From a virus, in IMG/VR virus record IMGVR_UViG_3300028364_001588: a stretch of 64,000 nt of DNA; one strand, written 5' to 3'. Under the pieces are notes generated by a model. That model was not told where the DNA came from. It saw nothing but the letters and a program-made list of their open reading frames with translations, and did not search any database. Position 1 is the stretch's first letter. Each line of letters starts with the position of its first letter. This document shows positions 1-64,000 of the stretch, piece after piece. Both the position numbers and the translations under genes were made by a program.

Positions 1-321
1 TTGCTCTCCGCCTGGGGCTTCTGAAGCTAATGGAGCAGCTACAATAGTCTCCATACTTTCAGTTGTGTGAAGCTTATCTAATACTTCGTCATTATTAGGG
101 TTTACAACCTCTTCCATAGTAGACATAACCTTTTCTGCGTCAGCTACCAAAGGCGTGACCGTAATCAAACCTTTCTTCTTGTAGATTTGCATTATTATTG
201 TTTCAAAGTTATCAGCAACAACCTCTTTTCCTGACCCAATTTCAATTCTCCCATCTGCTCCATTTATTCTGGCAAATATGTTAACTGATTGGGGGGACAT
301 ATTTTTAATAGTACATTTCAT
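1..321 (-). CDS. hypothetical protein, 3' end outside the window
   Basis: Manual translation from ATG at 321: MKCTIKNMSPQSVNIFARING..., open to the window edge. Not in the ORF track. Confidence 0.7.
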   Translation of the reverse strand, partial: MKCTIKNMSPQSVNIFARINGADGRIEIGSGKEVVADNFETIIMQIYKKKGLITVTPLVADAEKVMSTMEEVVNPNNDEVLDKLHTTESMETIVAAPLASEAPGGEQ

Positions 322-383
322 GTGTATAGTTTTCCATTTTTAGAAATATAGAAAGATGAGGGGTAAAAATCAAATAAAAGGAC

Positions 384-410
384 AAAAAAAATCCACCATT
401 AAGGTGGATT
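384..410 (-). terminator. intrinsic terminator
   Basis: AATCCACC-N5-GGTGGATT hairpin followed by a T-run on the minus strand, just after the 430..2283 stop. Confidence 0.75.
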
Positions 411-429
411 CTAAATTTATAATTTTAAA

Positions 430-2283
430 TTAAGCTTTGTAATTAGGGTTTCTAATTAGCTTGCCTAACTCTTGATTGTAGTAGTAAGCTGTGTTTGGAA
501 CTACTGACGCTTCTCTAACAATGTTCTCAATAATGATTTCTTTGCTTTCAGAAACTTCTACAGTCTCAATAAGAGCTTTTTTGTAGTTAGGGTTGTTCAC
601 AAGATTTCCAGAGTTCATATCCAAGATAAAAGCTTTGCCTTCATTTAGATATTCATCTTCAAATACTTTAAATTCAGCACCAGAAAGAGAACCAGGCTTG
701 TCAACTACAACAACTGCTTTACCTTCTATTTCATCTCCATGGTCAACACCACTATTTCTTTGCATGAATTCTTTCATGTTTTGTTCTTCACCTTGCTCTC
801 TTGATACTATTTTTGCAGAAGTACCATCTTCTATTTCTCCACCGCAAGACTCTGCAAGCTTAATGGTTGAGTTTTTATCAAAACCAGAAAGTGCCTTCCA
901 TCTGTTAGACTCTTCTTCTTTGGTTTTTTGGTGAGTAATAATATATCTTTTGTTAACCCCTTTGTCTTCATTCTCTGTAAGAGAAGTAAATTTCTTTTTA
1001 GAAGGGTCAAAGCTTTCGCCTAACGCTGCTTTACCTTTCATTCCAGCTCTTCCTTTAGGAGAACCTTTTGAAAGCTTGTCTTCTTCTGCTGAGTTCACCT
1101 CAACTCCGTGAAGTCCAAGTGCGTGGTTTTTATCCATTCCCTTAGGAGCGTATCCATCATCATCTAATTCAACAGTTGTCCATCCGTCAACATTTTCTCT
1201 CTTAAGAGCTCTTTTCTTGTTTCTCTTAGAATAAGGAGTTTCTTCAAATCTTTCTTGTAACTTAGAATGAATGTCATCTTCTTTCAATTTGATTTTCTTT
1301 TTTTCTGAATGACCAGGAGTTACATTATCTTTAGCTTTTAATTTTACTCCTCCTTTGTGTTGCTTTACTTTGCTGCCAGTTTCTGGTAAATCATCAAGCC
1401 CTTCTGACATCTCATCATCAAAGTCTCCTCCTTTACCAAAAGCTCCAGGAGTAAGGTATCCACCAGCTCCAGCGCCACCACCACTTGCAGTAACTTCGTC
1501 AACTGTATCCTCTTCTTCTTCGTCAAACAACAAGTTGTCTTTAGAGTTCGCACTCTTAACTTCTTTACTGTTTGGTTCAACTTCTTTTTTAGCTGATTCC
1601 ATTATCTTACCAAGAGTTTCATTGAAGTCTCCTTTAAGAATGTCTGTTAAACTTAGTTTTTTCATATTGCTTTCTACCATTGAGTTAATACTTTTTTCAG
1701 TTCTATCCTCAATACCTAATTTTGTACTAAAGAAATAAGCAGCTTCTTTATCTGCAAATTTATCAAGAACCTTTTTAAGGTCTTTCTTGAAGTCTGAAAT
1801 ATTATCTACTTTGAATGTTTGTTTGTTGTTTATCATGTAGGCACCATTCTTTTCGTCTTGGTGACCTCTAAACGCTGCTTGCTCTGTTGTTTGGTATGTG
1901 AAGTCCATTGTTTCAGATTCGCAATCAATATCAACGTGAATTTCTGCAACCATTTTCTTACCACCATAACTAAGATTCTTCTCAAAGAATCCGTTTGTAG
2001 CCTTTGGTCCTTTAACTCTGTTAATTGTAACAGTGTCTTGACCTTTCTTAACTCCAGTACCATAAGTAGTGCCGTCTCCGTACACGCCTCTGTTCCAACC
2101 TTGTTCGCCTTTAGCGTCTTTTGGTTCACGAGTTTTTATACCTTCAGATTTGAAGGCTGCTTCAGTAGATTTAATCAACTGTTCTTCAATTGCATCATAC
2201 ACATCAGACTTAAGCTTTTGGTTTTTTGCAAATTCAGAACCTTGTTCATCATTCTTCTCTGGGTTATTTTCTATATTGGCCAT
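430..2283 (-). CDS. large acidic/charged hypothetical protein, possibly head-internal
   Basis: 617-aa ORF with TATTTATT motif upstream, a GGAGAGGYLTPGAFG segment and a duplicated C-terminal NPNYK motif. Confidence 0.75.
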   Translation of the reverse strand: MANIENNPEKNDEQGSEFAKNQKLKSDVYDAIEEQLIKSTEAAFKSEGIKTREPKDAKGEQGWNRGVYGDGTTYGTGVKKGQDTVTINRVKGPKATNGFFEKNLSYGGKKMVAEIHVDIDCESETMDFTYQTTEQAAFRGHQDEKNGAYMINNKQTFKVDNISDFKKDLKKVLDKFADKEAAYFFSTKLGIEDRTEKSINSMVESNMKKLSLTDILKGDFNETLGKIMESAKKEVEPNSKEVKSANSKDNLLFDEEEEDTVDEVTASGGGAGAGGYLTPGAFGKGGDFDDEMSEGLDDLPETGSKVKQHKGGVKLKAKDNVTPGHSEKKKIKLKEDDIHSKLQERFEETPYSKRNKKRALKRENVDGWTTVELDDDGYAPKGMDKNHALGLHGVEVNSAEEDKLSKGSPKGRAGMKGKAALGESFDPSKKKFTSLTENEDKGVNKRYIITHQKTKEEESNRWKALSGFDKNSTIKLAESCGGEIEDGTSAKIVSREQGEEQNMKEFMQRNSGVDHGDEIEGKAVVVVDKPGSLSGAEFKVFEDEYLNEGKAFILDMNSGNLVNNPNYKKALIETVEVSESKEIIIENIVREASVVPNTAYYYNQELGKLIRNPNYKA

Positions 2284-2330
2284 TTAAAAGATGTTTTCTA
2301 ATAAATAGACCAAAAAAACTGATTTACAAC

Positions 2331-2360
2331 AAAAAGACCTACCAAAAAATGATAGGTCTA
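2331..2360 (-). terminator. intrinsic terminator
   Basis: AGACCTA...TAGGTCT stem followed by a T-run on the minus strand. Confidence 0.6.
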
Positions 2361-2445
2361 TAGCATAGTAATAAAGAGGCTTGCGCTGCCCGTAGCAAGA
2401 TATGTGTTAGTACGGCTTAACAATGCCAGTTGCGCATGTTTAATC

Positions 2446-2763
2446 TCACCCTCCAATGTTTTGTTTTATTAACCCTTTAGATTTCCATGCGTTCCAGGTT
2501 TCTTCGTCAACAGTGTGTCTAAACCCAGGGTTATCAAGATACATCATACCTTTATACATGTATCCAATAAACCTTCTTCTGGTTTTTGTAACCACTTTAT
2601 TTTTCATCCTCCCAGTGTAAGCGTCAACGTCATCAAGATTATACTCCTCCTCAGTAGCGTTAAAGGTATGTATTTTATACTTCTTTTCAGCAAACAGCCA
2701 GAATCTATAGTTCCAAGATGCATTAAGTATGTAGAATCTTAGCTTTGATTGTTTCCATTTCAT
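2446..2763 (-). CDS. hypothetical protein
   Basis: 105-aa ORF whose start overlaps the upstream stop (ATGA). Confidence 0.65.
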   Translation of the reverse strand: MKWKQSKLRFYILNASWNYRFWLFAEKKYKIHTFNATEEEYNLDDVDAYTGRMKNKVVTKTRRRFIGYMYKGMMYLDNPGFRHTVDEETWNAWKSKGLIKQNIGG

Positions 2764-2990
2764 CCGAGAGTCATTTTAACAAACACAAAATATATAAGAA
2801 AAACTATCAATGAAGCGATACCGAGAATCATGAAGAAAAATGTAGAGTTAAACCTAAACCTTCTCCATATAGATAATTCATCATATCCATCCTGACCTCT
2901 TGTAGCTTTGTAGTCGCCAAAAACATTCCATCCAACAAATCCTGCTGCAACTGCCATTAAGGCTAATATAACTTTAAGTACTATTATCAT
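2760..2990 (-). CDS. small two-TM membrane protein
   Basis: Two hydrophobic segments; translationally coupled to its neighbours. Confidence 0.65.
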   Translation of the reverse strand: MIIVLKVILALMAVAAGFVGWNVFGDYKATRGQDGYDELSIWRRFRFNSTFFFMILGIASLIVFLIYFVFVKMTLG

Positions 2991-3289
2991 TTTTCTGAAG
3001 GGTTTTGTGATTCAGAGCCCCCATCAGAACCTATACCAAGGTCTTCAGAAGATTCTTTTGTATTTTTTGTCTGCACCATTGATTGGGCTATTTGAATCAT
3101 GAAGTGCTCATTTTCTTGCATCACACCGTTTATCCTGTGCAGTTCAGACATTTCGCTCTTAAGCTTAGAAACAAGGTTAACTTCCTTGTCTCTATTGCTT
3201 AAAAGAGCCATAATGTTATCCATAACAACAGTTCTATCCTCTGATAGAGAAGTCATTACTTTGGATAATATGTCTAATTGGGTTGCCAT
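2987..3289 (-). CDS. hypothetical coiled-coil protein
   Basis: 100-aa ORF within the operon. Confidence 0.65.
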   Translation of the reverse strand: MATQLDILSKVMTSLSEDRTVVMDNIMALLSNRDKEVNLVSKLKSEMSELHRINGVMQENEHFMIQIAQSMVQTKNTKESSEDLGIGSDGGSESQNPSEK

Positions 3290-3750
3290 TAGTTTGATTC
3301 TGCAGATACTCTTGAAATCTCTACGTCAAGGTCTTGGTGATATACATCAACAATTGTAGAAAGCGCAACTCCAGTAGTTTCGAAATCAAACATTGCATCT
3401 TCAAGGTTGTTCTCAAGATTTGTAGTAGCGTCTTGTACAGACGTAGCCTCAATCATGTAGTTCTGCTTTGTCTTGCTTATTTTTCCGTTGTCATCTTCAT
3501 CAGAAATAGTGATTTTTCCTAAATACCAATGTCCTCCTTCGTTATTTCTGATAATTTCAGTAATCTCAGTAACTGACATAGCATGCACAAGGAATTCTCC
3601 AGATGCAGTTTGGCCTATTTCTTTATTTATTCTTGCTTCAGCATCAGTGAAAGATACTGCTGGAAGTAAAAAGGCTTCATTTAATTTCTTAACCTCTTCG
3701 TCTTCTCCGATTTTGTTGTACTTTACCTTTACGGTATACCATCTGTTCAT
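3289..3750 (-). CDS. DUF4494 family protein (Bacteroidota-type)
   Basis: WYTVKVKY...AVSFTDAEARI pattern typical of DUF4494. Confidence 0.8.
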   Translation of the reverse strand: MNRWYTVKVKYNKIGEDEEVKKLNEAFLLPAVSFTDAEARINKEIGQTASGEFLVHAMSVTEITEIIRNNEGGHWYLGKITISDEDDNGKISKTKQNYMIEATSVQDATTNLENNLEDAMFDFETTGVALSTIVDVYHQDLDVEISRVSAESN

Positions 3751-3774
3751 AATGTATTGTTTTAATTATTTGTA

Positions 3775-3805
3775 CAAATGTAAAGATTTCTACAATAAAA
3801 AACAA
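3775..3805 (-). promoter_or_regulatory. Bacteroidota-type housekeeping promoter (-33 TTG / -7 TAnnTTTG)
   Basis: TACATTTG at 3775-3782 (minus strand) with TTG 20 bp upstream. Confidence 0.65.
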
Positions 3806-3808
3806 CAC

Positions 3809-4456
3809 TTATCTATGAATTCTGTGATTGTTGGTGCTCATTGATTTGGTATCGAATATTCCCATACCTTTATTATTACCTGCTCCACCAGCTTGTCTAA
3901 GGTTCTTTTTAGTATTTAGATTACTTTGATTTAGATTGTCAAGCTGCTGGTTAACCCACTCTTTTCCAGAATCTCCACCATGAAGCTCCCAGGCTTGAAT
4001 TGGTCCAGAGTTTTGAATTGTCTTACCCGCAGCTTTGTCGGCATTGTAAGCTTCTTGACCTGTTTCAAAAAAAGATTTCATCTTCTTCATCATGTCGTAA
4101 CCCTGAGTTTGCTTAGAAGCAAGCTCTTTGGCTTTATTAAGACCTGAACCGTGACCAGTTCCAGATTGTGTTTGATTGTTTCCTGAAACAGCATTAAGCG
4201 CTTCTTGAGCTCTTTGTGCTACATTTGGCGGAGGAGTAAATGATTTATTATTATCAAACGTAACCGCTTCAAACAAAACTTTTCTAATTATTTTTCTAAC
4301 TTCATTCATCGCCATGGTTCTTTCCCATATCTCTTGATTGAATTCTGGCTCTTCTGGTCTTTGTTGTCCAAATTGAAGGACGTGAAGTTGGTCCATAGTA
4401 TATCCTACAGCCAAATAATCATCCACTTCGTCTTCGTATACGTATACGTAAGTCAT
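3809..4456 (-). CDS. phage head-associated hypothetical protein
   Basis: FTPPxxVAxxAxxAL...KMKSFF...AWELHGGDSGKEWV conserved phage motif; internal VRKIIRKVLFE motif. Confidence 0.65.
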   Translation of the reverse strand: MTYVYVYEDEVDDYLAVGYTMDQLHVLQFGQQRPEEPEFNQEIWERTMAMNEVRKIIRKVLFEAVTFDNNKSFTPPPNVAQRAQEALNAVSGNNQTQSGTGHGSGLNKAKELASKQTQGYDMMKKMKSFFETGQEAYNADKAAGKTIQNSGPIQAWELHGGDSGKEWVNQQLDNLNQSNLNTKKNLRQAGGAGNNKGMGIFDTKSMSTNNHRIHR

Positions 4457-4938
4457 TATGACATCATTTTAAGAATAGCAGACTTAATGTCTTGAGGAAG
4501 CTTAGATGAAAACCCAAGGTTAGCGAGATTCCAGTTTACTTCATCATAAAAAGCTATATTATTAACAGGAGCACCTGATTCAAGAGTTCTTCTAATGCTA
4601 ATCATAAGACCTTCTCCTTCTCTAAGTGCAATATTGTTTCCTTGAGCACCTTGATATTGAGTAGGGTTTTCATACATGCTATCAACAATAGTGCTAACAC
4701 TCTTTCCTTGATTTACTGCATGCTGACCTCCTGCACTATCGTTTCCGCCCATGAAATTACCTCTCTGACCTTCTCTTAGTCCAGCGTTCTTTTCTCCAGA
4801 AGAAAGCTCTGAAAGCCTTTTGTAATCTTCCTGAAGTTTTTCTGCATTAGTCTCTTCTCTTTCTTCCTTAAAGATTTCTCCTTGAGTTTCGAATGACTGT
4901 GTAAGCTTGCGCATTCTATCTTTTTCGTTTTCTTTCAT
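4456..4938 (-). CDS. hypothetical protein
   Basis: 160-aa ORF within the operon. Confidence 0.7.
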   Translation of the reverse strand: MKENEKDRMRKLTQSFETQGEIFKEEREETNAEKLQEDYKRLSELSSGEKNAGLREGQRGNFMGGNDSAGGQHAVNQGKSVSTIVDSMYENPTQYQGAQGNNIALREGEGLMISIRRTLESGAPVNNIAFYDEVNWNLANLGFSSKLPQDIKSAILKMMS

Positions 4939-4950
4939 TGTAATATATTT

Positions 4951-5409
4951 TTACCAAGTAACTGCTCCTATTCCCATATCTCCAGAATAAAATCTGATAG
5001 ATTTAGGAACCATTGATTTGTAAATTTTTTCGAGGTCAAACTTAGGACTTGCAACCATTGAGTTAGTAGAGTTATTTGGCATATCTCCATCAAGGTCAAT
5101 GTCTCCATTGTCATCTACTATTTCATTCAAACTTTCATCTCCTTCTGTTGATTGAGAAAGAAAGTCTACTATAAAATATTTGAATATGTCTTGGAATTGG
5201 TCTTTGTTCTTTTCGACCCAACCTTTAAAGTCTGAAGTTTTAACAACAAGATTAGCTTTTTTTCCATAGGTAGTAATGAAATCAATCTTAATGTCTTCGC
5301 CATCAAAATTAACATCAATAACTTTATCTATCTCACCTGGAGATAAACTTACTACTTCTTCGCCTTCTTTTAGAAGAACGCTTAAACATATGTCTTTTAG
5401 TTTTTTCAT
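4951..5409 (-). CDS. hypothetical protein (late)
   Basis: 152-aa ORF with TATTTATT at 5423-5430 and N-terminal LKDICLSVLLKE. Confidence 0.7.
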   Translation of the reverse strand: MKKLKDICLSVLLKEGEEVVSLSPGEIDKVIDVNFDGEDIKIDFITTYGKKANLVVKTSDFKGWVEKNKDQFQDIFKYFIVDFLSQSTEGDESLNEIVDDNGDIDLDGDMPNNSTNSMVASPKFDLEKIYKSMVPKSIRFYSGDMGIGAVTW

Positions 5410-5447
5410 CGAGCGCTTTTCTAATAAATAGAAGGAAATTAAAGAAA

Positions 5448-5858
5448 CTACACCTTATTTAGCCACTCGTCTATTAAATTTGATTTTACAGAAAAACACT
5501 GCACTTCTGACTGATTTAATTCAGCACCAGTATAAACATCTACTCTACTTGAAGTTGCTGGAGATGCAAATGATGTAAACGACATTCCACTCTGAATTGT
5601 TCTCATAGAAGTTTCGCCTTGAATACTCAAGGGATAAAGCATGATGTTGTCTTCATATTGAACTACGCTGCTTACAATTTCAGATGGCTCATTGACATAC
5701 TGATTTGTATACTTTCTGTTTAACACATTACCATCAACACTGTAGAAGCATTTTAACTCCCTCTCTTCGTCTTTAAATTCTGCATAACTAACAAGATTGT
5801 TGCACTTGTCATATATTCCTATGCTGCTATAACTTTTCTCCATCTTCCAGTTCTTCAC
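5448..5858 (-). CDS. hypothetical protein
   Basis: 136-aa ORF overlapping the end of the upstream gene. Confidence 0.6.
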   Translation of the reverse strand: MKNWKMEKSYSSIGIYDKCNNLVSYAEFKDEERELKCFYSVDGNVLNRKYTNQYVNEPSEIVSSVVQYEDNIMLYPLSIQGETSMRTIQSGMSFTSFASPATSSRVDVYTGAELNQSEVQCFSVKSNLIDEWLNKV

Positions 5859-7830
5859 TAAGTTTTAAATCTTTAATTGGTCTGAAAGAAACATCTTTAT
5901 CTGTTAGATAGTTCATCATGAGGTTTTTAAACCTGTTGCTCCCCTGTTCGTTAGCAAAACCTTTTACTTGGTCAAACTCAAGACCATCTCTTGAATAGTA
6001 TTTGAATCCGACAGTGAACCTTTCAAGTTCTTTAGCTGGTCTATTAGGGTCTCTATCATAAACTGTAGCCATAAGATAATTACCTTGAGCTACATTGGGA
6101 GCGTATTGAGAAGCGCTGTGTCTCATATCAATACCCTCTTTGATGATTAACCCTGGAGAATCAAGAAGATGCATCTCAAGAGGCCCTTCATAATCCCCTT
6201 CACCTTTAGACTCAAGGAATCTAAATTTAGAAACGAATTCTTTGATTGCTCCAGTTTTCTCTTCCTCACTTTTAACTTTATAGAAAGTCACAAGATTATC
6301 GTGATAATCAACCAAGTCAGAGTAAGTCTTGATTTTGTTGAAGTGCTTCTTTGGGTCGAACTTCATGATTTCCATCATCATTCTTGCATCATCATACTCT
6401 ACAAAAGAAAACTCTCTTACATTTTTGTAATCCTTGTGGAAGAATCTATTCTCAACGAAATCATCAATAATGCAAAGAACCTTGTCAAGCTCCTTTGGGT
6501 CCATTTTATCTCTAAAGTAGAAAACATCAATTGCATGCGTCAATAAATCGAGGTCATGCCTTTGAAGAAGTGAAATAACTCCTTTTTTGTCATAAAACTT
6601 GAAGTATTTAATTATCTGTTTGTATTGAGAGAAGTTTGTAATATGATTGTAAATAAATTTAGAAATAGTACCATCTTCAACAGCATCCATTACTTGATAC
6701 TTGCCATCAACCTTAACAACTTTACCGCTTTTGTAATTTTTATTAAGATTAATTTTATAATTAGCAGACTCATCAGTTTCTTCTATCTTGTAATTAAGCT
6801 TATCTTCTTCTTTGTTTATTGTGTTTTCGTAATCAATTCTTTGTTTTGATTTAAAGGCAAAGTCATGAACTTCTTTGTTGTCTCCATTTACCTCTTCATT
6901 AAGTTTGTTGATGTACTTTGTAACCAAAAAGTTAAATATGTTTACTGGAGATGTTGCGCCAGACTCTATCATTTCTTCAGAAGAAGGTATGTCACACTCA
7001 AGCATAAGGTCATATAAGAACTGAGAACCCTTGGTGAGTGCTACAGTTGAAAGGTTTGAATACTTGATTATTCCAAAAAATATAGAAAGAAGCTTCTTCA
7101 TGTAAGGTATTCCAATCTCCATAGGAGCGCTTCTGATTGATTCTAAGAACTCTGATACTATTTCGCTATTCTTGGTATCAGAAACGAAATTAGCAAGCCT
7201 GTTAACGTACATATGAAGCTTCATAAAGTCAACAACCTTATCTGTTTCTTTTATGAAGAACTTGTCTACATACTTTATCGCTTCATCAAGACCAAACTCA
7301 ACTTCTTGAGTATTTCCAAAATCTTGATATGTTAGCTTTTTACTTTCCTTTTCAAATCTTATGTACTTAATTGATTCATCAAATACTACTTTAAATTCTT
7401 TTTCACCATCAATTTCTCTTGAGGCGATTTCTGGACAAGCTTTTGCGTAATAAAATATTAAATCTGTATCAGTTTCCTTGAAGTCGTATCCAGAGATAAA
7501 ATAAGTACCAATGGGAATAAGTTTTCTTCTAATGTCTGGGTTGCTAAAGTTTTTTTCACAATGAGGACATTGAACCTTTTTGTCTAATGCAAGCTTTATG
7601 TCTTTATACATTTCTCCATAAATATCATCACCCTCTTCTTCCTCTTTTTCTCCGAAAAGATTTAAAGGTTTTTTGGCACTAAGTGCAGTGTCAAGTTCCA
7701 ACACCTCTTCTTCGTTGCTGCTTATAAAACTTTCCCCGCAGCTGCAAAAGTATTTATCCTCTTCTTTGCCTTCTATGACAAAGGAATATTCTGAACTAAT
7801 ATTGTCTAAATTTAGAATTTGATTTTCCAT
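5827..7830 (-). CDS. PcfJ-like domain protein with N-terminal Zn-ribbon
   Basis: C-terminal EGxxMxH(SA)xxY...FTV...QVKGFAN matches the PcfJ pattern; N-terminal CSCG...CPHC. Confidence 0.7.
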   Translation of the reverse strand: MENQILNLDNISSEYSFVIEGKEEDKYFCSCGESFISSNEEEVLELDTALSAKKPLNLFGEKEEEEGDDIYGEMYKDIKLALDKKVQCPHCEKNFSNPDIRRKLIPIGTYFISGYDFKETDTDLIFYYAKACPEIASREIDGEKEFKVVFDESIKYIRFEKESKKLTYQDFGNTQEVEFGLDEAIKYVDKFFIKETDKVVDFMKLHMYVNRLANFVSDTKNSEIVSEFLESIRSAPMEIGIPYMKKLLSIFFGIIKYSNLSTVALTKGSQFLYDLMLECDIPSSEEMIESGATSPVNIFNFLVTKYINKLNEEVNGDNKEVHDFAFKSKQRIDYENTINKEEDKLNYKIEETDESANYKINLNKNYKSGKVVKVDGKYQVMDAVEDGTISKFIYNHITNFSQYKQIIKYFKFYDKKGVISLLQRHDLDLLTHAIDVFYFRDKMDPKELDKVLCIIDDFVENRFFHKDYKNVREFSFVEYDDARMMMEIMKFDPKKHFNKIKTYSDLVDYHDNLVTFYKVKSEEEKTGAIKEFVSKFRFLESKGEGDYEGPLEMHLLDSPGLIIKEGIDMRHSASQYAPNVAQGNYLMATVYDRDPNRPAKELERFTVGFKYYSRDGLEFDQVKGFANEQGSNRFKNLMMNYLTDKDVSFRPIKDLKLSEELEDGEKL

Positions 7831-7868
7831 ATTATAATTTCTTTTGTAGAAATATATTCATTTAATAC

Positions 7869-7897
7869 AAAAAAACCAAGACTTTTGGCCTTGGTTT
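7869..7897 (-). terminator. intrinsic terminator
   Basis: AAACCAAG...CTTGGTTT stem plus T-run downstream of 7926..8624. Confidence 0.7.
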
Positions 7898-7925
7898 AGT
7901 TTTAAATGATATTTTTATGTATTAC

Positions 7926-8624
7926 TTATAGTAATTTAGATACTTTTTTAGCAGCTTCATTAATAAAGCTCATAAGTTCTTTTTTGTTTTTGAACCCTTC
8001 TGGAAGTTCGATTCCTTTGGCAATTCTTCCGTATGAATCTTCTTTTTCAGGAGCCTTTTCTTTAGAGACAGCTTTCTTTTGACCTGTTGTGTGTTTTTCT
8101 CCACCTGTAACATCACCACCTGCTTCAACGTAAGTCTTAGCTCCAACATCATCAATATTTTTGTCTTGAGAGTTCATCTCAACTTTATCCTTTCTGTCCT
8201 CATAAGGAGTAGAAGCTTTAGTTGATTGGTTACCTTTTTTGCTTTCAAAGTTACCATTCTTCATCCCTTCGATGTGTGGGTTATCAGAAGTTCCTTTTTT
8301 AGTAGAGTTTGCAGCGTCAACTTTTACAGCTGCAGCAATTTTTTCATCATGACCTTGGTCGTTGTCATTTTTGTTCATCTTAACATCAGTAGGCAATTCT
8401 TCATTGCTCATGTTAGCTTTTTTCTTTTCAAATTGACCAGCTCCAGTAGATTTAGTGTATGCAGAACCGTCAGAGTTATCCACTCTATCCATTTGGTTCA
8501 TATCCACGTCCATAGTGTCTCCAGCGTCAACAATCTTGTCAGCTTCTTCTTTTAAGATTTTAGAAGCCTCTTCTTTAATAAGTGTTTTAAGGTCTTCAGC
8601 GGAAATAGTTATCTTCTTGTTCAT
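7926..8624 (-). CDS. putative head-internal/scaffold-like hypothetical protein
   Basis: N-terminal DLKTLIKEEA motif, low complexity, TATTTATA at 8640-8647. Confidence 0.65.
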   Translation of the reverse strand: MNKKITISAEDLKTLIKEEASKILKEEADKIVDAGDTMDVDMNQMDRVDNSDGSAYTKSTGAGQFEKKKANMSNEELPTDVKMNKNDNDQGHDEKIAAAVKVDAANSTKKGTSDNPHIEGMKNGNFESKKGNQSTKASTPYEDRKDKVEMNSQDKNIDDVGAKTYVEAGGDVTGGEKHTTGQKKAVSKEKAPEKEDSYGRIAKGIELPEGFKNKKELMSFINEAAKKVSKLL

Positions 8625-8691
8625 GTGATGTAATTTATCTATAAATATTGCAGAAAATAGAAAAATCAGTATATTCTTTAAACTTTTTTCC

Positions 8692-8699
8692 TATATTTG
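8692..8699 (+). promoter_or_regulatory. Bacteroidota-type -7 promoter element
   Basis: TATATTTG upstream of infC. Confidence 0.55.
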
Positions 8700-8746
8700 C
8701 GTATAAGTAAATAGTTATAGAAAACAGTTATACTAAAAATTAAAAA

Positions 8747-9292
8747 TTGAGTAGGAACAATAACAGAGGCAAACGAGAGGTGCCAGGCTCTAAATATATC
8801 ATTAACGATAAAGTAAGAGCAAGAGAGGTGAGAGTTGTAGAAGGCTTAGAAAGTCGTGTATACTCCACAGAAGATGCGCTTAGAGAAGCTGCAGCACTGG
8901 GTTTAGACCTTGTGGTTACAAACATGAACACGAGTCCGCTAATATGCAAAGTAGTTGATTTCAAAAAATTCTTATACGAAGAAAAGAAAAGGAAAAAAGA
9001 ATTAGAATCTAATCAGGTAAAAGTGATTATGAAAGAAGTTCAATTTTCTCCAAATATTGGTGAACATGATTATGAAACCAAAAAAAGAAATGTTGTTAAA
9101 TTCCTTGAGAGAGGAAATAAAGTAAAGTGTACTGTATTCTTTAAGGGTAGAACTATTATGTTTAAAGACAAAGGAGAATTAGTTCTTGCCAAATTAGCTA
9201 CAGAAATAGAAGATACTGGAACCCCAGAGGCAATGCCTAAGTTGATTGGGAAAAGAATGTCTTTTATTATAAAACCTATAAAAAAGAAATAA
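8747..9292 (+). CDS. infC: translation initiation factor IF-3
   Basis: INDKVRAREVRVV, LDLVV...CKVVDFKKFLYEEKK, KEVQFSPNIGEHDYETK, FLERGNKVK and FKGR motifs; non-ATG start. Confidence 0.93.
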   Translation: MSRNNNRGKREVPGSKYIINDKVRAREVRVVEGLESRVYSTEDALREAAALGLDLVVTNMNTSPLICKVVDFKKFLYEEKKRKKELESNQVKVIMKEVQFSPNIGEHDYETKKRNVVKFLERGNKVKCTVFFKGRTIMFKDKGELVLAKLATEIEDTGTPEAMPKLIGKRMSFIIKPIKKK

Positions 9293-9801
9293 TGGAGGAA
9301 GAGGAAGAGAAGTTTATATTACAACCTGTAATATCTCCATCCGAGAAAGCGTTTAGAGAAAAAGTTGGAGCCGAAACATGGGAGACTATACAAAACAAAA
9401 CACTGAGAGATGGTAACTACAAATGTAAAGGATGTGGTTTTGAACCGTATGATGTAGACCCAAATAGTGTAATGTCTGCTCACCTTGTAGAAGAGGATGA
9501 AAAAGATGCGATAAAATCAAAAACCACTATAGCATGTCAGCTTTGTCACATAATTCAACACGCAGACGTTGCAATTGAAAAGGGTTATGTAGAACTTGTC
9601 AATAGCCATTACACCCAAGGAGAGCTTGTAAATATTTGCAGAAATGGCGATGCTCCTTTTCATATAGAAAAAGGGGAAATTAGACACATAAAAAAAGCTC
9701 TTCCAATTTTCTTAGAAGAGCTTAATTCAGGGAGGTCAAAAGAGGGTAAGGTTAAATTCCTACTAACCACTTCTTACCTTAGTTCTATTGGTATATTTTA
9801 G
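9292..9801 (+). CDS. HNH-like Zn-binding protein (DotN/IcmJ-like)
   Basis: RDGNYKCKGCG...H...ACQLCH...TQGELVNIC. Confidence 0.55.
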   Translation: MEEEEEKFILQPVISPSEKAFREKVGAETWETIQNKTLRDGNYKCKGCGFEPYDVDPNSVMSAHLVEEDEKDAIKSKTTIACQLCHIIQHADVAIEKGYVELVNSHYTQGELVNICRNGDAPFHIEKGEIRHIKKALPIFLEELNSGRSKEGKVKFLLTTSYLSSIGIF

Positions 9802-10610
9802 CTTTTTGACAAAGTAACTGGAGTCAATTTGTAATATTTACCATCTGATGTTTTAATTACTTTAGCGCCACCTTTTATATTAACATTTTCATAAGTAAGC
9901 TTGTTCTTGCTTTTTTCAGTGTATTCACTCAATACTTCAGAAATGGTTTGTTTCGCAATTTCCTGCATCATTTGTTGCATGTTCTCAAAATTAAATTGAG
10001 ATTGCTGTGGAGTTTGGTTTTGAGCTGTACTATTGACAGCGTATTGTAAATATTCTGAAGATTGTTGCTGCGGCTGAGCTTGTTCTTGCATTCTTTTTTG
10101 CTGCATCATAGCTACTGGGTCAAACACTGGCCCAGCTGCTTGAGTAGGCATTGACAATTCTGGTTGAGTAGTTGCCATGTTAGCGTTTGTTTGTTGAGCT
10201 AACGCTGGTTGTTGGGGTGCTCCATATGAGCCTACATCATTACCTCCACCATACATAGCTTCCATAGCTGTAAACTCATTTGAATTTACCGCTCCTCCTC
10301 CAAAGTTTTGTTGAACTGCCACCGCTTTACTTGGGTCGCTAAGTTTATTTCCAGGGTGATTTGGGTTTTTTTTCATCTTTGGTTCTGGAATTCCCTGAAA
10401 CCCACCTTGGCCTTGTACGCTTGATGACTTGACAAGGTTTTGAACCACTTGTCTGTTAGCTCCACTTTTAAGAGCAGCAAGTCTTGCGTGCTTGTCTTGA
10501 TTTGATGCAGTTACTGGCACTGCTGTAGAAACCCCTTCATTCATTTGAGTGATAGGCATTGGTATTCCCATTTTTTTGGCTCTTGCCATTTTTTGTTCTA
10601 ATGCTGTCAT
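9798..10610 (-). CDS. Q/P-rich low-complexity hypothetical protein
   Basis: 270-aa ORF. Confidence 0.7.
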   Translation of the reverse strand: MTALEQKMARAKKMGIPMPITQMNEGVSTAVPVTASNQDKHARLAALKSGANRQVVQNLVKSSSVQGQGGFQGIPEPKMKKNPNHPGNKLSDPSKAVAVQQNFGGGAVNSNEFTAMEAMYGGGNDVGSYGAPQQPALAQQTNANMATTQPELSMPTQAAGPVFDPVAMMQQKRMQEQAQPQQQSSEYLQYAVNSTAQNQTPQQSQFNFENMQQMMQEIAKQTISEVLSEYTEKSKNKLTYENVNIKGGAKVIKTSDGKYYKLTPVTLSKS

Positions 10611-10614
10611 AATA

Positions 10615-11082
10615 TTAATCGCTTATTTCATCTTCGTTTTCGTCTTCATCCTCTTCGTCTTCTGCACTAATCTTTTTAAACTTGATACTCTCCGCTCTCG
10701 TTAAGTCTCTGATATTAGATATTTCGAAGTCGTGAAGAAAATTGAATCTTAAAAATTTAGTAATTTCTTCTGGATTTCTGTCCAAGTCATTAGTGGCCTC
10801 TACATCAACCTCTTCTTTGTTAAATATTCTTAAAAATAATTCATATTCATCCTTGGTCATTTCTGCCTTGATTGTTAGCACACGCTTATCTCTTCCAAAT
10901 TTTCTAAACTTAACGCCTCTACCTATCATTTCAAAGACCATATCTTTAAAGTCTATGTAGCTAACTTGTTCTATTTCTGAATATTTAATCCAATCTCCAT
11001 AAAACTCTTCAAACCTATTCGTAGAATACATATAATGCAAGTCTATCAATATTGGGGTTGTGTTTTTTCTATTTTTTACCAT
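10615..11082 (-). CDS. hypothetical protein
   Basis: 155-aa ORF with an acidic tail. Confidence 0.65.
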   Translation of the reverse strand: MVKNRKNTTPILIDLHYMYSTNRFEEFYGDWIKYSEIEQVSYIDFKDMVFEMIGRGVKFRKFGRDKRVLTIKAEMTKDEYELFLRIFNKEEVDVEATNDLDRNPEEITKFLRFNFLHDFEISNIRDLTRAESIKFKKISAEDEEDEDENEDEISD

Positions 11083-11359
11083 AATTTAAAATAACTACTT
11101 CGTTTTCGTTTACATCCCACCAAGCATAAAGCTCTTCGTTTCTTTTGGGGTGTATAAAAAACAGTTTATCAATTTCTTTTTTATACGAGGTCTTTTTGAA
11201 TCTATTCTTCAATTTATCTACTTGAGATTGAATGTATTCGTCATCACTTTTAATATTAAGCAACTCTTTTTTGGATTCTCTTAAATCTTTTGTAAACCAC
11301 TGAAGCATTAGCTTCCTGTGGCGACTTTGATTATCCATTATTTGCTTGATAGTGTGCAT
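11069..11359 (-). CDS. hypothetical protein
   Basis: 96-aa ORF; TATATTTC promoter-like element upstream. Confidence 0.6.
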   Translation of the reverse strand: MHTIKQIMDNQSRHRKLMLQWFTKDLRESKKELLNIKSDDEYIQSQVDKLKNRFKKTSYKKEIDKLFFIHPKRNEELYAWWDVNENEVVILNYGKK

Positions 11360-11403
11360 AAGCCTTATTGAAATATAATATATAGCTAATCTAAATTAAA
11401 TAG

Positions 11404-12069
11404 TTACGCTGCAGGAATTTCTTCTGCTCCTCCCATTTCTGGTTCAGCAGGCATCTCTGCTGATGGTTCAGCTTGCATTTCTGGCTCTGCCGTTTCTTGG
11501 CCTGGTTGGATTGTCAACTTCTCTCTCCAATCTTTTTGCCAAGCATCATAATGGTTATAAAGTTTTTCTAACAAACGCTTATTGCCTTGCTCAACAACTA
11601 AGTCTTCTGTAGAAATGGTTAACCCATTTTTAAGAGAATAAGCAAATTTAACATTTCCTTTGTTTCCCATTTCAATTGCGCCTGATGCCCCAGCTTCAAT
11701 ACCTTCTGGTCCAATCCACATTTTAAGAGAATAACCATTTGATTGTGCGTCAAACACAACAGAGGCACCATCAATTTCTTGAAGCATTTCTTCGAACGAG
11801 TCCTCGAACTCAGTTATTTCTATAGAATTTATTTGAGGAATACCGCTTTCATAGTTTTCTCTAATTGTGATTGGCTGTGGAATACCGTTTTTGTCTGGCT
11901 TATTTCCACCATAAAACATGTTGTATTCTATTTCATCCTCAGAAAGACCTTTTGGTTTAAAGATTCTGTTTTTTTGGTCCTCTTTTTCCTTAGAGCTACT
12001 TCTAAGTGTTTCGAAAGCAAGAGCGCTAACTTCTTGCCTTATCATTTCTAATAATTCTTCTTTGTTCAT
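11404..12069 (-). CDS. putative head-internal hypothetical protein
   Basis: N-terminal LLEMIRQEV; C-terminal AEPEM repeats. Confidence 0.7.
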   Translation of the reverse strand: MNKEELLEMIRQEVSALAFETLRSSSKEKEDQKNRIFKPKGLSEDEIEYNMFYGGNKPDKNGIPQPITIRENYESGIPQINSIEITEFEDSFEEMLQEIDGASVVFDAQSNGYSLKMWIGPEGIEAGASGAIEMGNKGNVKFAYSLKNGLTISTEDLVVEQGNKRLLEKLYNHYDAWQKDWREKLTIQPGQETAEPEMQAEPSAEMPAEPEMGGAEEIPAA

Positions 12070-12073
12070 ATCT

Positions 12074-12286
12074 TTAAATTTGACTCATCCACATACCTTT
12101 TTTCTCCCACATCCACTTGTGGTAAGAAAGCATGGTTTTTTTAATAATTTCTTTTACTTCCTTTTCGGTCATAAAGTTTTTAACCTCTTCCTTGGCTATT
12201 TTCTTAACCTCAGCTTTATCTGGAACGCTGGTCATGTGACTCTTTAAAACGCTCTTTACAATATCTCTTACTTCCTTTTCAGTCAT
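12074..12286 (-). CDS. small hypothetical protein with internal duplication
   Basis: MTEKEV occurs twice. Confidence 0.65.
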   Translation of the reverse strand: MTEKEVRDIVKSVLKSHMTSVPDKAEVKKIAKEEVKNFMTEKEVKEIIKKTMLSYHKWMWEKKGMWMSQI

Positions 12287-12288
12287 TG

Positions 12289-13197
12289 TTATCCGTTTAC
12301 TTTTTCTTTAACTCTATTGAGAACTTCAAACACTCTGTGGTCTGGATACATATCTCGCTTGTCTTTACGAACATTTGTATGTGTCCATATTCCAGGAGTT
12401 TTATCTTTTACAAGAACCTCATTATACTCTGCCCAATCTCTATCAAAATTTATATTCTGAACTGGTATTTTATATTCACCAATAATCCAGACAAGCAACC
12501 TCTCAAGAGATTCCATTTGTTTATCAGAAGCCATGTGGTAGTATTTCTTACCTCTCCATTCTTCATCAAGAGTGTAAACTTCTTCAACAGGAACCTCGGT
12601 TCCATAATAGTTATAGAATTTATCTCCTTTTTTATCAAGCCCTCCCCATGCGCAAATCTCAATACCTATTGAGTGCTTCTCTATTTTTCCCTTAGTTCCT
12701 TTTACTCCAAGGTGATAGCTCCAGTAGTCTGGATTATGAGCTTCAAATATCTTTCCATCTTCAAGACCTCTACCATTCATTACATATGCGGTAGCGACTC
12801 TTGGAGAATTCCCGTCCCAATATTTAATCACCTTTCTTGCATCAGGACCACCAACTGTATAGTGTATAAATATTTTATCCTTATCAAAAACTTGCTTCAT
12901 ATATTGTTCAGAGCCCATGTGGTGTTCTGAGTCAACAATGAGTTCTCCATAATTTTTTGCCACAATAAAACTGCTTCTCTCTTCTTTTGCTGTTCTTTTC
13001 TGAGCAGCCTTCAATGCTGAAAAAGTTTGTTCTCCAGCAATCCCGTCAACTAAGAGTCTATACTTTTTTTGAAAGGCTTTCAATGACCTTACGGTCTTAT
13101 TCCCGAAGTCTCCATCAATAACCAAATCATACCCAAGCATTGAGAGATATTTTTGCAGCTGCGACACTTCTTTTCCTTTATCTCCTAATGTTATCAT
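12289..13197 (-). CDS. endolysin: peptidoglycan-binding domain plus N-acetylmuramoyl-L-alanine amidase (Amidase_2)
   Basis: LGDKGKEVSQLQ...DGDFGNKT...FQ...DGIAG PG-binding domain; IFIHYT, SIGIEI and TH...KRD amidase motifs. ATG at 13197 preferred because the TATTTATA motif lies at 13209-13216. Confidence 0.85.
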   Translation of the reverse strand: MITLGDKGKEVSQLQKYLSMLGYDLVIDGDFGNKTVRSLKAFQKKYRLLVDGIAGEQTFSALKAAQKRTAKEERSSFIVAKNYGELIVDSEHHMGSEQYMKQVFDKDKIFIHYTVGGPDARKVIKYWDGNSPRVATAYVMNGRGLEDGKIFEAHNPDYWSYHLGVKGTKGKIEKHSIGIEICAWGGLDKKGDKFYNYYGTEVPVEEVYTLDEEWRGKKYYHMASDKQMESLERLLVWIIGEYKIPVQNINFDRDWAEYNEVLVKDKTPGIWTHTNVRKDKRDMYPDHRVFEVLNRVKEKVNG

Positions 13198-13327
13198 AAT
13201 AATTTTCTTATAAATAGGCAATAAAATTCGTTTCTAAACTTAGAAAAATAGGCTATTTATAATAAAAATAGAACATTTTTTAATTAATATCGTATAAGAA
13301 GATAGAACCAATAAAAAAATAGAAATT

Positions 13328-13681
13328 ATGAAAAGTATTGAAAACGATATTCTTGACCAAGTTGAATTAGAAGGATTAACTGCAGAGCAAGTAGACTCAA
13401 TGTCAAATTTTGAAATTAAAGAATTTCAAAGAAGCGAGAGTAATGATAAAATTAATTCACAAAAAAAGAAAGTTGAATTTGCATTAGTTAGCGCTTTGTT
13501 TTTTTTACTATGTGCATCATTCCTTTATGCTAATCCGATTTTAAGTGCTTATATCTCAATCGCCCCTTTAGTTGTATCAATTGCATTCTCTATTAAGGCT
13601 GGAGTTTCTCATGAAAACCTTAAATTAGAAAGAGCGAGCAGAAGCATGCTTGAATCTTTTTACGAAGATAACGAATTATAA
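13328..13681 (+). CDS. two-TM membrane protein
   Basis: Two hydrophobic helices; divergent from the endolysin. Confidence 0.65.
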   Translation: MKSIENDILDQVELEGLTAEQVDSMSNFEIKEFQRSESNDKINSQKKKVEFALVSALFFLLCASFLYANPILSAYISIAPLVVSIAFSIKAGVSHENLKLERASRSMLESFYEDNEL

Positions 13682-13697
13682 TATTTATCCTAAAAAC

Positions 13698-13733
13698 AAA
13701 AAAAGGGTCTCAAATTATTGAGACCCTTTTTTT
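13698..13733. terminator. bidirectional intrinsic terminator
   Basis: A-run GGGTCTCAA-N4-TTGAGACCC T-run between convergent genes. Confidence 0.85.
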
Positions 13734-13751
13734 ATAAGTTATTTTTTCTGA

Positions 13752-14207
13752 TTACTCTCCAGCTCCAGTTCCACCGAATGAACCACCTTTGTTAAGCCCA
13801 AGGCCTGCCCAGTTTATATCTCCAGAAGCTCTGTAGTTCATAAGTTGAGTCTCTTTGTCTAAACCTGGCTTACCTTCGAAGTTATCTGCAGCAGCTTGTG
13901 CCATAAGGTCGTCAAGCATCTCTTGATTCATTCCTCTGATTGCTCCTTTTTGCTTCCAAATCTTAGCATATTTAAGGAATTCGCTTCTCATCTTTTCTTC
14001 TTTAGCTTTTGGGCTGGTTCCAAGAAAATCTCCGATTCTTCCTTCTTCCATTCCGCATTCTTCAACATAAGACTCTCCAAGTAAACCTTTAAGTTCTGCT
14101 TGAAGTGATTTTTTTTCATTTTCGAGCAACGCTCTTTTGTTGAGTTTCATTGCTTCTTCTTTGATGATAGCTCTGAACTCCTCAAGGTTTATTTCTTTTT
14201 TTGCCAT
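13752..14207 (-). CDS. putative head-internal hypothetical protein
   Basis: N-terminal FRAIIKEEA; TATTTATT at 14238-14245. Confidence 0.7.
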   Translation of the reverse strand: MAKKEINLEEFRAIIKEEAMKLNKRALLENEKKSLQAELKGLLGESYVEECGMEEGRIGDFLGTSPKAKEEKMRSEFLKYAKIWKQKGAIRGMNQEMLDDLMAQAAADNFEGKPGLDKETQLMNYRASGDINWAGLGLNKGGSFGGTGAGE

Positions 14208-14271
14208 GACAATATTTTGTTAATAACGGTTGTTTACAATAAATATGGTAAAAAAAGAAAAACTGTTGGAC

Positions 14272-16203
14272 TTATTTTAATTTATTAATTAATGATTTCA
14301 GTATACTTTCACCCCCCCTTTGGGCATTATTTACATAATCTTTGTTATCAAGAACTTTACTAACAACTTGAGATTTATTATTAAGTAGTTCATTGATGTC
14401 TTCATCAATGGTGTCTACACATATATAGGTTATTATTTGAATATTATCGTGCTCAGTTGTGGCTCGGTGAATTCGGTCAGATGCCTGTTCCATATCTCCT
14501 GGCGTCCATGCGAAACCTATAAATATAAGCTTTGACGCTTCTGTAAGAGTTATCCCAACTCCAGAGGCTCCAATCATTCCGCAGAATAAATTAACTTTCT
14601 TGTCCTCTTGGAATCTATCGACAGATGACTGCTTTTCTTCCATACCCATGCTTCCAGTGTGAATAACTGCAGAGTGCTTGTATTCTTTATATAGAGTCTC
14701 TGCTAATATTTGATAGTCTGACATCACAACAAGTTTTTCATCATTACTTGTAATGTCAGTTATAACACCGTCTTTAATCATCTTCTGGAGCTTAATCATT
14801 CCAGTAAACTGCTTCAGTTTGTGAATTTTTTCAAGGTAACCTTCTTCTATTTCTTCTTCAGTACCGTCTTGATTTACAACTGTTTTCAATTCTTTTACAA
14901 GTTTGTTATATTCTTTCCTTTCTGTAGGTGTAAGTTCTATTTCAATTTCAGTATAAGTCTTGGGAGGAAGCTGAGATAAAACATCTTTTTTAAGCCTTCT
15001 AAGGAAGTATGGCGAAATTCTGGTAAATAGCTCTTCGAGATTAGAAGCGCCACCGTAGTCCCACCCAAAATTACTTTCAAAGGCAGCGCAATACCTTATT
15101 CCAAAGTCATGAGATGAATTCCACATTTCTGGGTCCATAAAATTAAGACCAGAGAAGAATTCCATTGGCCTCGATTTAATAGCCGTTCCAGATATAAGTA
15201 TTTTCTTTTCAACTGTGTCTCTAAATGCTCTCTTGATGATTTGTGTCCAATCTGTTTTTACAGATTTTATTCTGTGAAACTCATCAATAACAACCATATC
15301 GTAATCATCTGGGTCAAGAATAGAGCCATCTTTATCTTGAATATAGGCAACGCCTTTTATTCTTGTTTTAAATGAATTAGCGTTTTTACAGTCTTCACAT
15401 TTTTTATGCTTCTTTGTTAGGTCGATTATTTCACAACCACATCTTTGAGTGCCTTTCCCAGGAACAATTACATTACCTTGGCATTTGTGACTATATTCAA
15501 GTTTAATATAACTCTGAATTGATTCGTAATTAATAATATGAAACAAACTCTCGTCCTTATTGTAATTGATGTTGCCGCTTCTTTTTGCTGGCTTGTATTT
15601 ATAAACATGAGCCTTCTCGTTACTGAAGTTAAGAACTTCTTTTCTCCAGTTTAGTTTAAGTGAAGCAGGGCATATAACAAGGGTTTTTAATTTATGTTTA
15701 GCCGCATAAGTTATTGGAGGAAGAGTTTTACCAACTCCAGGTTGGTCACCAAGAATTGCTTTTCCATTATTTACTTCAAAAAACTTTACAGCCTGTTTTT
15801 GGTAATCGTATGGAGGAATCTTCATGTGGTCGAAGTCAGAATCTTTAAAAACAAGTGATGTCTCTTTTAATTTAAGTGCATCAGAAATTCTATTCTGTCT
15901 ATCAATATACTCTTTCCTAAGACCATTTAATTCTCCTTCGGTAAGATTTTCAAACGTAAATGGGATTGAGTTATCTACTAAAAAGGAAATGATATTTCCC
16001 ATTTGTACCTCTCTAATAATTCTTACCCACTCGTCTCTGTGGCCACCATTTACATCAAGAACATTATCAACTCTAATGTCTCTGTGCTCTTTTGGAAGCG
16101 TCTTGATGTACGTGGTTAAGATTTTTAAGTAATCATACCTTAACTCGTAATTAGTTCTTAGCTTCCTTATTCTAACTGGGGTTATTTCTTTTTTTTTCGC
16201 CAT
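14272..16203 (-). CDS. SNF2-family (SMARCAL1/HARP-like) helicase with Cys-rich insertion
   Basis: GDQPGVGKT, CPASLKLNW, DEFH, SGT, LRRLKKDVL and QASDRIHR motifs. Confidence 0.88.
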   Translation of the reverse strand: MAKKKEITPVRIRKLRTNYELRYDYLKILTTYIKTLPKEHRDIRVDNVLDVNGGHRDEWVRIIREVQMGNIISFLVDNSIPFTFENLTEGELNGLRKEYIDRQNRISDALKLKETSLVFKDSDFDHMKIPPYDYQKQAVKFFEVNNGKAILGDQPGVGKTLPPITYAAKHKLKTLVICPASLKLNWRKEVLNFSNEKAHVYKYKPAKRSGNINYNKDESLFHIINYESIQSYIKLEYSHKCQGNVIVPGKGTQRCGCEIIDLTKKHKKCEDCKNANSFKTRIKGVAYIQDKDGSILDPDDYDMVVIDEFHRIKSVKTDWTQIIKRAFRDTVEKKILISGTAIKSRPMEFFSGLNFMDPEMWNSSHDFGIRYCAAFESNFGWDYGGASNLEELFTRISPYFLRRLKKDVLSQLPPKTYTEIEIELTPTERKEYNKLVKELKTVVNQDGTEEEIEEGYLEKIHKLKQFTGMIKLQKMIKDGVITDITSNDEKLVVMSDYQILAETLYKEYKHSAVIHTGSMGMEEKQSSVDRFQEDKKVNLFCGMIGASGVGITLTEASKLIFIGFAWTPGDMEQASDRIHRATTEHDNIQIITYICVDTIDEDINELLNNKSQVVSKVLDNKDYVNNAQRGGESILKSLINKLK

Positions 16204-16205
16204 TA

Positions 16206-16571
16206 TTAAATGCTTTGCTTTTTCTTTTTCTTTCTTAAGTTTTCTGCCCTCTTAATATAGACTTCTTCTTTTCTTATGCTTTCTTTTTTGTCAACAATGG
16301 CTTTCTCTAATTTTGTTAAAGAAATAATTTCACCTTTGTATTCTCCAATTGATGTTGCCTTTGTGCCTTTTCTTGATTGCACGGTTTCACGAACTATTTC
16401 AGCCAAGAGACGCACGTCCTGCATAGAATGTCTCACATCTACTCCAGCAGTTTTATTTCCCCTAAGATTTTGCTCCACTCTCTTCTTGCTCTTCTCAGCA
16501 ACTTCGATTATCTTGTGTAACAAATCAAGTTCGTTGTAATCTCTCAGCTTTTCTAATTCATTTAGCTCCAT
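16206..16571 (-). CDS. histone H1-like (Hc1-type) DNA-binding protein
   Basis: GNKTAGVDVRHSMQDVRLLAEIVR resembles the GNKAAGTRARK...R core of the Hc1 family. Confidence 0.6.
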   Translation of the reverse strand: MELNELEKLRDYNELDLLHKIIEVAEKSKKRVEQNLRGNKTAGVDVRHSMQDVRLLAEIVRETVQSRKGTKATSIGEYKGEIISLTKLEKAIVDKKESIRKEEVYIKRAENLRKKKKKQSI

Positions 16572-16962
16572 CTTCTTTTTTATTAATTTCTTTAACTTTA
16601 TCTTCTAATTTTCCAGTGTCTTTAATACCTTGTTTGGCCAGCTCTTTTTCATGTCTCCTCTTTCTGATTACATCTGAAACAGTTATTTCATTTATCATCG
16701 CTTGATATAGGTCAATTGCAAATCTATCGTCAGTATAAATATCTGTATCAATCTTGTACCAAGACTTCCCTGACATCTTGATTTTCTCACCATCAGTTTC
16801 TCCTTCTTTGAAATCAATCCAAAAAAAACCAACCATGTCTTCTTCATCATTTATTCTCTTGATAACTTCAGCTTCGGGGTTTAATAACCTTAATCCTTTA
16901 GTTTCAATTTCTTTCACGTTATCACTTACGTAATCAAGAATTTCCCTTTTCGTGTAGTACAT
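16558..16962 (-). CDS. hypothetical protein
   Basis: 134-aa ORF within the operon. Confidence 0.65.
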   Translation of the reverse strand: MYYTKREILDYVSDNVKEIETKGLRLLNPEAEVIKRINDEEDMVGFFWIDFKEGETDGEKIKMSGKSWYKIDTDIYTDDRFAIDLYQAMINEITVSDVIRKRRHEKELAKQGIKDTGKLEDKVKEINKKEDGAK

Positions 16963-16963
16963 A

Positions 16964-18439
16964 TTATTTTAATTTAGCATTAATACATTCTTGAATCTTC
17001 TTAGCAGATTTAGCTCCAATACCTTTAAGAATAGTAAAATCTTCTATCTTTTTCAAGTTACCATAGTTAGTAATATCATTGTTAGCAAGAGCTTTTATGA
17101 TTTTAGCGTCATCAATTATATTCTCAACCTTGGTATTTGCTCTGATTGTTTTCTTCTTTTCTTTTAAAACAACATCTGAAGGTTCTCTCTCATCTGATTC
17201 GATGTTATCAAAACTTTCTTTTTTAAACGACTTATTAAAACGAAGCCTCTCTTTTGTTTCAATAATGTCTTTATTTTTCTTGGTTGTATTAGTTTTATTG
17301 ATTTCTTCAATCTCTCCTATATATTGTGATAAATTCATACCTACAGCATCAAGAACTTTGGCTATATCAATAATTTCTAAAAATGAACTATCAAAATTAA
17401 ACCCTCCAACGTTGAAGTCGAATTTGATTATATTGGCTCCATAAGTATAGATGTCGAGGTCTATCTCAAAATTAAGACTGAAATCGTTTACGTCCGACTT
17501 AGGTTTATCGTATGTAAATACGTAAATGTCACTATTTGCGCTAACATTTGATTTCCCAGATAAAGTCTTTCTTCTGTAGTTGATGTTTTTTTCACCTTTT
17601 CCAAGCTTATCAATTCCTTCTTTAAGTTTTCCAACAAAAAACTCTACCTCTTCTTTTCTTGCTGGAGTTAATTTGTAGTTTGTTTTAACAAAAGTCTTTG
17701 ATGCTGGGGCTGCTAAGTTAAAGCCCATTCCAGAAATGGGATTTGGAGTCAATAGATTTGACGCTGGCTTGTTGATTGCTGTCTTGATGTCGTCTTTTTT
17801 TTCTCCTCTTTTAAGTTCAGAAATCCTATCCATCAAATCACTTCTATCAGAATCTGAGGCTTTTTCTTTATTAACGAGCTCAGAAAATCTATCTTTTAAA
17901 ATACTTCCGCTACCAGAGTCTTTAGGTTTTGACTCATCGACTCTATCCACACCTTTGCCCGCTATGCTCTTGCTTTCATATAAGTCATCAAGCTCATCCA
18001 TAGGAGATTTTATTCTCTCTTTAAAAAGCTCTTTTTTATTTCCAGTAACAAACCTGCTCATTCTATCAACATCAAATTTGAATCCTCTGTACTCAAAGAT
18101 TCTACCTGGCTCGTATGGTAGCGTATCTAAGTCGTCTTCTTTTGACTTTCTCTTATCTTCTTTGCTTGATTCTTTTGTTATCGACTCTATGTCTTCTGAG
18201 TTAGTATTGATTCCGTGTTCAAAAACTGTCTCAACTATTTCTAATTCTTCTTTTTTTATTTTCTTACTTTTTGTTGCGAACATATCTTTTCGCAATTCTT
18301 TAAGAATTTGTTTTTTAAGTTTTTTGATTTCCTTCTTAGAGGTACCATAAAGCTCCTTAACAACCGATGCTTGAATTTCAGCTTCAATTTGTTTTTTAGC
18401 ATTGTTTTTAATGCCTTCGATTAATTTTTGTTTTCCCAT
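16964..18439 (-). CDS. K/E-rich protein with C-terminal helix-hairpin-helix motif
   Basis: LKGIGAKSAKKI HhH motif. Confidence 0.65.
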   Translation of the reverse strand: MGKQKLIEGIKNNAKKQIEAEIQASVVKELYGTSKKEIKKLKKQILKELRKDMFATKSKKIKKEELEIVETVFEHGINTNSEDIESITKESSKEDKRKSKEDDLDTLPYEPGRIFEYRGFKFDVDRMSRFVTGNKKELFKERIKSPMDELDDLYESKSIAGKGVDRVDESKPKDSGSGSILKDRFSELVNKEKASDSDRSDLMDRISELKRGEKKDDIKTAINKPASNLLTPNPISGMGFNLAAPASKTFVKTNYKLTPARKEEVEFFVGKLKEGIDKLGKGEKNINYRRKTLSGKSNVSANSDIYVFTYDKPKSDVNDFSLNFEIDLDIYTYGANIIKFDFNVGGFNFDSSFLEIIDIAKVLDAVGMNLSQYIGEIEEINKTNTTKKNKDIIETKERLRFNKSFKKESFDNIESDEREPSDVVLKEKKKTIRANTKVENIIDDAKIIKALANNDITNYGNLKKIEDFTILKGIGAKSAKKIQECINAKLK

Positions 18440-18444
18440 TATTT

Positions 18445-19359
18445 CTATTTGTTTTCAGTTTTGTAATCAAGCAATATTTGTTTGTCTTGATTTTTGTTAT
18501 TATTACACAGAGGGTGTCTTCCTCCTTTAAATTTGCAAAACATACATCCGAGAAACTCGTTTCCTGTATGCTTTATTTTTGGAAATCTTTTATTAATATG
18601 AATACTCTCAACTGTTTCTGCCAGCTTTTCAAGTGATTCGTAAATTTCTTCTTTAGTTGAATTTACTTCTACGAACTGAATTCCTCCAGTACCAGACTCA
18701 GGTTTTTTTTTGTTCTTAAGTCTGTTTAGAACAATGTATTCACAACCAATGTCATCAAGATTAATTTCATTTTTTCTTGCCCAGAAGTATTTATAAAATC
18801 TCATTTGCGCAAGAAAGGCTTCGTCAGCCATTTTCTTTTTTACATTCCACTTCTGGCCAGATGTCTTCCAGTCGATTATAACATACCTCCCAGTCTCTCT
18901 ATCTTGAACTACAAGGTCTATAAACCCCTTAAAGTAGAACTCTCCGTATACGTGCTCAAACAAAGGTTCTTCTACTGATATTATTTTGTATTTTTTAATA
19001 ATATCCTCAACAGACAAAGCATTTAGCAGCTCTTCTCCCTGCTGAAGGAACTCGTTAAGCTCTTGTTGGAAACCTGGTTCATCTTTCATGTTGTCAAGCA
19101 TGTCTTTTGTAAAGGTTCTTTTAAAGAAATCAACCCTTCTCTTTAACCCAACTGATTCTTTTAAAGTTTTTTCGAGAGCAGCATGCATAGCATTTCCGAA
19201 AAACAAATGCACAGTCATTGACTGCTCTGTTAGTTTCAGATGCTTCTCAACCAGATGTCGATGACCACATTGGTTAAACAGGTTGAACTCACTAAAGCTA
19301 ATATGAATTTTATTAGCATATTTAGTATTAAGCGCTGTATAGTTTGAATCCTTGTTCAT
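18445..19359 (-). CDS. PD-(D/E)XK exonuclease (RecB/AddB/Cas4-like, probable Fe-S)
   Basis: SFSE...QC, FGNAMHAALE, GFIDLV, IIDWKT, QMRFY and CMFC...C. Confidence 0.82.
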   Translation of the reverse strand: MNKDSNYTALNTKYANKIHISFSEFNLFNQCGHRHLVEKHLKLTEQSMTVHLFFGNAMHAALEKTLKESVGLKRRVDFFKRTFTKDMLDNMKDEPGFQQELNEFLQQGEELLNALSVEDIIKKYKIISVEEPLFEHVYGEFYFKGFIDLVVQDRETGRYVIIDWKTSGQKWNVKKKMADEAFLAQMRFYKYFWARKNEINLDDIGCEYIVLNRLKNKKKPESGTGGIQFVEVNSTKEEIYESLEKLAETVESIHINKRFPKIKHTGNEFLGCMFCKFKGGRHPLCNNNKNQDKQILLDYKTENK

Positions 19360-19434
19360 TTTTATTAGCGGGTTTTACTAAATAGAAGAAAAAAATAGCT
19401 AAAAATCAAAAATTTAGAAGATTTTTATTGAATT

Positions 19435-20145
19435 ATGGCAAATTTAACTGAATCATACATAAGGGGGTTAATTCGAGAAATACTATCGGAGACTCTAATT
19501 TTAGAAATTTCTGCAGAAGAAAAGACTAAAGTTATGGCTAAAAGTAACGAAAGAGTTCCTTTTAATAGAGAATTGGTGAAGCAAGCTATTCTTCAAGGTC
19601 GTGAGATTGGTATGAACTTTCAAACAAACAACGAAAAAACAAGAATGCCAGTAGCCAAGGCGAGGATTATTCATCCTGTTGCGATGGGTACTGACAAAAA
19701 TGGAAATCTGGTAATAAGAGGCCTTCACATAACTGGACAATCTGAAAAGGCAGCAAGAGCCACTGGCGTTAGGAGTGCAGAGGCAGAAGCAGAGAAAGAT
19801 GGCATCAATGCATGGAGATTATTTAGAGGAGAAAATGTAAGGTCTATGTGGTTTACAGATAGATTTTTTAGTGATAGCATTCCTGGGTTTAATCCGAACG
19901 ATAGCGCTATGACTTCTAAGTATGCTGTTTATAGCCCATCTGTAGCTAAAGCGTATCAAGATAGCCTTGTTGCTCAATCTAAAGAAGCAGAACTTGATGC
20001 TAAGCCAGAGATTAAACCACAGCAACCAGAACCTCAACAACAAAAGCAGGCGCAGAGCCAATTCAATAAAGATATTGAGCAAATGGGATATGAGGACCAG
20101 CCAATTCAAGAAAAAAAGAAGAATATTAGGAACTTCTTTAGATAA
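19435..20145 (+). CDS. WYL-like domain protein with head-protein-type N-terminus
   Basis: RIIHPVAMG...GNLVIRG...WRLFR...PGFNPND; N-terminal IRGLIREILSE. Confidence 0.55.
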   Translation: MANLTESYIRGLIREILSETLILEISAEEKTKVMAKSNERVPFNRELVKQAILQGREIGMNFQTNNEKTRMPVAKARIIHPVAMGTDKNGNLVIRGLHITGQSEKAARATGVRSAEAEAEKDGINAWRLFRGENVRSMWFTDRFFSDSIPGFNPNDSAMTSKYAVYSPSVAKAYQDSLVAQSKEAELDAKPEIKPQQPEPQQQKQAQSQFNKDIEQMGYEDQPIQEKKKNIRNFFR

Positions 20146-20163
20146 TTTTCGTATAATTGATAT

Positions 20164-20523
20164 ATGAAAAGAATAAAGGTCTTAATTCGATACAGAGTTA
20201 AGAGAATTCGAATACTTATTATAAAGTTTAATAGAGCCTTCAAAAGAGAGTCTAAAGAAACTGTTGTTGCCGCAAAAATACTTAGAAAACTAATTAGAGA
20301 CGAAAGTAGCGTAAGCAAAGAGGAGATAAAGTTTCTTAAAAATCAAGGAGCAGACCTTGGAAAGGCTGCAGGGCTTCTTGGTCTTCAATTAGTACCTGGC
20401 TCAAGTCTTGGCATTATAGCTATTGAGAAAATAGGGAAAAAGAAAGGGTTTACATTATTTCCAAAAGAGCATGAATTACCAGAAGGTCATAAACCTATTC
20501 CTCCGAAAGATTCTGCCCCTTAG
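20164..20523 (+). CDS. hypothetical protein (weak LETM1-like resemblance)
   Basis: EEIKFLKNQGADLGK...LVPGSS...LFPK. Confidence 0.5.
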   Translation: MKRIKVLIRYRVKRIRILIIKFNRAFKRESKETVVAAKILRKLIRDESSVSKEEIKFLKNQGADLGKAAGLLGLQLVPGSSLGIIAIEKIGKKKGFTLFPKEHELPEGHKPIPPKDSAP

Positions 20524-21046
20524 ATTCTGCAATAACTTTTTTAGCTTCCTCTTCTTGTTTTTTAACTCTTTCTTTCTCTTTGTTTGATTCTTTTAGAATT
20601 TTGTCAGCTTTTTCTTTGAGAGTATACAGATTTACTGACGTGTGCGCATTTGTTCTCCACGATTCATGCAAAACATCTTTACTTGTGATTCTCAAATGAA
20701 ACAAATGTATACCACGACTAATTTTAAACAAAGAAGCGTCATTGTATTCTCCGATGTAGTTTAACCCTTTTCCGTCTGGGTTTGACCAAGCAACCATGTG
20801 AGTTGTGTCAATTTCATCAACCTTTGGTTTTTTAGCCTCTTCCTTCTCAAGTCTTCTAAGTTTTCTCTCAATCTTCTTCTTAGCTTCTTGTTTTAAAGCT
20901 TCCTCTTTGGCTTTTAGCTCTTTCTTGGCATCTTCTTCCGCTCGCCTATCTTCTCTTTGTCCAGACTCTTTAATTGCTGCCATAGCTTCTCTTGCGAGTT
21001 CGTCAATAGACTTCTCTCTATCTGGTTTGTTGTTTTTATCTTCCAT
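20495..21046 (-). CDS. hypothetical coiled-coil protein
   Basis: 183-aa ORF coupled to the sbcC stop. Confidence 0.65.
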   Translation of the reverse strand: MEDKNNKPDREKSIDELAREAMAAIKESGQREDRRAEEDAKKELKAKEEALKQEAKKKIERKLRRLEKEEAKKPKVDEIDTTHMVAWSNPDGKGLNYIGEYNDASLFKISRGIHLFHLRITSKDVLHESWRTNAHTSVNLYTLKEKADKILKESNKEKERVKKQEEEAKKVIAESKGQNLSEE

Positions 21047-23871
21047 TATGTTATTGTAACTTGAGAAACCCCAGCTTTAGGATTATTGTCGAGGACTTCT
21101 TGGCTTAAATTACCTGGAGTCTTAACAACTTCTATAATGTTGTCTGCAAAATCCTTAATCTCGTTTCTATGAGTAATAATCATTACGTTTTTATACTTAT
21201 TACGTAAATAATTCAAAATATTAACAACACCCATCGTAAGCTCATCATCAAGCGTTCCAAACCCTTCGTCAATAATTCTTATAGATGGCTTTGTAAGCCT
21301 ACTCATGTATCTAAGAGCTTCTGTGATAACAATAGATGCAATGAACTTTTGAGAACCAGAAGCAGAGGCTAAAGGAAGTGCATCACTCTTATCTTCGCTA
21401 AAGAAGAATGTTTCTATAATATCTCCGTTAGAAAGAATTTCAAGTTCAATCTTAAAATCAACAACCTCTTGAAGGATGGAGTTTATTTTTCCATTTATGA
21501 TTGGCAACTTTTTTCTAATTATAGAAGCAGGGATTCCATCCTTATGCACAGCCTGCAGGTATATAGAGTATTTTTTAAACAATTTTTCAGAATTTTTAAT
21601 ATCCTTAAGTTTGTCTCCAAAGTTCTCTTTATTATTCTCAAGCACTTTTGATTCACCAAAAGCTATGTTTATATTTTTATCTAAATTGAATATCGCCAGT
21701 TTGTAGGTTTTGTTCAACTCAACCTTAGAGTCAATATCTTCTTGAATCTTTTCATTGTTTTTTATCTTATCTTTGTTTGCTTCGAATTTAGCAATCTTCT
21801 CATTTAGAATTTTAACTTTGTTGTTATCGTTTTCAACTAATGACTTTTTGCTTTTTAACAAAACTGTCTGGTCTTCAACTTTTGCGTTGTGTTCTATAAT
21901 GTCTTTTGAGTTGTTGATTAGGTCTATTTTATCCTGCAGCAATTTAGCGCCATCTTTCTTTATAGAAATAGATTGCTCTGCCATAGTTATTCTCTCCTTA
22001 GAAGTAATTATCTTATCATTATGAGCAATAACAGCTTTAGCGTCTTCTATGCTCTTAGCTTTGTGGTCTATAAGTTCTGTGTTGATTTTAATATCCTCAA
22101 GACATACTTCTTCTTTTTCTGGGTCAGCCTTTTTATGAACATTACCACATGTAGGGCAGCTTTTTCCTTGAAATGTTGGTAGTTGAGTTTTTAACGCAGA
22201 TACTTTTTCTTTAAGCTCATTTATTGCCTCTGAGTAACCAGTGGTGTCTATTTCTTTTTTTTCTGGATTATCTTTAACCCAACCTTTCAAAGTGCTTAGT
22301 GTAGATTCTATAGATTTAATTGCTGAGTTTTCAGCATTTAATTTTATCTGCAAACTATTCACAGTCTCGCCTTCTTTAAAAGGAAGTTCTTTTTTGAAAT
22401 TAATCGACAACCATTCTTCTGTCTTCGTGATAATTTCTTCATTTACTTTTATAGAATTCTCAAGGTAGGTGATTTCATTCTTAGACTCTTCTGTATTCTT
22501 AATGCCAGGGTCCTCAACTTTTTCAAGCTTCTTAGTAAGCTCTATAATATCATCACTAACATCGTTGTATTTTGCTTCAGACAAAACTTTTTCTTCTTTA
22601 AAAGATTCAAGTTCTTTGTTTTTGTCTTTAATCTCAACTTCAATATCTTTTATTTTATCTTCTATTTCAATAGTGTTACCAAGGTCTTTCTGTTTTCTCT
22701 TTACATCATTAAAAAAACTCTTTGCATAATCATGCCTTATCTTATAAGTCTCCAGGCCAAAAAATCTACTGATTAGATTGTTTTTAGGCTGTTGCTGCTG
22801 ACTTATATAATCACCATCCCCACCTTGAGCTTGCAGAGATGTTTTTGTAAAGTCTTCAAAAGAACCTATTGCATCTTTTACAAGTTGCTGAACCTCTTTT
22901 TGTTCTGCAGTTTTTCTATCAGAAATTTTGTCTTCCCATTTTTCTCCAACAACAACTCCGTCATCATCGTATTCAGTTACAAGCTTTTCATATTTTGTCT
23001 TAAAGGTGTTTTTTCCACCATTATTAGTAATCTGTCTATTGATTCTAAACTTATCTCCATTAATCGTAAGGTACAATTTAACATATCCAGTATTGGAATC
23101 GGTATAAATGTTTACGAGATATTTGGAACTGCTTTGATTGCCTCCTATAATCTCTTTGTAGAGGCCCCAGACGATAGCTTTTATTACATTGGACTTACCA
23201 TTAAAGTTTCTTCCAAAAATCCCTGTAAGCCCCCTTGTTTGGTCAAAATCAATTACGACAGGTTTTTTATCAAAAGAAAGAACGTTACTGATTTCAATTT
23301 TATTCAAATCCCAGTCATCAATAAGGTTAAGCTGATTCTCATCAATTTCAAGAGTTGTATCGACTTCTCTTGAGAATTCAATAAGGTCTTTCATAAGGTC
23401 TTTGTCTATGTCTGCTTCAGATTCGTTAACCCACTCTTCAAACATGTCTTCGAAAGTGAAATGTTCAAAATCCTCTTGCTCACCGATGTCAGCAATATCT
23501 CTTCTTATTTCTTTAAACTCAACCCTTACGCTTTCGCACTTATATTTATCTTTTACAAGTCTTTTAATTTGATTCTCTTTCTCAACAGAATAATTTTCTT
23601 CATAATCTTCCCAAGTGATATAGACTTTCGTCTTCCTCTTGTTATTGCTGAATTTGATAAAATCAACTCTTTCCTCAACGTCTTCACCTCTGGCAATGTC
23701 AATTTTAGCAAAACCATAATCGTTCATGACATACTTTCTCTCATGTTCAAAAGTATCAGTGTTCCACATAAGATAGCCTTTATCAATTGATTCACCGAAG
23801 TTTTGTTGAATTAAACTCCCTGAGTAACAGGCAGTTGGAGATTTTCTTCTTATTCTAATTTTTTTTCCCAT
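21046..23871 (-). CDS. sbcC: Rad50/SbcC (gp46-like) ATPase carrying the C-terminal part of the Mre11/SbcD domain at its N-terminus
   Basis: N-terminal YSGSLIQQNFGE...KGY (Mre11 end); Walker A GRNFNGKSN, zinc hook CPTCG, signature ASGSQ, Walker B IIDEGFGTLD and ITH. Confidence 0.9.
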   Translation of the reverse strand: MGKKIRIRRKSPTACYSGSLIQQNFGESIDKGYLMWNTDTFEHERKYVMNDYGFAKIDIARGEDVEERVDFIKFSNNKRKTKVYITWEDYEENYSVEKENQIKRLVKDKYKCESVRVEFKEIRRDIADIGEQEDFEHFTFEDMFEEWVNESEADIDKDLMKDLIEFSREVDTTLEIDENQLNLIDDWDLNKIEISNVLSFDKKPVVIDFDQTRGLTGIFGRNFNGKSNVIKAIVWGLYKEIIGGNQSSSKYLVNIYTDSNTGYVKLYLTINGDKFRINRQITNNGGKNTFKTKYEKLVTEYDDDGVVVGEKWEDKISDRKTAEQKEVQQLVKDAIGSFEDFTKTSLQAQGGDGDYISQQQQPKNNLISRFFGLETYKIRHDYAKSFFNDVKRKQKDLGNTIEIEDKIKDIEVEIKDKNKELESFKEEKVLSEAKYNDVSDDIIELTKKLEKVEDPGIKNTEESKNEITYLENSIKVNEEIITKTEEWLSINFKKELPFKEGETVNSLQIKLNAENSAIKSIESTLSTLKGWVKDNPEKKEIDTTGYSEAINELKEKVSALKTQLPTFQGKSCPTCGNVHKKADPEKEEVCLEDIKINTELIDHKAKSIEDAKAVIAHNDKIITSKERITMAEQSISIKKDGAKLLQDKIDLINNSKDIIEHNAKVEDQTVLLKSKKSLVENDNNKVKILNEKIAKFEANKDKIKNNEKIQEDIDSKVELNKTYKLAIFNLDKNINIAFGESKVLENNKENFGDKLKDIKNSEKLFKKYSIYLQAVHKDGIPASIIRKKLPIINGKINSILQEVVDFKIELEILSNGDIIETFFFSEDKSDALPLASASGSQKFIASIVITEALRYMSRLTKPSIRIIDEGFGTLDDELTMGVVNILNYLRNKYKNVMIITHRNEIKDFADNIIEVVKTPGNLSQEVLDNNPKAGVSQVTIT

Positions 23872-24297
23872 CTATTTATTTCTTCTAATAATTTAGTTTC
23901 AAAATCATTTTCTTTTATCTCATTACCCCCAGAATCTAACTAAATTATAACCATTTTCTTTGGCTAATTTATTTTTAAACTTATCATTTTCAACATTTAT
24001 CACTTGAGTTTCATTTAAAGTTTTATACAACTTAGGATGTCCATGCCAGTAATCTCCATCTGCTTCAATTAATAAATTATATTCTGGTAAGTAAAGGTCA
24101 TAAATTTTATATTTAATATCATCAAAATAAACGTAAAAAGACTTTTCAAATTCAATATTATTATCATTAAGTAATTCGCCAAACATTGGCTTTTTGCCTT
24201 CAAACTGCTTTACCATATCACTTAATACTTCTGGAGAATATGTTCTTCCATTCAAATTTTCTTTATTAGCAATAGCTAAAATACCTTCTATTTTCAT
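23850..24297 (-). pseudogene. chimaeric remnant: gp21-like prohead-protease N-terminus joined to a Vsr/DUF559-like endonuclease domain, frameshifted
   Basis: EGILAIANKENLNGRTYS...FGEL followed by YDLYLPEYNLLIEADGDYWHG. Removing one G from the run at 23926-23930 extends the frame to RFWGNEIK...RWEKKLE* (stop 23850), overlapping the sbcC ATG. Confidence 0.65.
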
Positions 24298-24301
24298 AAT
24301 T

Positions 24302-25027
24302 CTATTCTTTTACAATTTCCCATCCTTCTGATTCATAATCTTCAAACTCATCTTCATCAATCAATTTTTCTTCCCATCTATCGAATGTTTGATACTCATG
24401 AATATCTCCAAGCATTACCATGTCGAAATTATTGAACGTGCTGAGGCGCATAAGATTGTCTCCATGCATCTCATATCCATTATCACCTCTTGAGCCAAAT
24501 ACGGTACCGTGATACATTGCAATATATTTCTTGCCTGGCTCCTTTTTTTCTAAACTTAGAATTTCATTATCCTTACAAGAATAGATTCCATAAACCAACT
24601 CATCACCAATATTGTAAAACCCTGAGTCAGGAAAATAGTAAACAGCATTTTGACTATAATCTATTGAATCTTTGTTGTCATTTGTTACAACATGGGCTCT
24701 TTTTTTGTCACCATCTTCAATCATGTTTGCAAGATGAAATATTGGAGAAATAGCATCTCCCTGCTCAAGCTGTTGCAAGTTGAGGTCATGGTTTCCCAAA
24801 ATAACATCTGTAGGAGCAATCTTAGCAAGGTTCAACAAAAACTCTGCTAATAAGTTAAATGAACCAGGTGACATGTTAATTTTATGATGCACAAGGTCTC
24901 CAGCTACATAAATCCTATCTGGCTTCTGATTTATAAGGTCTTCATTCAATCTTTCGAATACGCTTCTGTACTCTTCATGTCTGGTTCCAAATCTTATTTG
25001 TATATCTGCTAAGTGAGCTATCTTCAT
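24302..25027 (-). CDS. sbcD: Mre11/SbcD (gp47-like) nuclease, N-terminal part
   Basis: HLADIQ, AGDLVH, GNHD, MYHG and GDIH phosphoesterase motifs; lacks the final YxGS motif. Confidence 0.88.
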   Translation of the reverse strand: MKIAHLADIQIRFGTRHEEYRSVFERLNEDLINQKPDRIYVAGDLVHHKINMSPGSFNLLAEFLLNLAKIAPTDVILGNHDLNLQQLEQGDAISPIFHLANMIEDGDKKRAHVVTNDNKDSIDYSQNAVYYFPDSGFYNIGDELVYGIYSCKDNEILSLEKKEPGKKYIAMYHGTVFGSRGDNGYEMHGDNLMRLSTFNNFDMVMLGDIHEYQTFDRWEEKLIDEDEFEDYESEGWEIVKE

Positions 25028-25035
25028 TTTTGCTG

Positions 25036-26037
25036 TTATTTTAATTTTTTCTGTATCTCTAACGATAAATCAAGACGCTGAAGGTTACTGAGAGCTTTGG
25101 CTACTTCTCCCTTTCCGTGGTCTTCATATATTTTAGAAATATCTTTCTTATACGCTGTTAAATCTACATAAAAAACATCCAAACCTAAAGAGGAAAGTAA
25201 TGTATAAATTTCTACAACTTTTTTTATTGCATCATCATCAAGACATAATACAACTGTACAATTACGTTTCAATAATTCGTTAGTCAACAGTTCAGAAATC
25301 TCCTTTCCAAGAATTGGAATTGAGTTAGGAACTCGAAACATATCAAACACACCCTCAACAAGAAATACTGGCAAATCCCAATTGATGTTGGATTCGTTGA
25401 ATATGATGTCATTTTTATGAACTTCTTCTCCAGATGGTTTAATATATGGTATTTCTTTAGGGCCTGGAATGAAAGACCTCGCTTCGTAGTAATTAATTTT
25501 TCCAAGTCTATTTTTAGATGGTATTATTATCCTAAACTTTCTCGGACCATTTTCTGTGTACCCTATTTCATACTTATCTATAAAAGAAAGAGGTACTGCT
25601 CTTGTAATTGTAAGATAATCCCAAGCAAGCTTGTACATTTTTGTGCTTCTTTTCTGACCAAGAGGCAAGTATCCTTTTGGAAGCTTGCATGTAATAAGGT
25701 CGTGGTCAATTTTAGGCCTTTTCTTTTGTTGGCTCTGAAGTGTTTTTATATTCTCTCTTGGGAAAACTAAGTTAAGTTTTTTGTAATCATCTTGAGAACC
25801 ATAATCATTAACAAGAGTGTGAACATACCCAGAATATTTTGGTTCACATTTCCAACACTTAAAAGCTTTTTTTTGAGAATTATATTCAAGATTGAATTTA
25901 TCGACATCGTGACGACAGGTTGGTCCAGGACAATTGAATTGCCACTGCTTTTTATTTAAAGCGTCAGCATCACTCTTAGGGGTTCCTAAAAAGTTTTTGA
26001 GTATCTGAACTATAGTGTAATCAATATTGCCATCCAT
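25036..26037 (-). CDS. DNA primase (Zn finger plus TOPRIM)
   Basis: CPGPTC...CWKC, RIIIP, LVEGVFD, LDDDA and KDI. Confidence 0.85.
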   Translation of the reverse strand: MDGNIDYTIVQILKNFLGTPKSDADALNKKQWQFNCPGPTCRHDVDKFNLEYNSQKKAFKCWKCEPKYSGYVHTLVNDYGSQDDYKKLNLVFPRENIKTLQSQQKKRPKIDHDLITCKLPKGYLPLGQKRSTKMYKLAWDYLTITRAVPLSFIDKYEIGYTENGPRKFRIIIPSKNRLGKINYYEARSFIPGPKEIPYIKPSGEEVHKNDIIFNESNINWDLPVFLVEGVFDMFRVPNSIPILGKEISELLTNELLKRNCTVVLCLDDDAIKKVVEIYTLLSSLGLDVFYVDLTAYKKDISKIYEDHGKGEVAKALSNLQRLDLSLEIQKKLK

Positions 26038-26041
26038 TCTG

Positions 26042-26073
26042 CAAATGTACAGAATAGTGTTGGATTTAGCAAA
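26042..26073 (-). promoter_or_regulatory. Bacteroidota-type promoter TTTG-N20-TACATTTG
   Basis: Exact match to the -33/-7 consensus immediately upstream of the primase ATG. Confidence 0.7.
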
Positions 26074-26081
26074 GTTTTTTA

Positions 26082-26243
26082 TTATTTAGTCAAATGATGC
26101 AAAAAGAAATCAATTTCTATTGTTTCTATAATAGAATCAACATCTCCATCTATCCAGCCTGGCACAATTAACTCAACATCATGCTTGGGACATTTTAGTA
26201 AAGCTAATTTAATTTCATCTAATGTAAAAAGTTTTTTACTCAT
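26082..26243 (-). CDS. small hypothetical protein
   Basis: MSKKLFTLDE...; ATG overlaps the end of the RuvC gene. Confidence 0.5.
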   Translation of the reverse strand: MSKKLFTLDEIKLALLKCPKHDVELIVPGWIDGDVDSIIETIEIDFFLHHLTK

Positions 26244-26787
26244 CTTCTTGTGCCGCTTTTTGTGCATTCATAATATTTATATGACATATTCCTATAGTAT
26301 ACGCATCTGCCATGTCATAATTCTCTACAGATAACTTGTGGCTCTTTGTTCCGTATTTCCAAACAATGTGAGGCTCAAGGACACAAACAAGAGTCCACAC
26401 CTGGTGCTTATTCTCATTGCTTTTCTTTTTCGCCTTGTAGTCTGGGAATGCAGTTTTTCTTGCGGTGTTCACATTGTAGTGAATCGGTTCAACTCCAAAT
26501 GTATCATATACGGATGCGCTAATCATTCCATTAAAGAAATTAAGAATAGCTATTGTACTTGCGCTTGAGAATTTTCCAGCAAACTTTTTTAAAGGTTCTT
26601 CTATTACAATGTGTTGTATATCTGAGTCTTCAAGGAACTTTAGTTGTTTTTTGAACTCTTTGAGTTTTTCAAATAAAGTAAGTTTAGTACTGAACTTTAC
26701 GTAGTTCAATTCCATAAGCTCTTCACCGTCTGCGCTAAATAACGCATATCCGATACAGCTTGTTGATACATCTAATGCAAGAATCAT
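26236..26787 (-). CDS. RuvC-like Holliday junction resolvase
   Basis: ILALDVSTSCIGY, IVIEEP and DMADAY. Confidence 0.8.
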   Translation of the reverse strand: MILALDVSTSCIGYALFSADGEELMELNYVKFSTKLTLFEKLKEFKKQLKFLEDSDIQHIVIEEPLKKFAGKFSSASTIAILNFFNGMISASVYDTFGVEPIHYNVNTARKTAFPDYKAKKKSNENKHQVWTLVCVLEPHIVWKYGTKSHKLSVENYDMADAYTIGICHINIMNAQKAAQEDE

Positions 26788-26807
26788 AATTTTGTTTTAT
26801 AAAACAT

Positions 26808-26840
26808 AAAAAAAGCCCTTGACAATATCAAGAGCTTTTT
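26808..26840 (-). terminator. intrinsic terminator ending the structural operon
   Basis: AAAAAGCTCTTGA-N5-TCAAGGGC followed by a T-run on the minus strand. Confidence 0.7.
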
Positions 26841-26854
26841 CAAATTTGTTATAT

Positions 26855-26995
26855 TTAGATTTGGCTTATAATCTTCTTGTTCTTCACAGCAAATACAAAT
26901 TCGCCTTGCTCACCTATGCGTCTTGAAAAATTAATGGCAGAACCTATATAAGCCCTGCCATTAATCATATTCTTTATTTTGTAAATTCCAGCCAT
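26855..26995 (-). pseudogene. truncated GIY-YIG endonuclease remnant
   Basis: Manual translation MAGIYKIKNMINGRAYIGSAINFSRRIGEQ...* (46 aa). Confidence 0.75.
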
Positions 26996-27016
26996 AACTA
27001 ACTAATAATCAAGTCG

Positions 27017-28120
27017 TTAAACATCTATGTCTAAATTAAATGTAATCAAGTTTGTGTAAGTTTTTTCAACTGGCCTATCCATCTTAGCAACCGCTATAAG
27101 TTCGCTATTTTTATTATACAAACCAATCTCTGTAACTTGAACTGGTTCAAAACCATTTGTACCATTATTAAGCTCCTGAAGGTTGAATGCAAGGTTCCAA
27201 GATGGATTTGTAGAAAACACAAACTCAGAAGGAAGAGCAAGACACACTACAGAAGTTCTGAAGTTTATGTCAATATCATTAAATGTAACTTGAGAAACAC
27301 TTGCTCCTCCTGAAAAATAAACATCAGTAGTTCCTGATGAAGTATTGGCTGCATTTGTAATTAAGTCATAACCTTGTCCCCATGGAATGTTGTTCACTAT
27401 GTCTGGGTGAGTAAGTACCATAAAACCTTTATCAAGAGCTACAAACCCAACAGGGATGTCGTAATTATATCCTTGATTTGTGCTTGTTGGATATTTTTCT
27501 TGAACCATTACTGATTTGTTAACTCCAGACCATGCTCTTGTATCTGTATTAATGTCGGCAGCTTGAAGGTCGGAATATGCGTGCGCTTTTGGTTTATTTA
27601 CAAAAGGTACAACATCCCAAGTGGTTCTTGGCAAAAATGATGCGTTACCGTTTCCAGTAGTACCAGTTCTTGGCCTGTTGATGTCATCGGCAAACAAAAA
27701 AGCCACATTATTACCAAGAAGAACTGAATCTTGAGCCTTAGTAAGTTGACCATAAGTAGAAGATACCACTGTCATTCCAGACACGCCTGTAGCTCCGCTT
27801 AGTTGAGGTACAATAAATCTAACGCTTCTACCATCAATTATTTCATTGTGTTCTTCTCTTGGAATTGGAGATATAACCATGTTGTCAACATTTAACTGTT
27901 GAAGTTCTGGGTTTTGCAACGACAAAGTTGAACCTGTGTCAAGATTCGCTTGAGTGTGAGGCATTCTAAATGATATAAAATAATTTGCCTCTTTACTAAG
28001 CAAATCTGTTCTATCACATAAAGTATATGTTAGACCACTATCATTTACAGTGGTAAATGAAGAAGTTTCCTGTCTTGTTGAGATTATACTTGTTATCGGT
28101 TTGTATGGATTATTTGCCAT
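27017..28120 (-). CDS. virion structural (tail/baseplate) protein
   Basis: S/T/G/N-rich; C-terminal VTEIGLYN...LIAVAK motif of tail-fibre attachment type. Confidence 0.7.
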   Translation of the reverse strand: MANNPYKPITSIISTRQETSSFTTVNDSGLTYTLCDRTDLLSKEANYFISFRMPHTQANLDTGSTLSLQNPELQQLNVDNMVISPIPREEHNEIIDGRSVRFIVPQLSGATGVSGMTVVSSTYGQLTKAQDSVLLGNNVAFLFADDINRPRTGTTGNGNASFLPRTTWDVVPFVNKPKAHAYSDLQAADINTDTRAWSGVNKSVMVQEKYPTSTNQGYNYDIPVGFVALDKGFMVLTHPDIVNNIPWGQGYDLITNAANTSSGTTDVYFSGGASVSQVTFNDIDINFRTSVVCLALPSEFVFSTNPSWNLAFNLQELNNGTNGFEPVQVTEIGLYNKNSELIAVAKMDRPVEKTYTNLITFNLDIDV

Positions 28121-28144
28121 TGTTTTTTATTTTTTTATTTAGTT

Positions 28145-28666
28145 TTAAATTGCACTACTTGTGGTGGTACCTCCAAAAGTTGCAGAAAACCTAACTGTGT
28201 ATTGAATCGCTGCCGAAGAAACGTTTGTATCTAAACCAAGAACTTGGAATACCAAAGTTTTAGCATAAGAAGCTCCTTGAGAAGGGATAGAGAGCGCTCC
28301 ATCTAAACAAAAAGTTCTAAGGTCTGCTCTATAAGCAGATGAGATACCTGTAGTGTAATCATAATATCCATCTTGAGAACCATTTGTTTTTGAACAGAAG
28401 GTTACATAAAATTCACTTGAGTTAGGTTGTGGCAGGTGTAGTTTTAAAAAATTTGCTCCTGGAGAAGTGTTTGATGTCAACGGAATGACAATCTTATTGT
28501 TTCCAATGTTAATTGCAGAAACTGGTACATTATAAGAACCTGTTGGGCCAGATACAGTATGAGGTTCAACAAAAGGGTCACCATTGTCTAAGTTGGTAGT
28601 TGTAAAATTAACCACCTGAGCCATTGGGAATCCTATAGTTGCTGGGTCTTGATTTGCTTGTGCCAT
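28145..28666 (-). CDS. virion structural protein
   Basis: Beta-rich, S/T-rich ORF in the structural operon. Confidence 0.6.
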   Translation of the reverse strand: MAQANQDPATIGFPMAQVVNFTTTNLDNGDPFVEPHTVSGPTGSYNVPVSAINIGNNKIVIPLTSNTSPGANFLKLHLPQPNSSEFYVTFCSKTNGSQDGYYDYTTGISSAYRADLRTFCLDGALSIPSQGASYAKTLVFQVLGLDTNVSSAAIQYTVRFSATFGGTTTSSAI

Positions 28667-28689
28667 TTTTTTCTAATTTTATAAATTGA

Positions 28690-29133
28690 TTATAAGTTTG
28701 ATGCTCCTGGGCCGAATGCTACTTGTATACCGCCTGTAGGTATACTTCCAGGTGGCGGGTTTTCTCCTGCTGATTTATCAGGCAATGTTGACTCTTGAAT
28801 AAGTAGCGAGTTTCCAACTAAATCGGTGTCATACTCAACATTTATAGGTGTATCATCAAATACGAATGCAATTAAATTTGATTGCACGTAGTTTGCAGTA
28901 GTTTTCAAACAACCTTCGGATTTTCCAGTAATATCTGGAACTTCACCCGTTTCAAGTATAAAAGTAGTTTGATAGTTAGTATCTGTATCAGAAAGTGTAA
29001 ACTTAGTTATTTCAAATAAGTCATCACCATTTGTGTCAAACCTGTTTCCATTATCATCAAACAAATATGCTCTACCTGTCTCTGTCAAGTAAGCAACTGC
29101 GTAAACTGTATCTGCTGAAGGTATATATCCCAT
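28690..29133 (-). CDS. virion structural protein
   Basis: LTETGR...LSDTDTNY, similar to the N-terminus of 29176..31206. Confidence 0.65.
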   Translation of the reverse strand: MGYIPSADTVYAVAYLTETGRAYLFDDNGNRFDTNGDDLFEITKFTLSDTDTNYQTTFILETGEVPDITGKSEGCLKTTANYVQSNLIAFVFDDTPINVEYDTDLVGNSLLIQESTLPDKSAGENPPPGSIPTGGIQVAFGPGASNL

Positions 29134-29175
29134 TTCTTTTTATTTTATTATAAATATGTTAATTTAAAAAAACCC

Positions 29176-31206
29176 TTAAAAATCTATCTCTAATTGAAAG
29201 GCTAAATATCTGGCCGAACTTTTCTTAATAGGGTATGTAGGTTTTCCTACTGCAACAAGAACGTTGTCGCTATTTAAAACTCCAACCTCAGTTATGTATG
29301 TGGCAGTATCTAATAGTCCATCAAAACTTGAATTCTCAGAAGTGTTGTAAAGCGTGTCTGGAGCAAGAATTGTCATAACAGATTTAAAAGAAGTAGCTCT
29401 AATAGCTGCTTTTATATTTCCAAAAAAGAAAGACTCATTTCCAAAAGTCAAACCGCTTGCTGCGTAATTGTTGTTATCGCTAAATGTTGAATCCAGGACA
29501 TAAGTAGAGCCACTATCATAATCTTCTCTTGATACAACGAATTGAAATCCTGAAAGGTCTGAAGGGGAAATGGTGCTCGTGCCAGTGCTTCCAGTAAAAA
29601 GACCATTACCAGTTACTCCTGATGACATAAGTCTCCATCCATCCGTTGGTATTGTATTAAAGTTAACCGATGGGCTTGTAGTCAAATTAACTTCGTTAAC
29701 CAATAGTTGGACTTTGTTTGCATTCCACCCAGTTCCTGAATAAGAATCCATGCCAGAAGAAGTTCTTAAGTAAGGGAATAATGAAGTATTGTAAAAAGCT
29801 CTAAGATATTGAGGATTTCCAAAAGAATCTTCTGAGCCATCAATTCTTTGAATATATTGACATGGTAAAGATTGCGGATAACCATAAGAAGAGCCACTTG
29901 CTGATACTGAATCGCTTTCTGTAATGTAAGTTACAAAGTATGTATATCCGCTCTTTAGCAATCCTGTAGAAGTGGTTGTATTCAAAGGAGCCAAAGGCAC
30001 AGAAGAAGTGTCTAAATTCAAGTTAGGCAATGTATAATTTCTGTTTGATTTATATGTCAAAGCAGTCAGTAATTCTGGGTCACTAATTATAATCATCTTA
30101 AGCTTGTGGTAAACTCTACCAACAATAGAATCAGATGTAGAAGTTCCATCTCTTAAGTCTCTATAAGTCGTTTGAGAAATTGCATCAAATGTGCTTGCGC
30201 CTGCGTAGTCATATAATTTAAGACCATAAGCGGTTGCTTGACCTGCGATAGATGGGTATTTATGCCACATAACTTCTGGCATATCTATTTCTACAGATTT
30301 CTCAACAAGTTGCTCAGCATAAGTATTTCCAGTAAATTCGTTTGTATAATGAACAACGCCAAACTGTCTGGTTCCATCTTCAAATCCAAGATATTGTTTG
30401 GTTCCATTATATTCTATTGAACCGTATGTGGTATATCCACTAATTGATGTGTCAGTACCTTCTACAGAACTTGTTCTGATGATGTTCATATTCCAAACTT
30501 GAGTATTAACTGTTGCGGCAGAACCATAATAAGTCTCAACACCATTAAAAGGATAGAAATATGAATTAATTATTTGTGTCGTTGGAGATGCTCCAAAGTT
30601 TGGAACTGCTCTATCAAGGGTTACAGTTGTAGTTCCTGTATCTGCAGAAAGAACTCTGTACCATAGTTTATTTGTAGGATTAGCCGAAAGAATCGCTGTT
30701 GATGCATCATAAGTAACTCCACTATTTTGAACTGGTTCCCAAGGGATGTACATTAATTCTCCACCTGTTGGAAAATACCCAGTACCACCTCCAGCTACAG
30801 TAATAACATTTGTTCCATCAGGAACGTATGTTGAGTAGTCTATTGTATTACTACCTAAAATTTCTTCACTATCATATGCCCAAGCTCCAGTACCTCCAGT
30901 ATAAAATCCAATAGAGTTTGTTGCTGCTGTGATTATTTGATTTGCGGAACCAACCACGATATCAAATGCATCAGAGCCATCAAAACTAAGAGGGTTTGCA
31001 AATTTAGGAGCACTATCTTTTGGTGCAATTACTCTGTTGCTACACCCAATGTCATATGCGCCAGTTCTGTCAATACCATAATTAACCTCCCTATCAGAAA
31101 GGAGTGCTTTATTGAAGGTAAGCCGCCCTAATGACAGAAGTTTCCTACCGTCATCGGTAAGCTTTATGTTTATAAAAGTTGTTGACTCTTTTGGTAAGTA
31201 ACTCAT
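29176..31206 (-). CDS. virion structural (baseplate/tail) protein
   Basis: LTDDGRK...LSDREVNY N-terminus; ITEVGVLN...VAVGK C-terminus. Confidence 0.7.
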   Translation of the reverse strand: MSYLPKESTTFINIKLTDDGRKLLSLGRLTFNKALLSDREVNYGIDRTGAYDIGCSNRVIAPKDSAPKFANPLSFDGSDAFDIVVGSANQIITAATNSIGFYTGGTGAWAYDSEEILGSNTIDYSTYVPDGTNVITVAGGGTGYFPTGGELMYIPWEPVQNSGVTYDASTAILSANPTNKLWYRVLSADTGTTTVTLDRAVPNFGASPTTQIINSYFYPFNGVETYYGSAATVNTQVWNMNIIRTSSVEGTDTSISGYTTYGSIEYNGTKQYLGFEDGTRQFGVVHYTNEFTGNTYAEQLVEKSVEIDMPEVMWHKYPSIAGQATAYGLKLYDYAGASTFDAISQTTYRDLRDGTSTSDSIVGRVYHKLKMIIISDPELLTALTYKSNRNYTLPNLNLDTSSVPLAPLNTTTSTGLLKSGYTYFVTYITESDSVSASGSSYGYPQSLPCQYIQRIDGSEDSFGNPQYLRAFYNTSLFPYLRTSSGMDSYSGTGWNANKVQLLVNEVNLTTSPSVNFNTIPTDGWRLMSSGVTGNGLFTGSTGTSTISPSDLSGFQFVVSREDYDSGSTYVLDSTFSDNNNYAASGLTFGNESFFFGNIKAAIRATSFKSVMTILAPDTLYNTSENSSFDGLLDTATYITEVGVLNSDNVLVAVGKPTYPIKKSSARYLAFQLEIDF

Positions 31207-31343
31207 TTCAGCGTATTTTTTTCTATAAATAGAATGATAAAATTTATTTAATAATTGTCCTAATATAAATAGTTTTCAATAAAAATAAATTTTGCATTGA
31301 CATTAGAAATCTTTTTCGCTAATATTTATTATAAAACAACTAC

Positions 31344-33797
31344 ATGGCAGATACTCCATCAAATCCTAATAATTCACTATCTCCAGCCTTTCAGCCAGGA
31401 CAAGACCTTAGGTTTCCTAATACGAGCTCAGAGTCTATATTTACGTTTGGTGACTTTAGAATTGAGAGAAGCGGTGAATCAGACGCTTTAACTGGCACTG
31501 CCAAAAACGTAACATTTACACCATTCTCTACTCTTGAGAACATGGGGCTTGACGATTTCAACCCAATGATTACGACTTCGGTTCAAAATAATGAATTGAG
31601 ACCCGTTGCGTCTGACCCGTATAGTTATTCTTATTTCGGCTCTTTTTATACAGAAGTAGCACGCTCAATAAATAATATTCTTAACACATTTCCTTACGCT
31701 GCTCTTTCTTATGATGATTTTAATGGAGTTACCATATATGATTATACTCAAACTTTTAATCAAATAACTGGAGAAAAAACATCTACTTTTAAAATTCCAG
31801 CAGATACAATTATAAATCAAGGATTCATTTTGTTTAACTCAGGTTCTCCAATTGGAAACCAAGTTAGTTTAATGACTCAGACAAATTTGTTTGAAATACA
31901 ATTTAGCGGAGCAACTACAGCTCAGACTGATTCGCATATTATAAAAACATATTCTTATACTGGAGGGACAAATGCAACTCTTGAGTTCACTATTGATGGT
32001 CATCTAATTAATGATGCTGTAATTCCTTTTGATAACGCTGGAACGTCAAGCAAGCTTCCTGTCTACATTAGGCCATCCAGAAAAAGAATGACTGAATACA
32101 GAATTCAGCAGTCAAGACTGGAGCGCCAACTATTAAATGAAGCTAAGTTTGACATTCCTGATATTGATGATGAGAAAAGAGATTTTACATATAAAATGCC
32201 TTGGCCAAGAAGTATTGATGGATTCAACCCAGATACTAAAGGGACAAAATTTGAAAACTATCAATCTAACATGCTGTTGCTTGCAGGCAACGTTGATATG
32301 GACAAAACTGACATTATGGTTAAAACCTTATTGCCAGATAACTACCTTGAATTTGATACTGACACACAGATATATAAAAAGTTTGCATCAGCCTATGCGA
32401 AAGAGTTTGATGAGATTAAACAATTTATCGACAACATAGCTTATGGTCACACAATTAATTATAATGACGAAAATAGTGTTCCAGAAAAGTTTTTGGTTAA
32501 ATTAAGTAATCTTCTTGGCTGGAAGCTTTCAAGTTCTTTTAGCGAAATTGACCTTTTTGAGTACCTGGCCTCTGAAGAGAATCCTGAACAAAATTCATTT
32601 GCATACTACAATGTAGAGATGTGGAAGAGGATATTGATTAATATAAATTGGCTTTACAAGAAAAAAGGAACAAGAGATGCTCTTCAGTTTTTATTTAAAC
32701 TAATGGGAGCTCCTGAATGCCTTGTTGTGTTCAACGAGTTTGTGTACGACATACAACAGACTACATCTACTGAGATACCAGACCCAGAAATAAATTTACA
32801 ACTTCAGACTGGGGTATCTTTTACAAAAGTAAACCCAAGAGGTTTTCCTAACTATAACTGGAGTAAGTTAATATTCCAAGAAGGAGGAAAAGGAAGAGGT
32901 ACTGGTCAAAAATATATTAACCAGTGGGAACCTGAGTTCTTTCCTCTAAAAAGAAATGATAATATCAAAGTTCAAGTTGGAGATACAGGATTTACTGGAA
33001 GTGAGAACGTAATGAACACAAAGGAGCTGTGCGCAACTCTTAGCCCTGCTGCTGCAATTGAGTGCGATGTTAAAGGTTGGTATCAGCAAAGTGGTACATG
33101 CTGGGTGTGGGGAACGCAAGGTATGCCTATTTTTAGCTCAAATACAGTACCTTACGAATATGCTATTGCTAATTGTGATTTTGTCAATCCTGCAGAAATA
33201 TCTGGAATGACACTCACAGAATATACTGAATTTATTTACAAGTCAAACATAGAGCCAAGAAATAGAAAAACAAATGCTCAAGTTCATACTTCATTCTCAT
33301 ACCCTGAGTTAAAGAAGATATATATGAACTATTATTTGATGGCTGACCCTAAATCAAATCAGTTGACTATTAAAAAACTTGAAGCTTTTCTTGATTTGAC
33401 GGAAGTCAACTTCCAGGATTATTTAATGCAACTATTACCTGCTACAACAATTCTTGAATGTCAGGGCACTACTTATAGGAACACTATATTTCACAGACAA
33501 AGATTTGTGTACAAAGAAGGGATTAATGATGGTTCAGAGTTTCAAAACGCTCTACCGCCAGATTTAAGACCTAACATTAAACCGATTCAAATTACTCCTA
33601 AAATAAACGACTTCTTAGAAGGGAGTCTTACTCCAGTTGTAATAAATTCAAGAATTTCTCAAGGTATAAGTAAGAGGATTAATGCGGTTAAAATTAAAGG
33701 ATATATTAACGTCAACGTGTTTGGTGCTGGAATTGAAGGTCATGAAATTTATGGAGAAATTCAACCAGGAGTATCTCAAACTACAATAGCACCATAA
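31344..33797 (+). CDS. baseplate wedge protein (P2 gpI / T4 gp7-like segment)
   Basis: LSNLLGW...NWLYKKKGTRDALQFLFKLMG motif; TATTTATT at 31323-31330. Confidence 0.65.
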   Translation: MADTPSNPNNSLSPAFQPGQDLRFPNTSSESIFTFGDFRIERSGESDALTGTAKNVTFTPFSTLENMGLDDFNPMITTSVQNNELRPVASDPYSYSYFGSFYTEVARSINNILNTFPYAALSYDDFNGVTIYDYTQTFNQITGEKTSTFKIPADTIINQGFILFNSGSPIGNQVSLMTQTNLFEIQFSGATTAQTDSHIIKTYSYTGGTNATLEFTIDGHLINDAVIPFDNAGTSSKLPVYIRPSRKRMTEYRIQQSRLERQLLNEAKFDIPDIDDEKRDFTYKMPWPRSIDGFNPDTKGTKFENYQSNMLLLAGNVDMDKTDIMVKTLLPDNYLEFDTDTQIYKKFASAYAKEFDEIKQFIDNIAYGHTINYNDENSVPEKFLVKLSNLLGWKLSSSFSEIDLFEYLASEENPEQNSFAYYNVEMWKRILININWLYKKKGTRDALQFLFKLMGAPECLVVFNEFVYDIQQTTSTEIPDPEINLQLQTGVSFTKVNPRGFPNYNWSKLIFQEGGKGRGTGQKYINQWEPEFFPLKRNDNIKVQVGDTGFTGSENVMNTKELCATLSPAAAIECDVKGWYQQSGTCWVWGTQGMPIFSSNTVPYEYAIANCDFVNPAEISGMTLTEYTEFIYKSNIEPRNRKTNAQVHTSFSYPELKKIYMNYYLMADPKSNQLTIKKLEAFLDLTEVNFQDYLMQLLPATTILECQGTTYRNTIFHRQRFVYKEGINDGSEFQNALPPDLRPNIKPIQITPKINDFLEGSLTPVVINSRISQGISKRINAVKIKGYINVNVFGAGIEGHEIYGEIQPGVSQTTIAP

Positions 33798-35170
33798 TGA
33801 TAGAGAAAAAATCCATACAAGAAACAACAGGCAACGCTACAAACGTTGCTCAAAGTTTTTATCAAAACATATTCTTTACAACAAAGAATGGAGTCACTGT
33901 TCCTTCTGTTTTCGAAGTTCCACAATATACAACCGTTGGTGGTACGAAGGATTATTACATGCAAGACCCGCTTTCTATATTTACAAACCTTGTAAAGCCT
34001 TTTATTATATTTGACTTTAGCGAAAACACTGCAAGCTTCGGTCCTACTGTTAAAATAAAACATGATGTGTATCGTGTTAGTTGGGATTTGTTTAGCACAG
34101 TTCAAAGTGGCTTAAAATCTTATTCAAATGAAGCAGTTCAAACAGAAGATGTAACAACAGAAACAATTGAAGAGGTTGATAACATCACAGGAGAAATAAA
34201 AAAGAAAACAATTACAAGAACGCTGAGCTCAGACAGCAATGTGCTTAAGTCAAAAAGGAAAGTATCCAACGCAGAAGGAACAAAAGACGAAATGATAACG
34301 ACTCTTCCAACTGTCGCAGATATTCAAGCTCAACTTGATAATCCTATATTTTCAATAACAGCAAGTACAACTGGTATTACTACCAACATATATAACCTTC
34401 AAATAGAGCAGTTTACAAAAAAACTTGGAGAATATAAAACAGAGCTATTCAAAGATAGAGACCAATATATAATTGATACCAATTTTATATTTGAAATTGA
34501 CGTTACAGGCGGGTTAACTGATTACGAAACTGTTGACGAAGATGGAAATGTTTTTGTCAGCACTTATGAAAATCCAAAAACAGGACAAACTGAAAGTTCT
34601 GGAGCAACAATAGGCAAAGGAGAGTTTGAAGGTCTTAATTTTAAGACTGGAGATTATTTCTCATTTTTTGAAGTTCCTGACAAACCTATTCTCGAATACC
34701 CTACGCCAGAGGGTCAAATTGACACTTTTACTCCAGAGATATTTTGGACAAATGGAGAGGGGGCTGATGAATATTTAGTACAAGTTAACTACAACACAGG
34801 AGATACTGGATTTACAGGAACTGTATTTACTTACATTGTTCCTAAATTAGACGAATATAAAGAAGTTGCCATGAGCAAAACCAAAGATACAACTTCTGAA
34901 TTTTCTACAGACAAGACAATTAGAAAGTATCAACTTTCGCTCAAGACAAGTAAATGCTTATTATACAGGGTAGGAAACGTTAAGGTGCTTAAAAATTTAT
35001 TTGATGTTAAACAGAGTGTTGTAACTTTTTCAGATAATAAAACAATATGCACACAGGTTGAGCCGATTAAGACATTTGTTAAAACAGAAAGCGATAGCCC
35101 TTGGACTTCAGAAATAGCAGGGTTGCAATCAGCGCCTTCTATTGATGTGGAAAGTCCTCCGCACCGATAG
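33797..35170 (+). CDS. virion structural protein, C-terminus probably truncated
   Basis: 457-aa ORF with an Fn3-like segment; abrupt end at about 35160. Confidence 0.65.
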   Translation: MIEKKSIQETTGNATNVAQSFYQNIFFTTKNGVTVPSVFEVPQYTTVGGTKDYYMQDPLSIFTNLVKPFIIFDFSENTASFGPTVKIKHDVYRVSWDLFSTVQSGLKSYSNEAVQTEDVTTETIEEVDNITGEIKKKTITRTLSSDSNVLKSKRKVSNAEGTKDEMITTLPTVADIQAQLDNPIFSITASTTGITTNIYNLQIEQFTKKLGEYKTELFKDRDQYIIDTNFIFEIDVTGGLTDYETVDEDGNVFVSTYENPKTGQTESSGATIGKGEFEGLNFKTGDYFSFFEVPDKPILEYPTPEGQIDTFTPEIFWTNGEGADEYLVQVNYNTGDTGFTGTVFTYIVPKLDEYKEVAMSKTKDTTSEFSTDKTIRKYQLSLKTSKCLLYRVGNVKVLKNLFDVKQSVVTFSDNKTICTQVEPIKTFVKTESDSPWTSEIAGLQSAPSIDVESPPHR

Positions 35171-35559
35171 AATTAGGTAGTTCTGTTGATTTTTCTGGTG
35201 GTACTTCTGGGGGCGTTATTTACTCTGGAGGGACCGACCTTTATGATATATTCTCTGGAGGAGTTAATACTAATTTTGCAAATACAAACCTAACTCTTAC
35301 TGGAGATAGATTACACACAATTGGGTCTAATAAACTTGTATTTGATGCTGGTTCTGCAAATGGAAGTATTTTATTTTCTGGAGATAGCGCTGTTGACAGT
35401 CAAATAAAACTCATGAACAACTTTTCAAACGAAATGTCGTCATTGGTAGTTATGATTGGGGGCGCATATTTAGATGGAACCGACTCTTCTGGAGTTAAAT
35501 CAAGCCAAATAAAAGCGAGTTCTGGGTCAGCTCCTGCAGAGCGTATGGTTGTGATTTAA
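35161..35559 (+). pseudogene. startless tail-fibre-like fragment
   Basis: Open frame APIELGSSVDFSGGTSGGVIYSGGTDLYDIF... (132 codons) with no start codon at its 5' end. Confidence 0.55.
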
Positions 35560-35564
35560 CTGGA

Positions 35565-36827
35565 GTGCTTGATTTATCTACGATAGCTATACATAATTCT
35601 CTTACATTATTTTTAAACCCAAACCTAACAGGAGTTACTCACTCTGCAACCACTCAATATATGGGTTTTTATGACCTTTCTGATTGTGATATAACAGGCA
35701 ATCACGATATAAGCATGTTTGCAGACTTAGGAGGAACATTTTCTTTAGATGGAAACTCAAACCTAACAGGGATAACGCACACAGGCTCAACAAGCAATTT
35801 CGGTAGCTATAACGTTAGCTCTTGTAATTTAACTGGAAATCATGATGTTAGCATGTTGTTAGGTCTGGGTGGAGACTTTAATGTTTCATCAAACCCTAAC
35901 CTAACAAGTATAACACACGCTGGTTCAACAAGTAATTTTGAAAAATATAGAATTAACTCTACTGGCATTGCGAATCTTGACTTGTCTATGATAACAGTTG
36001 GAGGGGGTACATTTGGTACTTTTTCTGCGAATAATTGCCCAAACCTAACAGCAATTACGCATTCTGCGTCAACAGAATCAATAAAAAGTTATAATGTTTA
36101 TTCTTGTGATTTAATAGGAAATCACGATATAAGCATGCTCTCTAATATGAGCGGAAGCCTTAGTTTTAATTCTAACCTAAATTTAACAAGCGTAACACAC
36201 CCTGCAATAAGCGAGTTAAACACTTATAACGGATATTCATGCGATATGATTGGAACACAAGATATGACCATGATAGATGAGCTTGGTTCATTCAATATGT
36301 ATGCAAATAGTAACTTAACAAGAATATTACACGCACCCTCAAGTAACCCTGGGGACTATACAGCTTGGGGATGCGACCTGCAGCCAGCTCATAATATGTC
36401 GATGCTATCTGGAAGGACTGATTATATAAGAGTTCATGACAACCCAAACTTAACAAGCATAGCGCTTGGGCCTTCTTCTGGCACCTTTAGGAATACAAAC
36501 ACGTCAAGTGCAACAAAAGCAATTAGTATGAATGATTGTGATTTAGGGTTTGTTGATTTTATGCCACTTTCTTCGGCAACGATGAATACTGGAGCAACAC
36601 ACAGAGCCTCAATAACACTTCAAAACAATGGCATGAATGAAGTGGAAGTGAATAGAACACTTGTATCGTTTGATGAAATGTCAACATTAAACCCTTCTGG
36701 CTGGTCTGGTGTAATATTAGACATAAGCGGAAGCAATCAGCCGCCAAATGGCTCAAGCGGAGGATATAATGGAACTGGGGCTACTATTAGTTTAATATCA
36801 AAAGGTTGGACAGTTACAACGTCTTAA
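35565..36827 (+). CDS. leucine-rich-repeat-like beta-solenoid protein (receptor-binding candidate), N-terminus missing
   Basis: About 48-aa repeats NPNLTxITH...CDLxGNHDISM; C-terminal LISKGWTVT; frame begins mid-repeat (AYGCDLTGV). Confidence 0.7.
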   Translation: MLDLSTIAIHNSLTLFLNPNLTGVTHSATTQYMGFYDLSDCDITGNHDISMFADLGGTFSLDGNSNLTGITHTGSTSNFGSYNVSSCNLTGNHDVSMLLGLGGDFNVSSNPNLTSITHAGSTSNFEKYRINSTGIANLDLSMITVGGGTFGTFSANNCPNLTAITHSASTESIKSYNVYSCDLIGNHDISMLSNMSGSLSFNSNLNLTSVTHPAISELNTYNGYSCDMIGTQDMTMIDELGSFNMYANSNLTRILHAPSSNPGDYTAWGCDLQPAHNMSMLSGRTDYIRVHDNPNLTSIALGPSSGTFRNTNTSSATKAISMNDCDLGFVDFMPLSSATMNTGATHRASITLQNNGMNEVEVNRTLVSFDEMSTLNPSGWSGVILDISGSNQPPNGSSGGYNGTGATISLISKGWTVTTS

Positions 36828-36829
36828 TT

Positions 36830-37039
36830 ATGGAAGTTACTCAAGAAAATATAAACGGAACTGTAATAAACAGAACGGATAGCGAAATGTCATGGAGACT
36901 AATTCACGATGGAAACAGGGTTATAGACTTGTTTGAATCGTCTGGAACCACTGTGACCATGTATGATATTTTCCTGGCATCAACCTTAGAAGAGTGTCAA
37001 GCTCAAATCTATTCCTTAGATTTAGACTATAACCCTTAA
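36830..37039 (+). CDS. small protein (possible fibre chaperone)
   Basis: ATG 2 nt after the LRR stop. Confidence 0.55.
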   Translation: MEVTQENINGTVINRTDSEMSWRLIHDGNRVIDLFESSGTTVTMYDIFLASTLEECQAQIYSLDLDYNP

Positions 37040-37911
37040 AGACCTTGAGAAAGATTGAAGAACGTTTGCGCTCTATTAATATTGCTTCTCTCTTCTTTAA
37101 CATCAATGTTACCATCAGAAAACTGTTTCTTCCTTGTAACAAGATTGTATTGTCTATAAAGATTTCCATTGTCATCAAATATTGAGTAAACTCCAGTCTC
37201 AAGGTCTCTTGTTGAGTCTCCGTAAAGAACGTAGCTTAATGTTTTGATTGACTGGTCTACCATTTCAACTTCAACCATAACAGGGTCAAAGAAAGTGTTT
37301 GATATAAGTATTTGCTGACCTGATTTACCAAGGTCAGAACTAACAGTGTTGGTTATTAGACTTGCTTCATCTGGAGTAAGTGTAAGAAATAATTGATTTC
37401 CATTAGGGTCAATTACATAAGTAGTAGAACTTGCGTTTGTTGTGTTATTGTTTGGGTTAACACTTACAAGGTCAGAGCTTGTAATTATTCTATGAAAGTT
37501 TTTAATCTTAACACCATTATCATCAAAATACTCCATTTGGTATCCCACAAGACTTCCAGTGCTTTGAAACTGTAGCTTTGGTATGATTATACCTTTTTTA
37601 GAAATTTGTATCTCCTGGTCGTTATTTGTTATGACGAATGAACAGTCAACTATTTCTGTTTGAAATATTTTTGGCCTAATTAAAAGCAAGTAAAACCCAA
37701 GTTGGTTGAATATGCTGGCTGGAAGTCTTAATTTATATCCACCATCTCCACCAAGCATTTTTCTAAATTCATTATTAGTAACACTATTGTATATTGGTTG
37801 GAAACTTGTGTCACCAAGCGATTCTCTATTTGGAGAATAAGAATATAACACATCAACATCGTTAAAATCTGCGTCACTGAGCTTCACAGTACCATAAGTT
37901 CCTACAGCCAT
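37036..37911 (-). CDS. virion structural protein (target of homing-endonuclease insertion)
   Basis: 291-aa ORF; N-terminus MAVGTYGTVKL is duplicated at 39489-39527. Confidence 0.75.
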   Translation of the reverse strand: MAVGTYGTVKLSDADFNDVDVLYSYSPNRESLGDTSFQPIYNSVTNNEFRKMLGGDGGYKLRLPASIFNQLGFYLLLIRPKIFQTEIVDCSFVITNNDQEIQISKKGIIIPKLQFQSTGSLVGYQMEYFDDNGVKIKNFHRIITSSDLVSVNPNNNTTNASSTTYVIDPNGNQLFLTLTPDEASLITNTVSSDLGKSGQQILISNTFFDPVMVEVEMVDQSIKTLSYVLYGDSTRDLETGVYSIFDDNGNLYRQYNLVTRKKQFSDGNIDVKEERSNINRAQTFFNLSQGL

Positions 37912-38837
37912 AGTTTTTCTTTTTTATATAAATAATCGGAAATAATTTTATTAACATTTTTTAAATCAAAATAAGGTATTCTCAAAAGGTTAATACCACT
38001 TTTTTTACAATACTCTGTTTTTAATATATCTCTCTGTTTCATTTCCTTAAACTTTATTTTTGCTATAGATTTATCAAAATATAACCTCCAAGGCTCATAG
38101 TGATATTCTCCATCGTATTCTATACATATATTATAATATTGTAAATAGAAATCAAATTTAAGGTGTCTATTTGTCTTAGCGTTCCTGCAATCATCAAAAA
38201 TCTTTTGCTTCTCAAAATCTACATTATTTTTCTTTAAAAATAAAGCCACTTTTCTCTCTCCTTTGGATTCAGAACACTTTTGACAACCAGAACCCATCAG
38301 ATGTATATATGGTTTTTGCTCAAACTCCCCGTGTATTGGACACATTATATTGATGGGCTTGTCATATCTTTCATAGGCAGTTTTCGAATAATCATATTTA
38401 TTATCATGCTTTTCTGATGCATCATCAATGAAGTCTTCTGTAGTCCTGCCGACTCCAGCGCATTTTGGACAACCATTTCCATTAAGGTGTTGATTTGGTT
38501 TCTGCGCAAAATCACCATGCTTAATACAACTAATAACAACTTTAATTTTATTTCCAATATATTTCACCTTTGAGTAGTTGTATCTATCTCCATGAACGTC
38601 CTTTGCTTTTTTAACAAACTCTTTAGTATTTCCGTTTTTATTTCCAGCGCAAATTGAGCAGCCATTTTTAGCTGATACATGTCCATTTGGACTTTGTTCA
38701 AATACACCATGGTCTACACATACAATTTTAATCTTCGTTGAGTTATTTTTGTAATTCACCAAAGAGTAATCATACTTATATCCATGGATGATTTTTGCTT
38801 TTTTAATAAATTCTTCTGTTGTTAGTTTTCTTGGCAT
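37902..38837 (-). CDS. putative homing endonuclease (DUF723-like Zn-finger repeats plus Vsr/DUF559-like nuclease)
   Basis: Three YDYS...CxxHG.F.Q.P..H...GCxxC repeats; ESKGE, FDFY and IEYDGEYH. Confidence 0.82.
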   Translation of the reverse strand: MPRKLTTEEFIKKAKIIHGYKYDYSLVNYKNNSTKIKIVCVDHGVFEQSPNGHVSAKNGCSICAGNKNGNTKEFVKKAKDVHGDRYNYSKVKYIGNKIKVVISCIKHGDFAQKPNQHLNGNGCPKCAGVGRTTEDFIDDASEKHDNKYDYSKTAYERYDKPINIMCPIHGEFEQKPYIHLMGSGCQKCSESKGERKVALFLKKNNVDFEKQKIFDDCRNAKTNRHLKFDFYLQYYNICIEYDGEYHYEPWRLYFDKSIAKIKFKEMKQRDILKTEYCKKSGINLLRIPYFDLKNVNKIISDYLYKKEKLWL

Positions 38838-38924
38838 AAGCCTTTTATTATAAATACATAAGATTTTTAAAAATCAACATCAGCTAATTTTATATTGATT
38901 AAAAATATTTCCATATTTATTAAT

Positions 38925-39476
38925 ATGGACACTATCAGGCTTATAATTAGAGAAGAAATCCGCATCATATTAAACGAAGAACGTCAAGGTGGTGGCTTAA
39001 GTCAGTTTATTAAGAACTGGGGCGATTTTGTATTAGATATTTCTGATTATAGAGAACAAGATTTAGCACAGCTATATAAAGAGGGGGCCAATTCTCTAAG
39101 GTTTAATCTGGAACATAAAGAATTAATTTATCGTGGGATGTCAGTTAATGATGAATGGCTTAATCAATTTATGAAAAGTGATTCTATAAGGTTAGGTAAA
39201 TTCTGGTCTTTCGATAAAGTTGTTAGCAAAGATTTCATGCAAGCTCCAGATGTTTATGATGATGAATTTTCTAAGTTTAAAGGGAAAAATAAATTGTTTA
39301 TTATAGCTAAAGCTCCTGGGTATTTAAGTCATATTGATGTTGATGCTACGGTTGCTCATGGAATTGTCTCATCAGAAAGTGAATTAAGGCTATTAAAAGG
39401 CGCTCCACTTGACGTGGTTTCAATAAAGTTTAACGGCAAGGAGTTGAACTTCGAGAACAAGAATCTAACTTCTTAA
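38925..39476 (+). CDS. ADP-ribosyltransferase-like protein (R-S-E type) with head-protein-type N-terminus
   Basis: IYRGM...FWS...ESELRL; MDTIRLIIREEI; TATTTATT at 38914-38921. Confidence 0.55.
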   Translation: MDTIRLIIREEIRIILNEERQGGGLSQFIKNWGDFVLDISDYREQDLAQLYKEGANSLRFNLEHKELIYRGMSVNDEWLNQFMKSDSIRLGKFWSFDKVVSKDFMQAPDVYDDEFSKFKGKNKLFIIAKAPGYLSHIDVDATVAHGIVSSESELRLLKGAPLDVVSIKFNGKELNFENKNLTS

Positions 39477-39527
39477 TAAAAACACTTTATCTGCTAATTT
39501 AACTGTTCCGTAAGTTCCTACTGCCAT
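39465..39527 (-). pseudogene. orphaned original 5' end of the 37036..37911 gene
   Basis: MAVGTYGTVKLADKVFLLRS* preceded by TATTTATA at 39543-39550. Confidence 0.8.
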
Positions 39528-39571
39528 AGTCTTTTTGTTTAATATAAATAATTCATAAAAAAAATAAAACC

Positions 39572-40402
39572 TTAAAGAGAAAACTCTATAAGTTCAAGGC
39601 CTCCATCTTCTTTGTATATGTCCAAATTTAGTTTTAAAGTTTCTCTCAAAGTAGAAAAATTAGATTCAAAAAATTCAAAATCAGTTTGTTTAGAGTTTAT
39701 TATTGTTTCATAAAGATAATTTGCTCCACCAAAATCCGTTATGCTGCCGTCTTTTAGTATTTGTTCTGCAAAAATTAAGAGCCTAAATGAATGCCAAATT
39801 TCCTTCACAGCCCTATATAAATCTCCATTTGAATTAAATTTGCTCTTGGCTATGTTCCAAAGGTCATCTGATTCGAATTTAACTTTGTTTATAAGTTTAT
39901 CACTATCTATGTCAACTGAAAAAGTCTTGTTGTCAATTATAATAAAATTTTCAGGATAGCTAAGAGATTCGATTTCACGCATTTCATGGTTGTCTAATTT
40001 GTTTTGAAAGTCTTCTTGAGAAAAAATGTGAACATCAAAATCGTTTCCATCTATATTTGTTTCTCTAAAAACGTTTCCACTAATATCAGTTGATATTGCT
40101 ATTAAATCCCAGTCAGAACCAACGCCATCAACACCATAAAGCCTTGAGCCTTTTACAGAAGCTAATTGTATTGATTCAATATTGACGCCTATGTTTTCAA
40201 ACACACTCTCAATATCAACAGGTAATTCAATCTTATCTGATGCAGATTTTAATTTAGAAACATTTAAAAAAACAGGGTTTATATCAATGTTTTTAACGAT
40301 TAGTTCTTGTTGTTTTTTGTAACCAATTTTAGTGTTTACGTTCTCATCTGTTTCGAGATTAATATCTACGAACCCTTGTAGTATAATATGTGTTCTTGCC
40401 AT
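39572..40402 (-). CDS. Pol-beta superfamily nucleotidyltransferase
   Basis: GSRLYG...SDWDL, third Asp in DVHI, helical C-terminal WHSFR. Confidence 0.7.
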   Translation of the reverse strand: MARTHIILQGFVDINLETDENVNTKIGYKKQQELIVKNIDINPVFLNVSKLKSASDKIELPVDIESVFENIGVNIESIQLASVKGSRLYGVDGVGSDWDLIAISTDISGNVFRETNIDGNDFDVHIFSQEDFQNKLDNHEMREIESLSYPENFIIIDNKTFSVDIDSDKLINKVKFESDDLWNIAKSKFNSNGDLYRAVKEIWHSFRLLIFAEQILKDGSITDFGGANYLYETIINSKQTDFEFFESNFSTLRETLKLNLDIYKEDGGLELIEFSL

Positions 40403-40415
40403 TTTTATATTTATT

Positions 40416-40499
40416 TTACAATGTCTTATTTGCTACTGATATTTTAGCTTTTTTTTGATAAAACCTACTGCTCCATTAGATTTTAAAACTATAACTCAT
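40416..40499 (-). pseudogene. collapsed gene remnant
   Basis: MSYSFKI*WSSRFYQKKAKISVANKTL*; ATG coupled to the upstream stop. Confidence 0.35.
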
Positions 40500-41140
40500 C
40501 AATAATATCCGTAGCCGTAATTATCTCCTGTAGAATCATCTCCATTGTCTGGGATGAAATCATTCATCACTTCTGTTATATTTTCAAAATAAACCCTCGC
40601 TCTATCGGTTTGGCTATAGCTTCTTCTTATAAAAACAGGGATATAATAACTTGGTTCATATGTAAATGTGGTAAGCGCTGAAAATACTTTTAACTCTCGC
40701 TCTGTTCCGTTAATACTCAGAGGGATATGCTGAAGACCTTTTGATGGTGCTACACCGTTGTACTTAAAAGCTATAGTGTCGATTACAGTCATACCAGTTG
40801 TGCCAACAAGGCTGTTTTCTATAACTTCAGAAGGAGGAAACTGATTGTTCACAACACTTGAATTATAGTAATTATTAAACACATCTGACAATTTTTGGTC
40901 GCTATTGTAAATCTCTCCAAACTCAACAGTTGTTGTTGCTCCAGTTAAATAAGAATAAAAATCATTTATGATAACTAAGTTATCATTGTTATTTAAAAAA
41001 TTTCTAACATTAGAATAGTTAACAATACCGTTTCCAAGCCCTTGAATTTTATTCACCTGGTATCCATTCACATTTTGTAAAGTAGAATTAACTGTCGATG
41101 TTTCTCCAGTAAGTGTGATTAATATTTTGTGCTTTTGCAT
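40499..41140 (-). CDS. virion structural protein
   Basis: N/T-rich ORF in the structural operon. Confidence 0.6.
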   Translation of the reverse strand: MQKHKILITLTGETSTVNSTLQNVNGYQVNKIQGLGNGIVNYSNVRNFLNNNDNLVIINDFYSYLTGATTTVEFGEIYNSDQKLSDVFNNYYNSSVVNNQFPPSEVIENSLVGTTGMTVIDTIAFKYNGVAPSKGLQHIPLSINGTERELKVFSALTTFTYEPSYYIPVFIRRSYSQTDRARVYFENITEVMNDFIPDNGDDSTGDNYGYGYY

Positions 41141-41142
41141 TA

Positions 41143-41655
41143 TTATTTATTTATATCTATGTCAAAATAGTCTGCCTTAGATATTATATGATTTGGAACT
41201 ACGTTCACTTTATCAATATCATCAAGAGTTGTTTCTATTGGAGTTCCTTTGTTCCAAGGGAATTCGTTAATACCTATTTGGTCAAACCAAAATATAACTT
41301 CTGAATTACTCGCCTCAGAAACCTCTGCTCTAACGTCACGAATAAAATCAATCATATCATTTGTTAAGTCGCTTCCGTATCTAACTTTATTTTGTGTAAT
41401 ACCATCAAAGAAAGATAATTCAATAAAAAATGGATTAATCTCTTGCCTTGTAATTACCTCAATTTCTTCCTCTCTGTTTATTTGAACATATTCAAACACC
41501 TCATTTGTTCTCGTTAAAAATATAGGCAAATGAAAGTCGAATTCTGGATTGAAATAATATTTCTTATCTTTGTGTAAGAAATTCCAACAACCTGGAGCTA
41601 TCTCCACGGCATCAACGTAAATTTCGTATTGTTGTATGTTATCTATATTCTCCAT
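41143..41655 (-). CDS. hypothetical structural-cluster protein
   Basis: ATG at 41655; TATTTATA at 41660-41667. Confidence 0.6.
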   Translation of the reverse strand: MENIDNIQQYEIYVDAVEIAPGCWNFLHKDKKYYFNPEFDFHLPIFLTRTNEVFEYVQINREEEIEVITRQEINPFFIELSFFDGITQNKVRYGSDLTNDMIDFIRDVRAEVSEASNSEVIFWFDQIGINEFPWNKGTPIETTLDDIDKVNVVPNHIISKADYFDIDINK

Positions 41656-41670
41656 CAATTATAAATAGTC

Positions 41671-43773
41671 TTAAGATAAAACTTTAGATATTCCTATCAA
41701 ATTATTACATGTAATTAAATCAGCAACAAGTGGGGCTGGTCTAAATGAAGGCAGATAACCAGAAGAGTGAGTGTTTGTGGCTGTGGCTTCTTCTGAATTA
41801 AACACAAGACCTGCAAGAAGAGCGATTCCATTTAAGTAATACCCATCAGTATCAAGAGTGTTTGTTATAGGGTTACATACAGCAACATTTCCTGGAGGCA
41901 AGCTTGGTCCAGAAACGTTTTGTATAGGAGTAACCAAATACACATCAGCGCCAGATGGTGTGGCAGCAATATTTGTAGCTGGAACAAATACGGTTTTAAA
42001 TCCAGGCTTTTTAATCTCAAAACTATACTTACAACTTGTAGCGTTATTATCATTAGCATATAACTTCAGCTCAAAAGGGATTTGCTCAGTTATAGAAGAA
42101 ACTCTTCCTCCAGTATAATTTGGAGTTTCATTAAAACCTTGAAGTGCGTAATCTCCACTACCTGGAAAGAACCCTCCAGTCTCTTGAGGTATGAATCCAT
42201 TAATGTTATACGCTGGATGCTTAGCAGTTAAAGTAACAATTTTAAATTGCTGTGTAATTGTAAATGGCGGCTCAATGTTAACTCCTGCGTATTTTTGTGT
42301 TATTTTCTCAACAAAATCATCTGCAACAAGAGGTCCATTAGCAAATCTAATTCCATTTATGAAAAATGGCCCATTATAATAATTTGAACCTCCGAACCCA
42401 AACCCTGTATCTTTTTCTCTAAAATCAAAAACTGCTGTTTCTTTTGGTAAAGAATCGTGGTTTACATATTTAGAATCTACAGACAAAGTTATGCTATCAC
42501 CAGCTGCAAATAATTGCTCTTGCGTTGTAACTCCAGGAATTACAGGCAGCACAGTAGAGCCTCCTTCGTTCTTTATCTCAACCTCAAAAGTGTCATTCAT
42601 AAAGAACCTGAAGTTATTGTTAACATCGGTTGGTGAACCAACACCTTCTTTTGCTCCAAATATATTCATTTGATAACCTGGAAATTGTCCAAGGTTTTCT
42701 GGGAATATTAATGGGTCGGTAATTGGGTTTATGTTGTTAATAATTTTTTGGAAGTTGTATGTAACAGATACTTTAGGAGTAAGGTCTTTTATAGAAACCG
42801 TGGTTGCTTCTATGTTTACAACCCCTTGGTCTGTAGTTGCGTTGACAGGGTTATCTAAAGAAAGAGAAAATGTTTCTTCATTCTTCTCAATAATATAATC
42901 ACTTAATGCAGTAATATTTATTTCTAACTCTTGTTGTCCAACGCCCCAATTTAGAGTCATAGGGAAGTTAAAAGGAAATGTGTCCACAGTGAAATCTAAT
43001 CCAGGAGCAGCTGTGTCATACGCTTCCGCTGTTGGTGATGTCAAATTAACTGTAACACTTTCAGTTCCGAATACACTTGGCTCTGTCAACTGAACTATCA
43101 CAGTACCCTCTTCGCCTTCATCCAAATAGTAAGCTGATTGTCCAAATCTAATATTTCTCTTAAGAACTTTTTCGATTTGGAAGTTGTTTTTAATCCAATG
43201 TTTGTTATAGAAAAATGGAAAGTCGTTTTGTATAATTTCAAAACCACCATTTATCCCAAGGTCAATAGTGTCTGTTCCATATTCAACGAAAACTCCATCA
43301 GAATCTTTGAATACGAGTTTTTGTTCAACTACAGTTCTTGCGTAATCAACTCCATTTCCAGCAATCTCAAGGTAGATAGTATCTGATAATTCATAATTAT
43401 TAAGCTCAATAATATACTTTCCTCTATGTTTTCCAAAAACATTTTTGTCTCCAAAACCTATTGGCTGAGAAGTTATTGTGGCTATCTGATTTCCAAGAAC
43501 CTGAGCTCCGAACAAAATGTTAGAGTTAGCATAAGCCTTGATTGTTAAATTATCACAATCAATCAAAGGAGAGTTTATTATACCATAAACCCTAAAGCTT
43601 CTGGAAGCGTTTCTCTCTTTTCTAAATTGCTCAGCAAGGTCAAAGTTATTATCAAACCTTTCTCTTTTGATTAGGTTGAATTTTTGCTGAAGGTTTACGT
43701 TGATGTAAATATCATCTATTCCTTTTGCAAGAAAATCTTCACTACCGAGCACTATTTTTTTCTTATCGTCCAT
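41671..43773 (-). CDS. virion protein with Calx-beta domain
   Basis: FGQSAYYLDEGEE...LNWGVGQQ...DYIIEKNEETFSLSL; ATG at 43773 preferred. Confidence 0.65.
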   Translation of the reverse strand: MDDKKKIVLGSEDFLAKGIDDIYINVNLQQKFNLIKRERFDNNFDLAEQFRKERNASRSFRVYGIINSPLIDCDNLTIKAYANSNILFGAQVLGNQIATITSQPIGFGDKNVFGKHRGKYIIELNNYELSDTIYLEIAGNGVDYARTVVEQKLVFKDSDGVFVEYGTDTIDLGINGGFEIIQNDFPFFYNKHWIKNNFQIEKVLKRNIRFGQSAYYLDEGEEGTVIVQLTEPSVFGTESVTVNLTSPTAEAYDTAAPGLDFTVDTFPFNFPMTLNWGVGQQELEINITALSDYIIEKNEETFSLSLDNPVNATTDQGVVNIEATTVSIKDLTPKVSVTYNFQKIINNINPITDPLIFPENLGQFPGYQMNIFGAKEGVGSPTDVNNNFRFFMNDTFEVEIKNEGGSTVLPVIPGVTTQEQLFAAGDSITLSVDSKYVNHDSLPKETAVFDFREKDTGFGFGGSNYYNGPFFINGIRFANGPLVADDFVEKITQKYAGVNIEPPFTITQQFKIVTLTAKHPAYNINGFIPQETGGFFPGSGDYALQGFNETPNYTGGRVSSITEQIPFELKLYANDNNATSCKYSFEIKKPGFKTVFVPATNIAATPSGADVYLVTPIQNVSGPSLPPGNVAVCNPITNTLDTDGYYLNGIALLAGLVFNSEEATATNTHSSGYLPSFRPAPLVADLITCNNLIGISKVLS

Positions 43774-43775
43774 AG

Positions 43776-46700
43776 TTATATTTTTTGCATTGGGATTGTG
43801 ATAATATCTCCATTTAAAGCACTGCTTCCACAATCTGGGGTAATACCTCCAGCTAAAAATCTCATTTCTATAATATAACCTCCTCCAGTAGTATTTGGAA
43901 CCTGGAATAGGGCTCCATTCATTCGTGCGTTCATAGTGTTGTTATTGTCTGGGAAACCGCCAGAAGTTCTACATCCTGAATTTGTGCCAGACTCTTTCAA
44001 AGAAGTTTTAACGTTACCATAACTTGTTGTTAAAGTGTAAACAGGAGGTGTAGACGCTGCGGCAACAGATGAGCCATTTATAGTTATTTGCCCAGGCACA
44101 TTAGAGTTACCAGGCAACGTGTTACCATCCTTATCTCTACATAAAATATTCTTAAACTTAATAGCGTAATTTGCAACAGCATATTCGCTGGTTCCAAAGT
44201 TAAAATTAGAATTCCCAGGCAATTCTATAGAAGCACCTTGCAGTGGTAATTCTGACATTGTAAAAGTGTATGACTCACCTGGGCCAAGAGTTATAGTTGT
44301 TCCTGGTATTTTTGCATCTATATTTCCATTGTTTTTTATCTCAACTTGAAGGTGGTTGGTATAACCAAAGAAGGCGTGCTGACTTGCTCCGCCACCAGTT
44401 ACTTTAGAGAAAAGTTCGTCTTGCAGGTTATTGCCCTCTGTATTATATGCTATTTTAATTTTTTGAGTACCATTAGGTCCTCTTTGAAAGTAAAAGTCTG
44501 AAAAGAAGTAAATAGCAGATGTAGGTATAACCTCTGGCCCTCTTTCGATTCTATCATTAGGGTCAATTACTCTATATAAACTAAGTGCCCCCTCGGAATA
44601 TGTCGCATTATTATCAAGTGCAAGAGCAATATCTTTATCCTCAAAATTATAAACATCAATAGGTAAATTTTGAACTTGTACGATATTGTTACCATTACTT
44701 TGCCCTACAGACAAAATGCCTGGTTCATAATTTGGACCTGTCATTCCAGCGCCATCTCTTGTTGCTTGAGAAAATATAGTATCTCCCCATGGTTCTGCAG
44801 AAACTGGAGGCCAGCCCTCTGGTCTCAACCAATATCCATACCCACACTCAGCTCTTTGATATTTCTCTCCATTAAGAACTTTAGAAACGCCACCTTGCAC
44901 TGGAAAACTTCCATTAGATGGCTCATACCCATTTGAATATGTTTCATTCCAAGCGACCCCTGCTTCATATTTGTATATAAATCCTGCTGTAACTTCTTTT
45001 GAAAACCTATTAGGGAACCAAAAAACGTTTGACGCACTATACTGAACACCGTACCCTCCAGCTATTCCTGGAGTTATTATACTTGATAGACTTACGCTAA
45101 GGCCGTTTAGGTCTCCATCTTTATATTCAGGCTGTTCAAGATAGCGTGGATTAGCTCCTGGCAATCTACCTGCCATTGTAGCTCTAATATAGTTAGGGTC
45201 AATTGGCTTGGCTGGAATTTTATACTTATCTGGATACAGATGATTCCATGGTTTATCATAAGGAGGAAAAGTTTGGAATCCTGTGTTAGTGTTTGGAGTA
45301 TCAGAACTATCTCCTCTGTTTTGATGGAAATGGTCTCTACCAATCCAGCCTCCTGGTTGATTCGTGTATCCCCAATCTCTTTGGAAACCTGTTGTTCTAA
45401 ATATTGAACCTGGTTGATTATAATAAAGCTTGAATTCGTATCCAGCAAGCCAAACGCCTTGTGATGTCGGCTCTGTTCTTGGAACACCGTCATTATCTGT
45501 TCTATAACCTTTAGGGTCATACATATTTGCAGGAACCTTAAAGGCTCTAAATCCATGTTCAAAAAACTTAGCAGACTTTTTAAGTTGAGGAAACTCATTC
45601 TCCCAAAGAAGAGTGTGTTCTTCGTCTTTGTCATATATATTATGAATCTCAACTACAGGTACATTTTTTACTGGAAAGCCTTCTTTTGACATATCTTTAA
45701 TGTCAACATTAAGGGTTGGAGAAAAGTTAAGCAATTCTACAGAACCAAGCTTGTTGTTATCGTAAGCCATTGGCGGAACATAGTATGTCGCCCACTTCTT
45801 AAGGTCATAATTAACAACTATGTCAAGTTCGGTGTATCCTGTTTGTATTGTACCCCATGATTTTACTACATTAATTGGAAATTGCTTAAAAGAAAAATTT
45901 GGAATGGTGTCAAGAATATTATCTTCACTCGCTGGGAATTGAAAGAAATTTAAGGCAATTTCATCCTTAGTAAGACCTTGTTTAAATAGGTCTACTTCAA
46001 ATACAACGATTTGACTTCCGATTGGGGCATCATAAATTATAAACTCCCCATTTTCATTGGTAGTAGTAATGTATTTATATTGGTCTGGAACTGATGTAAA
46101 ATGAGAAACTGACCTAAGATAGCTTTCTGTGTCTGCACTAAAAGATTCAGCATTAAAATACTCACCTGGATTTGAATTTTCTTTATTGTTTAAATAAAGC
46201 CTGTCTCCATTTACATCTGTTGATGTTGATACTGGGTAATCTTCAGATGGGTTAAAGACACCTATAGGAGTGTTTCTAAGTGGGATGCTTATATTGTTAC
46301 CTTCTACGTCTTTTATTGTCTGACGTGCCATTAATCTACCAAATACAACACCTGTATTCGCTTCTTGAGTTGGCATACTATTTACAAGGTTGTTGTAAAT
46401 ATTTAAAGTATCAAGAGTGTCGTGGGTTCTGTTTAATTTTATGTTTACATAGAAGTCGTCAATCTCATGATAAGAATGAAATACGTATTCTAAATGAGCA
46501 GGAACAGCGGCATTAGGGTCAATAACTACTCCTGAGTCTGCAAAAGTTGTTCCTCCAGTGTTAAGAGCTGCGCTTATTGTGCTTACAAATTTTGTATGAA
46601 GATTCTCGACTTCTGGCTGTCTAAGGATTCTATTTACATCAATAGAATATGAGTAACCTGTTGTGTAATTGTTTGTAATAGAGGAGAGCGGTACGTGAAT

Positions 46701-46907
46701 GTTGTCTGAATTTCTTTTCCAAAGACTGGTTCCATTAAAAGTTGTAACATCAGCAACATTATTGTTATTGTCAAATTCAACTATTGTAGGAACTATATCG
46801 AAATCATTTTCAATACCTGGAACTTTATCTAACTTGGTGCTAAAGTATGTTAAAGTGGTCCCAGTGGTAAAATTTTTAATCGTTATTTCCTCTCTTTGAA
46901 TGCTCAT
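43776..46907 (-). CDS. large virion (baseplate/tail) protein
   Basis: 1043 aa; GVVFGRL and TTTNENGEFII...PIG prealbumin-like segment. Confidence 0.7.
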   Translation of the reverse strand: MSIQREEITIKNFTTGTTLTYFSTKLDKVPGIENDFDIVPTIVEFDNNNNVADVTTFNGTSLWKRNSDNIHVPLSSITNNYTTGYSYSIDVNRILRQPEVENLHTKFVSTISAALNTGGTTFADSGVVIDPNAAVPAHLEYVFHSYHEIDDFYVNIKLNRTHDTLDTLNIYNNLVNSMPTQEANTGVVFGRLMARQTIKDVEGNNISIPLRNTPIGVFNPSEDYPVSTSTDVNGDRLYLNNKENSNPGEYFNAESFSADTESYLRSVSHFTSVPDQYKYITTTNENGEFIIYDAPIGSQIVVFEVDLFKQGLTKDEIALNFFQFPASEDNILDTIPNFSFKQFPINVVKSWGTIQTGYTELDIVVNYDLKKWATYYVPPMAYDNNKLGSVELLNFSPTLNVDIKDMSKEGFPVKNVPVVEIHNIYDKDEEHTLLWENEFPQLKKSAKFFEHGFRAFKVPANMYDPKGYRTDNDGVPRTEPTSQGVWLAGYEFKLYYNQPGSIFRTTGFQRDWGYTNQPGGWIGRDHFHQNRGDSSDTPNTNTGFQTFPPYDKPWNHLYPDKYKIPAKPIDPNYIRATMAGRLPGANPRYLEQPEYKDGDLNGLSVSLSSIITPGIAGGYGVQYSASNVFWFPNRFSKEVTAGFIYKYEAGVAWNETYSNGYEPSNGSFPVQGGVSKVLNGEKYQRAECGYGYWLRPEGWPPVSAEPWGDTIFSQATRDGAGMTGPNYEPGILSVGQSNGNNIVQVQNLPIDVYNFEDKDIALALDNNATYSEGALSLYRVIDPNDRIERGPEVIPTSAIYFFSDFYFQRGPNGTQKIKIAYNTEGNNLQDELFSKVTGGGASQHAFFGYTNHLQVEIKNNGNIDAKIPGTTITLGPGESYTFTMSELPLQGASIELPGNSNFNFGTSEYAVANYAIKFKNILCRDKDGNTLPGNSNVPGQITINGSSVAAASTPPVYTLTTSYGNVKTSLKESGTNSGCRTSGGFPDNNNTMNARMNGALFQVPNTTGGGYIIEMRFLAGGITPDCGSSALNGDIITIPMQKI

Positions 46908-46998
46908 TCTCTTTTATATTAAATATAAGCAAAGAAAAATATGAGATAAATAGTTAATCTCATTTTTTTCTAAATTTATAAAACCTTATTAAAAAAAT

Positions 46999-47332
46999 TT
47001 ATACTAAATTAATAGACTCAATTTTTTCTTTGACTGGGTTAAATAACAAAATGTTTTCAACACCACCTTCGGTTATAATAACCCCATCATAATTGCTGTG
47101 TAACCAATTTAAAACACCCCTCGTTCTTTCTATTAGATTTGAGGGTAGTTTTATAAACAAACTCACCATAACTTGAAGCTTCATTTTTATTTGGTGAAAA
47201 AAACGTCCCATCATAAACATGTCCTATATCATTAAAATCATGTTTATTTGGAGTCCCATGATAAATAACACTATGATTTTTATGGAGGATATTAGTTATT
47301 TCTTCTTGAATTATTTCACGAATCTTATTCAT
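46999..47332 (-). pseudogene. ADP-ribosyltransferase-like (ART-PolyVal-type) gene broken by an internal deletion/frameshift
   Basis: Frame 1: MNKIREIIQEEI...YHGT...GTFFS...ASSYG. Frame 2 after about 47130: YDGVII...LFNP. Confidence 0.6.
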
Positions 47333-48236
47333 GATTATAAATAGTTAATAATTCTTTTTTAGTTATTGAACAATTATGGTTTTTCATTAGATTATCTTCC
47401 CATGGAATCATTTCTAAATTTATAATATTTCCAATTATCTCTGGGTCTATATTATTTCTAAACCCTTTTGCAATCGAAAACCTATGGTCAAGGTGATAAT
47501 TTCCATCTACTCCAGCTTGACCTCTCTTGTTGTAGTTTTCTAATGTATCAAGAGGTTGTTGATTTGTTATTGTTCGAACTTTTTGATAATACTTCTTGAA
47601 TTCTGGGAGTATCTCTTGATATTTCTTATAGGTATATCCAGTTCTTTGTAGGTATATGTGGTCATATGCTCCAGATTCTTTTTTTAATTTCCTTGTTTTT
47701 CTTACTTTATTTTTATGCTCTTCAGATATAACCTTGTCGAGCATGCCTTTATGTTTATCTTCTACCCTAATTATATTTAACTTTTTAAGAATTTTATTCA
47801 CTCCAGAATATGACATACCAATGATATTTGCTACTTCTGGAATTGGTATTCCACTTAAGTAAAGGATTTTAATTTCTTCTGTTTTTGGATTTTTATAATT
47901 TTCTCTATATCCTGGTTTTCTTAAATCAACCTCATTATCTCTCAATATTTTCAGAACCGAAGGTTTAGAACACCCGATAATTTTAGCTATCTCAATTGAT
48001 GTTTTCTCTTCATTAACATATAAATAAACAACCTTGTCTACAGGAAGTTTACTACCTCTTTTAACGCCTTTTTTAGCTTTACTTATACTGCGTGTGGAGT
48101 ATCCGTTTCTCTTGATGATTTTTGATACTCCTGTAGAGCTTATACCAACTTCTTTGGCTACCTTTGTGGTAGACATCTTTTTATTGATGTATAAATCAAT
48201 TATTTTATCCTCTATTTCTTTGTTTAATTTTTTCAT
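47325..48236 (-). CDS. putative HNH homing endonuclease with N-terminal HTH repeats
   Basis: Three LY...S...IA..IG.S...V.KIL repeats; YHLDHRFS...NLEMIPWEDNLMK; TATTTATT at 48259-48266. Confidence 0.7.
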   Translation of the reverse strand: MKKLNKEIEDKIIDLYINKKMSTTKVAKEVGISSTGVSKIIKRNGYSTRSISKAKKGVKRGSKLPVDKVVYLYVNEEKTSIEIAKIIGCSKPSVLKILRDNEVDLRKPGYRENYKNPKTEEIKILYLSGIPIPEVANIIGMSYSGVNKILKKLNIIRVEDKHKGMLDKVISEEHKNKVRKTRKLKKESGAYDHIYLQRTGYTYKKYQEILPEFKKYYQKVRTITNQQPLDTLENYNKRGQAGVDGNYHLDHRFSIAKGFRNNIDPEIIGNIINLEMIPWEDNLMKNHNCSITKKELLTIYNHE

Positions 48237-48303
48237 AATAAAAAAGTATCTATCTAATAATAAATAGAGACAAAAAAATAAAGTTAGAAGTAAAATTTCC
48301 TGG

Positions 48304-50199
48304 TTATGTTACAGAAACTGTGTTAGGTGCGCCAGAAGCCGTCCTTATGAGCACGTCTTTTGAAGGGAGTTTGATTTCAAACATAGAAATAGGTGTCCCA
48401 AAAATAGCGTTATCAATATAATCAAATCGAGTTCTAAAAGCTCCAGTGTTTGGGTCTTGAGTTCTGTCTGAAACTGCTTGCGAATGTCTTGTGCTCGAAT
48501 AATCTCCACCTTCCATATTGTAAAATCTTATGTCAACAACATTTATAATTCCAGGTATGTCTCTAAGAAAATCTGTAAGTTGCGATACGTAGATGTTTTG
48601 GTTCATTTGCCATTTTTCTACATCGAAGTATATTTTAATTTGGTTTATCGCTTGAGACTTTACCTCGCTTGCGTTAAATGTTTTATCCACAAACAAATCA
48701 ACTTCTATTTGAAGATTTATGATTTTACCATCATTAATCTCAACATAATCATTAATCATTCTAAATGGAACCATGTATCTTTGCAAGTTCGTCTTGATGA
48801 CGTTAGTAGATACATCGACAAGTTTTCCAGCACCATCTCTTGTGAGTGTATACATCTTAACCTTGTTATCTTCTACTTTTCCAAATATTCTAAATGGAGC
48901 ACCAAACTTACCTGGCATTTGAAATGCTCTGGCAACATAGTCATCCAAAGTTACGGCTCTATTTTGAGATGCGTAATTTGCTGCAATAAAACTTTTAACC
49001 TCATCAACACCTGGGAGACCTACGCCACCAATTGCTGGAACTGGGTTATTAGCTCGTGTAGAAGATAGGACACCTTGAATAAGGTTTATATTCTTTCCAA
49101 GAGATTGGCTGTTGATGTTAGAAACTTCGTTTAAAACATTAGAACCAACATTGCTTAAAGGCCCTCCTCCTGCTCTATATTTTATGAATATTGTAGAGTT
49201 TGGTGGAATCTGGACTCCAAGTGCGGTGTTGTTTAAAATAGCAGAAACATCAAGATTGTTTGAGTCAGGACATTTAACAACATTTGTTAAAGAGTCAATG
49301 TACGCCTCGTAAGCATTGTAGTCTTCAACTCCTCCACCAAAAGTAAGCACGCATGCTCCGTCAGAAAGAAACTCTTTCTCAAATCTTTTTTCTACTTCTA
49401 CATATCTACCAGTCTTTACTCCATCTACAGTGTCTGGAGTGTCATCATTAAGGAATATTTTATCTTCTGGAAGAGCGTCAACTTCGAAGTAATTTAAGTT
49501 AAAATCATTAAACTCAGAATAAGAAGGAGTTCTTTCTATTCCTAATCCGTTAAGAACTATTACAGAAACTATCTCAAGAACATTCTTGTCAGGCAATTCA
49601 ACTTGATAAAATGGTTTGGTTTGAGACGCTGGAACTTCAGCTTTGAATATTTTTGTTACTCCAGCTTTAATTTTTTCTCTTTTAATTATTCTATATCTAA
49701 TAAGGTCCTGGTTTCCGTTGAAAATAGGCTCAATAATTCTGTTGGCAATTCCGTCTTCGCTAAAATCGCTTGCAAAATTTATTTCATTAACTGTTTCAAA
49801 TATTTGACCAGCCCCTTTTACTCTCATTCCAGTTCTATATACTGGAAGATATGTAGCATCTGGACCAGTTGCTGTTGGAGGAACTTCTATGATAACGTCT
49901 GAAATACTCACTGCAGGTCTAACGCCTGGTGGTTTATATCCAAAAGTTTTAGCAAGCCTATAAACAGACCTTCTTTCGGTAACGCCATCAATAAACAATT
50001 CATTAAACTTCTTATCTGTAGCATAAGACAAAAGGTCTCCCACATAAGCGTTAAGCTCCAACATAGCCATACCTGGTGATGTTACGTTAAAATCTTGCCA
50101 TTGTTCTGGGAAAAATGTTTTAAGGTAGTTTATCAAATCCTCTCTAATGGACATGAAATCTCTACTTAAATAATTTACTGTTACAGTTTTTTGTTCCAT
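48304..50199 (-). CDS. baseplate wedge subunit (T4 gp6 / baseplate J-like)
   Basis: YLSRDF...AYVGDLLSY, YRAGGG...NV and QNRAVTLDDY. Confidence 0.85.
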   Translation of the reverse strand: MEQKTVTVNYLSRDFMSIREDLINYLKTFFPEQWQDFNVTSPGMAMLELNAYVGDLLSYATDKKFNELFIDGVTERRSVYRLAKTFGYKPPGVRPAVSISDVIIEVPPTATGPDATYLPVYRTGMRVKGAGQIFETVNEINFASDFSEDGIANRIIEPIFNGNQDLIRYRIIKREKIKAGVTKIFKAEVPASQTKPFYQVELPDKNVLEIVSVIVLNGLGIERTPSYSEFNDFNLNYFEVDALPEDKIFLNDDTPDTVDGVKTGRYVEVEKRFEKEFLSDGACVLTFGGGVEDYNAYEAYIDSLTNVVKCPDSNNLDVSAILNNTALGVQIPPNSTIFIKYRAGGGPLSNVGSNVLNEVSNINSQSLGKNINLIQGVLSSTRANNPVPAIGGVGLPGVDEVKSFIAANYASQNRAVTLDDYVARAFQMPGKFGAPFRIFGKVEDNKVKMYTLTRDGAGKLVDVSTNVIKTNLQRYMVPFRMINDYVEINDGKIINLQIEVDLFVDKTFNASEVKSQAINQIKIYFDVEKWQMNQNIYVSQLTDFLRDIPGIINVVDIRFYNMEGGDYSSTRHSQAVSDRTQDPNTGAFRTRFDYIDNAIFGTPISMFEIKLPSKDVLIRTASGAPNTVSVT

Positions 50200-50209
50200 T
50201 TTCTATATT

Positions 50210-50623
50210 TTATTCATGAGAGTGTTCGTCTGCTCCAGATGAACCTGGGTCTACTGGTATAACAACACTTACTTCGTCTACTATTTCACCAAGGTCACGA
50301 GCTTTATAAACAACTTTAACCTCAAGCAAGTTTTCTCCCTCAATAAAATTAAATTTAATCTCTGAAACTTCTACCTCTGGTATAAACACGCCTATTTTTT
50401 CAATAAGCTCACCTTTTAATTTTGCTGCAGATATGTCATCCCAAAGCTCAAATATGTAATCCCACAAAGGAGAATACAACTGACTTCTCATAACTCTATT
50501 TCTTCTCTTTGTTGTGAGTAAAGAAATTAAGTTCGTCTGAATAGCTTCAAGTGATGTCACGTTCGACATGAACACGCCACCCTCTGTTGTTTCTTGAAAT
50601 GGGAATCTAATGCTAATAGGCAT
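50210..50623 (-). CDS. baseplate wedge subunit (T4 gp25-like)
   Basis: IRFPF...NLISLLTT...RVM...DYIFE. Confidence 0.8.
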   Translation of the reverse strand: MPISIRFPFQETTEGGVFMSNVTSLEAIQTNLISLLTTKRRNRVMRSQLYSPLWDYIFELWDDISAAKLKGELIEKIGVFIPEVEVSEIKFNFIEGENLLEVKVVYKARDLGEIVDEVSVVIPVDPGSSGADEHSHE

Positions 50624-50721
50624 AGTATAGTTTGTTTTTAATATAAATATGCCAACAAAAAAAATAAAGAGTTACAGAGTCTATAAAAAAGAATTAATGA
50701 ATATTTATAAGAAAATACTTT

Positions 50722-52155
50722 ATGGGAGTTTTCAGAATATATCCAAGCAAATCAAATACAATGGCCAGTAATCTATATCAGATATTCAATTCTGGTCAAA
50801 ATGCTGTTACAGATTTGTGGTATGGAGGAGGTGGTACAGACACCGCTTCAGATAGAAGAAATTCTATAAGTAGATTTATTGTAAAATTTGATATTGACGA
50901 ATTAGCGAGAAAGATTAATTCTAAAGAAATTAACGGAGACCTCGTGTCTTCATATAGGTTAAAAATGACCAATGCAATACCAGGAGATAAAATACTTGAA
51001 CCTGAGTATGAGTTTGATGTTCTTGATAAAAGGATTTCAGCATCATATGACCTTATAACTTTTCCAATAAACAAAGATTGGGACGAAGGAAGAGGGTATG
51101 ACCTTTACCAAGAAAACTATCTTGTAAGACAAAATGGAAACCCTATCATAACTGGGTACTCTAACTGGAATTCTGCTACTATGGTAAATTCATGGGATGA
51201 GCCAGGCGTTTTTTCAAATCCTACAGCTTCAACTGCAGTAACTTCTTATTCTACACAACATTTTGACATAGGCAATGAAGATATTGATATGGATATTACT
51301 GACATTGTAAAAGACTGGTTAAGCGGTGGCTCTGTTAACAATGGTGTTGGAGTTGCATATAGAAGAGATTATGAACTACTAAGTACTGACACGAGATATA
51401 TTGCCTCATTTTATACTGAGAAAACAAACTCAGCATTCAAACCATACATAGAAGTTGTTTATAATCAATCATTTCAAGATGATAGAATGCAAGTTACTAA
51501 CAATAGAACTTCAAGATTATTTCTTTACACTTTTAGTGGAAATAGTGCAGTAAACTATTTCTCTGCTGGAACTGTGGATATTCAGACAATGAATGGAGCG
51601 CCAGTAATAACAGGAATTACTCCTACCCAACAGGAAAACGGTGTTTACTATGTTGATGTACTTATGAATTCAGCCACTCGTGGTCAACAATATAAAGATA
51701 TTTGGAAAGGTGTTACTTTTGTTCCAGGTATTGACCAACAAGATATTACTCAAATCTTCACAATAAAAGATAATTATTATTTGAATAATGTGCCTCAAGT
51801 AAATGATTACTCAATATCTGTTTATGGAATTGGGGATAACTCCATACTTTCGATTGGAGAGACGCACAAAGTGTTTGTGGACCTAAGAGTTAACTACAGC
51901 AGTAGAAATCAACCTAAGACAGCTTATGACCTTAAATACAGAATGGTAATGAACAACCAAGATGAGGTTATTCCTTGGACTTCTGTAAATCAAGCGGTGA
52001 TAAACAAGTGTCCTAATAATTATTTCGTTCTGGAAACTGGGTGGCTATTACACAATCAAACCTATACTATTCAATATAGAATAGATGAGTTTGGAACCAA
52101 GAGAGTAATGCCTGAATCTACTACTTTTAGAGTACTAAGGTCTGATGGTTTTTAA
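50722..52155 (+). CDS. virion protein with DNRLRE-like domain
   Basis: SRFIVKFD, WDEGRG and DITDIVKDW...NNG...PYIEVVY; TATTTATA at 50702-50709. Confidence 0.6.
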   Translation: MGVFRIYPSKSNTMASNLYQIFNSGQNAVTDLWYGGGGTDTASDRRNSISRFIVKFDIDELARKINSKEINGDLVSSYRLKMTNAIPGDKILEPEYEFDVLDKRISASYDLITFPINKDWDEGRGYDLYQENYLVRQNGNPIITGYSNWNSATMVNSWDEPGVFSNPTASTAVTSYSTQHFDIGNEDIDMDITDIVKDWLSGGSVNNGVGVAYRRDYELLSTDTRYIASFYTEKTNSAFKPYIEVVYNQSFQDDRMQVTNNRTSRLFLYTFSGNSAVNYFSAGTVDIQTMNGAPVITGITPTQQENGVYYVDVLMNSATRGQQYKDIWKGVTFVPGIDQQDITQIFTIKDNYYLNNVPQVNDYSISVYGIGDNSILSIGETHKVFVDLRVNYSSRNQPKTAYDLKYRMVMNNQDEVIPWTSVNQAVINKCPNNYFVLETGWLLHNQTYTIQYRIDEFGTKRVMPESTTFRVLRSDGF

Positions 52156-52618
52156 TAGCATCCTGAAGGATGTCTATAGCTTCGATTGTGGCAAGGTAAA
52201 TATTTCTACTCCTACTATCATTTAACTCAAGTCTTTTAACTACTGTTTCGCTCGGAGTTGAAACTGCTATGAATATTGTACCTGGAGGATTTTCCTCTGT
52301 ACCATAACCTTTTGGGTCAGCATATCCAGTTGTGGCAATTGAATAGTCGGTATTCATGACCTCTTTTGCTCTTTCTGCCATTCTTCTGACAACTTGGTCG
52401 CTGACTTCTGTGTGCTCTTCGATTAATTCTTTCTCTACGCCAAGAACATTCATCTTAGCCTCATTGCTGTAAACAACTAATGAGCCTTCAAAATAGTCTG
52501 AGCTACCAGGGATTGATGTTAATAAACTACTAATGTAGCCTGCTGTACAGCTTTCTGCTGTTGAGATTCTACTTCCTGAATCTTTAAGGCTATCTCCAAT
52601 TTCTCTTATTAACTGCAT
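52127..52618 (-). CDS. pncC: CinA C-terminal domain / NMN deamidase (PncC)
   Basis: STAESCTAG, PGSSDYF, YSNEAK, VS...MA and TTGYADP. Confidence 0.85.
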   Translation of the reverse strand: MQLIREIGDSLKDSGSRISTAESCTAGYISSLLTSIPGSSDYFEGSLVVYSNEAKMNVLGVEKELIEEHTEVSDQVVRRMAERAKEVMNTDYSIATTGYADPKGYGTEENPPGTIFIAVSTPSETVVKRLELNDSRSRNIYLATIEAIDILQDAIKNHQTLVL

Positions 52619-52622
52619 AGTA

Positions 52623-52859
52623 TCACTTTGGTTTGTATCCGTTTTCTTTTAATTCTTCATTAGAAGGGAATCCTAATTCTGCACCGCAGCATTCACAAAC
52701 TCTTCTTAATTGTGATGACCCAGGTTCTGGGTTTGTGTTTTTAATATTAACTATCTCATGCTTGCATGCACTCCTTAGCTCTTTTAGTTCTTCCTCTGAA
52801 TTTTTAATTTCATTGGTAAGTTCGTTTTTTCTTTTTTTAATATATTCACTATCTTCCAT
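52623..52859 (-). CDS. small Zn-ribbon protein
   Basis: CKH...CECCG; TATATTTG host-type promoter at 52907-52914. Confidence 0.65.
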   Translation of the reverse strand: MEDSEYIKKRKNELTNEIKNSEEELKELRSACKHEIVNIKNTNPEPGSSQLRRVCECCGAELGFPSNEELKENGYKPK

Positions 52860-52939
52860 TAAGATAAATTTCGTTCAACTTTCTCTCTCACAAATCTCTT
52901 CTATTACAAATATATGCAAAATTTACAATATTCTAAAGT

Positions 52940-53911
52940 TTAATTAATCCTAACGTGATTTGAAAGTATTCTCTGAAGGTCTCCTTCTACAGTATATGCA
53001 GATAGTTCATCTGACTCTGGAGATGGGACCAATGGCAACTGAGGCGTGTGTATATGGTTTAGCAAAACCCTAACTATAAGGTCAAGTAATTTTACTAACT
53101 CATCACCAAAAACTGAAGGATGCAATGCATTTGCTGTGTCTCCAAAAGACTTAAGGTCTTCACTGATTTCAAATCCAGAAATCCCCGCATCTCTGAATTT
53201 ACCTAAAATAGAATAGATATTTATATTTGAAGTTGTTAAGTTAGCTTGAGAATATTTTTGAAGCAGTTTTTCTCCATCCTCGTTTTCTTCTGGGTTTTCT
53301 TTTTGAATTAGCTGAAAGTTTGCAGGATTGTCGATATTTACTTCTGTAGTTCCTTTTTTGAATTTACCAGCCACCATAAACACCTCTCTTGGTCTCAATA
53401 TTAAATCAGCATCTGTACGACCTTGTAGGGCTATGTCTCCAATTCTTGGAAATACTTGAGTAGAACCAACGGTTGAGTCTGGGTTCTTATTTAGATTGAA
53501 GTCTGTATATTTGAATACTTGGTTAGCTTCTTTATAGTCTTGAAACTTTAATTTGAATGGGTTGTTTATTTGAGAACCTATGTAATATCTTGGTGCTGAA
53601 TTATCAGCAGGGTTTTCAAGTATAATATAAATCATTTCATCCACAAGTGGAACTATGTGAAAATGAGAAGGTATCATTGGAACACAGAAAGGAAGAGACT
53701 CTGTAGGTGTGTCCCTATCTCTTCCGCCACTTATATTTCCATTATCATCAAGAGAAATTATACGAGCAACAACTCTTTTCATACCCAATGGGTCTTCATT
53801 GTTTGTTACAATAGCTGGGTATACCAACCTTGCCGTTTGATTCCCTGATGAAACCACTCCTCCAGATTGGCCTTGGCCTTGTAAAATTGAGTCTGCTAAC
53901 TTGTTTGACAT
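52940..53911 (-). CDS. baseplate hub/spike protein (gp5/VgrG OB-fold)
   Basis: IVTNNEDPLGMKRVVARI...VPLVDE...YYIG; C-terminal HIH metal-binding tip. Confidence 0.75.
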   Translation of the reverse strand: MSNKLADSILQGQGQSGGVVSSGNQTARLVYPAIVTNNEDPLGMKRVVARIISLDDNGNISGGRDRDTPTESLPFCVPMIPSHFHIVPLVDEMIYIILENPADNSAPRYYIGSQINNPFKLKFQDYKEANQVFKYTDFNLNKNPDSTVGSTQVFPRIGDIALQGRTDADLILRPREVFMVAGKFKKGTTEVNIDNPANFQLIQKENPEENEDGEKLLQKYSQANLTTSNINIYSILGKFRDAGISGFEISEDLKSFGDTANALHPSVFGDELVKLLDLIVRVLLNHIHTPQLPLVPSPESDELSAYTVEGDLQRILSNHVRIN

Positions 53912-53912
53912 A

Positions 53913-54152
53913 TTATCCTTTTATTTTTTTATTTACTTTCTCTTGCTCTAACTCAATCTCTTCATACTCAGCAAAAAGAGTTTCAATAATAGCCATACCA
54001 CTAAGATGCTCTCTTGATACACCTTCTTTTATTGCCTTAGCATCAAGGTCATCAAGAGCTGTTTCAATCACCTTTTTTTTCTCACTGAGTTTATCTGCAA
54101 GATTTTGTGATTCAAGCATTAATTCGTCTCTATTTTTTTTCTTATCTTCCAT
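53913..54152 (-). CDS. small coiled-coil protein
   Basis: 79-aa coupled ORF. Confidence 0.6.
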   Translation of the reverse strand: MEDKKKNRDELMLESQNLADKLSEKKKVIETALDDLDAKAIKEGVSREHLSGMAIIETLFAEYEEIELEQEKVNKKIKG

Positions 54153-54568
54153 TAGCTTGCTATTCCTACGCCAGTATGCGGCACAACTGTTGCCCCAACG
54201 GCAACAACTGGGCCTCCAGCGTTTGCTCCAGAAGCTTGAACTGTTGCTCCAGCATCTGATGCGATGTCTACTCTCATGTCTGTTTGAATTGCTGTTACAA
54301 ATTCTTCTACAAATATTTTTACAAAATTTTCCATAACATTTGGAGTGCCACCGATAAGTGGGCCAGTCGGTATTCCAGCTTCTTCAAACCTGGAAGTTAT
54401 GGATGCTGTTAAAATCTCAGAACTTAATCCAGGTCTTGTCTTAGCAAGAAGTATTTGTTGAATACTTGGTTTTGGTATTGGAATTCTATCCTCTTTTAAT
54501 AAAAAGAGAAGAAAATCCGCCACTTCTTCCGATACTTGTAATTCTGAGTCTATTGGTATTATTGCCAT
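54152..54568 (-). CDS. structural-cluster hypothetical protein
   Basis: RPGLS...AGIPTGP...GANAGGPV. Confidence 0.65.
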   Translation of the reverse strand: MAIIPIDSELQVSEEVADFLLFLLKEDRIPIPKPSIQQILLAKTRPGLSSEILTASITSRFEEAGIPTGPLIGGTPNVMENFVKIFVEEFVTAIQTDMRVDIASDAGATVQASGANAGGPVVAVGATVVPHTGVGIAS

Positions 54569-54579
54569 GTTATTATTTT

Positions 54580-55857
54580 TTATGCTTCTATACTTCCGAG
54601 TATTCCAACAAGAGATGATGCTGCGGCTGCATATTTCTGAGCCTTACTCGCCAATTCTGCAGCTTGACCAAGCTTGTTGAATATTTCGAATTTCTGTTTA
54701 ATTTTTTCTGCTTTTCTTTTTTGCTTTTCTATCGCAGTCTTCGCAAAGTAATTAGCAACAAGTTTCTTAAACTCTTTTACAGCAAACACGAGAAGCATTC
54801 TAAGAAGCTCCTTAAGAAGTGCGTTGGCAAGACTTTTTAAGAATGACTGTTGTTCTACTGCTGCTGGTCCGTCAGCTGAATTCATAATTTCACAATTGCT
54901 ATATGCAATGTTTGTGTTATCTATTCCTGCAGCAGCTGGGTCTCCAGATATTGCTGAAAATATTGGACCTAAAAAAGGAAACAACAAAGAAGAGATGTAG
55001 TTAAGAAGCTTTTGAATCAGGATTTGAAAGAAACTTTTTCCTATTGAGTTAGAATTTTCTTCGTTGTTAATTCTTTGTCCAGAATTTTTTACATGCTGAA
55101 CCAATATTCCAAGACTTTGAGATGGCGTTGGAGGCAATGTTGCACTACTTGTAAATTGGCCGCCTTCACCAAAGATATATCCAGGGTCTTCAGGAAGTTT
55201 AATTTTTATTTGCTGACAACTAACTTCAAATACAACTTCTCCTTTCTCAAGTTGTTGCTTTAACTTTACTCTATTGAATTCGACATCTTCTTGAAGTACG
55301 ATTGGGTCACTTGATACACTAAATAGATTTTGACCACAAATAGCGTCCTCAACAAGTCTGTTTATTTCTGTAGCATCTGGGTTAAGCGCATTAGCTGCGT
55401 CTCCCTTTCCAAAAATCATTATAGTAAGATTCTTAGCTATAAGTTGTTTTAAGGCTTGTAAGAACGTAGGAGGTATCAATCCAGCAAGATATGCTCTGTT
55501 TGCAGTTTTATAATCTTCTTTTTGAGCTTGTGTTGCTGATGGATTAATTGTGTTTGGCAACTGCCTTCCTTTTTCTCCAATAGAATCCGCTACTGCATTA
55601 AGAACTTTTTCTTCTAAGAACGTTCCAGCTTCATCAAATACTTTATCTAAAAAAACATTAAAGATTAAATCTGGGTCAATACCAAGAGCTTTTAACACTT
55701 TCATTAGATAGTCAAATACTGATATTTGTTTATCTTTTGGGATGTTAAAATTTATGTCTATATCCGAAGATAATAAACTCTTCATTGAGCCTATTTTTGA
55801 TGTTAGCTCATTTTGTGCCTCTGTAAGAGGGGATGATATTGGAACCTGTAAAGCCAT
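54580..55857 (-). CDS. helical structural-cluster hypothetical protein
   Basis: 425-aa ORF. Confidence 0.7.
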   Translation of the reverse strand: MALQVPISSPLTEAQNELTSKIGSMKSLLSSDIDINFNIPKDKQISVFDYLMKVLKALGIDPDLIFNVFLDKVFDEAGTFLEEKVLNAVADSIGEKGRQLPNTINPSATQAQKEDYKTANRAYLAGLIPPTFLQALKQLIAKNLTIMIFGKGDAANALNPDATEINRLVEDAICGQNLFSVSSDPIVLQEDVEFNRVKLKQQLEKGEVVFEVSCQQIKIKLPEDPGYIFGEGGQFTSSATLPPTPSQSLGILVQHVKNSGQRINNEENSNSIGKSFFQILIQKLLNYISSLLFPFLGPIFSAISGDPAAAGIDNTNIAYSNCEIMNSADGPAAVEQQSFLKSLANALLKELLRMLLVFAVKEFKKLVANYFAKTAIEKQKRKAEKIKQKFEIFNKLGQAAELASKAQKYAAAASSLVGILGSIEA

Positions 55858-56297
55858 TAGTCGTAATCTTCGTCTGCGCCTTTGTTATCGCTTAAGTTTT
55901 CGTCCTTAAGCCTCTTAGCTTCTGCTGCCGCTTCTCTTTTAGCTTTTTCTTCAGCCCTCATTGCGTCAATGATTAACTTTTTGTCTGAATCATTAAAAGA
56001 AGCTGCTCCTCCAGATGCTTCGTCTTCTTTATAGACTATGCCCTTGATTTCTTTGGCCAGTTTTTCAATTCCATCAGACGAGTCAGCTGCTTGCTTTAAA
56101 AAAGCAATCGCATTCTTTCCCATAAGAATAAAGCTTTCTGCTGTATCCATTTGCTCGTCAGACCTTCTATATCTATCCAGAGCCATTTCTCTTTCCTCCA
56201 ACTTATACTTATAAACCTCTGACATAAGAGATTCGTATAGTTCTCTTGTTGGGTTCATGCTTTTTTTAGTAGAGTCGTCATTTGTGTTATCTTCCAT
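55857..56297 (-). CDS. hypothetical protein (late)
   Basis: 146-aa ORF; TATTTATA at 56320-56327. Confidence 0.65.
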   Translation of the reverse strand: MEDNTNDDSTKKSMNPTRELYESLMSEVYKYKLEEREMALDRYRRSDEQMDTAESFILMGKNAIAFLKQAADSSDGIEKLAKEIKGIVYKEDEASGGAASFNDSDKKLIIDAMRAEEKAKREAAAEAKRLKDENLSDNKGADEDYD

Positions 56298-56332
56298 GAT
56301 AATTGTTTGTTTGTTTAATTATAAATAGAAAG

Positions 56333-56710
56333 TCAAAAAAAATCTATGAAAAATCGAGTAAGAAGTCTTTTTTTTATAGAAATATACATGTCTCTAAATT
56401 TAGAAATAGATACTTGAAATTCTCCGTCTGACAATCCACCATAGTCTTTAAGATAATCAGAAACCCCTTTGTATGTCCAAACGACAGAGCCTTCAATCAA
56501 ATCAAAACTTGACATAAACTCTATTATAGAAAAACAAAGAGAGATGTCTGCATCCTGTTTTGCAGGAATCTCAAACACCTCTCTTTCTAATGTGTCTAAT
56601 AAAAAATGATAAAATTGAATACAATTGTTATCATTAACGCCTATGCTGTCATCATGAAAAAGAACTTCGAGTATTATAAACAACACTTCTTTTTTGATGT
56701 CTGTTTCCAT
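56333..56710 (-). CDS. hypothetical protein
   Basis: 125-aa ORF. Confidence 0.6.
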   Translation of the reverse strand: METDIKKEVLFIILEVLFHDDSIGVNDNNCIQFYHFLLDTLEREVFEIPAKQDADISLCFSIIEFMSSFDLIEGSVVWTYKGVSDYLKDYGGLSDGEFQVSISKFRDMYISIKKRLLTRFFIDFF

Positions 56711-56715
56711 GATTT

Positions 56716-57633
56716 CTATTCTGAAAAAAAGAACATGTCATCATCGTGACCAAAATACTTATCCTTGTGCTTTTTAACAAACTCCTGCTTTTTAAGTCTA
56801 TAAAGAATTTTGAATCTGTGGAGAGAATATGTAATATCCTTTGTCTCAAGATTAGTATGTTCTTTTATTAGTTTATAAATAGCACTCTTTGAGTATACGC
56901 CCATTAATTCATGACTTCTAAATATGTCCACAATAGCCTCAGCTACTTTAGCGTCATTTTTAGATATGTCAGTCTTATCTATTACTTCTTCAAAGATTTC
57001 TGTAATATAGTTAAACAGAGCCATAGAGCTATCTAATTCGGATTCTTCATCAATTTCAAATTGACTCAACTCTTCCACTTCCTCACTATGGCTTTCATAG
57101 TCAAGAATAGATTTAGTCTCTTTATCCACTTCCTTCTTTTTGTTTTGAAGGTAGTGTTTGGCTACGGTTCCATAAAAAGAAAAAGATTTAGTATTCTGGT
57201 CTGGGTCAAAGTTGCAAAACTTCTCCAAAACGAAAGACATGCAATCGTTATGAAGAGTTTTAACATCAACTCCAGCTCTAAATAATTTAAAGCTGAAAAT
57301 TATATTTTCGACCAACCTCGTTAGTGGCGTATAGATGCTGTCTCTGAAAACCTTTTCTTTCAAAGCAATGATTTCACGTCTACTTGTGTGTTCAACCATT
57401 GATTCGTTGATTAAGATAAAGTCTTCATCAATACTTAGCTCTTTTTTCTTTCCTTTACTTTTCTCAACCTCTTCTTTGTGTTTATCAATTTTGTATTGAT
57501 AATAGTTAAAGTCGTTTTTCAAGTACTCCTTGACTGCATCTTCAGTCTCTTTAGTCCAATATTCCTTCTTTCTCTTTTTAGCTACCTTTATAGTCTTTAG
57601 AGTGTCTTTATACTTTTTCTGGTTGCTGTCCAT
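56716..57633 (-). CDS. phage late sigma factor (T4 gp55-like)
   Basis: YWTKETEDAV...LVENII...NFDPDQNTKSFSFYGTVAKHYL resembles sigma region 2; ATG at 57633 preferred over 57732. Confidence 0.6.
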   Translation of the reverse strand: MDSNQKKYKDTLKTIKVAKKRKKEYWTKETEDAVKEYLKNDFNYYQYKIDKHKEEVEKSKGKKKELSIDEDFILINESMVEHTSRREIIALKEKVFRDSIYTPLTRLVENIIFSFKLFRAGVDVKTLHNDCMSFVLEKFCNFDPDQNTKSFSFYGTVAKHYLQNKKKEVDKETKSILDYESHSEEVEELSQFEIDEESELDSSMALFNYITEIFEEVIDKTDISKNDAKVAEAIVDIFRSHELMGVYSKSAIYKLIKEHTNLETKDITYSLHRFKILYRLKKQEFVKKHKDKYFGHDDDMFFFSE

Positions 57634-58561
57634 ATGACTTGTTTCTATCTTCGTCAAAGAAGTATTCTTTTTTGGCAAGGTCCATCCAGAACCCCATTTC
57701 TGCTGGAGAAACGCCTCCTTTGTCTGGTTCAATTGTTGTAACGTTTCCTGGAATTTTAGAAGATGAATGATTAAACTCTTGAGAATTTCTCACTCTAAAT
57801 TCGTAACCAATTCTTGGAACCGTCATCATTTTTACATCATTATAAATCATTCTTAAAAAGAACTCATAATAGTGACTTACTTTAACACTTTCCTTCATTG
57901 GTAAAAATCTACCATCTTTCTCTTCGCTGTATTCTTCAAGCTCACTTACTCTATAAAGGCCTCCAAGTGGATTAGCACAGTTATATCTTAAAAGTAGGTT
58001 CATATCAAACTTACCTGCTTCTTCAGCAATACCTTCTGCCCAACACGCTTCATTCATTAATCCTGAAAGAGCTCCGTTTTGCCAGTTTTTAACCATTGGC
58101 AAGAAAAAACCTATTTCTTCGTTTTCATTCATAAAAGCATTGGCAATATTATACCAATTTGCTCCTACTGCGTCTCCAGACTCTATAATAGAGAATGCTT
58201 CATAGTCGTTTTCAAGAGCTAAGTTGAATATGTCATTAAACACTTTTGGAAAGCTACTTACAGATGCTTTTACAACACTTAAGTTTACGCTTTTCTCAGC
58301 TTTTATTACTTCTTCTACAGGCTCTTCTCCTTCTTGGTGTGTTTTCACCATTCTTACTTCAGCTTCTTTTGCTGTTTTAGCAAGAATTTCTACTTCTTTA
58401 TCAGACAATCCAGCATCCAACACAACAACATCAACTGCGTGAGTTTGCGAAGCCAGTCCGAAAAACAATTCGTTTAACTGACCTTCGTGGTTGATTTTGT
58501 CCAAGTATAACCCTACAAGTATATTACTGCTTGAGGCTTTCAAGTTCTTTGATTCTTTCAT
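57608..58561 (-). CDS. glycosyltransferase family 2-like (GT-A, divergent)
   Basis: VVVLD, FNLALE...FSIIESGD and YEFFLRM...VPRIGY. Confidence 0.6.
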   Translation of the reverse strand: MKESKNLKASSSNILVGLYLDKINHEGQLNELFFGLASQTHAVDVVVLDAGLSDKEVEILAKTAKEAEVRMVKTHQEGEEPVEEVIKAEKSVNLSVVKASVSSFPKVFNDIFNLALENDYEAFSIIESGDAVGANWYNIANAFMNENEEIGFFLPMVKNWQNGALSGLMNEACWAEGIAEEAGKFDMNLLLRYNCANPLGGLYRVSELEEYSEEKDGRFLPMKESVKVSHYYEFFLRMIYNDVKMMTVPRIGYEFRVRNSQEFNHSSSKIPGNVTTIEPDKGGVSPAEMGFWMDLAKKEYFFDEDRNKSYGQQPEKV

Positions 58562-59723
58562 CTTTGTACTGATTTAATAAATTATTAATATTTTCTTTCT
58601 CTCCCTCCGTAGTGTATTTACTAAGAGTGTCTTCGTATGTTTTTTGGATGTCTTCATTATCCATATCACCATTCAACCATTTGTCGATAGCAATTCCAAG
58701 AATTTCTGCAGTTTGAAAAATGTCACCATTGTTACACCAGAAACCGTTTTCGTTATTCATATACTCTTTACCACCGAATGAAGCCCAACCAATAGTATGA
58801 GTTCCACAAGCCATTGCTTCAAGTGGTGCTGTACCAAATCCTGCAATGTCATCTGTATACAAGTAGAATGCACAATTTCCTAATCTCTCAGCAAATTGCT
58901 CTCTATCCATACCTTCGAGTTCTTGGAATCTTACCCACTTAAGGTGAGGATAGAATGCGTAGAACGTCTTGATGATGTTATAAGTCTTAAGTTTGTTTTC
59001 TGGACCTCTTGATGCAGAGAATGCTACCATTGGTAATTTGTCCGACATTTTTTCAGGAACTTTAAAGTATTCTCTATTGATTCCTTGTTTAAAATCTTTA
59101 ATGTTAAGACCTGGCATAACTGATACTAAGTATTCAGAAATTGCGTCTGATGCTGAAATTACATCTGTAATCCCAAAGTGTTGCCACTTTTCTCCTGGCT
59201 GCATTGCATTTAATACATAAAACCAGCTTTGTGCAAATATAATTCTCTTACAAGAAACTTGCATTGTTTTCTTCATTACATCTGGAAAACCTTCAGGAAT
59301 GATTAAGAAATCTTCTGGACTTACATTAAGAGGAATACAATCTTGTTCAGTTCCATCTGAAAATTTAATTTTTTTATCTCCAAGAGGACTAATTGAAATA
59401 TTTGAGATGTCAAAATCAACCCACTTAGGATTGAACTTCTCAAAAATATCTGTTTGTTTCTTAGCTTTTGCAGAAGCTTCATAAGAAGCTCTTTGGTCTT
59501 GTCTTGGTTCATAAACAATCTCTACATCAAATCCATCATCTGATAAATTTTTAGCTGCTTTTAAAATTACCCCAATCCCACCACTTGGCGAATTCATTGG
59601 TGGACAATAAAAGTAAGTCTTAAATTTGTTTTCTCTAAGATTACTAATCGCATTGTCGATTACCTCATTTTGAGTTGGCTGTCTTTCTTGTTGTACTTCT
59701 TGTACTTCAGTGTTGTTTTCCAT
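58524..59723 (-). CDS. glycosyltransferase (GT-B, GT4-like)
   Basis: PSGGIGV, IIPEG and GFGTAPLEAMACG. Confidence 0.8.
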   Translation of the reverse strand: MENNTEVQEVQQERQPTQNEVIDNAISNLRENKFKTYFYCPPMNSPSGGIGVILKAAKNLSDDGFDVEIVYEPRQDQRASYEASAKAKKQTDIFEKFNPKWVDFDISNISISPLGDKKIKFSDGTEQDCIPLNVSPEDFLIIPEGFPDVMKKTMQVSCKRIIFAQSWFYVLNAMQPGEKWQHFGITDVISASDAISEYLVSVMPGLNIKDFKQGINREYFKVPEKMSDKLPMVAFSASRGPENKLKTYNIIKTFYAFYPHLKWVRFQELEGMDREQFAERLGNCAFYLYTDDIAGFGTAPLEAMACGTHTIGWASFGGKEYMNNENGFWCNNGDIFQTAEILGIAIDKWLNGDMDNEDIQKTYEDTLSKYTTEGEKENINNLLNQYKDERIKELESLKQ

Positions 59724-59810
59724 GAAATTATATTTATTTCGATTAATTAAAGTTCTAACGTGTATTCGAAATAAATATAGAAAGCATAAATAGTAAAATA
59801 AATAGTTTTT

Positions 59811-59846
59811 AAAAAAAAGACCAAGAAATTAATCTTGGTCTTTTTT
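59811..59846. terminator. intrinsic terminator (bidirectional form)
   Basis: A-run AGACCAAGA...TCTTGGTCT T-run. Confidence 0.85.
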
Positions 59847-59856
59847 AAATTTGTAA

Positions 59857-60050
59857 TTGCAGCGACTAAAGAGAGTCTAACAGCAGGCCAGACTTGTAAG
59901 CTTGTCCAGAATCAAATCCTGCCTTTTCAGCTTGTTCAGATTATCATCCTGCTTCTAAATTCCACGAGTCTTCCTGGGTCTTGTATTATGGTTTACGCAA
60001 GGTTACTGGTTTGCTCTCACTAATGTTAACCTTTTTTCGTGTCGCTACAA
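59857..60050 (-). ncRNA. putative structured non-coding RNA
   Basis: Terminal 10-bp stem TTGTAGCGAC/GTCGCTGCAA (one G-U), internal stems and a 30-nt tandem repeat, followed by a terminator. Confidence 0.5.
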
Positions 60051-60056
60051 AACAAA

Positions 60057-60899
60057 TTATGCTTTATTTTCAGTATCTTCCTTAAGATTTGAATCATCTT
60101 CACCAACAGTGTCTCCATCAACTACTGCAGAAAAGAAAGTGTTATTATCCATTGCCATATTTTCAAGCGTAACATCTCCAAGAGAAGCTGACACTGAATA
60201 TGAAACATTGCTCATTTGAGCTCTTGACACAATACCTCTTGACAAAGTATCATAAGCTACAGAAGCACCTCCAGCTGTTGACGCATAGTTCATAGCGTTT
60301 CCAGAAGAAATACCAAATCTACTTGCAGCTAAAACAGCATCTTGATTTGCTCCCATGTAACTAAATGTCCAAGCTCCAGTTTTTTCAAGTTCACTAACAA
60401 TTTTTTTAATGGAGTCAGAACTATGCTCTCTCGAAGCGTTTTCGTCACCATCAGTCATAACAACAACAAGCGCTGTTGAAAGATTTTCGCTTTCTTTGTT
60501 TTTCTTATCCAATTGAACTCTAAGGTTTGAGATACCAACTCCCATTGCATCATGCAAGGCTGTACCACCTCTTGGAGGGAACTCTGTACCATCAAAGTTT
60601 TTAACACTTGAAATAGGTTCGTTTTCCAACACTGTGTCAATTTCTGTATCAAACACAACAAGAGATACAAAATATCTTTGTTCAGGATATTTCTCCTCAA
60701 GGTGTCTAATTGTTCCAAGCTGTTCATTTAATCCGCTAATTGTCGAATTCCAGCAAGAGCTCATAGAACCACTTCTATCTAACACTAATAAATAGTGTGT
60801 GTCTAAATTTTTGTCTACCGTTGTGGTAGTAGTTGTAACTACAGTTGTAGTCGTTTTTGTAACAGTCTTCTTTTTTGAATCTTTTTTGTTTTTTGCCAT
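60057..60899 (-). CDS. von Willebrand factor A domain protein
   Basis: MIDAS LDRSGSM, GGTALHDA, VMTDGDENAS and YMGAN. Confidence 0.88.
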   Translation of the reverse strand: MAKNKKDSKKKTVTKTTTTVVTTTTTTVDKNLDTHYLLVLDRSGSMSSCWNSTISGLNEQLGTIRHLEEKYPEQRYFVSLVVFDTEIDTVLENEPISSVKNFDGTEFPPRGGTALHDAMGVGISNLRVQLDKKNKESENLSTALVVVMTDGDENASREHSSDSIKKIVSELEKTGAWTFSYMGANQDAVLAASRFGISSGNAMNYASTAGGASVAYDTLSRGIVSRAQMSNVSYSVSASLGDVTLENMAMDNNTFFSAVVDGDTVGEDDSNLKEDTENKA

Positions 60900-60983
60900 T
60901 GTGTAATTTTTTAATAAGTAATTCTAAATACTATTTAAAAAAAATTATGGACATAACAAAGTGTTTTTGAAAATTGAGGTAAA

Positions 60984-61703
60984 TTATTTTTTCTCCTTAT
61001 CTCCAACAAACAAATCCTCTATAAAAGAAGGGTTAACATCTCTAATAGATTTGAAGCTATGTTCAACTTCATCGTACTGATTAAATGGGTGCTCTATTTT
61101 TATAATAGTTTTTCCTTTTGGTACATTTTGAATAACTTCAGGAACACAATCAATTATAATATCACAATAATCCCATTTTTCATAATCCTCTTGAATGAAT
61201 GCTATGTTTCTAACTCTACACGCATTCTTTGCAAGGAAGTGAAATGTAGCTGGAATCGCTTTACTATCTGTATTAGATATAAGAATTGTTTTATAAAGAT
61301 TATTTTGAAGCCCGTAAGCCTGAATTCTGTTTAGCGCATCTGAAGCTCCTTCATACTCATCAGCGTCTCCATATATCTTGAAGGGCTTGATGTTGTTCAT
61401 GAAGTTTAAAAGAGCCTCTTCTGGTGATAATACAGTTTCTCCATCAAGAGCAATTTCCTCTCCGAACTTGTAGTGGTTGTTCAAGTTGTATGTATTAACT
61501 GGAAGAGATATAAGCTCTTTCTCTTGAAGGTTTATTCTTTTTTCAAGATTTTCCAACTCTTCTTCAGTGTTCTCCTTTACAGTCATATCTTTGTTCATCT
61601 CTACAAGAGATGGATTGTGGATATATTTACTTCTGTATTGTTTATCAAACGCACTATGAAGGTCTCTCAATACTCCGTCAATGCTAATTCCTAATGTTTT
61701 CAT
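60984..61703 (-). CDS. HAD-superfamily 5'(3')-nucleotidase-like protein (motif I degenerate)
   Basis: ISIDGVLRD, DIIIDC and HPFN. Confidence 0.6.
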   Translation of the reverse strand: MKTLGISIDGVLRDLHSAFDKQYRSKYIHNPSLVEMNKDMTVKENTEEELENLEKRINLQEKELISLPVNTYNLNNHYKFGEEIALDGETVLSPEEALLNFMNNIKPFKIYGDADEYEGASDALNRIQAYGLQNNLYKTILISNTDSKAIPATFHFLAKNACRVRNIAFIQEDYEKWDYCDIIIDCVPEVIQNVPKGKTIIKIEHPFNQYDEVEHSFKSIRDVNPSFIEDLFVGDKEKK

Positions 61704-61749
61704 TTTCTAAATTTATAATGTCCTGGTAAATAGTTGTAGAAATTTAAAC

Positions 61750-61780
61750 AAAAAAAAGAGGAATATCAAATTCCTCTTTC
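61750..61780 (-). terminator. intrinsic terminator
   Basis: AAAGAGGAAT-N5-ATTCCTCTTT plus T-run directly after the orphan 3' end at 61784. Confidence 0.8.
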
Positions 61781-61783
61781 ATC

Positions 61784-61822
61784 TTATTCAAATGTTGTAT
61801 ATCCTCCACGTATGAAGTGTAT
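61784..61822 (-). pseudogene. orphaned original 3' end of the A1-like gene
   Basis: IHFIRGGYTTFE* versus the current end IHFIRGCFTTLD*. Confidence 0.8.
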
Positions 61823-62748
61823 TTATATAAATAAAATTTTTACCTATTTATAAATTATGAAAACAAATAAGTTTATAGAAGAGTCGATTAAAATTCATGG
61901 AAATCGCTATAATTATAAAAACACAAAATACACAAACGCAAGAACTAAAATTAAAATAATTTGCCCAGAACACAATGAGTTTGAACAGTTGCCTGGAAAT
62001 CACAAAAGAGGTAATGGATGTCCTAAGTGTATTTATAACAAATTAACTAAAAAAGAAGTTTTAAAGCAATTTAAAAAAATACATGGAGATAAATATGATT
62101 ATTCTTTAATTGATTACAATGGAGATAATGTTAAAGTAAAAATAATTTGTTCAGAACATGGAGTATTTAAACAAGTTCCAGGAATACACAAATTAGGTAG
62201 TGGTTGCAAAAAATGCGCTGGACTTGAGAAATTAGATAATGAAAAAGTGGTGGAGCAATTTAAAGAAACACATGGAGATAAATATAATTATTCTTTAATT
62301 AACTATATTAATGCTCATACAAAAGTTAATATTATATGTCCAGAGCATGGAAGGTGGAGACAAACTCCAAATAATCATAAAAACGGAAATGGGTGTCCTA
62401 TATGTAAAGAATCTAAAGGAGAAAGAAAAATCAGAAATTTATTAAATGAAAATAAAGTCAATTTCATCTCGCAATATAAATTTAAAGATTGCAAAAATAT
62501 ATTGCAATTACCTTTCGATTTTTATTTACCAGAATATAATATATGCATTGAATACAATGGAATGCAACATTATAAACCAATTGAACACTTTGGGGGTAGA
62601 CTTGGTTTCAAAAAAAGAATTATTAATGATAATATAAAAAAAGGATATTGTGAAAAAAACAATATCCTTTTAATAACTATTAACTACAACGAAGATGTAG
62701 AGAAAAAACTTAATCTAAAGTGGTAAAACACCCTCGTATAAAGTGTAT
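61823..62748. mobile_element. homing-endonuclease cassette B (endonuclease + recoded host-gene end)
   Basis: Bounded by two versions of the same last 12 codons plus stop (29/39 nt identical). Confidence 0.75.
61857..62726 (+). CDS. putative homing endonuclease (DUF723-like Zn-finger repeats plus Vsr/DUF559-like nuclease)
   Basis: Three HG..Y.Y...IICPEH...H..G.GCxxC repeats; ESKGE, PFDFYL and IEYNGMQH; paralogue of 37902..38837. Confidence 0.82.
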   Translation: MKTNKFIEESIKIHGNRYNYKNTKYTNARTKIKIICPEHNEFEQLPGNHKRGNGCPKCIYNKLTKKEVLKQFKKIHGDKYDYSLIDYNGDNVKVKIICSEHGVFKQVPGIHKLGSGCKKCAGLEKLDNEKVVEQFKETHGDKYNYSLINYINAHTKVNIICPEHGRWRQTPNNHKNGNGCPICKESKGERKIRNLLNENKVNFISQYKFKDCKNILQLPFDFYLPEYNICIEYNGMQHYKPIEHFGGRLGFKKRIINDNIKKGYCEKNNILLITINYNEDVEKKLNLKW

Positions 62749-63999
62749 CTGCTGGGCTTTTCCATCTGAGTGAATAATTGAGTGTGATTGCAACCACGGG
62801 CTTGCTCCAATATTATATCCAACTCTAAGAATTGTAGAAGTTCCTACTTGAATTACTCCATCCATACGGCCTGGAGAGTGTGAATGTCCAATAATCATTT
62901 TTGTACTCAACTTTCTAAACTGAACAATTGACCCACGACTACCTGAAGCTCCGATGTCTCCATGTTGTCCAACTTCCCATTCATGAATTCTATGAGTGTG
63001 GCTTCTGCCCAGTGTAATGAAATTAGGAAACTTTTCGTTAATCAAATAAGGAATAACTCCATCTGGAGCATCTTCCCCAAGCAACAAAGCCGCATAGTTC
63101 ATGTAACAAAGAGAGTTTTTCATTGTTGACTCTTTTCTCCAATCAACATCTCTAAGCCATCTGTCAAGGAAATCATCATGATTACTTCTAACTATGACTG
63201 TCTTATATTCTCTGAATGCCTCAAGGCCATCAAGCATAAAATCAATCTCTTTTTTAAGGTCGTTCTTTCCAGAGATTTCCTTTTTGTATTGAGCAAACGC
63301 ATCCTTTCTGTCGTGATGACTAATAGAGTGTCCGTCAAAAACATCATGAAGAACTACCTCTTTAGGCTTCAGCTTTTTAAACAAAACATTTAAAGTTGTA
63401 TTCATTACATCTTTATCTGTTTCGCCAAAGTGAATATCCCCAAGAATAGCGCCATCAATAGACTTATTTCTCTTTATAACTGTTTTACCAATCAACTCTT
63501 CTCCTTGAAATGTTAGGCCAGGTATTAAATCAACCTCTTCATAACCACCATCAAAAGACACATTATAATAAAGGTCGTTAAAATTACCATCTTCCGTTGC
63601 AGTGACTTGCCTTGTGTAAAAAACTTCTTCATCTTTAATCTCAACAACAACAAAACCAAGGGTGTGGTGAAACTCTCCTTTCTTTCCTGCTTTTGAGTCT
63701 GTATAATTTTCTAAAGTTACAGCTCCAGTTGTCATCATCATCTTTGGTGCTGTACCTTCTAATGCAGAAACCATTTTCATTTGCATCTTAGGGTGTCCAA
63801 ATATAGATGATTCTGGTCCAGAAAAACCTTCCAATGCTGTCATTGGGTTTGTGGCTGTAGGAGAAATTTTGACATCACCACAAACAATCAATCGCTTGTG
63901 AGCATTTTGTCTTGCGGCAAATAAATAAGGCTCTACTCTTGAGTGCCATGATTCAAAATCTTTATCATCAAATACAGATGTTGGATTTTTGTATCTACC
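62710..63999 (-). CDS. T5 A1-like calcineurin-type metallophosphoesterase/nuclease, 5' end outside the window
   Basis: TTGAVT..NYT..KAG.K.EFHH, GDIH, HD, SNHD, HGD and GHSH; frame open to the window edge. Confidence 0.7.
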   Translation of the reverse strand, partial: GRYKNPTSVFDDKDFESWHSRVEPYLFAARQNAHKRLIVCGDVKISPTATNPMTALEGFSGPESSIFGHPKMQMKMVSALEGTAPKMMMTTGAVTLENYTDSKAGKKGEFHHTLGFVVVEIKDEEVFYTRQVTATEDGNFNDLYYNVSFDGGYEEVDLIPGLTFQGEELIGKTVIKRNKSIDGAILGDIHFGETDKDVMNTTLNVLFKKLKPKEVVLHDVFDGHSISHHDRKDAFAQYKKEISGKNDLKKEIDFMLDGLEAFREYKTVIVRSNHDDFLDRWLRDVDWRKESTMKNSLCYMNYAALLLGEDAPDGVIPYLINEKFPNFITLGRSHTHRIHEWEVGQHGDIGASGSRGSIVQFRKLSTKMIIGHSHSPGRMDGVIQVGTSTILRVGYNIGASPWLQSHSIIHSDGKAQQIHFIRGCFTTLD

Positions 64000-64000
64000 A

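Follow-up and report, generated by a model that had tools for sequence, protein, structure and literature searches.

A free-standing homing endonuclease gene very probably occupies the 5′ end of a target gene in this phage DNA and spreads by intronless homing, and a gene for an ADP-ribosyltransferase-like (ART-like) protein was nested in the locus later. The locus lies in a stretch of 64,000 nt (IMG/VR record IMGVR_UViG_3300028364_001588), which was analysed as a whole (from here: the window). On the minus strand, a target gene of 291 aa without a known family (37036..37911) is preceded by the endonuclease gene of 311 aa (37902..38837), whose ORF overlaps the new ATG of the target gene by 10 nt. 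The endonuclease ORF begins and ends with start and stop codons of its own, and its frame is not that of the target gene. No intron family was recovered when positions 36900–40500 were scanned against Rfam by E-value, in agreement with the earlier note, made from the sequence, which had described a free-standing endonuclease without an intron.

Approximately 80 nt are duplicated at this locus, consisting of a promoter-like motif and codons 1–16 of the target gene. The downstream copy is a variant that overlaps the 3′ end of the endonuclease ORF and heads the intact target gene. The upstream copy has the native sequence and is now a dead stub. A repeat search independently detected the corresponding direct repeat (37883–37936 and 39499–39552), which is 54 nt long, 83% identical and separated by 1616 nt. 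All cassette features between 37873 and 39550 were found where the earlier note had placed them, and a recount of the working and the orphaned gene start again gave 12 of 13 residues and 27 of 39 nt in common, with codons 6–13 all different.

The orphan ORF (39465..39527, minus strand) consists of 13 native codons followed by seven unrelated codons and a stop. Its native part, equivalent to codons 1–13 of the target gene (39489..39527, minus strand), matches the DNA of insert-free alleles and not the working copy of the window, whereas the out-of-context codons with the stop (39465..39488, minus strand) correspond, when reverse-complemented, to the 3′ terminus of the ART-like gene together with its 3′ flank. 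The earlier note had recognized this 13-codon copy and had missed a second piece of the orphan at 38867..38890 (minus strand), which carries the native codons 10–16 plus a stop and is located directly upstream of the promoter-like motif of the endonuclease gene. The second piece also exists in L006, L095, L106 and L090 and is decayed in L012. Between lineages it is 73–91% identical, compared with only 39–63% at the four-fold sites of the adjacent gene. The same overall arrangement recurs in the independent ENA contig L009 and in L090, a different phage background. Because of this recurrence, the duplicated start is no assembly artefact.

The motif TATTTATA is found three times at the locus on the minus strand. 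The orphaned one at 39543..39550 is native to the target gene, with position and flanks as in the insert-free alleles L001, L002 and L091; the motif assigned to the endonuclease gene by its enrichment and position upstream of the ATG is at 38849..38856; and the second copy belonging to the target gene is at 37927..37934, inside the 3′ end of the endonuclease ORF and within the 54-nt direct repeat, where it is kept in all insert-bearing alleles. The ART-like gene has a variant, TATTTATT, a short distance before its ATG. In the window, TATTTATA occurs 29 times versus 7.7 expected, and 12 of these 29 copies are located 4–29 nt upstream of the ATG of ORFs of at least 100 aa. This enrichment and positioning suggest a promoter-like function. 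Consensus sigma-70 promoter and terminator models yielded nothing informative for positions 36900–40500.

Seven insert-bearing alleles (window/L009, L090, L006, L095, L096, L106 and L012/L110) were compared with at least 11 insert-free alleles. The uninterrupted alleles predicted by the earlier note, with the codons and promoter region of the orphan, exist in close relatives, among them L001, L002, L091 and L093. In these, the upstream gene is followed by a spacer of ~45 nt and then by the target gene, and the promoter region and the first 13 codons correspond to the orphan copy, not to the working copy. The endonuclease stop codon lies on or beside the target gene ATG in 7 of 7 insert-bearing alleles; in every one of them the working motif and the ATG are inside or overlap the 3′ end of the endonuclease ORF, as the proposed replacement start and promoter would have it.

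Measured against the insert-free consensus, insert-bearing alleles exceed insert-free ones in mismatch most strongly at nt 19–48 of the target gene (codons 7–16); of 214 sliding windows across the whole gene, the seven highest fall here. The variant stretch differs from allele to allele, and the largest excess divergence within the gene falls on codons 9–14 of the working copy (37870..37887, minus strand). The suggested recoding of the gene start was therefore right in that insert-bearing alleles differ most at codons 7–16; the changes are only partly synonymous, with residues 11, 12 and 14 among those replaced. In insert-free alleles, codons 9–14 are the putative core of the endonuclease recognition sequence, and the candidate cut site was placed from the allele differences and from where the stub breaks.

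Among close relatives the nuclease gene is present or absent at this one locus, scattered over the target gene tree, on which supported branches force at least four changes of the insert state. Identity between the window and L090 is ~100% over the stretch that runs from orphan codon 7 into the middle of the endonuclease gene, compared with 65–88% on either side. Judged by this pattern, the tract is a recent exchange with its left edge within the orphan. It ends inside the endonuclease gene and therefore reflects recombination of two insert-bearing genomes rather than a fresh invasion. In this exchange, the ART-like gene moved along with a portion of the endonuclease gene. No long co-conversion tract was visible in the target gene among the sampled genomes, since all of these are 75–86% identical, and no donor–recipient pair was caught among them.

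The ART-like ORF (38925..39476, plus strand) is divergent from the endonuclease gene. It belongs to a captured segment of 598 nt (38891..39488, plus strand), which also holds the TATTTATT motif of this ORF, ~25 nt from the 3′ terminus of a GIY-YIG endonuclease ORF and, on the 3′ side, ~12 nt of flanking DNA. This segment is bounded by 12-nt direct repeats of target sequence (38879–38890 and 39489–39500), and its flanking sequences have homology to the native loci in L087 and L117, where the gene is at its usual place, with a GIY-YIG homing endonuclease gene on one side and a RuvC-like gene on the other. The window has its own copy of this home locus upstream of the RuvC-like gene (26788..27016, minus strand), in which only a decayed GIY-YIG stub ORF (26855..26995) and no ART-like gene is present. 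A precise cut-and-paste transfer from 26788–27016 was rejected because ~12 nt of the same 3′ flank are kept at both places; a copy made before the original was lost, or acquisition from a related genome, would fit better.

We propose that, in a mixed infection, the enzyme would cut insert-free alleles at or near codons 9–14 of the target gene and that the cassette would be copied from the donor genome during repair. The donor would be spared because its working copy carries substitutions in this stretch. The stub might act as a short left homology arm for the exchange and possibly as a binding site of the enzyme. The promoter-plus-ORF segment of 598 nt would have entered the stub at the putative target site, leaving a 12-nt duplication, and both junctions show short microhomologies. 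Its source would be the GIY-YIG/RuvC-like locus where relatives keep the gene, and a break at the still target-like stub, followed by repair, appears as the most likely route of capture.

More tentatively, and with less confidence than doubt, the orphan site may be considered a working part of the element. It would provide a left homology arm whatever gene is located upstream, a non-cleavable operator-like site and a break-prone landing pad. As parts of this joint reading, the non-cleavable binding site would sit beside the endonuclease promoter, as in I-TevI-type autorepression, and microhomology-mediated repair would capture genes from other homing endonuclease loci, here the ART-like gene. 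If this were true, single-gene selfish elements could grow into multi-gene mobile cassettes.

The endonuclease, the replacement start and the ART-like gene could instead form one cassette with the ART-like gene as its regular cargo, as the earlier note had it. The two genes are indeed adjacent and divergent, each with its own promoter-like motif; the nearly identical tract shared with L090 comprises the orphan and the ART-like gene as well as the first half of the endonuclease gene, which consequently moved together at least once; and relatives of the ART-like gene also adjoin homing endonuclease genes of another family. Yet four other insert-bearing lineages (L006, L095, L106 and L012), most of a small sample, lack the ART-like gene. 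Moreover, this gene splits the orphan between the 12-nt repeats, its 5′ flank retains the end of the GIY-YIG endonuclease ORF from another locus, and a 64% identical relative resides in an unrelated, early-gene-like context without an endonuclease gene. We consider a common cassette unlikely; instead of being core cargo, the ART-like gene is a later insert nested in the orphan.

Returning to the homing of a free-standing nuclease, the encoded enzyme combines three zinc-finger (DUF723/DUF4379) repeats with a C-terminal domain that is Vsr/EDxHD-like by its residue pattern. It matches phrog_559 (1.8e-73) and the Pfam family DUF723, while a DUF2726 match (E = 0.0065) is below the cut-off of that family. 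Residues E194, D229, E240, G243, H246, D270 and K273 are invariant among 26–49 homologues, and E194, D229, H246 and D270 align with the corresponding positions of 3r3p. The profile of the nuclease domain found 3r3p (the catalytic domain of I-Bth0305I) first among solved structures, followed by AbaSI, at non-significant E-values of 0.45–0.51. The HNH endonuclease label of phrog_559 was rejected: the Pfam scan contained no HNH family, the cysteine pairs belong to the DUF723/DUF4379 treble-clef repeats and the C-terminal domain is Vsr-like in its residue pattern. In a nucleotide search of GenBank phages only short matches of ~71% to the endonuclease gene were obtained.

The intact catalytic-type residues also bear on the idea that the endonuclease is an old immobile resident, perhaps a domesticated regulator, so that its patchiness would reflect repeated loss and the variant codons drift. 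An old association is indicated by L012/L110, which kept the insert despite a target protein of only 68% identity and a higher G+C content. The state of L103 resembles a loss: no endonuclease gene is found in the available 111 nt upstream, yet variant codons and an insert-type spacer are present, as expected if the two promoter copies had recombined and thereby removed the gene, and L103 is sister to the insert-bearing L095 on the target gene tree. A conserved target-like stub beside the endonuclease promoter would suit an operator as well, for which I-TevI offers a precedent (PMC2988022). Against immobility speak, in addition to the invariant catalytic-type residues, the concentration of the divergence on one 30-nt stretch that varies from allele to allele, a clustering of the insert state on the tree that does not exceed the one obtained with shuffled labels, and the near-identical, recently exchanged tract in the window and L090. 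Hence, we judge an immobile resident to be improbable, somewhat more so than a common cassette. Finally, a local tandem duplication or assembly error in which the endonuclease is not involved is extremely improbable: assemblers can be misled by short repeats in AT-rich DNA, but the structure is found in independent assemblies and two genomic backgrounds, native-start remnants precede the endonuclease gene in five lineages, and a second cassette of the same design is present in the window.

The assignment of the target gene to a baseplate or tail-like virion region follows from its neighbourhood, in which a baseplate wedge gene is located. Its product has 677 homologues; no Pfam or PHROG family was found for it, its profile matched nothing in the PDB at E < 1, and its Atlas model has a pLDDT of 0.36. 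The 'structural' label given to it before thus comes from the neighbourhood. The further label 'jumbo phage' was not established, as contigs with the exact protein are ~101–147 kb in size.

As the rule for intronless homing is described, substitutions in a conserved gene close by allow self to be discriminated from non-self (PMC13565253, PMC2988022). Gene hybrids made by mobile endonuclease ORFs (mORFs) are known from fungal mitochondria, i.e. from atp6 of Allomyces macrogynus and from atp6, atp9, cox2 and nad3 of Glomus (PMC3630166). There too, an endonuclease ORF has settled within a conserved gene or at its end, and a copy of the terminal segment of this gene is present on either side of the ORF; the in-frame copy is divergent and the displaced native copy has the sequence of insert-free relatives. 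Those mORFs involve duplicated C-termini, mitochondrial genes and GIY-YIG or LAGLIDADG enzymes (PMC3630166), whereas here we find a phage host, a zinc-finger plus Vsr-like enzyme and a duplicated 5′ end with a promoter-like motif. The T4 genes for SegB, SegF, SegG and MobE likewise are free-standing nuclease genes between conserved genes, patchy among relatives, with overlapping ORFs and with substitutions in the neighbouring gene separating self from non-self; in a limited check of this literature, covering parts of PMC2988022, PMC2330249, PMC2790892 and PMC13565253, no displaced terminal duplicate or second promoter copy inside the endonuclease ORF was described.

The enzyme shares the C-terminal E, D, H and D residues and the spacing of 17 residues from D to H with I-Bth0305I and the Hef-type EDxHD enzymes (PMC3239194, PMC2677866), at a similarity below significance. 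It differs from these by three DUF723/DUF4379 zinc-finger repeats at the N-terminus instead of NUMOD or HTH modules, and from the intron- or intein-borne EDxHD and Vsr-like enzymes by its free-standing gene (PMC3239194, PMC2677866). Repeated DNA-binding modules of the DUF723/CapR zinc-finger type are also described for homing endonucleases of the ICP1 phages, where recombination tracts start or end at or within nuclease genes, similar to the window–L090 tract; the catalytic domains are T5orf172 or HNH, unlike here, and terminal duplications of target genes are not reported in the portion of that study considered (PMC10448857).

Homing endonuclease genes are major drivers of phage genome mosaicism, and their intronless entry into coding regions, as well as the co-travel of neighbouring genes, is understood mainly from T4. 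The locus offers a natural series of sensitive insert-free alleles, insert-bearing variants, an endonuclease-less variant and insert-bearing alleles with a nested captured gene. In this series a phage endonuclease gene would come with a promoter and a gene start of its own, as a 5′ equivalent of the C-terminal gene hybrids of mitochondria, and the leftover target stub can gain further genes. The candidate recognition site is narrowed to ~15–20 bp for an uncharacterised zinc-finger plus Vsr-like architecture, which makes the endonuclease directly testable. This type of enzyme might be useful as a scaffold for programmable specificity.

The ART-like protein consists of 183 aa. In an alignment of 21 sequences (A2), R70, G91, W94 (followed by S/T), E151 and E153 are invariant, and the R, S/T and ExE motifs are conserved in the expected order on the expected secondary structure elements. 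A fold made with A2 reached a pLDDT of 88.9; the single-sequence fold (pLDDT 34) was set aside. The top Foldseek matches of the model were almost all ARTs, at E-values of 0.054 or higher, and VIA-align gave Z-scores of 5.2 for KptA, 4.9 for IcmQ and 4.4 for the pertussis S1 subunit, which are within the noise range. No Pfam, PHROG or PDB sequence match was obtained for the protein and the A2 members, nor for the A2 profile against the PDB, and Pfam gave no informative domains for longer relatives (P0132, P0144, P0145 and others). A gene at ~47090–47344 was considered as a further family member; with an E-value of 0.57 against the A2 profile, the relationship was not supported. The protein resembles R-S-E ARTs (the cholera and pertussis A subunits and Vis) in having the R within a YRG-type motif, an aromatic-S/T and ExE in this order, and differs from them by its very small size and by fold scores in the noise range (Z ~4–5), so that its predicted identity as an ADP-ribosyltransferase is only suggestive. 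Alt, ModA and ModB of phage T4 are ADP-ribosyltransferases of the R-S-E clade.

The second cassette (61785..62726, plus strand) contains a paralogue from the same nuclease family (61857..62726) that is 43% identical to the first enzyme. It duplicates the 3′ end of another gene and hence has the same design at the opposite gene end, resembling the C-terminal cases of the mORFs. The orphaned native 3′ end and terminator of an A1-like gene are located at 61785–61820 (minus strand), and the insert-free L113 ends like this orphan. At both sites, the 5′ cassette and the 3′ cassette of the paralogue, insert-free relatives agree in sequence with the displaced copy.

ORF reading placed upstream of the 291-aa target gene (37036..37911, minus strand) a 311-aa endonuclease ORF (37902..38837, minus) whose 3′ end reaches 10 nt into that gene, then a 183-aa ADP-ribosyltransferase-like (ART-like) ORF (38925..39476, plus) running opposite to the other genes here, and finally an orphan ORF of 20 codons (39465..39527, minus). 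The orphan opens with a copy of the target gene's codons 1-13 and has a TATTTATA motif upstream. A repeat search returned a 54-nt direct repeat (37883-37936 and 39499-39552, 83%, spacing 1616 nt) and a 12-nt repeat (38879-38890 and 39489-39500, 11/12) corresponding to nt 28-39 of the target gene. Our recount of the two gene starts agreed with the earlier note: 12 of 13 residues and 27 of 39 nt are shared, and codons 6-13 all differ. The window has 29 occurrences of TATTTATA versus 7.7 expected, frequently 4-29 nt ahead of an ATG, and the motif is a plausible candidate phage promoter element. The label structural for the target protein is provisional and comes from its neighbourhood, which includes a baseplate wedge gene. 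An endonuclease-type gene with HNH/HTH PHROG matches (47325-48236, minus) adjoins the wedge gene, and the small ORF after it (~47090-47344) reached only E 0.57 with the profile of the ART-like family alignment (A2).

We compared ~30 fetched loci encoding the target protein, out of 677 metagenome homologues. The existence of an empty allele carrying the orphan's sequence had been predicted, and such alleles were found in L001 (93% protein identity), L091 (94%), L002 and L093. There, the target ATG lies ~45 nt past the end of the upstream gene, and the spacer and first 39 nt agree with the window's orphan, not with the working copy, i.e. the start in use. This promoter region and start of the target gene also stand directly behind the upstream gene in L003, L004, L007, L094, L099 and L101, where the upstream protein is another one (614-627 aa in L003, L094, L099 and L101), and are present in L098, where the upstream gene is out of view. 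Seven alleles (the window with its twin contig L009, L090, L006, L095, L096, L106, and the distant, G+C-richer L012/L110) have a homologue of the 311-aa ORF at the same place, its end on or beside the target ATG. The slot upstream (window 39572-40402, minus) is occupied by a 276-aa nucleotidyltransferase-like protein (phrog_388, 2.7e-08) in some loci and by an unrelated ~604-634-aa protein in others. In the window and L003, L006, L012, L094, L095, L099 and L101, the first 20-40 residues are common to all these proteins, which looks like a conserved N-terminal anchor with exchanged C-terminal modules. In L021, L025 and L026 (~3046-5044), an endonuclease of the same family lies directly downstream, not upstream, of a distant (33% identical) target-protein homologue.

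Nucleotides 28-36 of the target gene are nearly invariant among eleven insert-free alleles, while every insert-bearing allele has changes within nt 30-42, not the same ones between alleles. In a scan of 214 18-nt windows across the gene, scored as mismatch to the insert-free consensus in insert-bearing minus insert-free alleles, the top seven windows all start within nt 16-34. The orphan breaks after nt 39, and a second displaced piece, the native remnant (nt 28-48 plus a stop, window 38867-38890), lies immediately upstream of the promoter-like motif of the endonuclease gene. We infer a recognition and cleavage site of the endonuclease in or near codons 9-16 of insert-free alleles; carriers would be shielded by their substitutions there. 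The recoding proposed in the earlier note held in part: it is only partly synonymous, because several putatively protective changes alter residues 11, 12 and 14. Third-position differences in codons 6-9 are polymorphic among insert-free alleles, too.

In a tree of the target gene built without its first 60 nt, insert-bearing and insert-free states were intermixed (L090 is paired with insert-free L091, L096 with L093, the window with L001). Supported branches forced at least 4 state changes, and the state labels clustered no more than shuffled labels. L103, the sister of insert-bearing L095, has no endonuclease gene within the 111 nt of upstream sequence at hand; it has the insert-free-type T-run, yet variant codons and the insert-type spacer. 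Such a state is consistent with the endonuclease gene having been lost via recombination between the two promoter copies, which would leave a resistant allele. Between the window and L090, identity is ~100% over a tract that begins at orphan codon 7 (~39510) and ends midway through the endonuclease gene (~38340); it is 65-80% upstream of this tract and 80-88% downstream. To judge from these identities, the tract is a recent exchange with its left edge within the orphan, and shows that the orphan can apparently serve as a homology arm. Because the right edge lies within the endonuclease gene, the cassette was present in both partners before the exchange.

The endonuclease matched phrog_559 (1.8e-73), a PHROG labelled HNH; we set this label aside because residue pattern and spacing fit the EDxHD/Vsr-like family. 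Pfam gave three repeats of DUF723/DUF4379 treble-clef Zn fingers, and weak DUF2726/DUF5889 matches at the C-terminus. Such repeats are DNA-binding modules in phage homing endonucleases, according to PMC10448857. In 26-49 homologues on contigs of phages and giant viruses, E194, D229, E240, G243, H246, D270 and K273 of the C-terminal domain are kept. This residue pattern and a 17-residue D-to-H spacing are shared with the EDxHD/Vsr-like family (PMC3239194), so the motif supports a Vsr/EDxHD-like assignment; among solved structures, the best match of the domain profile was the I-Bth0305I catalytic domain (3r3p), followed by AbaSI, at only E ~0.5, not statistically significant. A third, partial Vsr-like nuclease domain match (23932-24174, minus; 32% over 90 residues, E 2.8e-05) is placed between SbcD-like and SbcC-like genes.

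A paralogue of the endonuclease, 43% identical (61857..62726, plus), shares 17 nt with the 3′ end of the A1-like gene (62710..63891), which is transcribed convergently. Past the paralogue follow an extra copy of that gene's last 12 codons and a hairpin with a T-run; in this second cassette (61785-62726) the native 3′ copy and terminator are displaced beyond the endonuclease gene. L113, on the same contig as L001, lacks the paralogue at this site, and its gene end has the displaced copy's codons. In both cassettes the endonuclease ORF extends at its 3′ end into the working gene's variant terminal segment, and its 5′ end and promoter-like motif adjoin the native remnant, a geometry that would hold the nuclease gene in tight linkage with the putatively protective variant.

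In intronless homing, self and non-self are by rule told apart by substitutions in the neighbouring conserved gene (PMC2988022 and PMC13565253). For fungal mitochondrial genes, duplication of a terminal segment on both sides of a mobile endonuclease ORF has been described; there, the displaced native copy agrees with the sequence of relatives, and the in-frame copy has diverged (PMC3630166). That paper also cites the case of Allomyces atp6. A limited check of the literature found no description of a version comprising a 5′ end plus promoter, or of such a design in phages. The 22-nt native remnant is 73-91% identical between lineages, whereas four-fold degenerate sites of their endonuclease genes are only 39-63% identical. 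It may have been refreshed via repeated recombination with insert-free alleles, or retained for function. As a hypothesis by analogy, it is a candidate binding site for the endonuclease: T4 I-TevI represses its own promoter via a homing-site-like operator (PMC2988022).

The ART-like gene had been taken for cargo of the cassette, a view contradicted by L006, L095, L106 and L012, in which the upstream gene comes next after the native remnant. The 12-nt repeats of the window and of L090 enclose a 598-nt segment. Relatives of the protein are few. A search of 1.8 billion representatives gave 25, with R70, G91, W94, E151 and E153 invariant in their alignment. The model from this alignment was confident (pLDDT 88.9), and its best PDB fold matches were ADP-ribosyltransferase folds (Vis, PARP13, pertussis and cholera A subunits, KptA/Tpt1, IcmQ), all weak (Foldseek E at least 0.054, Z at most 5.2); viral matches were uncharacterised proteins. 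We somewhat favour reading it as an ADP-ribosyltransferase, with a presumed activity.

Relatives with 77-79% identity (L117-L119, L087-L089) have a GIY-YIG/NUMOD3 homing endonuclease gene, intact or in decay, on one side and a gene for a RuvC-like resolvase on the other; a 64% relative has a different context and no endonuclease gene. The window's own GIY-YIG/RuvC locus (26788-27016) has no ART-like gene and retains a decayed 46-codon GIY-YIG stub (26855-26995, minus), flanked by a 367-aa gene and the gene for the RuvC-like resolvase. The window's ART-like segment retains, besides ~12 nt of native 3′ flank, ~25 nt with homology to the GIY-YIG ORF's 3′ end, and short matches between native locus and 12-nt target stretch occur at both junctions (6-10 nt and 5 nt). 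The segment appears to have entered the orphan by microhomology-mediated capture, probably while a break there was repaired; its source may be this genome or a related one. In L087-L089, the ART-like gene is split across two frames (L087:870-1377, frameshift near position 1012) beside a 61-aa GIY-YIG fragment, so both genes are in decay there.

Follow-up and report, generated by a model that had tools for sequence, protein, structure and literature searches.

A putative mobile endonuclease cassette that supplies a substitute gene end and terminator to a phage A1-like gene

Layout of the A1-like locus

The window analysed here, a 64,000-nt stretch of viral DNA (IMG/VR record IMGVR_UViG_3300028364_001588), holds close to its end an A1-like gene on the minus strand, an endonuclease gene convergent to it and, beyond the endonuclease gene, a second copy of the last A1 codons. 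The features are as follows, with positions counted in the window.

61746-61780, minus strand: predicted intrinsic terminator, ancestral to the A1-like gene; 11-bp hairpin at 61754-61780 plus a U-run
61784-61822, minus strand: orphan, the ancestral last 12 codons and stop of the A1-like gene, now unused (IHFIRGGYTTFE plus stop), recognised by similarity to the gene end
61823-61856, plus strand: cassette end on the orphan side, which is the 5' region of the endonuclease gene
61857-62726, plus strand: endonuclease gene, 289 aa, an ORF convergent to the A1-like gene
61857-62408, plus strand: N-terminal part of the endonuclease, three tandem zinc-finger repeats of about 62 aa each (DUF4379/DUF723/CapR), from Pfam, Cys/His columns and a structural model
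62409-62726, plus strand: C-terminal nuclease domain with a Vsr / I-Bth0305I-like fold, from structural alignment
62629-62671, minus strand: putative replacement terminator, 13-bp hairpin at 62639-62671 plus a U-run, antisense within the endonuclease ORF
62710-62726, both strands: 17-nt dual-coding overlap between the last A1 codons (minus) and the last endonuclease codons, NLKW plus stop (plus)
62710-62748, minus strand: working end of the A1-like gene, the cassette-borne last 12 codons and stop (IHFIRGCFTTLD plus stop), from ORF translation
62749-62766, minus strand: 18-nt tract of the A1 body identical in the window and contig L040, the largest possible co-converted tract on this side
62749-64000, minus strand: body of the A1-like gene beyond the insertion point, running off the window end

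Judged by its sequence, the host gene is a relative of phage T5 A1, a 'DNA transfer protein' by annotation. Its ORF matches phrog_1745 'DNA transfer protein' (E 3.8e-125, residues 2-425), and genes with an A1-like annotation in Cellulophaga, Flavobacterium and Maribacter phages share 40-45% identity with it; even the closest cultured relatives reach only this 40-45% identity in A1. Going by these relatives, the host is probably a member of the Bacteroidota from marine or sediment habitats. The full-length protein of relatives has 541 aa (complete copy in contig L042). Since the A1 ORF of the window reaches its own stop uninterrupted, no splicing is needed, and the gene stays whole because the insert supplies a substitute gene end and a putative substitute terminator.

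The duplication of the A1 end is not a product of chance. When all six frames of the 64-kb window were scanned for similar peptides (127,924 thirteen-codon windows), the gene end reached a BLOSUM62 score of 69 and the orphan 46, with no third thirteen-codon window scoring 25 or more. At the DNA level, orphan and gene end match at 29 of 39 nt, and no other site in the 64-kb window attains 26 of 39. Contigs assembled independently for other samples (an ENA and a Logan assembly) contain this DNA at 100% identity over 5,144 nt, and seven contigs encode the exact endonuclease protein. Thus, the duplication is not an assembly artefact. What an earlier sequence-only reading of this DNA had stated about the gene end, the orphan, the overlap and the terminator proved correct throughout on recheck. 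A generic scan for translated duplications within 450 nt on either side of 26 members of the endonuclease family rated this cassette as marginal (score 46, reached by 5 of 150 null pairs) and missed a second cassette of the window, cassette A, whose orphan lies 1.6 kb away; by itself, that scan would not have established the finding at the A1 end. A megablast of the 3.1-kb region against phage records returned no match.

Upstream of the endonuclease gene, the motif TATTTATA occurs at 61820-61827 and again at 61845-61852. It is over-represented in the window (29 copies versus 7.7 expected), and in three further contigs with an endonuclease at the A1 end (L044, L047 and L048) it likewise lies 12-25 nt ahead of the endonuclease start codon.

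The endonuclease and the two predicted terminators

The N-terminal part of the endonuclease matches Pfam domains that represent treble-clef zinc fingers: DUF4379 with 39.3 bits (cut-off 24.5), DUF723 with 22.5 (20.9) and CapR with 23.1, just under its cut-off of 24.2. Invariant Cys/His columns run through the alignment of the repeats, which are presumed to form the DNA-binding module. An alignment-based AlphaFold model (pLDDT 92.5) displays three repeated helix-hairpin units and a C-terminal alpha/beta domain. Residues 184-289 of this model superimpose on Vsr (1cw0_A; Z 10.6, rmsd 2.5 Å over 98 residues) and on the catalytic domain of I-Bth0305I (3r3p_A; Z 10.3, rmsd 2.5 Å over 87 residues, 22% identity). 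With the whole three-domain model, Foldseek gave an E-value of only about 0.03, and the domain-level match became clear only on re-alignment. The residues D221, E232, H238 and D258, together with E189 and K261, show no or almost no variation across 30 homologues; their proposed match to the Vsr residues is one of order and spacing.

In sequence searches, Pfam DUF559 matched the nuclease domain with an E-value of 0.011, below the cut-off, a PDB search with either the single protein or a 30-sequence profile found no match, to I-Bth0305I and Vsr either, and NCBIfam contributed no meaningful hit. PHROGs assigns the endonuclease to families with the labels HNH, homing or intron-encoded nuclease, and many phages have family members with an intron-encoded or homing nuclease annotation. 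The modelled fold and the residue pattern fit the Vsr-like/EDxHD homing endonucleases (PMC2677866, PMC3239194), and the enzyme appears, by the model, to be a functional nuclease of a known homing type. An Rfam search detected no intron or other RNA family; its only two matches were sub-threshold and both fell on the terminator. By these sequence criteria there is no intron or intein around the endonuclease ORF.

Two intrinsic terminators are predicted at the locus. The ancestral one begins 3 nt past the orphan stop and, in the window, now follows only the orphan. It has a predicted stability of -25.3 kcal/mol (z = -6.1), and none of 200 shuffled sequences was as stable. The second hairpin is located about 40 nt past the new A1 stop and was present in all seven cassettes compared at the A1 site. 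Across these, 97.8% of the cells of the alignment are paired, and 5 of the 13 base pairs show compensatory changes. None of 500 shuffles reached its covariation score, and sliding the hairpin partners against each other lowered pairing to 44-70%. No such hairpin was found at the equivalent place in 18 family members at other sites, nor in the window's paralogue at 37902-38837. The conserved pairing suggests that this hairpin terminates A1 transcripts; on this assignment, the cassette would replace the terminator as well as the coding end. A replacement terminator embedded antisense in the endonuclease ORF, as predicted here from sequence, is a feature newly found in this analysis.

Empty, occupied and scarred alleles

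We compiled seven endonuclease-free relatives (L001-L007) from viral and metagenome collections, with A1 proteins 55-93% identical to that of the window. Their A1 genes all end in TTFE, except for one that ends in TTFK. The last 15 nt of the orphan are identical letter by letter in six of the seven, and L002 is off by one base. L003 represents the exact empty site: six nt past its A1 stop comes the terminator hairpin of the window, then the spacer and the 238-aa downstream gene, likewise as in the window, while in L001 and L004 the same hairpin comes after an extra small ORF. Among 120 homologous proteins, TTFE is the commonest A1 ending (30 of 120). Compared to L001, the orphan matches at 31 of 39 nt and the new end at 25 of 39 (manual count), and within the last five codons the new end differs from the empty sites at four. 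Element-free relatives are thus closer to the stranded native copy than to the inserted one. The endings of the seven empty relatives and the empty site of L003 bear out the proposal that orphan and terminator represent the ancestral end.

One endonuclease-free relative, L041 (68% identical), natively ends in GEFTTLD, encoded by other codons. This ending is not the GCFTTLD of the window and leaves the proposal standing, but since L041 ends in TTLD natively, the last two residues of the window's A1 protein are not by themselves a sign of recoding.

Endonuclease homologues convergent to the A1 end were detected at 71% identity to the window enzyme (L044-46), 67% (L047), 62% (L048), 58% (L008 and L009) and 56% (L010), and L029 holds a broken copy in the same orientation. 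That is, at least five lineages besides the window carry diverged homologues at the A1 end. Altogether, the A1 site is represented by seven empty alleles, at least six occupied ones and one scarred allele, and the presence or absence of the endonuclease at this one precise site is sporadic among close relatives. One and the same Ile codon marks the orphan start in four lineages (window, L044, L047 and L048), each orphan being specific to its lineage, and the orphan of L010 starts at the matching INF codons. The insertion point between a Gln and an Ile codon, as read from the window, is thereby supported by other lineages. In L044 and L010, the orphan is followed by a terminator.

Between new end and orphan, 10-14 of the 39 nt differ, and in L044 eight of the ten codons affected still specify the same amino acid. 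ACC/TCC ACT is common to all of the four new ends that were compared, versus ACA ACA, ACG ACA or ACA ACT in the empty sites and orphans. Each orphan resembles the empty-site end of its own lineage, whereas the new ends resemble one another. On the opposite strand, the new ends encode a conserved endonuclease tail, KKL-x-x-KW. This tail and the overlap recur in L040, L047 and L048, and in L044 the tail reads on, which results in an overlap of 32 nt. In L010, the two copies differ in subtype, the new end being longer, with a DKNG-type insertion, and the orphan short; the new end is thus foreign there. From the shared codons, the conserved opposite tail and the subtype mismatch in L010, we conclude that the new end moves together with the endonuclease and does not stem from the resident gene.

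The L040 contig provides the closest comparison. Its match to the window shows no mismatch for 374 nt from 62766 and then two mismatches down to about 62208 (about 560 nt in total); it shares the new end at 100% and about 540 nt of the endonuclease gene at 99.6%. The adjoining A1 gene is only 75-92% identical per 60 nt, or about 85% overall, and the last mismatch in this flank lies at 62767, 18 nt off the insertion point. At the protein level, the A1 end region is 88% and the endonuclease 98.8% identical. The element is thus more alike between the two genomes than its flank is, a contrast seen in one pair and on the A1 side only, as the L040 contig ends inside the endonuclease gene. Shared codons, the L010 mismatch and this 100% versus about 85% contrast all agree with the proposal that the element brought its own end. 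As to the further description of that end as recoded, it does differ from the orphan and is cassette-borne; 'recoded' is better read as a foreign, cassette-borne allele than as a sequence changed in place, and selection of the changes to block cleavage is conjectural.

The new end also occurs once apart from an endonuclease. In L058, only 46 nt from the 3' end of the endonuclease gene, and then a decayed orphan, follow an end of the L044 type. Since the new end is kept while about 1.08 kb is missing, L058 represents a deletion scar, and its new end without an endonuclease does not refute the proposal. Judged from these sequences, invasion, persistence and loss are all represented at the one A1 site.

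Origin of the cassette and relation to known systems

The reading that best accounts for the locus is that 61823-62748 is a mobile, intron-less homing-endonuclease cassette inside the A1-like coding sequence, 12 codons before the stop. We consider this very probable. In the A1 direction, the cassette carries a substitute for the last 12 codons and stop together with a putative substitute intrinsic terminator, while the other strand encodes the free-standing endonuclease, preceded by a TATTTATA motif of its own; the last approximately 90 nt of the endonuclease gene double as A1 gene end and putative terminator. The original end and terminator of the A1-like gene are left, unused, directly beyond the cassette. 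We infer the following mechanism. During mixed infection, the endonuclease would cleave A1 alleles that lack it, close to the Gln|Ile codons, and repair of the break would proceed from the occupied allele, with the A1 body as one arm and orphan, terminator and downstream gene as the other. The cassette would be copied in, and the recipient's own end would become a new orphan. The 10-14 differences among the 39 nt of the cassette-borne end may keep occupied alleles uncut, and the same base differences may limit recombination between the two copies of the end. I-Bth0305I cuts right next to its own insertion site and tolerates single substitutions (PMC3239194). By eye, we saw no pseudo-palindromic target of the I-Bth0305I type around the insertion point of the A1 cassette, which says little because the DNA-binding domains differ from those of I-Bth0305I.

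A corresponding layout is found elsewhere. In cassette A, a paralogue of the endonuclease (37902-38837, 43% identical) lies upstream of the gene at 37911 and overlaps its start. An orphan start of 13 codons is located at 39489-39527 and a second fragment, KLADVDF plus stop, at 38867-38890, with an opposite-strand gene between them and a 12-nt repeat common to both. In endonuclease-free relatives, the gene of cassette A directly follows a TATTTATA-type upstream region. The suggestion that the family also replaces 5' ends was checked in part and is upheld by the overlap of the paralogue, the orphan start and the endonuclease-free relatives. In three further contigs (L013, L014 and L016), a duplicated gene start flanks another member of the endonuclease family.

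Could the A1 locus instead stem from one old accident? An intergenic endonuclease might have landed once behind A1 with a chance duplication of 39 nt, to be inherited vertically and lost in places, with neither site-specific homing nor adaptive terminus replacement. In distant pairs, endonuclease and A1 have indeed diverged about equally (68-80% each), so that much of the history may be co-descent from one old insertion with losses; every orphan seen starts at the same codon, as a single founding event would give, and the scar in L058 demonstrates loss. We nevertheless regard this account as unlikely. It does not fit a cassette that is 100% identical between window and L040 within flanks of about 85%, orphans that are like the empty end of their own lineage next to new ends that are like each other, or the two length subtypes combined in L010. 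The endonuclease ORF and its presumed catalytic residues are moreover intact across 56-100% identity, and paralogues show this layout at other genes too. Most of the cassette's history may be vertical descent with losses, and only the window/L040 pair is, from its alignment, clearly a recent horizontal transfer of the cassette.

The identity step in this pair could also come from ordinary recombination that swapped the A1 body. That a general exchange of the A1 body or upstream module made the step, and that the endonuclease only marks the boundary, seems very unlikely to us as an explanation of the locus. Nuclease genes have been reported at boundaries of genetic exchange between phages (PMC10448857), and the step lies at most 18 nt from the cassette edge, though only one side is visible; the duplicated end, the codon signature of the new ends and the embedded terminator are left unexplained by such an exchange. 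It is also compatible with homing, because nuclease-made breaks would cause such boundaries. A nuclease domesticated for the benefit of the phage (exclusion of competitors, or degradation of host DNA together with A1) and positioned for co-regulation would explain an intact ORF long kept at one site and tightly packed with the A1 end and terminator, but is scarcely credible for an enzyme that is absent altogether from most close relatives, deleted in L058 and scattered, as a family, at unrelated genes and in introns, with nothing pointing to a function beyond homing.

The homing cassette most resembles the mORF 'gene hybrids' of fungal mitochondria, described for atp6, atp9, cox2 and nad3 of Glomus sp. 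(PMC3630166); this paper cites work of 1994 on an atp6 mORF case in Allomyces macrogynus. As in those hybrids, an endonuclease ORF near the 3' end of a gene comes with a foreign in-frame copy of the C-terminal part, and the native C-terminal part is stranded downstream and closer to element-free relatives. The A1 cassette differs in residing in a phage and in encoding a Vsr-like nuclease with zinc-finger repeats. While the mORFs lie on the same strand and partly in phase, the endonuclease gene here runs opposite to its host gene and shares 17 nt with the new end; only 12 codons are replaced, and a terminator is embedded antisense in the endonuclease ORF. Unlike that of the mORF hybrids, the mobility of the A1 cassette is deduced from sequence comparison.

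By its nuclease domain, the enzyme is similar to the EDxHD/Vsr-like homing endonucleases, a family first described in PMC2677866 with I-Bth0305I as the prototype (PMC3239194). Both share a C-terminal Vsr-fold nuclease domain, in a multidomain protein with an N-terminal DNA-binding part, and the conserved Asp, Glu, His and Asp of the A1-site enzyme probably correspond, by order and spacing, to those of the family. In phages, members of that family reside in introns, in fractured genes or, like the enzyme studied here, free-standing. The A1-site enzyme has no match to I-Bth0305I or Vsr at the sequence level, and its N-terminal part consists of three zinc fingers of the CapR/DUF723 type. Published EDxHD members are located in group I introns, between the halves of split inteins or at positions where they split a gene, and none has been described with a duplicated gene end.

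Free-standing endonucleases of phage T4, the Seg and Mob enzymes such as SegF, spread by cutting the allele that lacks them, followed by recombinational repair. In this intron-less homing, the resident allele is protected by sequence differences. The T4 genes lie between genes and convert flanking markers, whereas the A1 cassette is situated inside coding sequence with a prosthetic end and terminator. The usual view is that homing endonucleases enter essential coding sequence without harm by way of an intron or intein, or else stay between genes. The A1 locus would represent a third route in phages, in which a spare gene end and terminator come with the element. A literature search, conducted mainly outside subscription journals, yielded no report of a phage homing endonuclease that replaces a gene terminus. 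It is a tentative possibility, for which we see nearly even prospects, that terminus replacement is a general intron- and intein-free route of phage homing endonucleases into coding sequence, with the A1 cassette as its most compact form.

If this reading is true, about 90 nt encode, on one strand, the C-terminal end of the endonuclease and, on the other, a prosthetic gene end plus terminator. Because one such stretch encodes all three, the nuclease could not be separated from the repair it brings along. The module would also have been kept at one site while the host protein diverged by about 45%. The comparative record, with empty sites, occupied sites of several diverged lineages, a recent transfer and a deletion scar, is unusually complete. 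For annotation, short orphan gene ends beside nuclease genes may be footprints of terminus replacement and not noise; for phage evolution, the locus suggests that a gene end can be foreign while the gene body is not. Both a natural target (the empty site) and a putative immune allele are defined here for a little-studied family of Vsr-like/zinc-finger nucleases.

The zinc-finger part has a counterpart in the T5orf172 enzymes of phage ICP1 (CapR/DUF723; PMC10448857), which likewise contain tandem zinc-finger repeats whose number changes by recombination. There, in contrast, the catalytic domain is T5orf172/GIY-YIG-like and not Vsr-like, and no terminus replacement is described. The L040 endonuclease has one zinc-finger repeat unit more than the three of the window, which fits the changes in repeat number reported for such domains (PMC10448857).

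Variation at the A1 3' end

Relatives of the A1-like gene, whose last codons are replaced in the window, vary at the same junction. One of them is scarred:

L058:3250-3475, deletion scar at the A1 end

Here the A1 gene has a cassette-borne end of the type found in the occupied lineage L044. After this end come 46 nt from the 3' end of the endonuclease gene, then a decayed orphan, the stranded original gene end, and a terminator that has been weakened; the cassette has lost about 1.08 kb. An A1 gene with 82% identity (L057:4126-4400) also ends in cassette-like codons (..HFTTFD-stop), and no endonuclease ORF was found after it. The DNA downstream of this gene encodes a short stretch, ..DRDVNAAVNI.., that may resemble the RuvC motif found C-terminally in TnpB-type nucleases.

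The endonuclease-free relatives L001 (5290-5520), L004, L006 and L007 carry a 76-aa ORF after the A1 stop and ahead of the terminator, which neither L003 nor the window has. At this same A1 junction the ORF adds a second presence/absence polymorphism. The top cultured-phage match to the A1-like protein, in Maribacter phage Panino (PP540027.1, 23835-25063), comes in two pieces. Both underlying features are named 'DNA transfer protein', and the A1-like gene may be split in this phage.

Duplications around other family members

Translated duplications were scored against null pairs, whose maximum was 50. At one locus, two versions of about 20 codons flank a member of the endonuclease family:

L013:2402-2461 and 3654-3713, the two versions (likewise in L014 and L016)

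These codons are the start of the downstream gene, which has a KxDG ligase-like motif and is apparently frameshifted in the contig. With a peptide score of 65, the arrangement looks like a 5'-end replacement.

In L017, L023 and L027 the endonuclease gene is bounded by direct repeats of about 48-84 nt (scores 55-77), which in L017 also enclose one passenger ORF. For the most part the repeats appear to fall outside called ORFs, and they could be regulatory regions that were duplicated.

Cassette A and an upstream motif

The window contains another cassette, with a stranded gene start:

37902-39550, cassette A
37902-38837, minus, endonuclease, a paralogue with 43% identity
39489-39527 and 38867-38890, minus, orphan gene start in two pieces
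38895-39476, opposite strand to the pieces, ORF between them

The endonuclease gene and the gene at 37911 overlap at the start of the latter. Both orphan pieces share a 12-nt repeat, and the orphan is split in the way expected if another element had landed inside it.

The motif TATTTATA occurs 29 times in the window versus 7.7 expected from shuffles:

61820, 61845, 37927, 38849 and 39543, example sites

Lying immediately upstream of both window endonuclease genes and of the cassette A orphan start, it is probably a phage promoter element.
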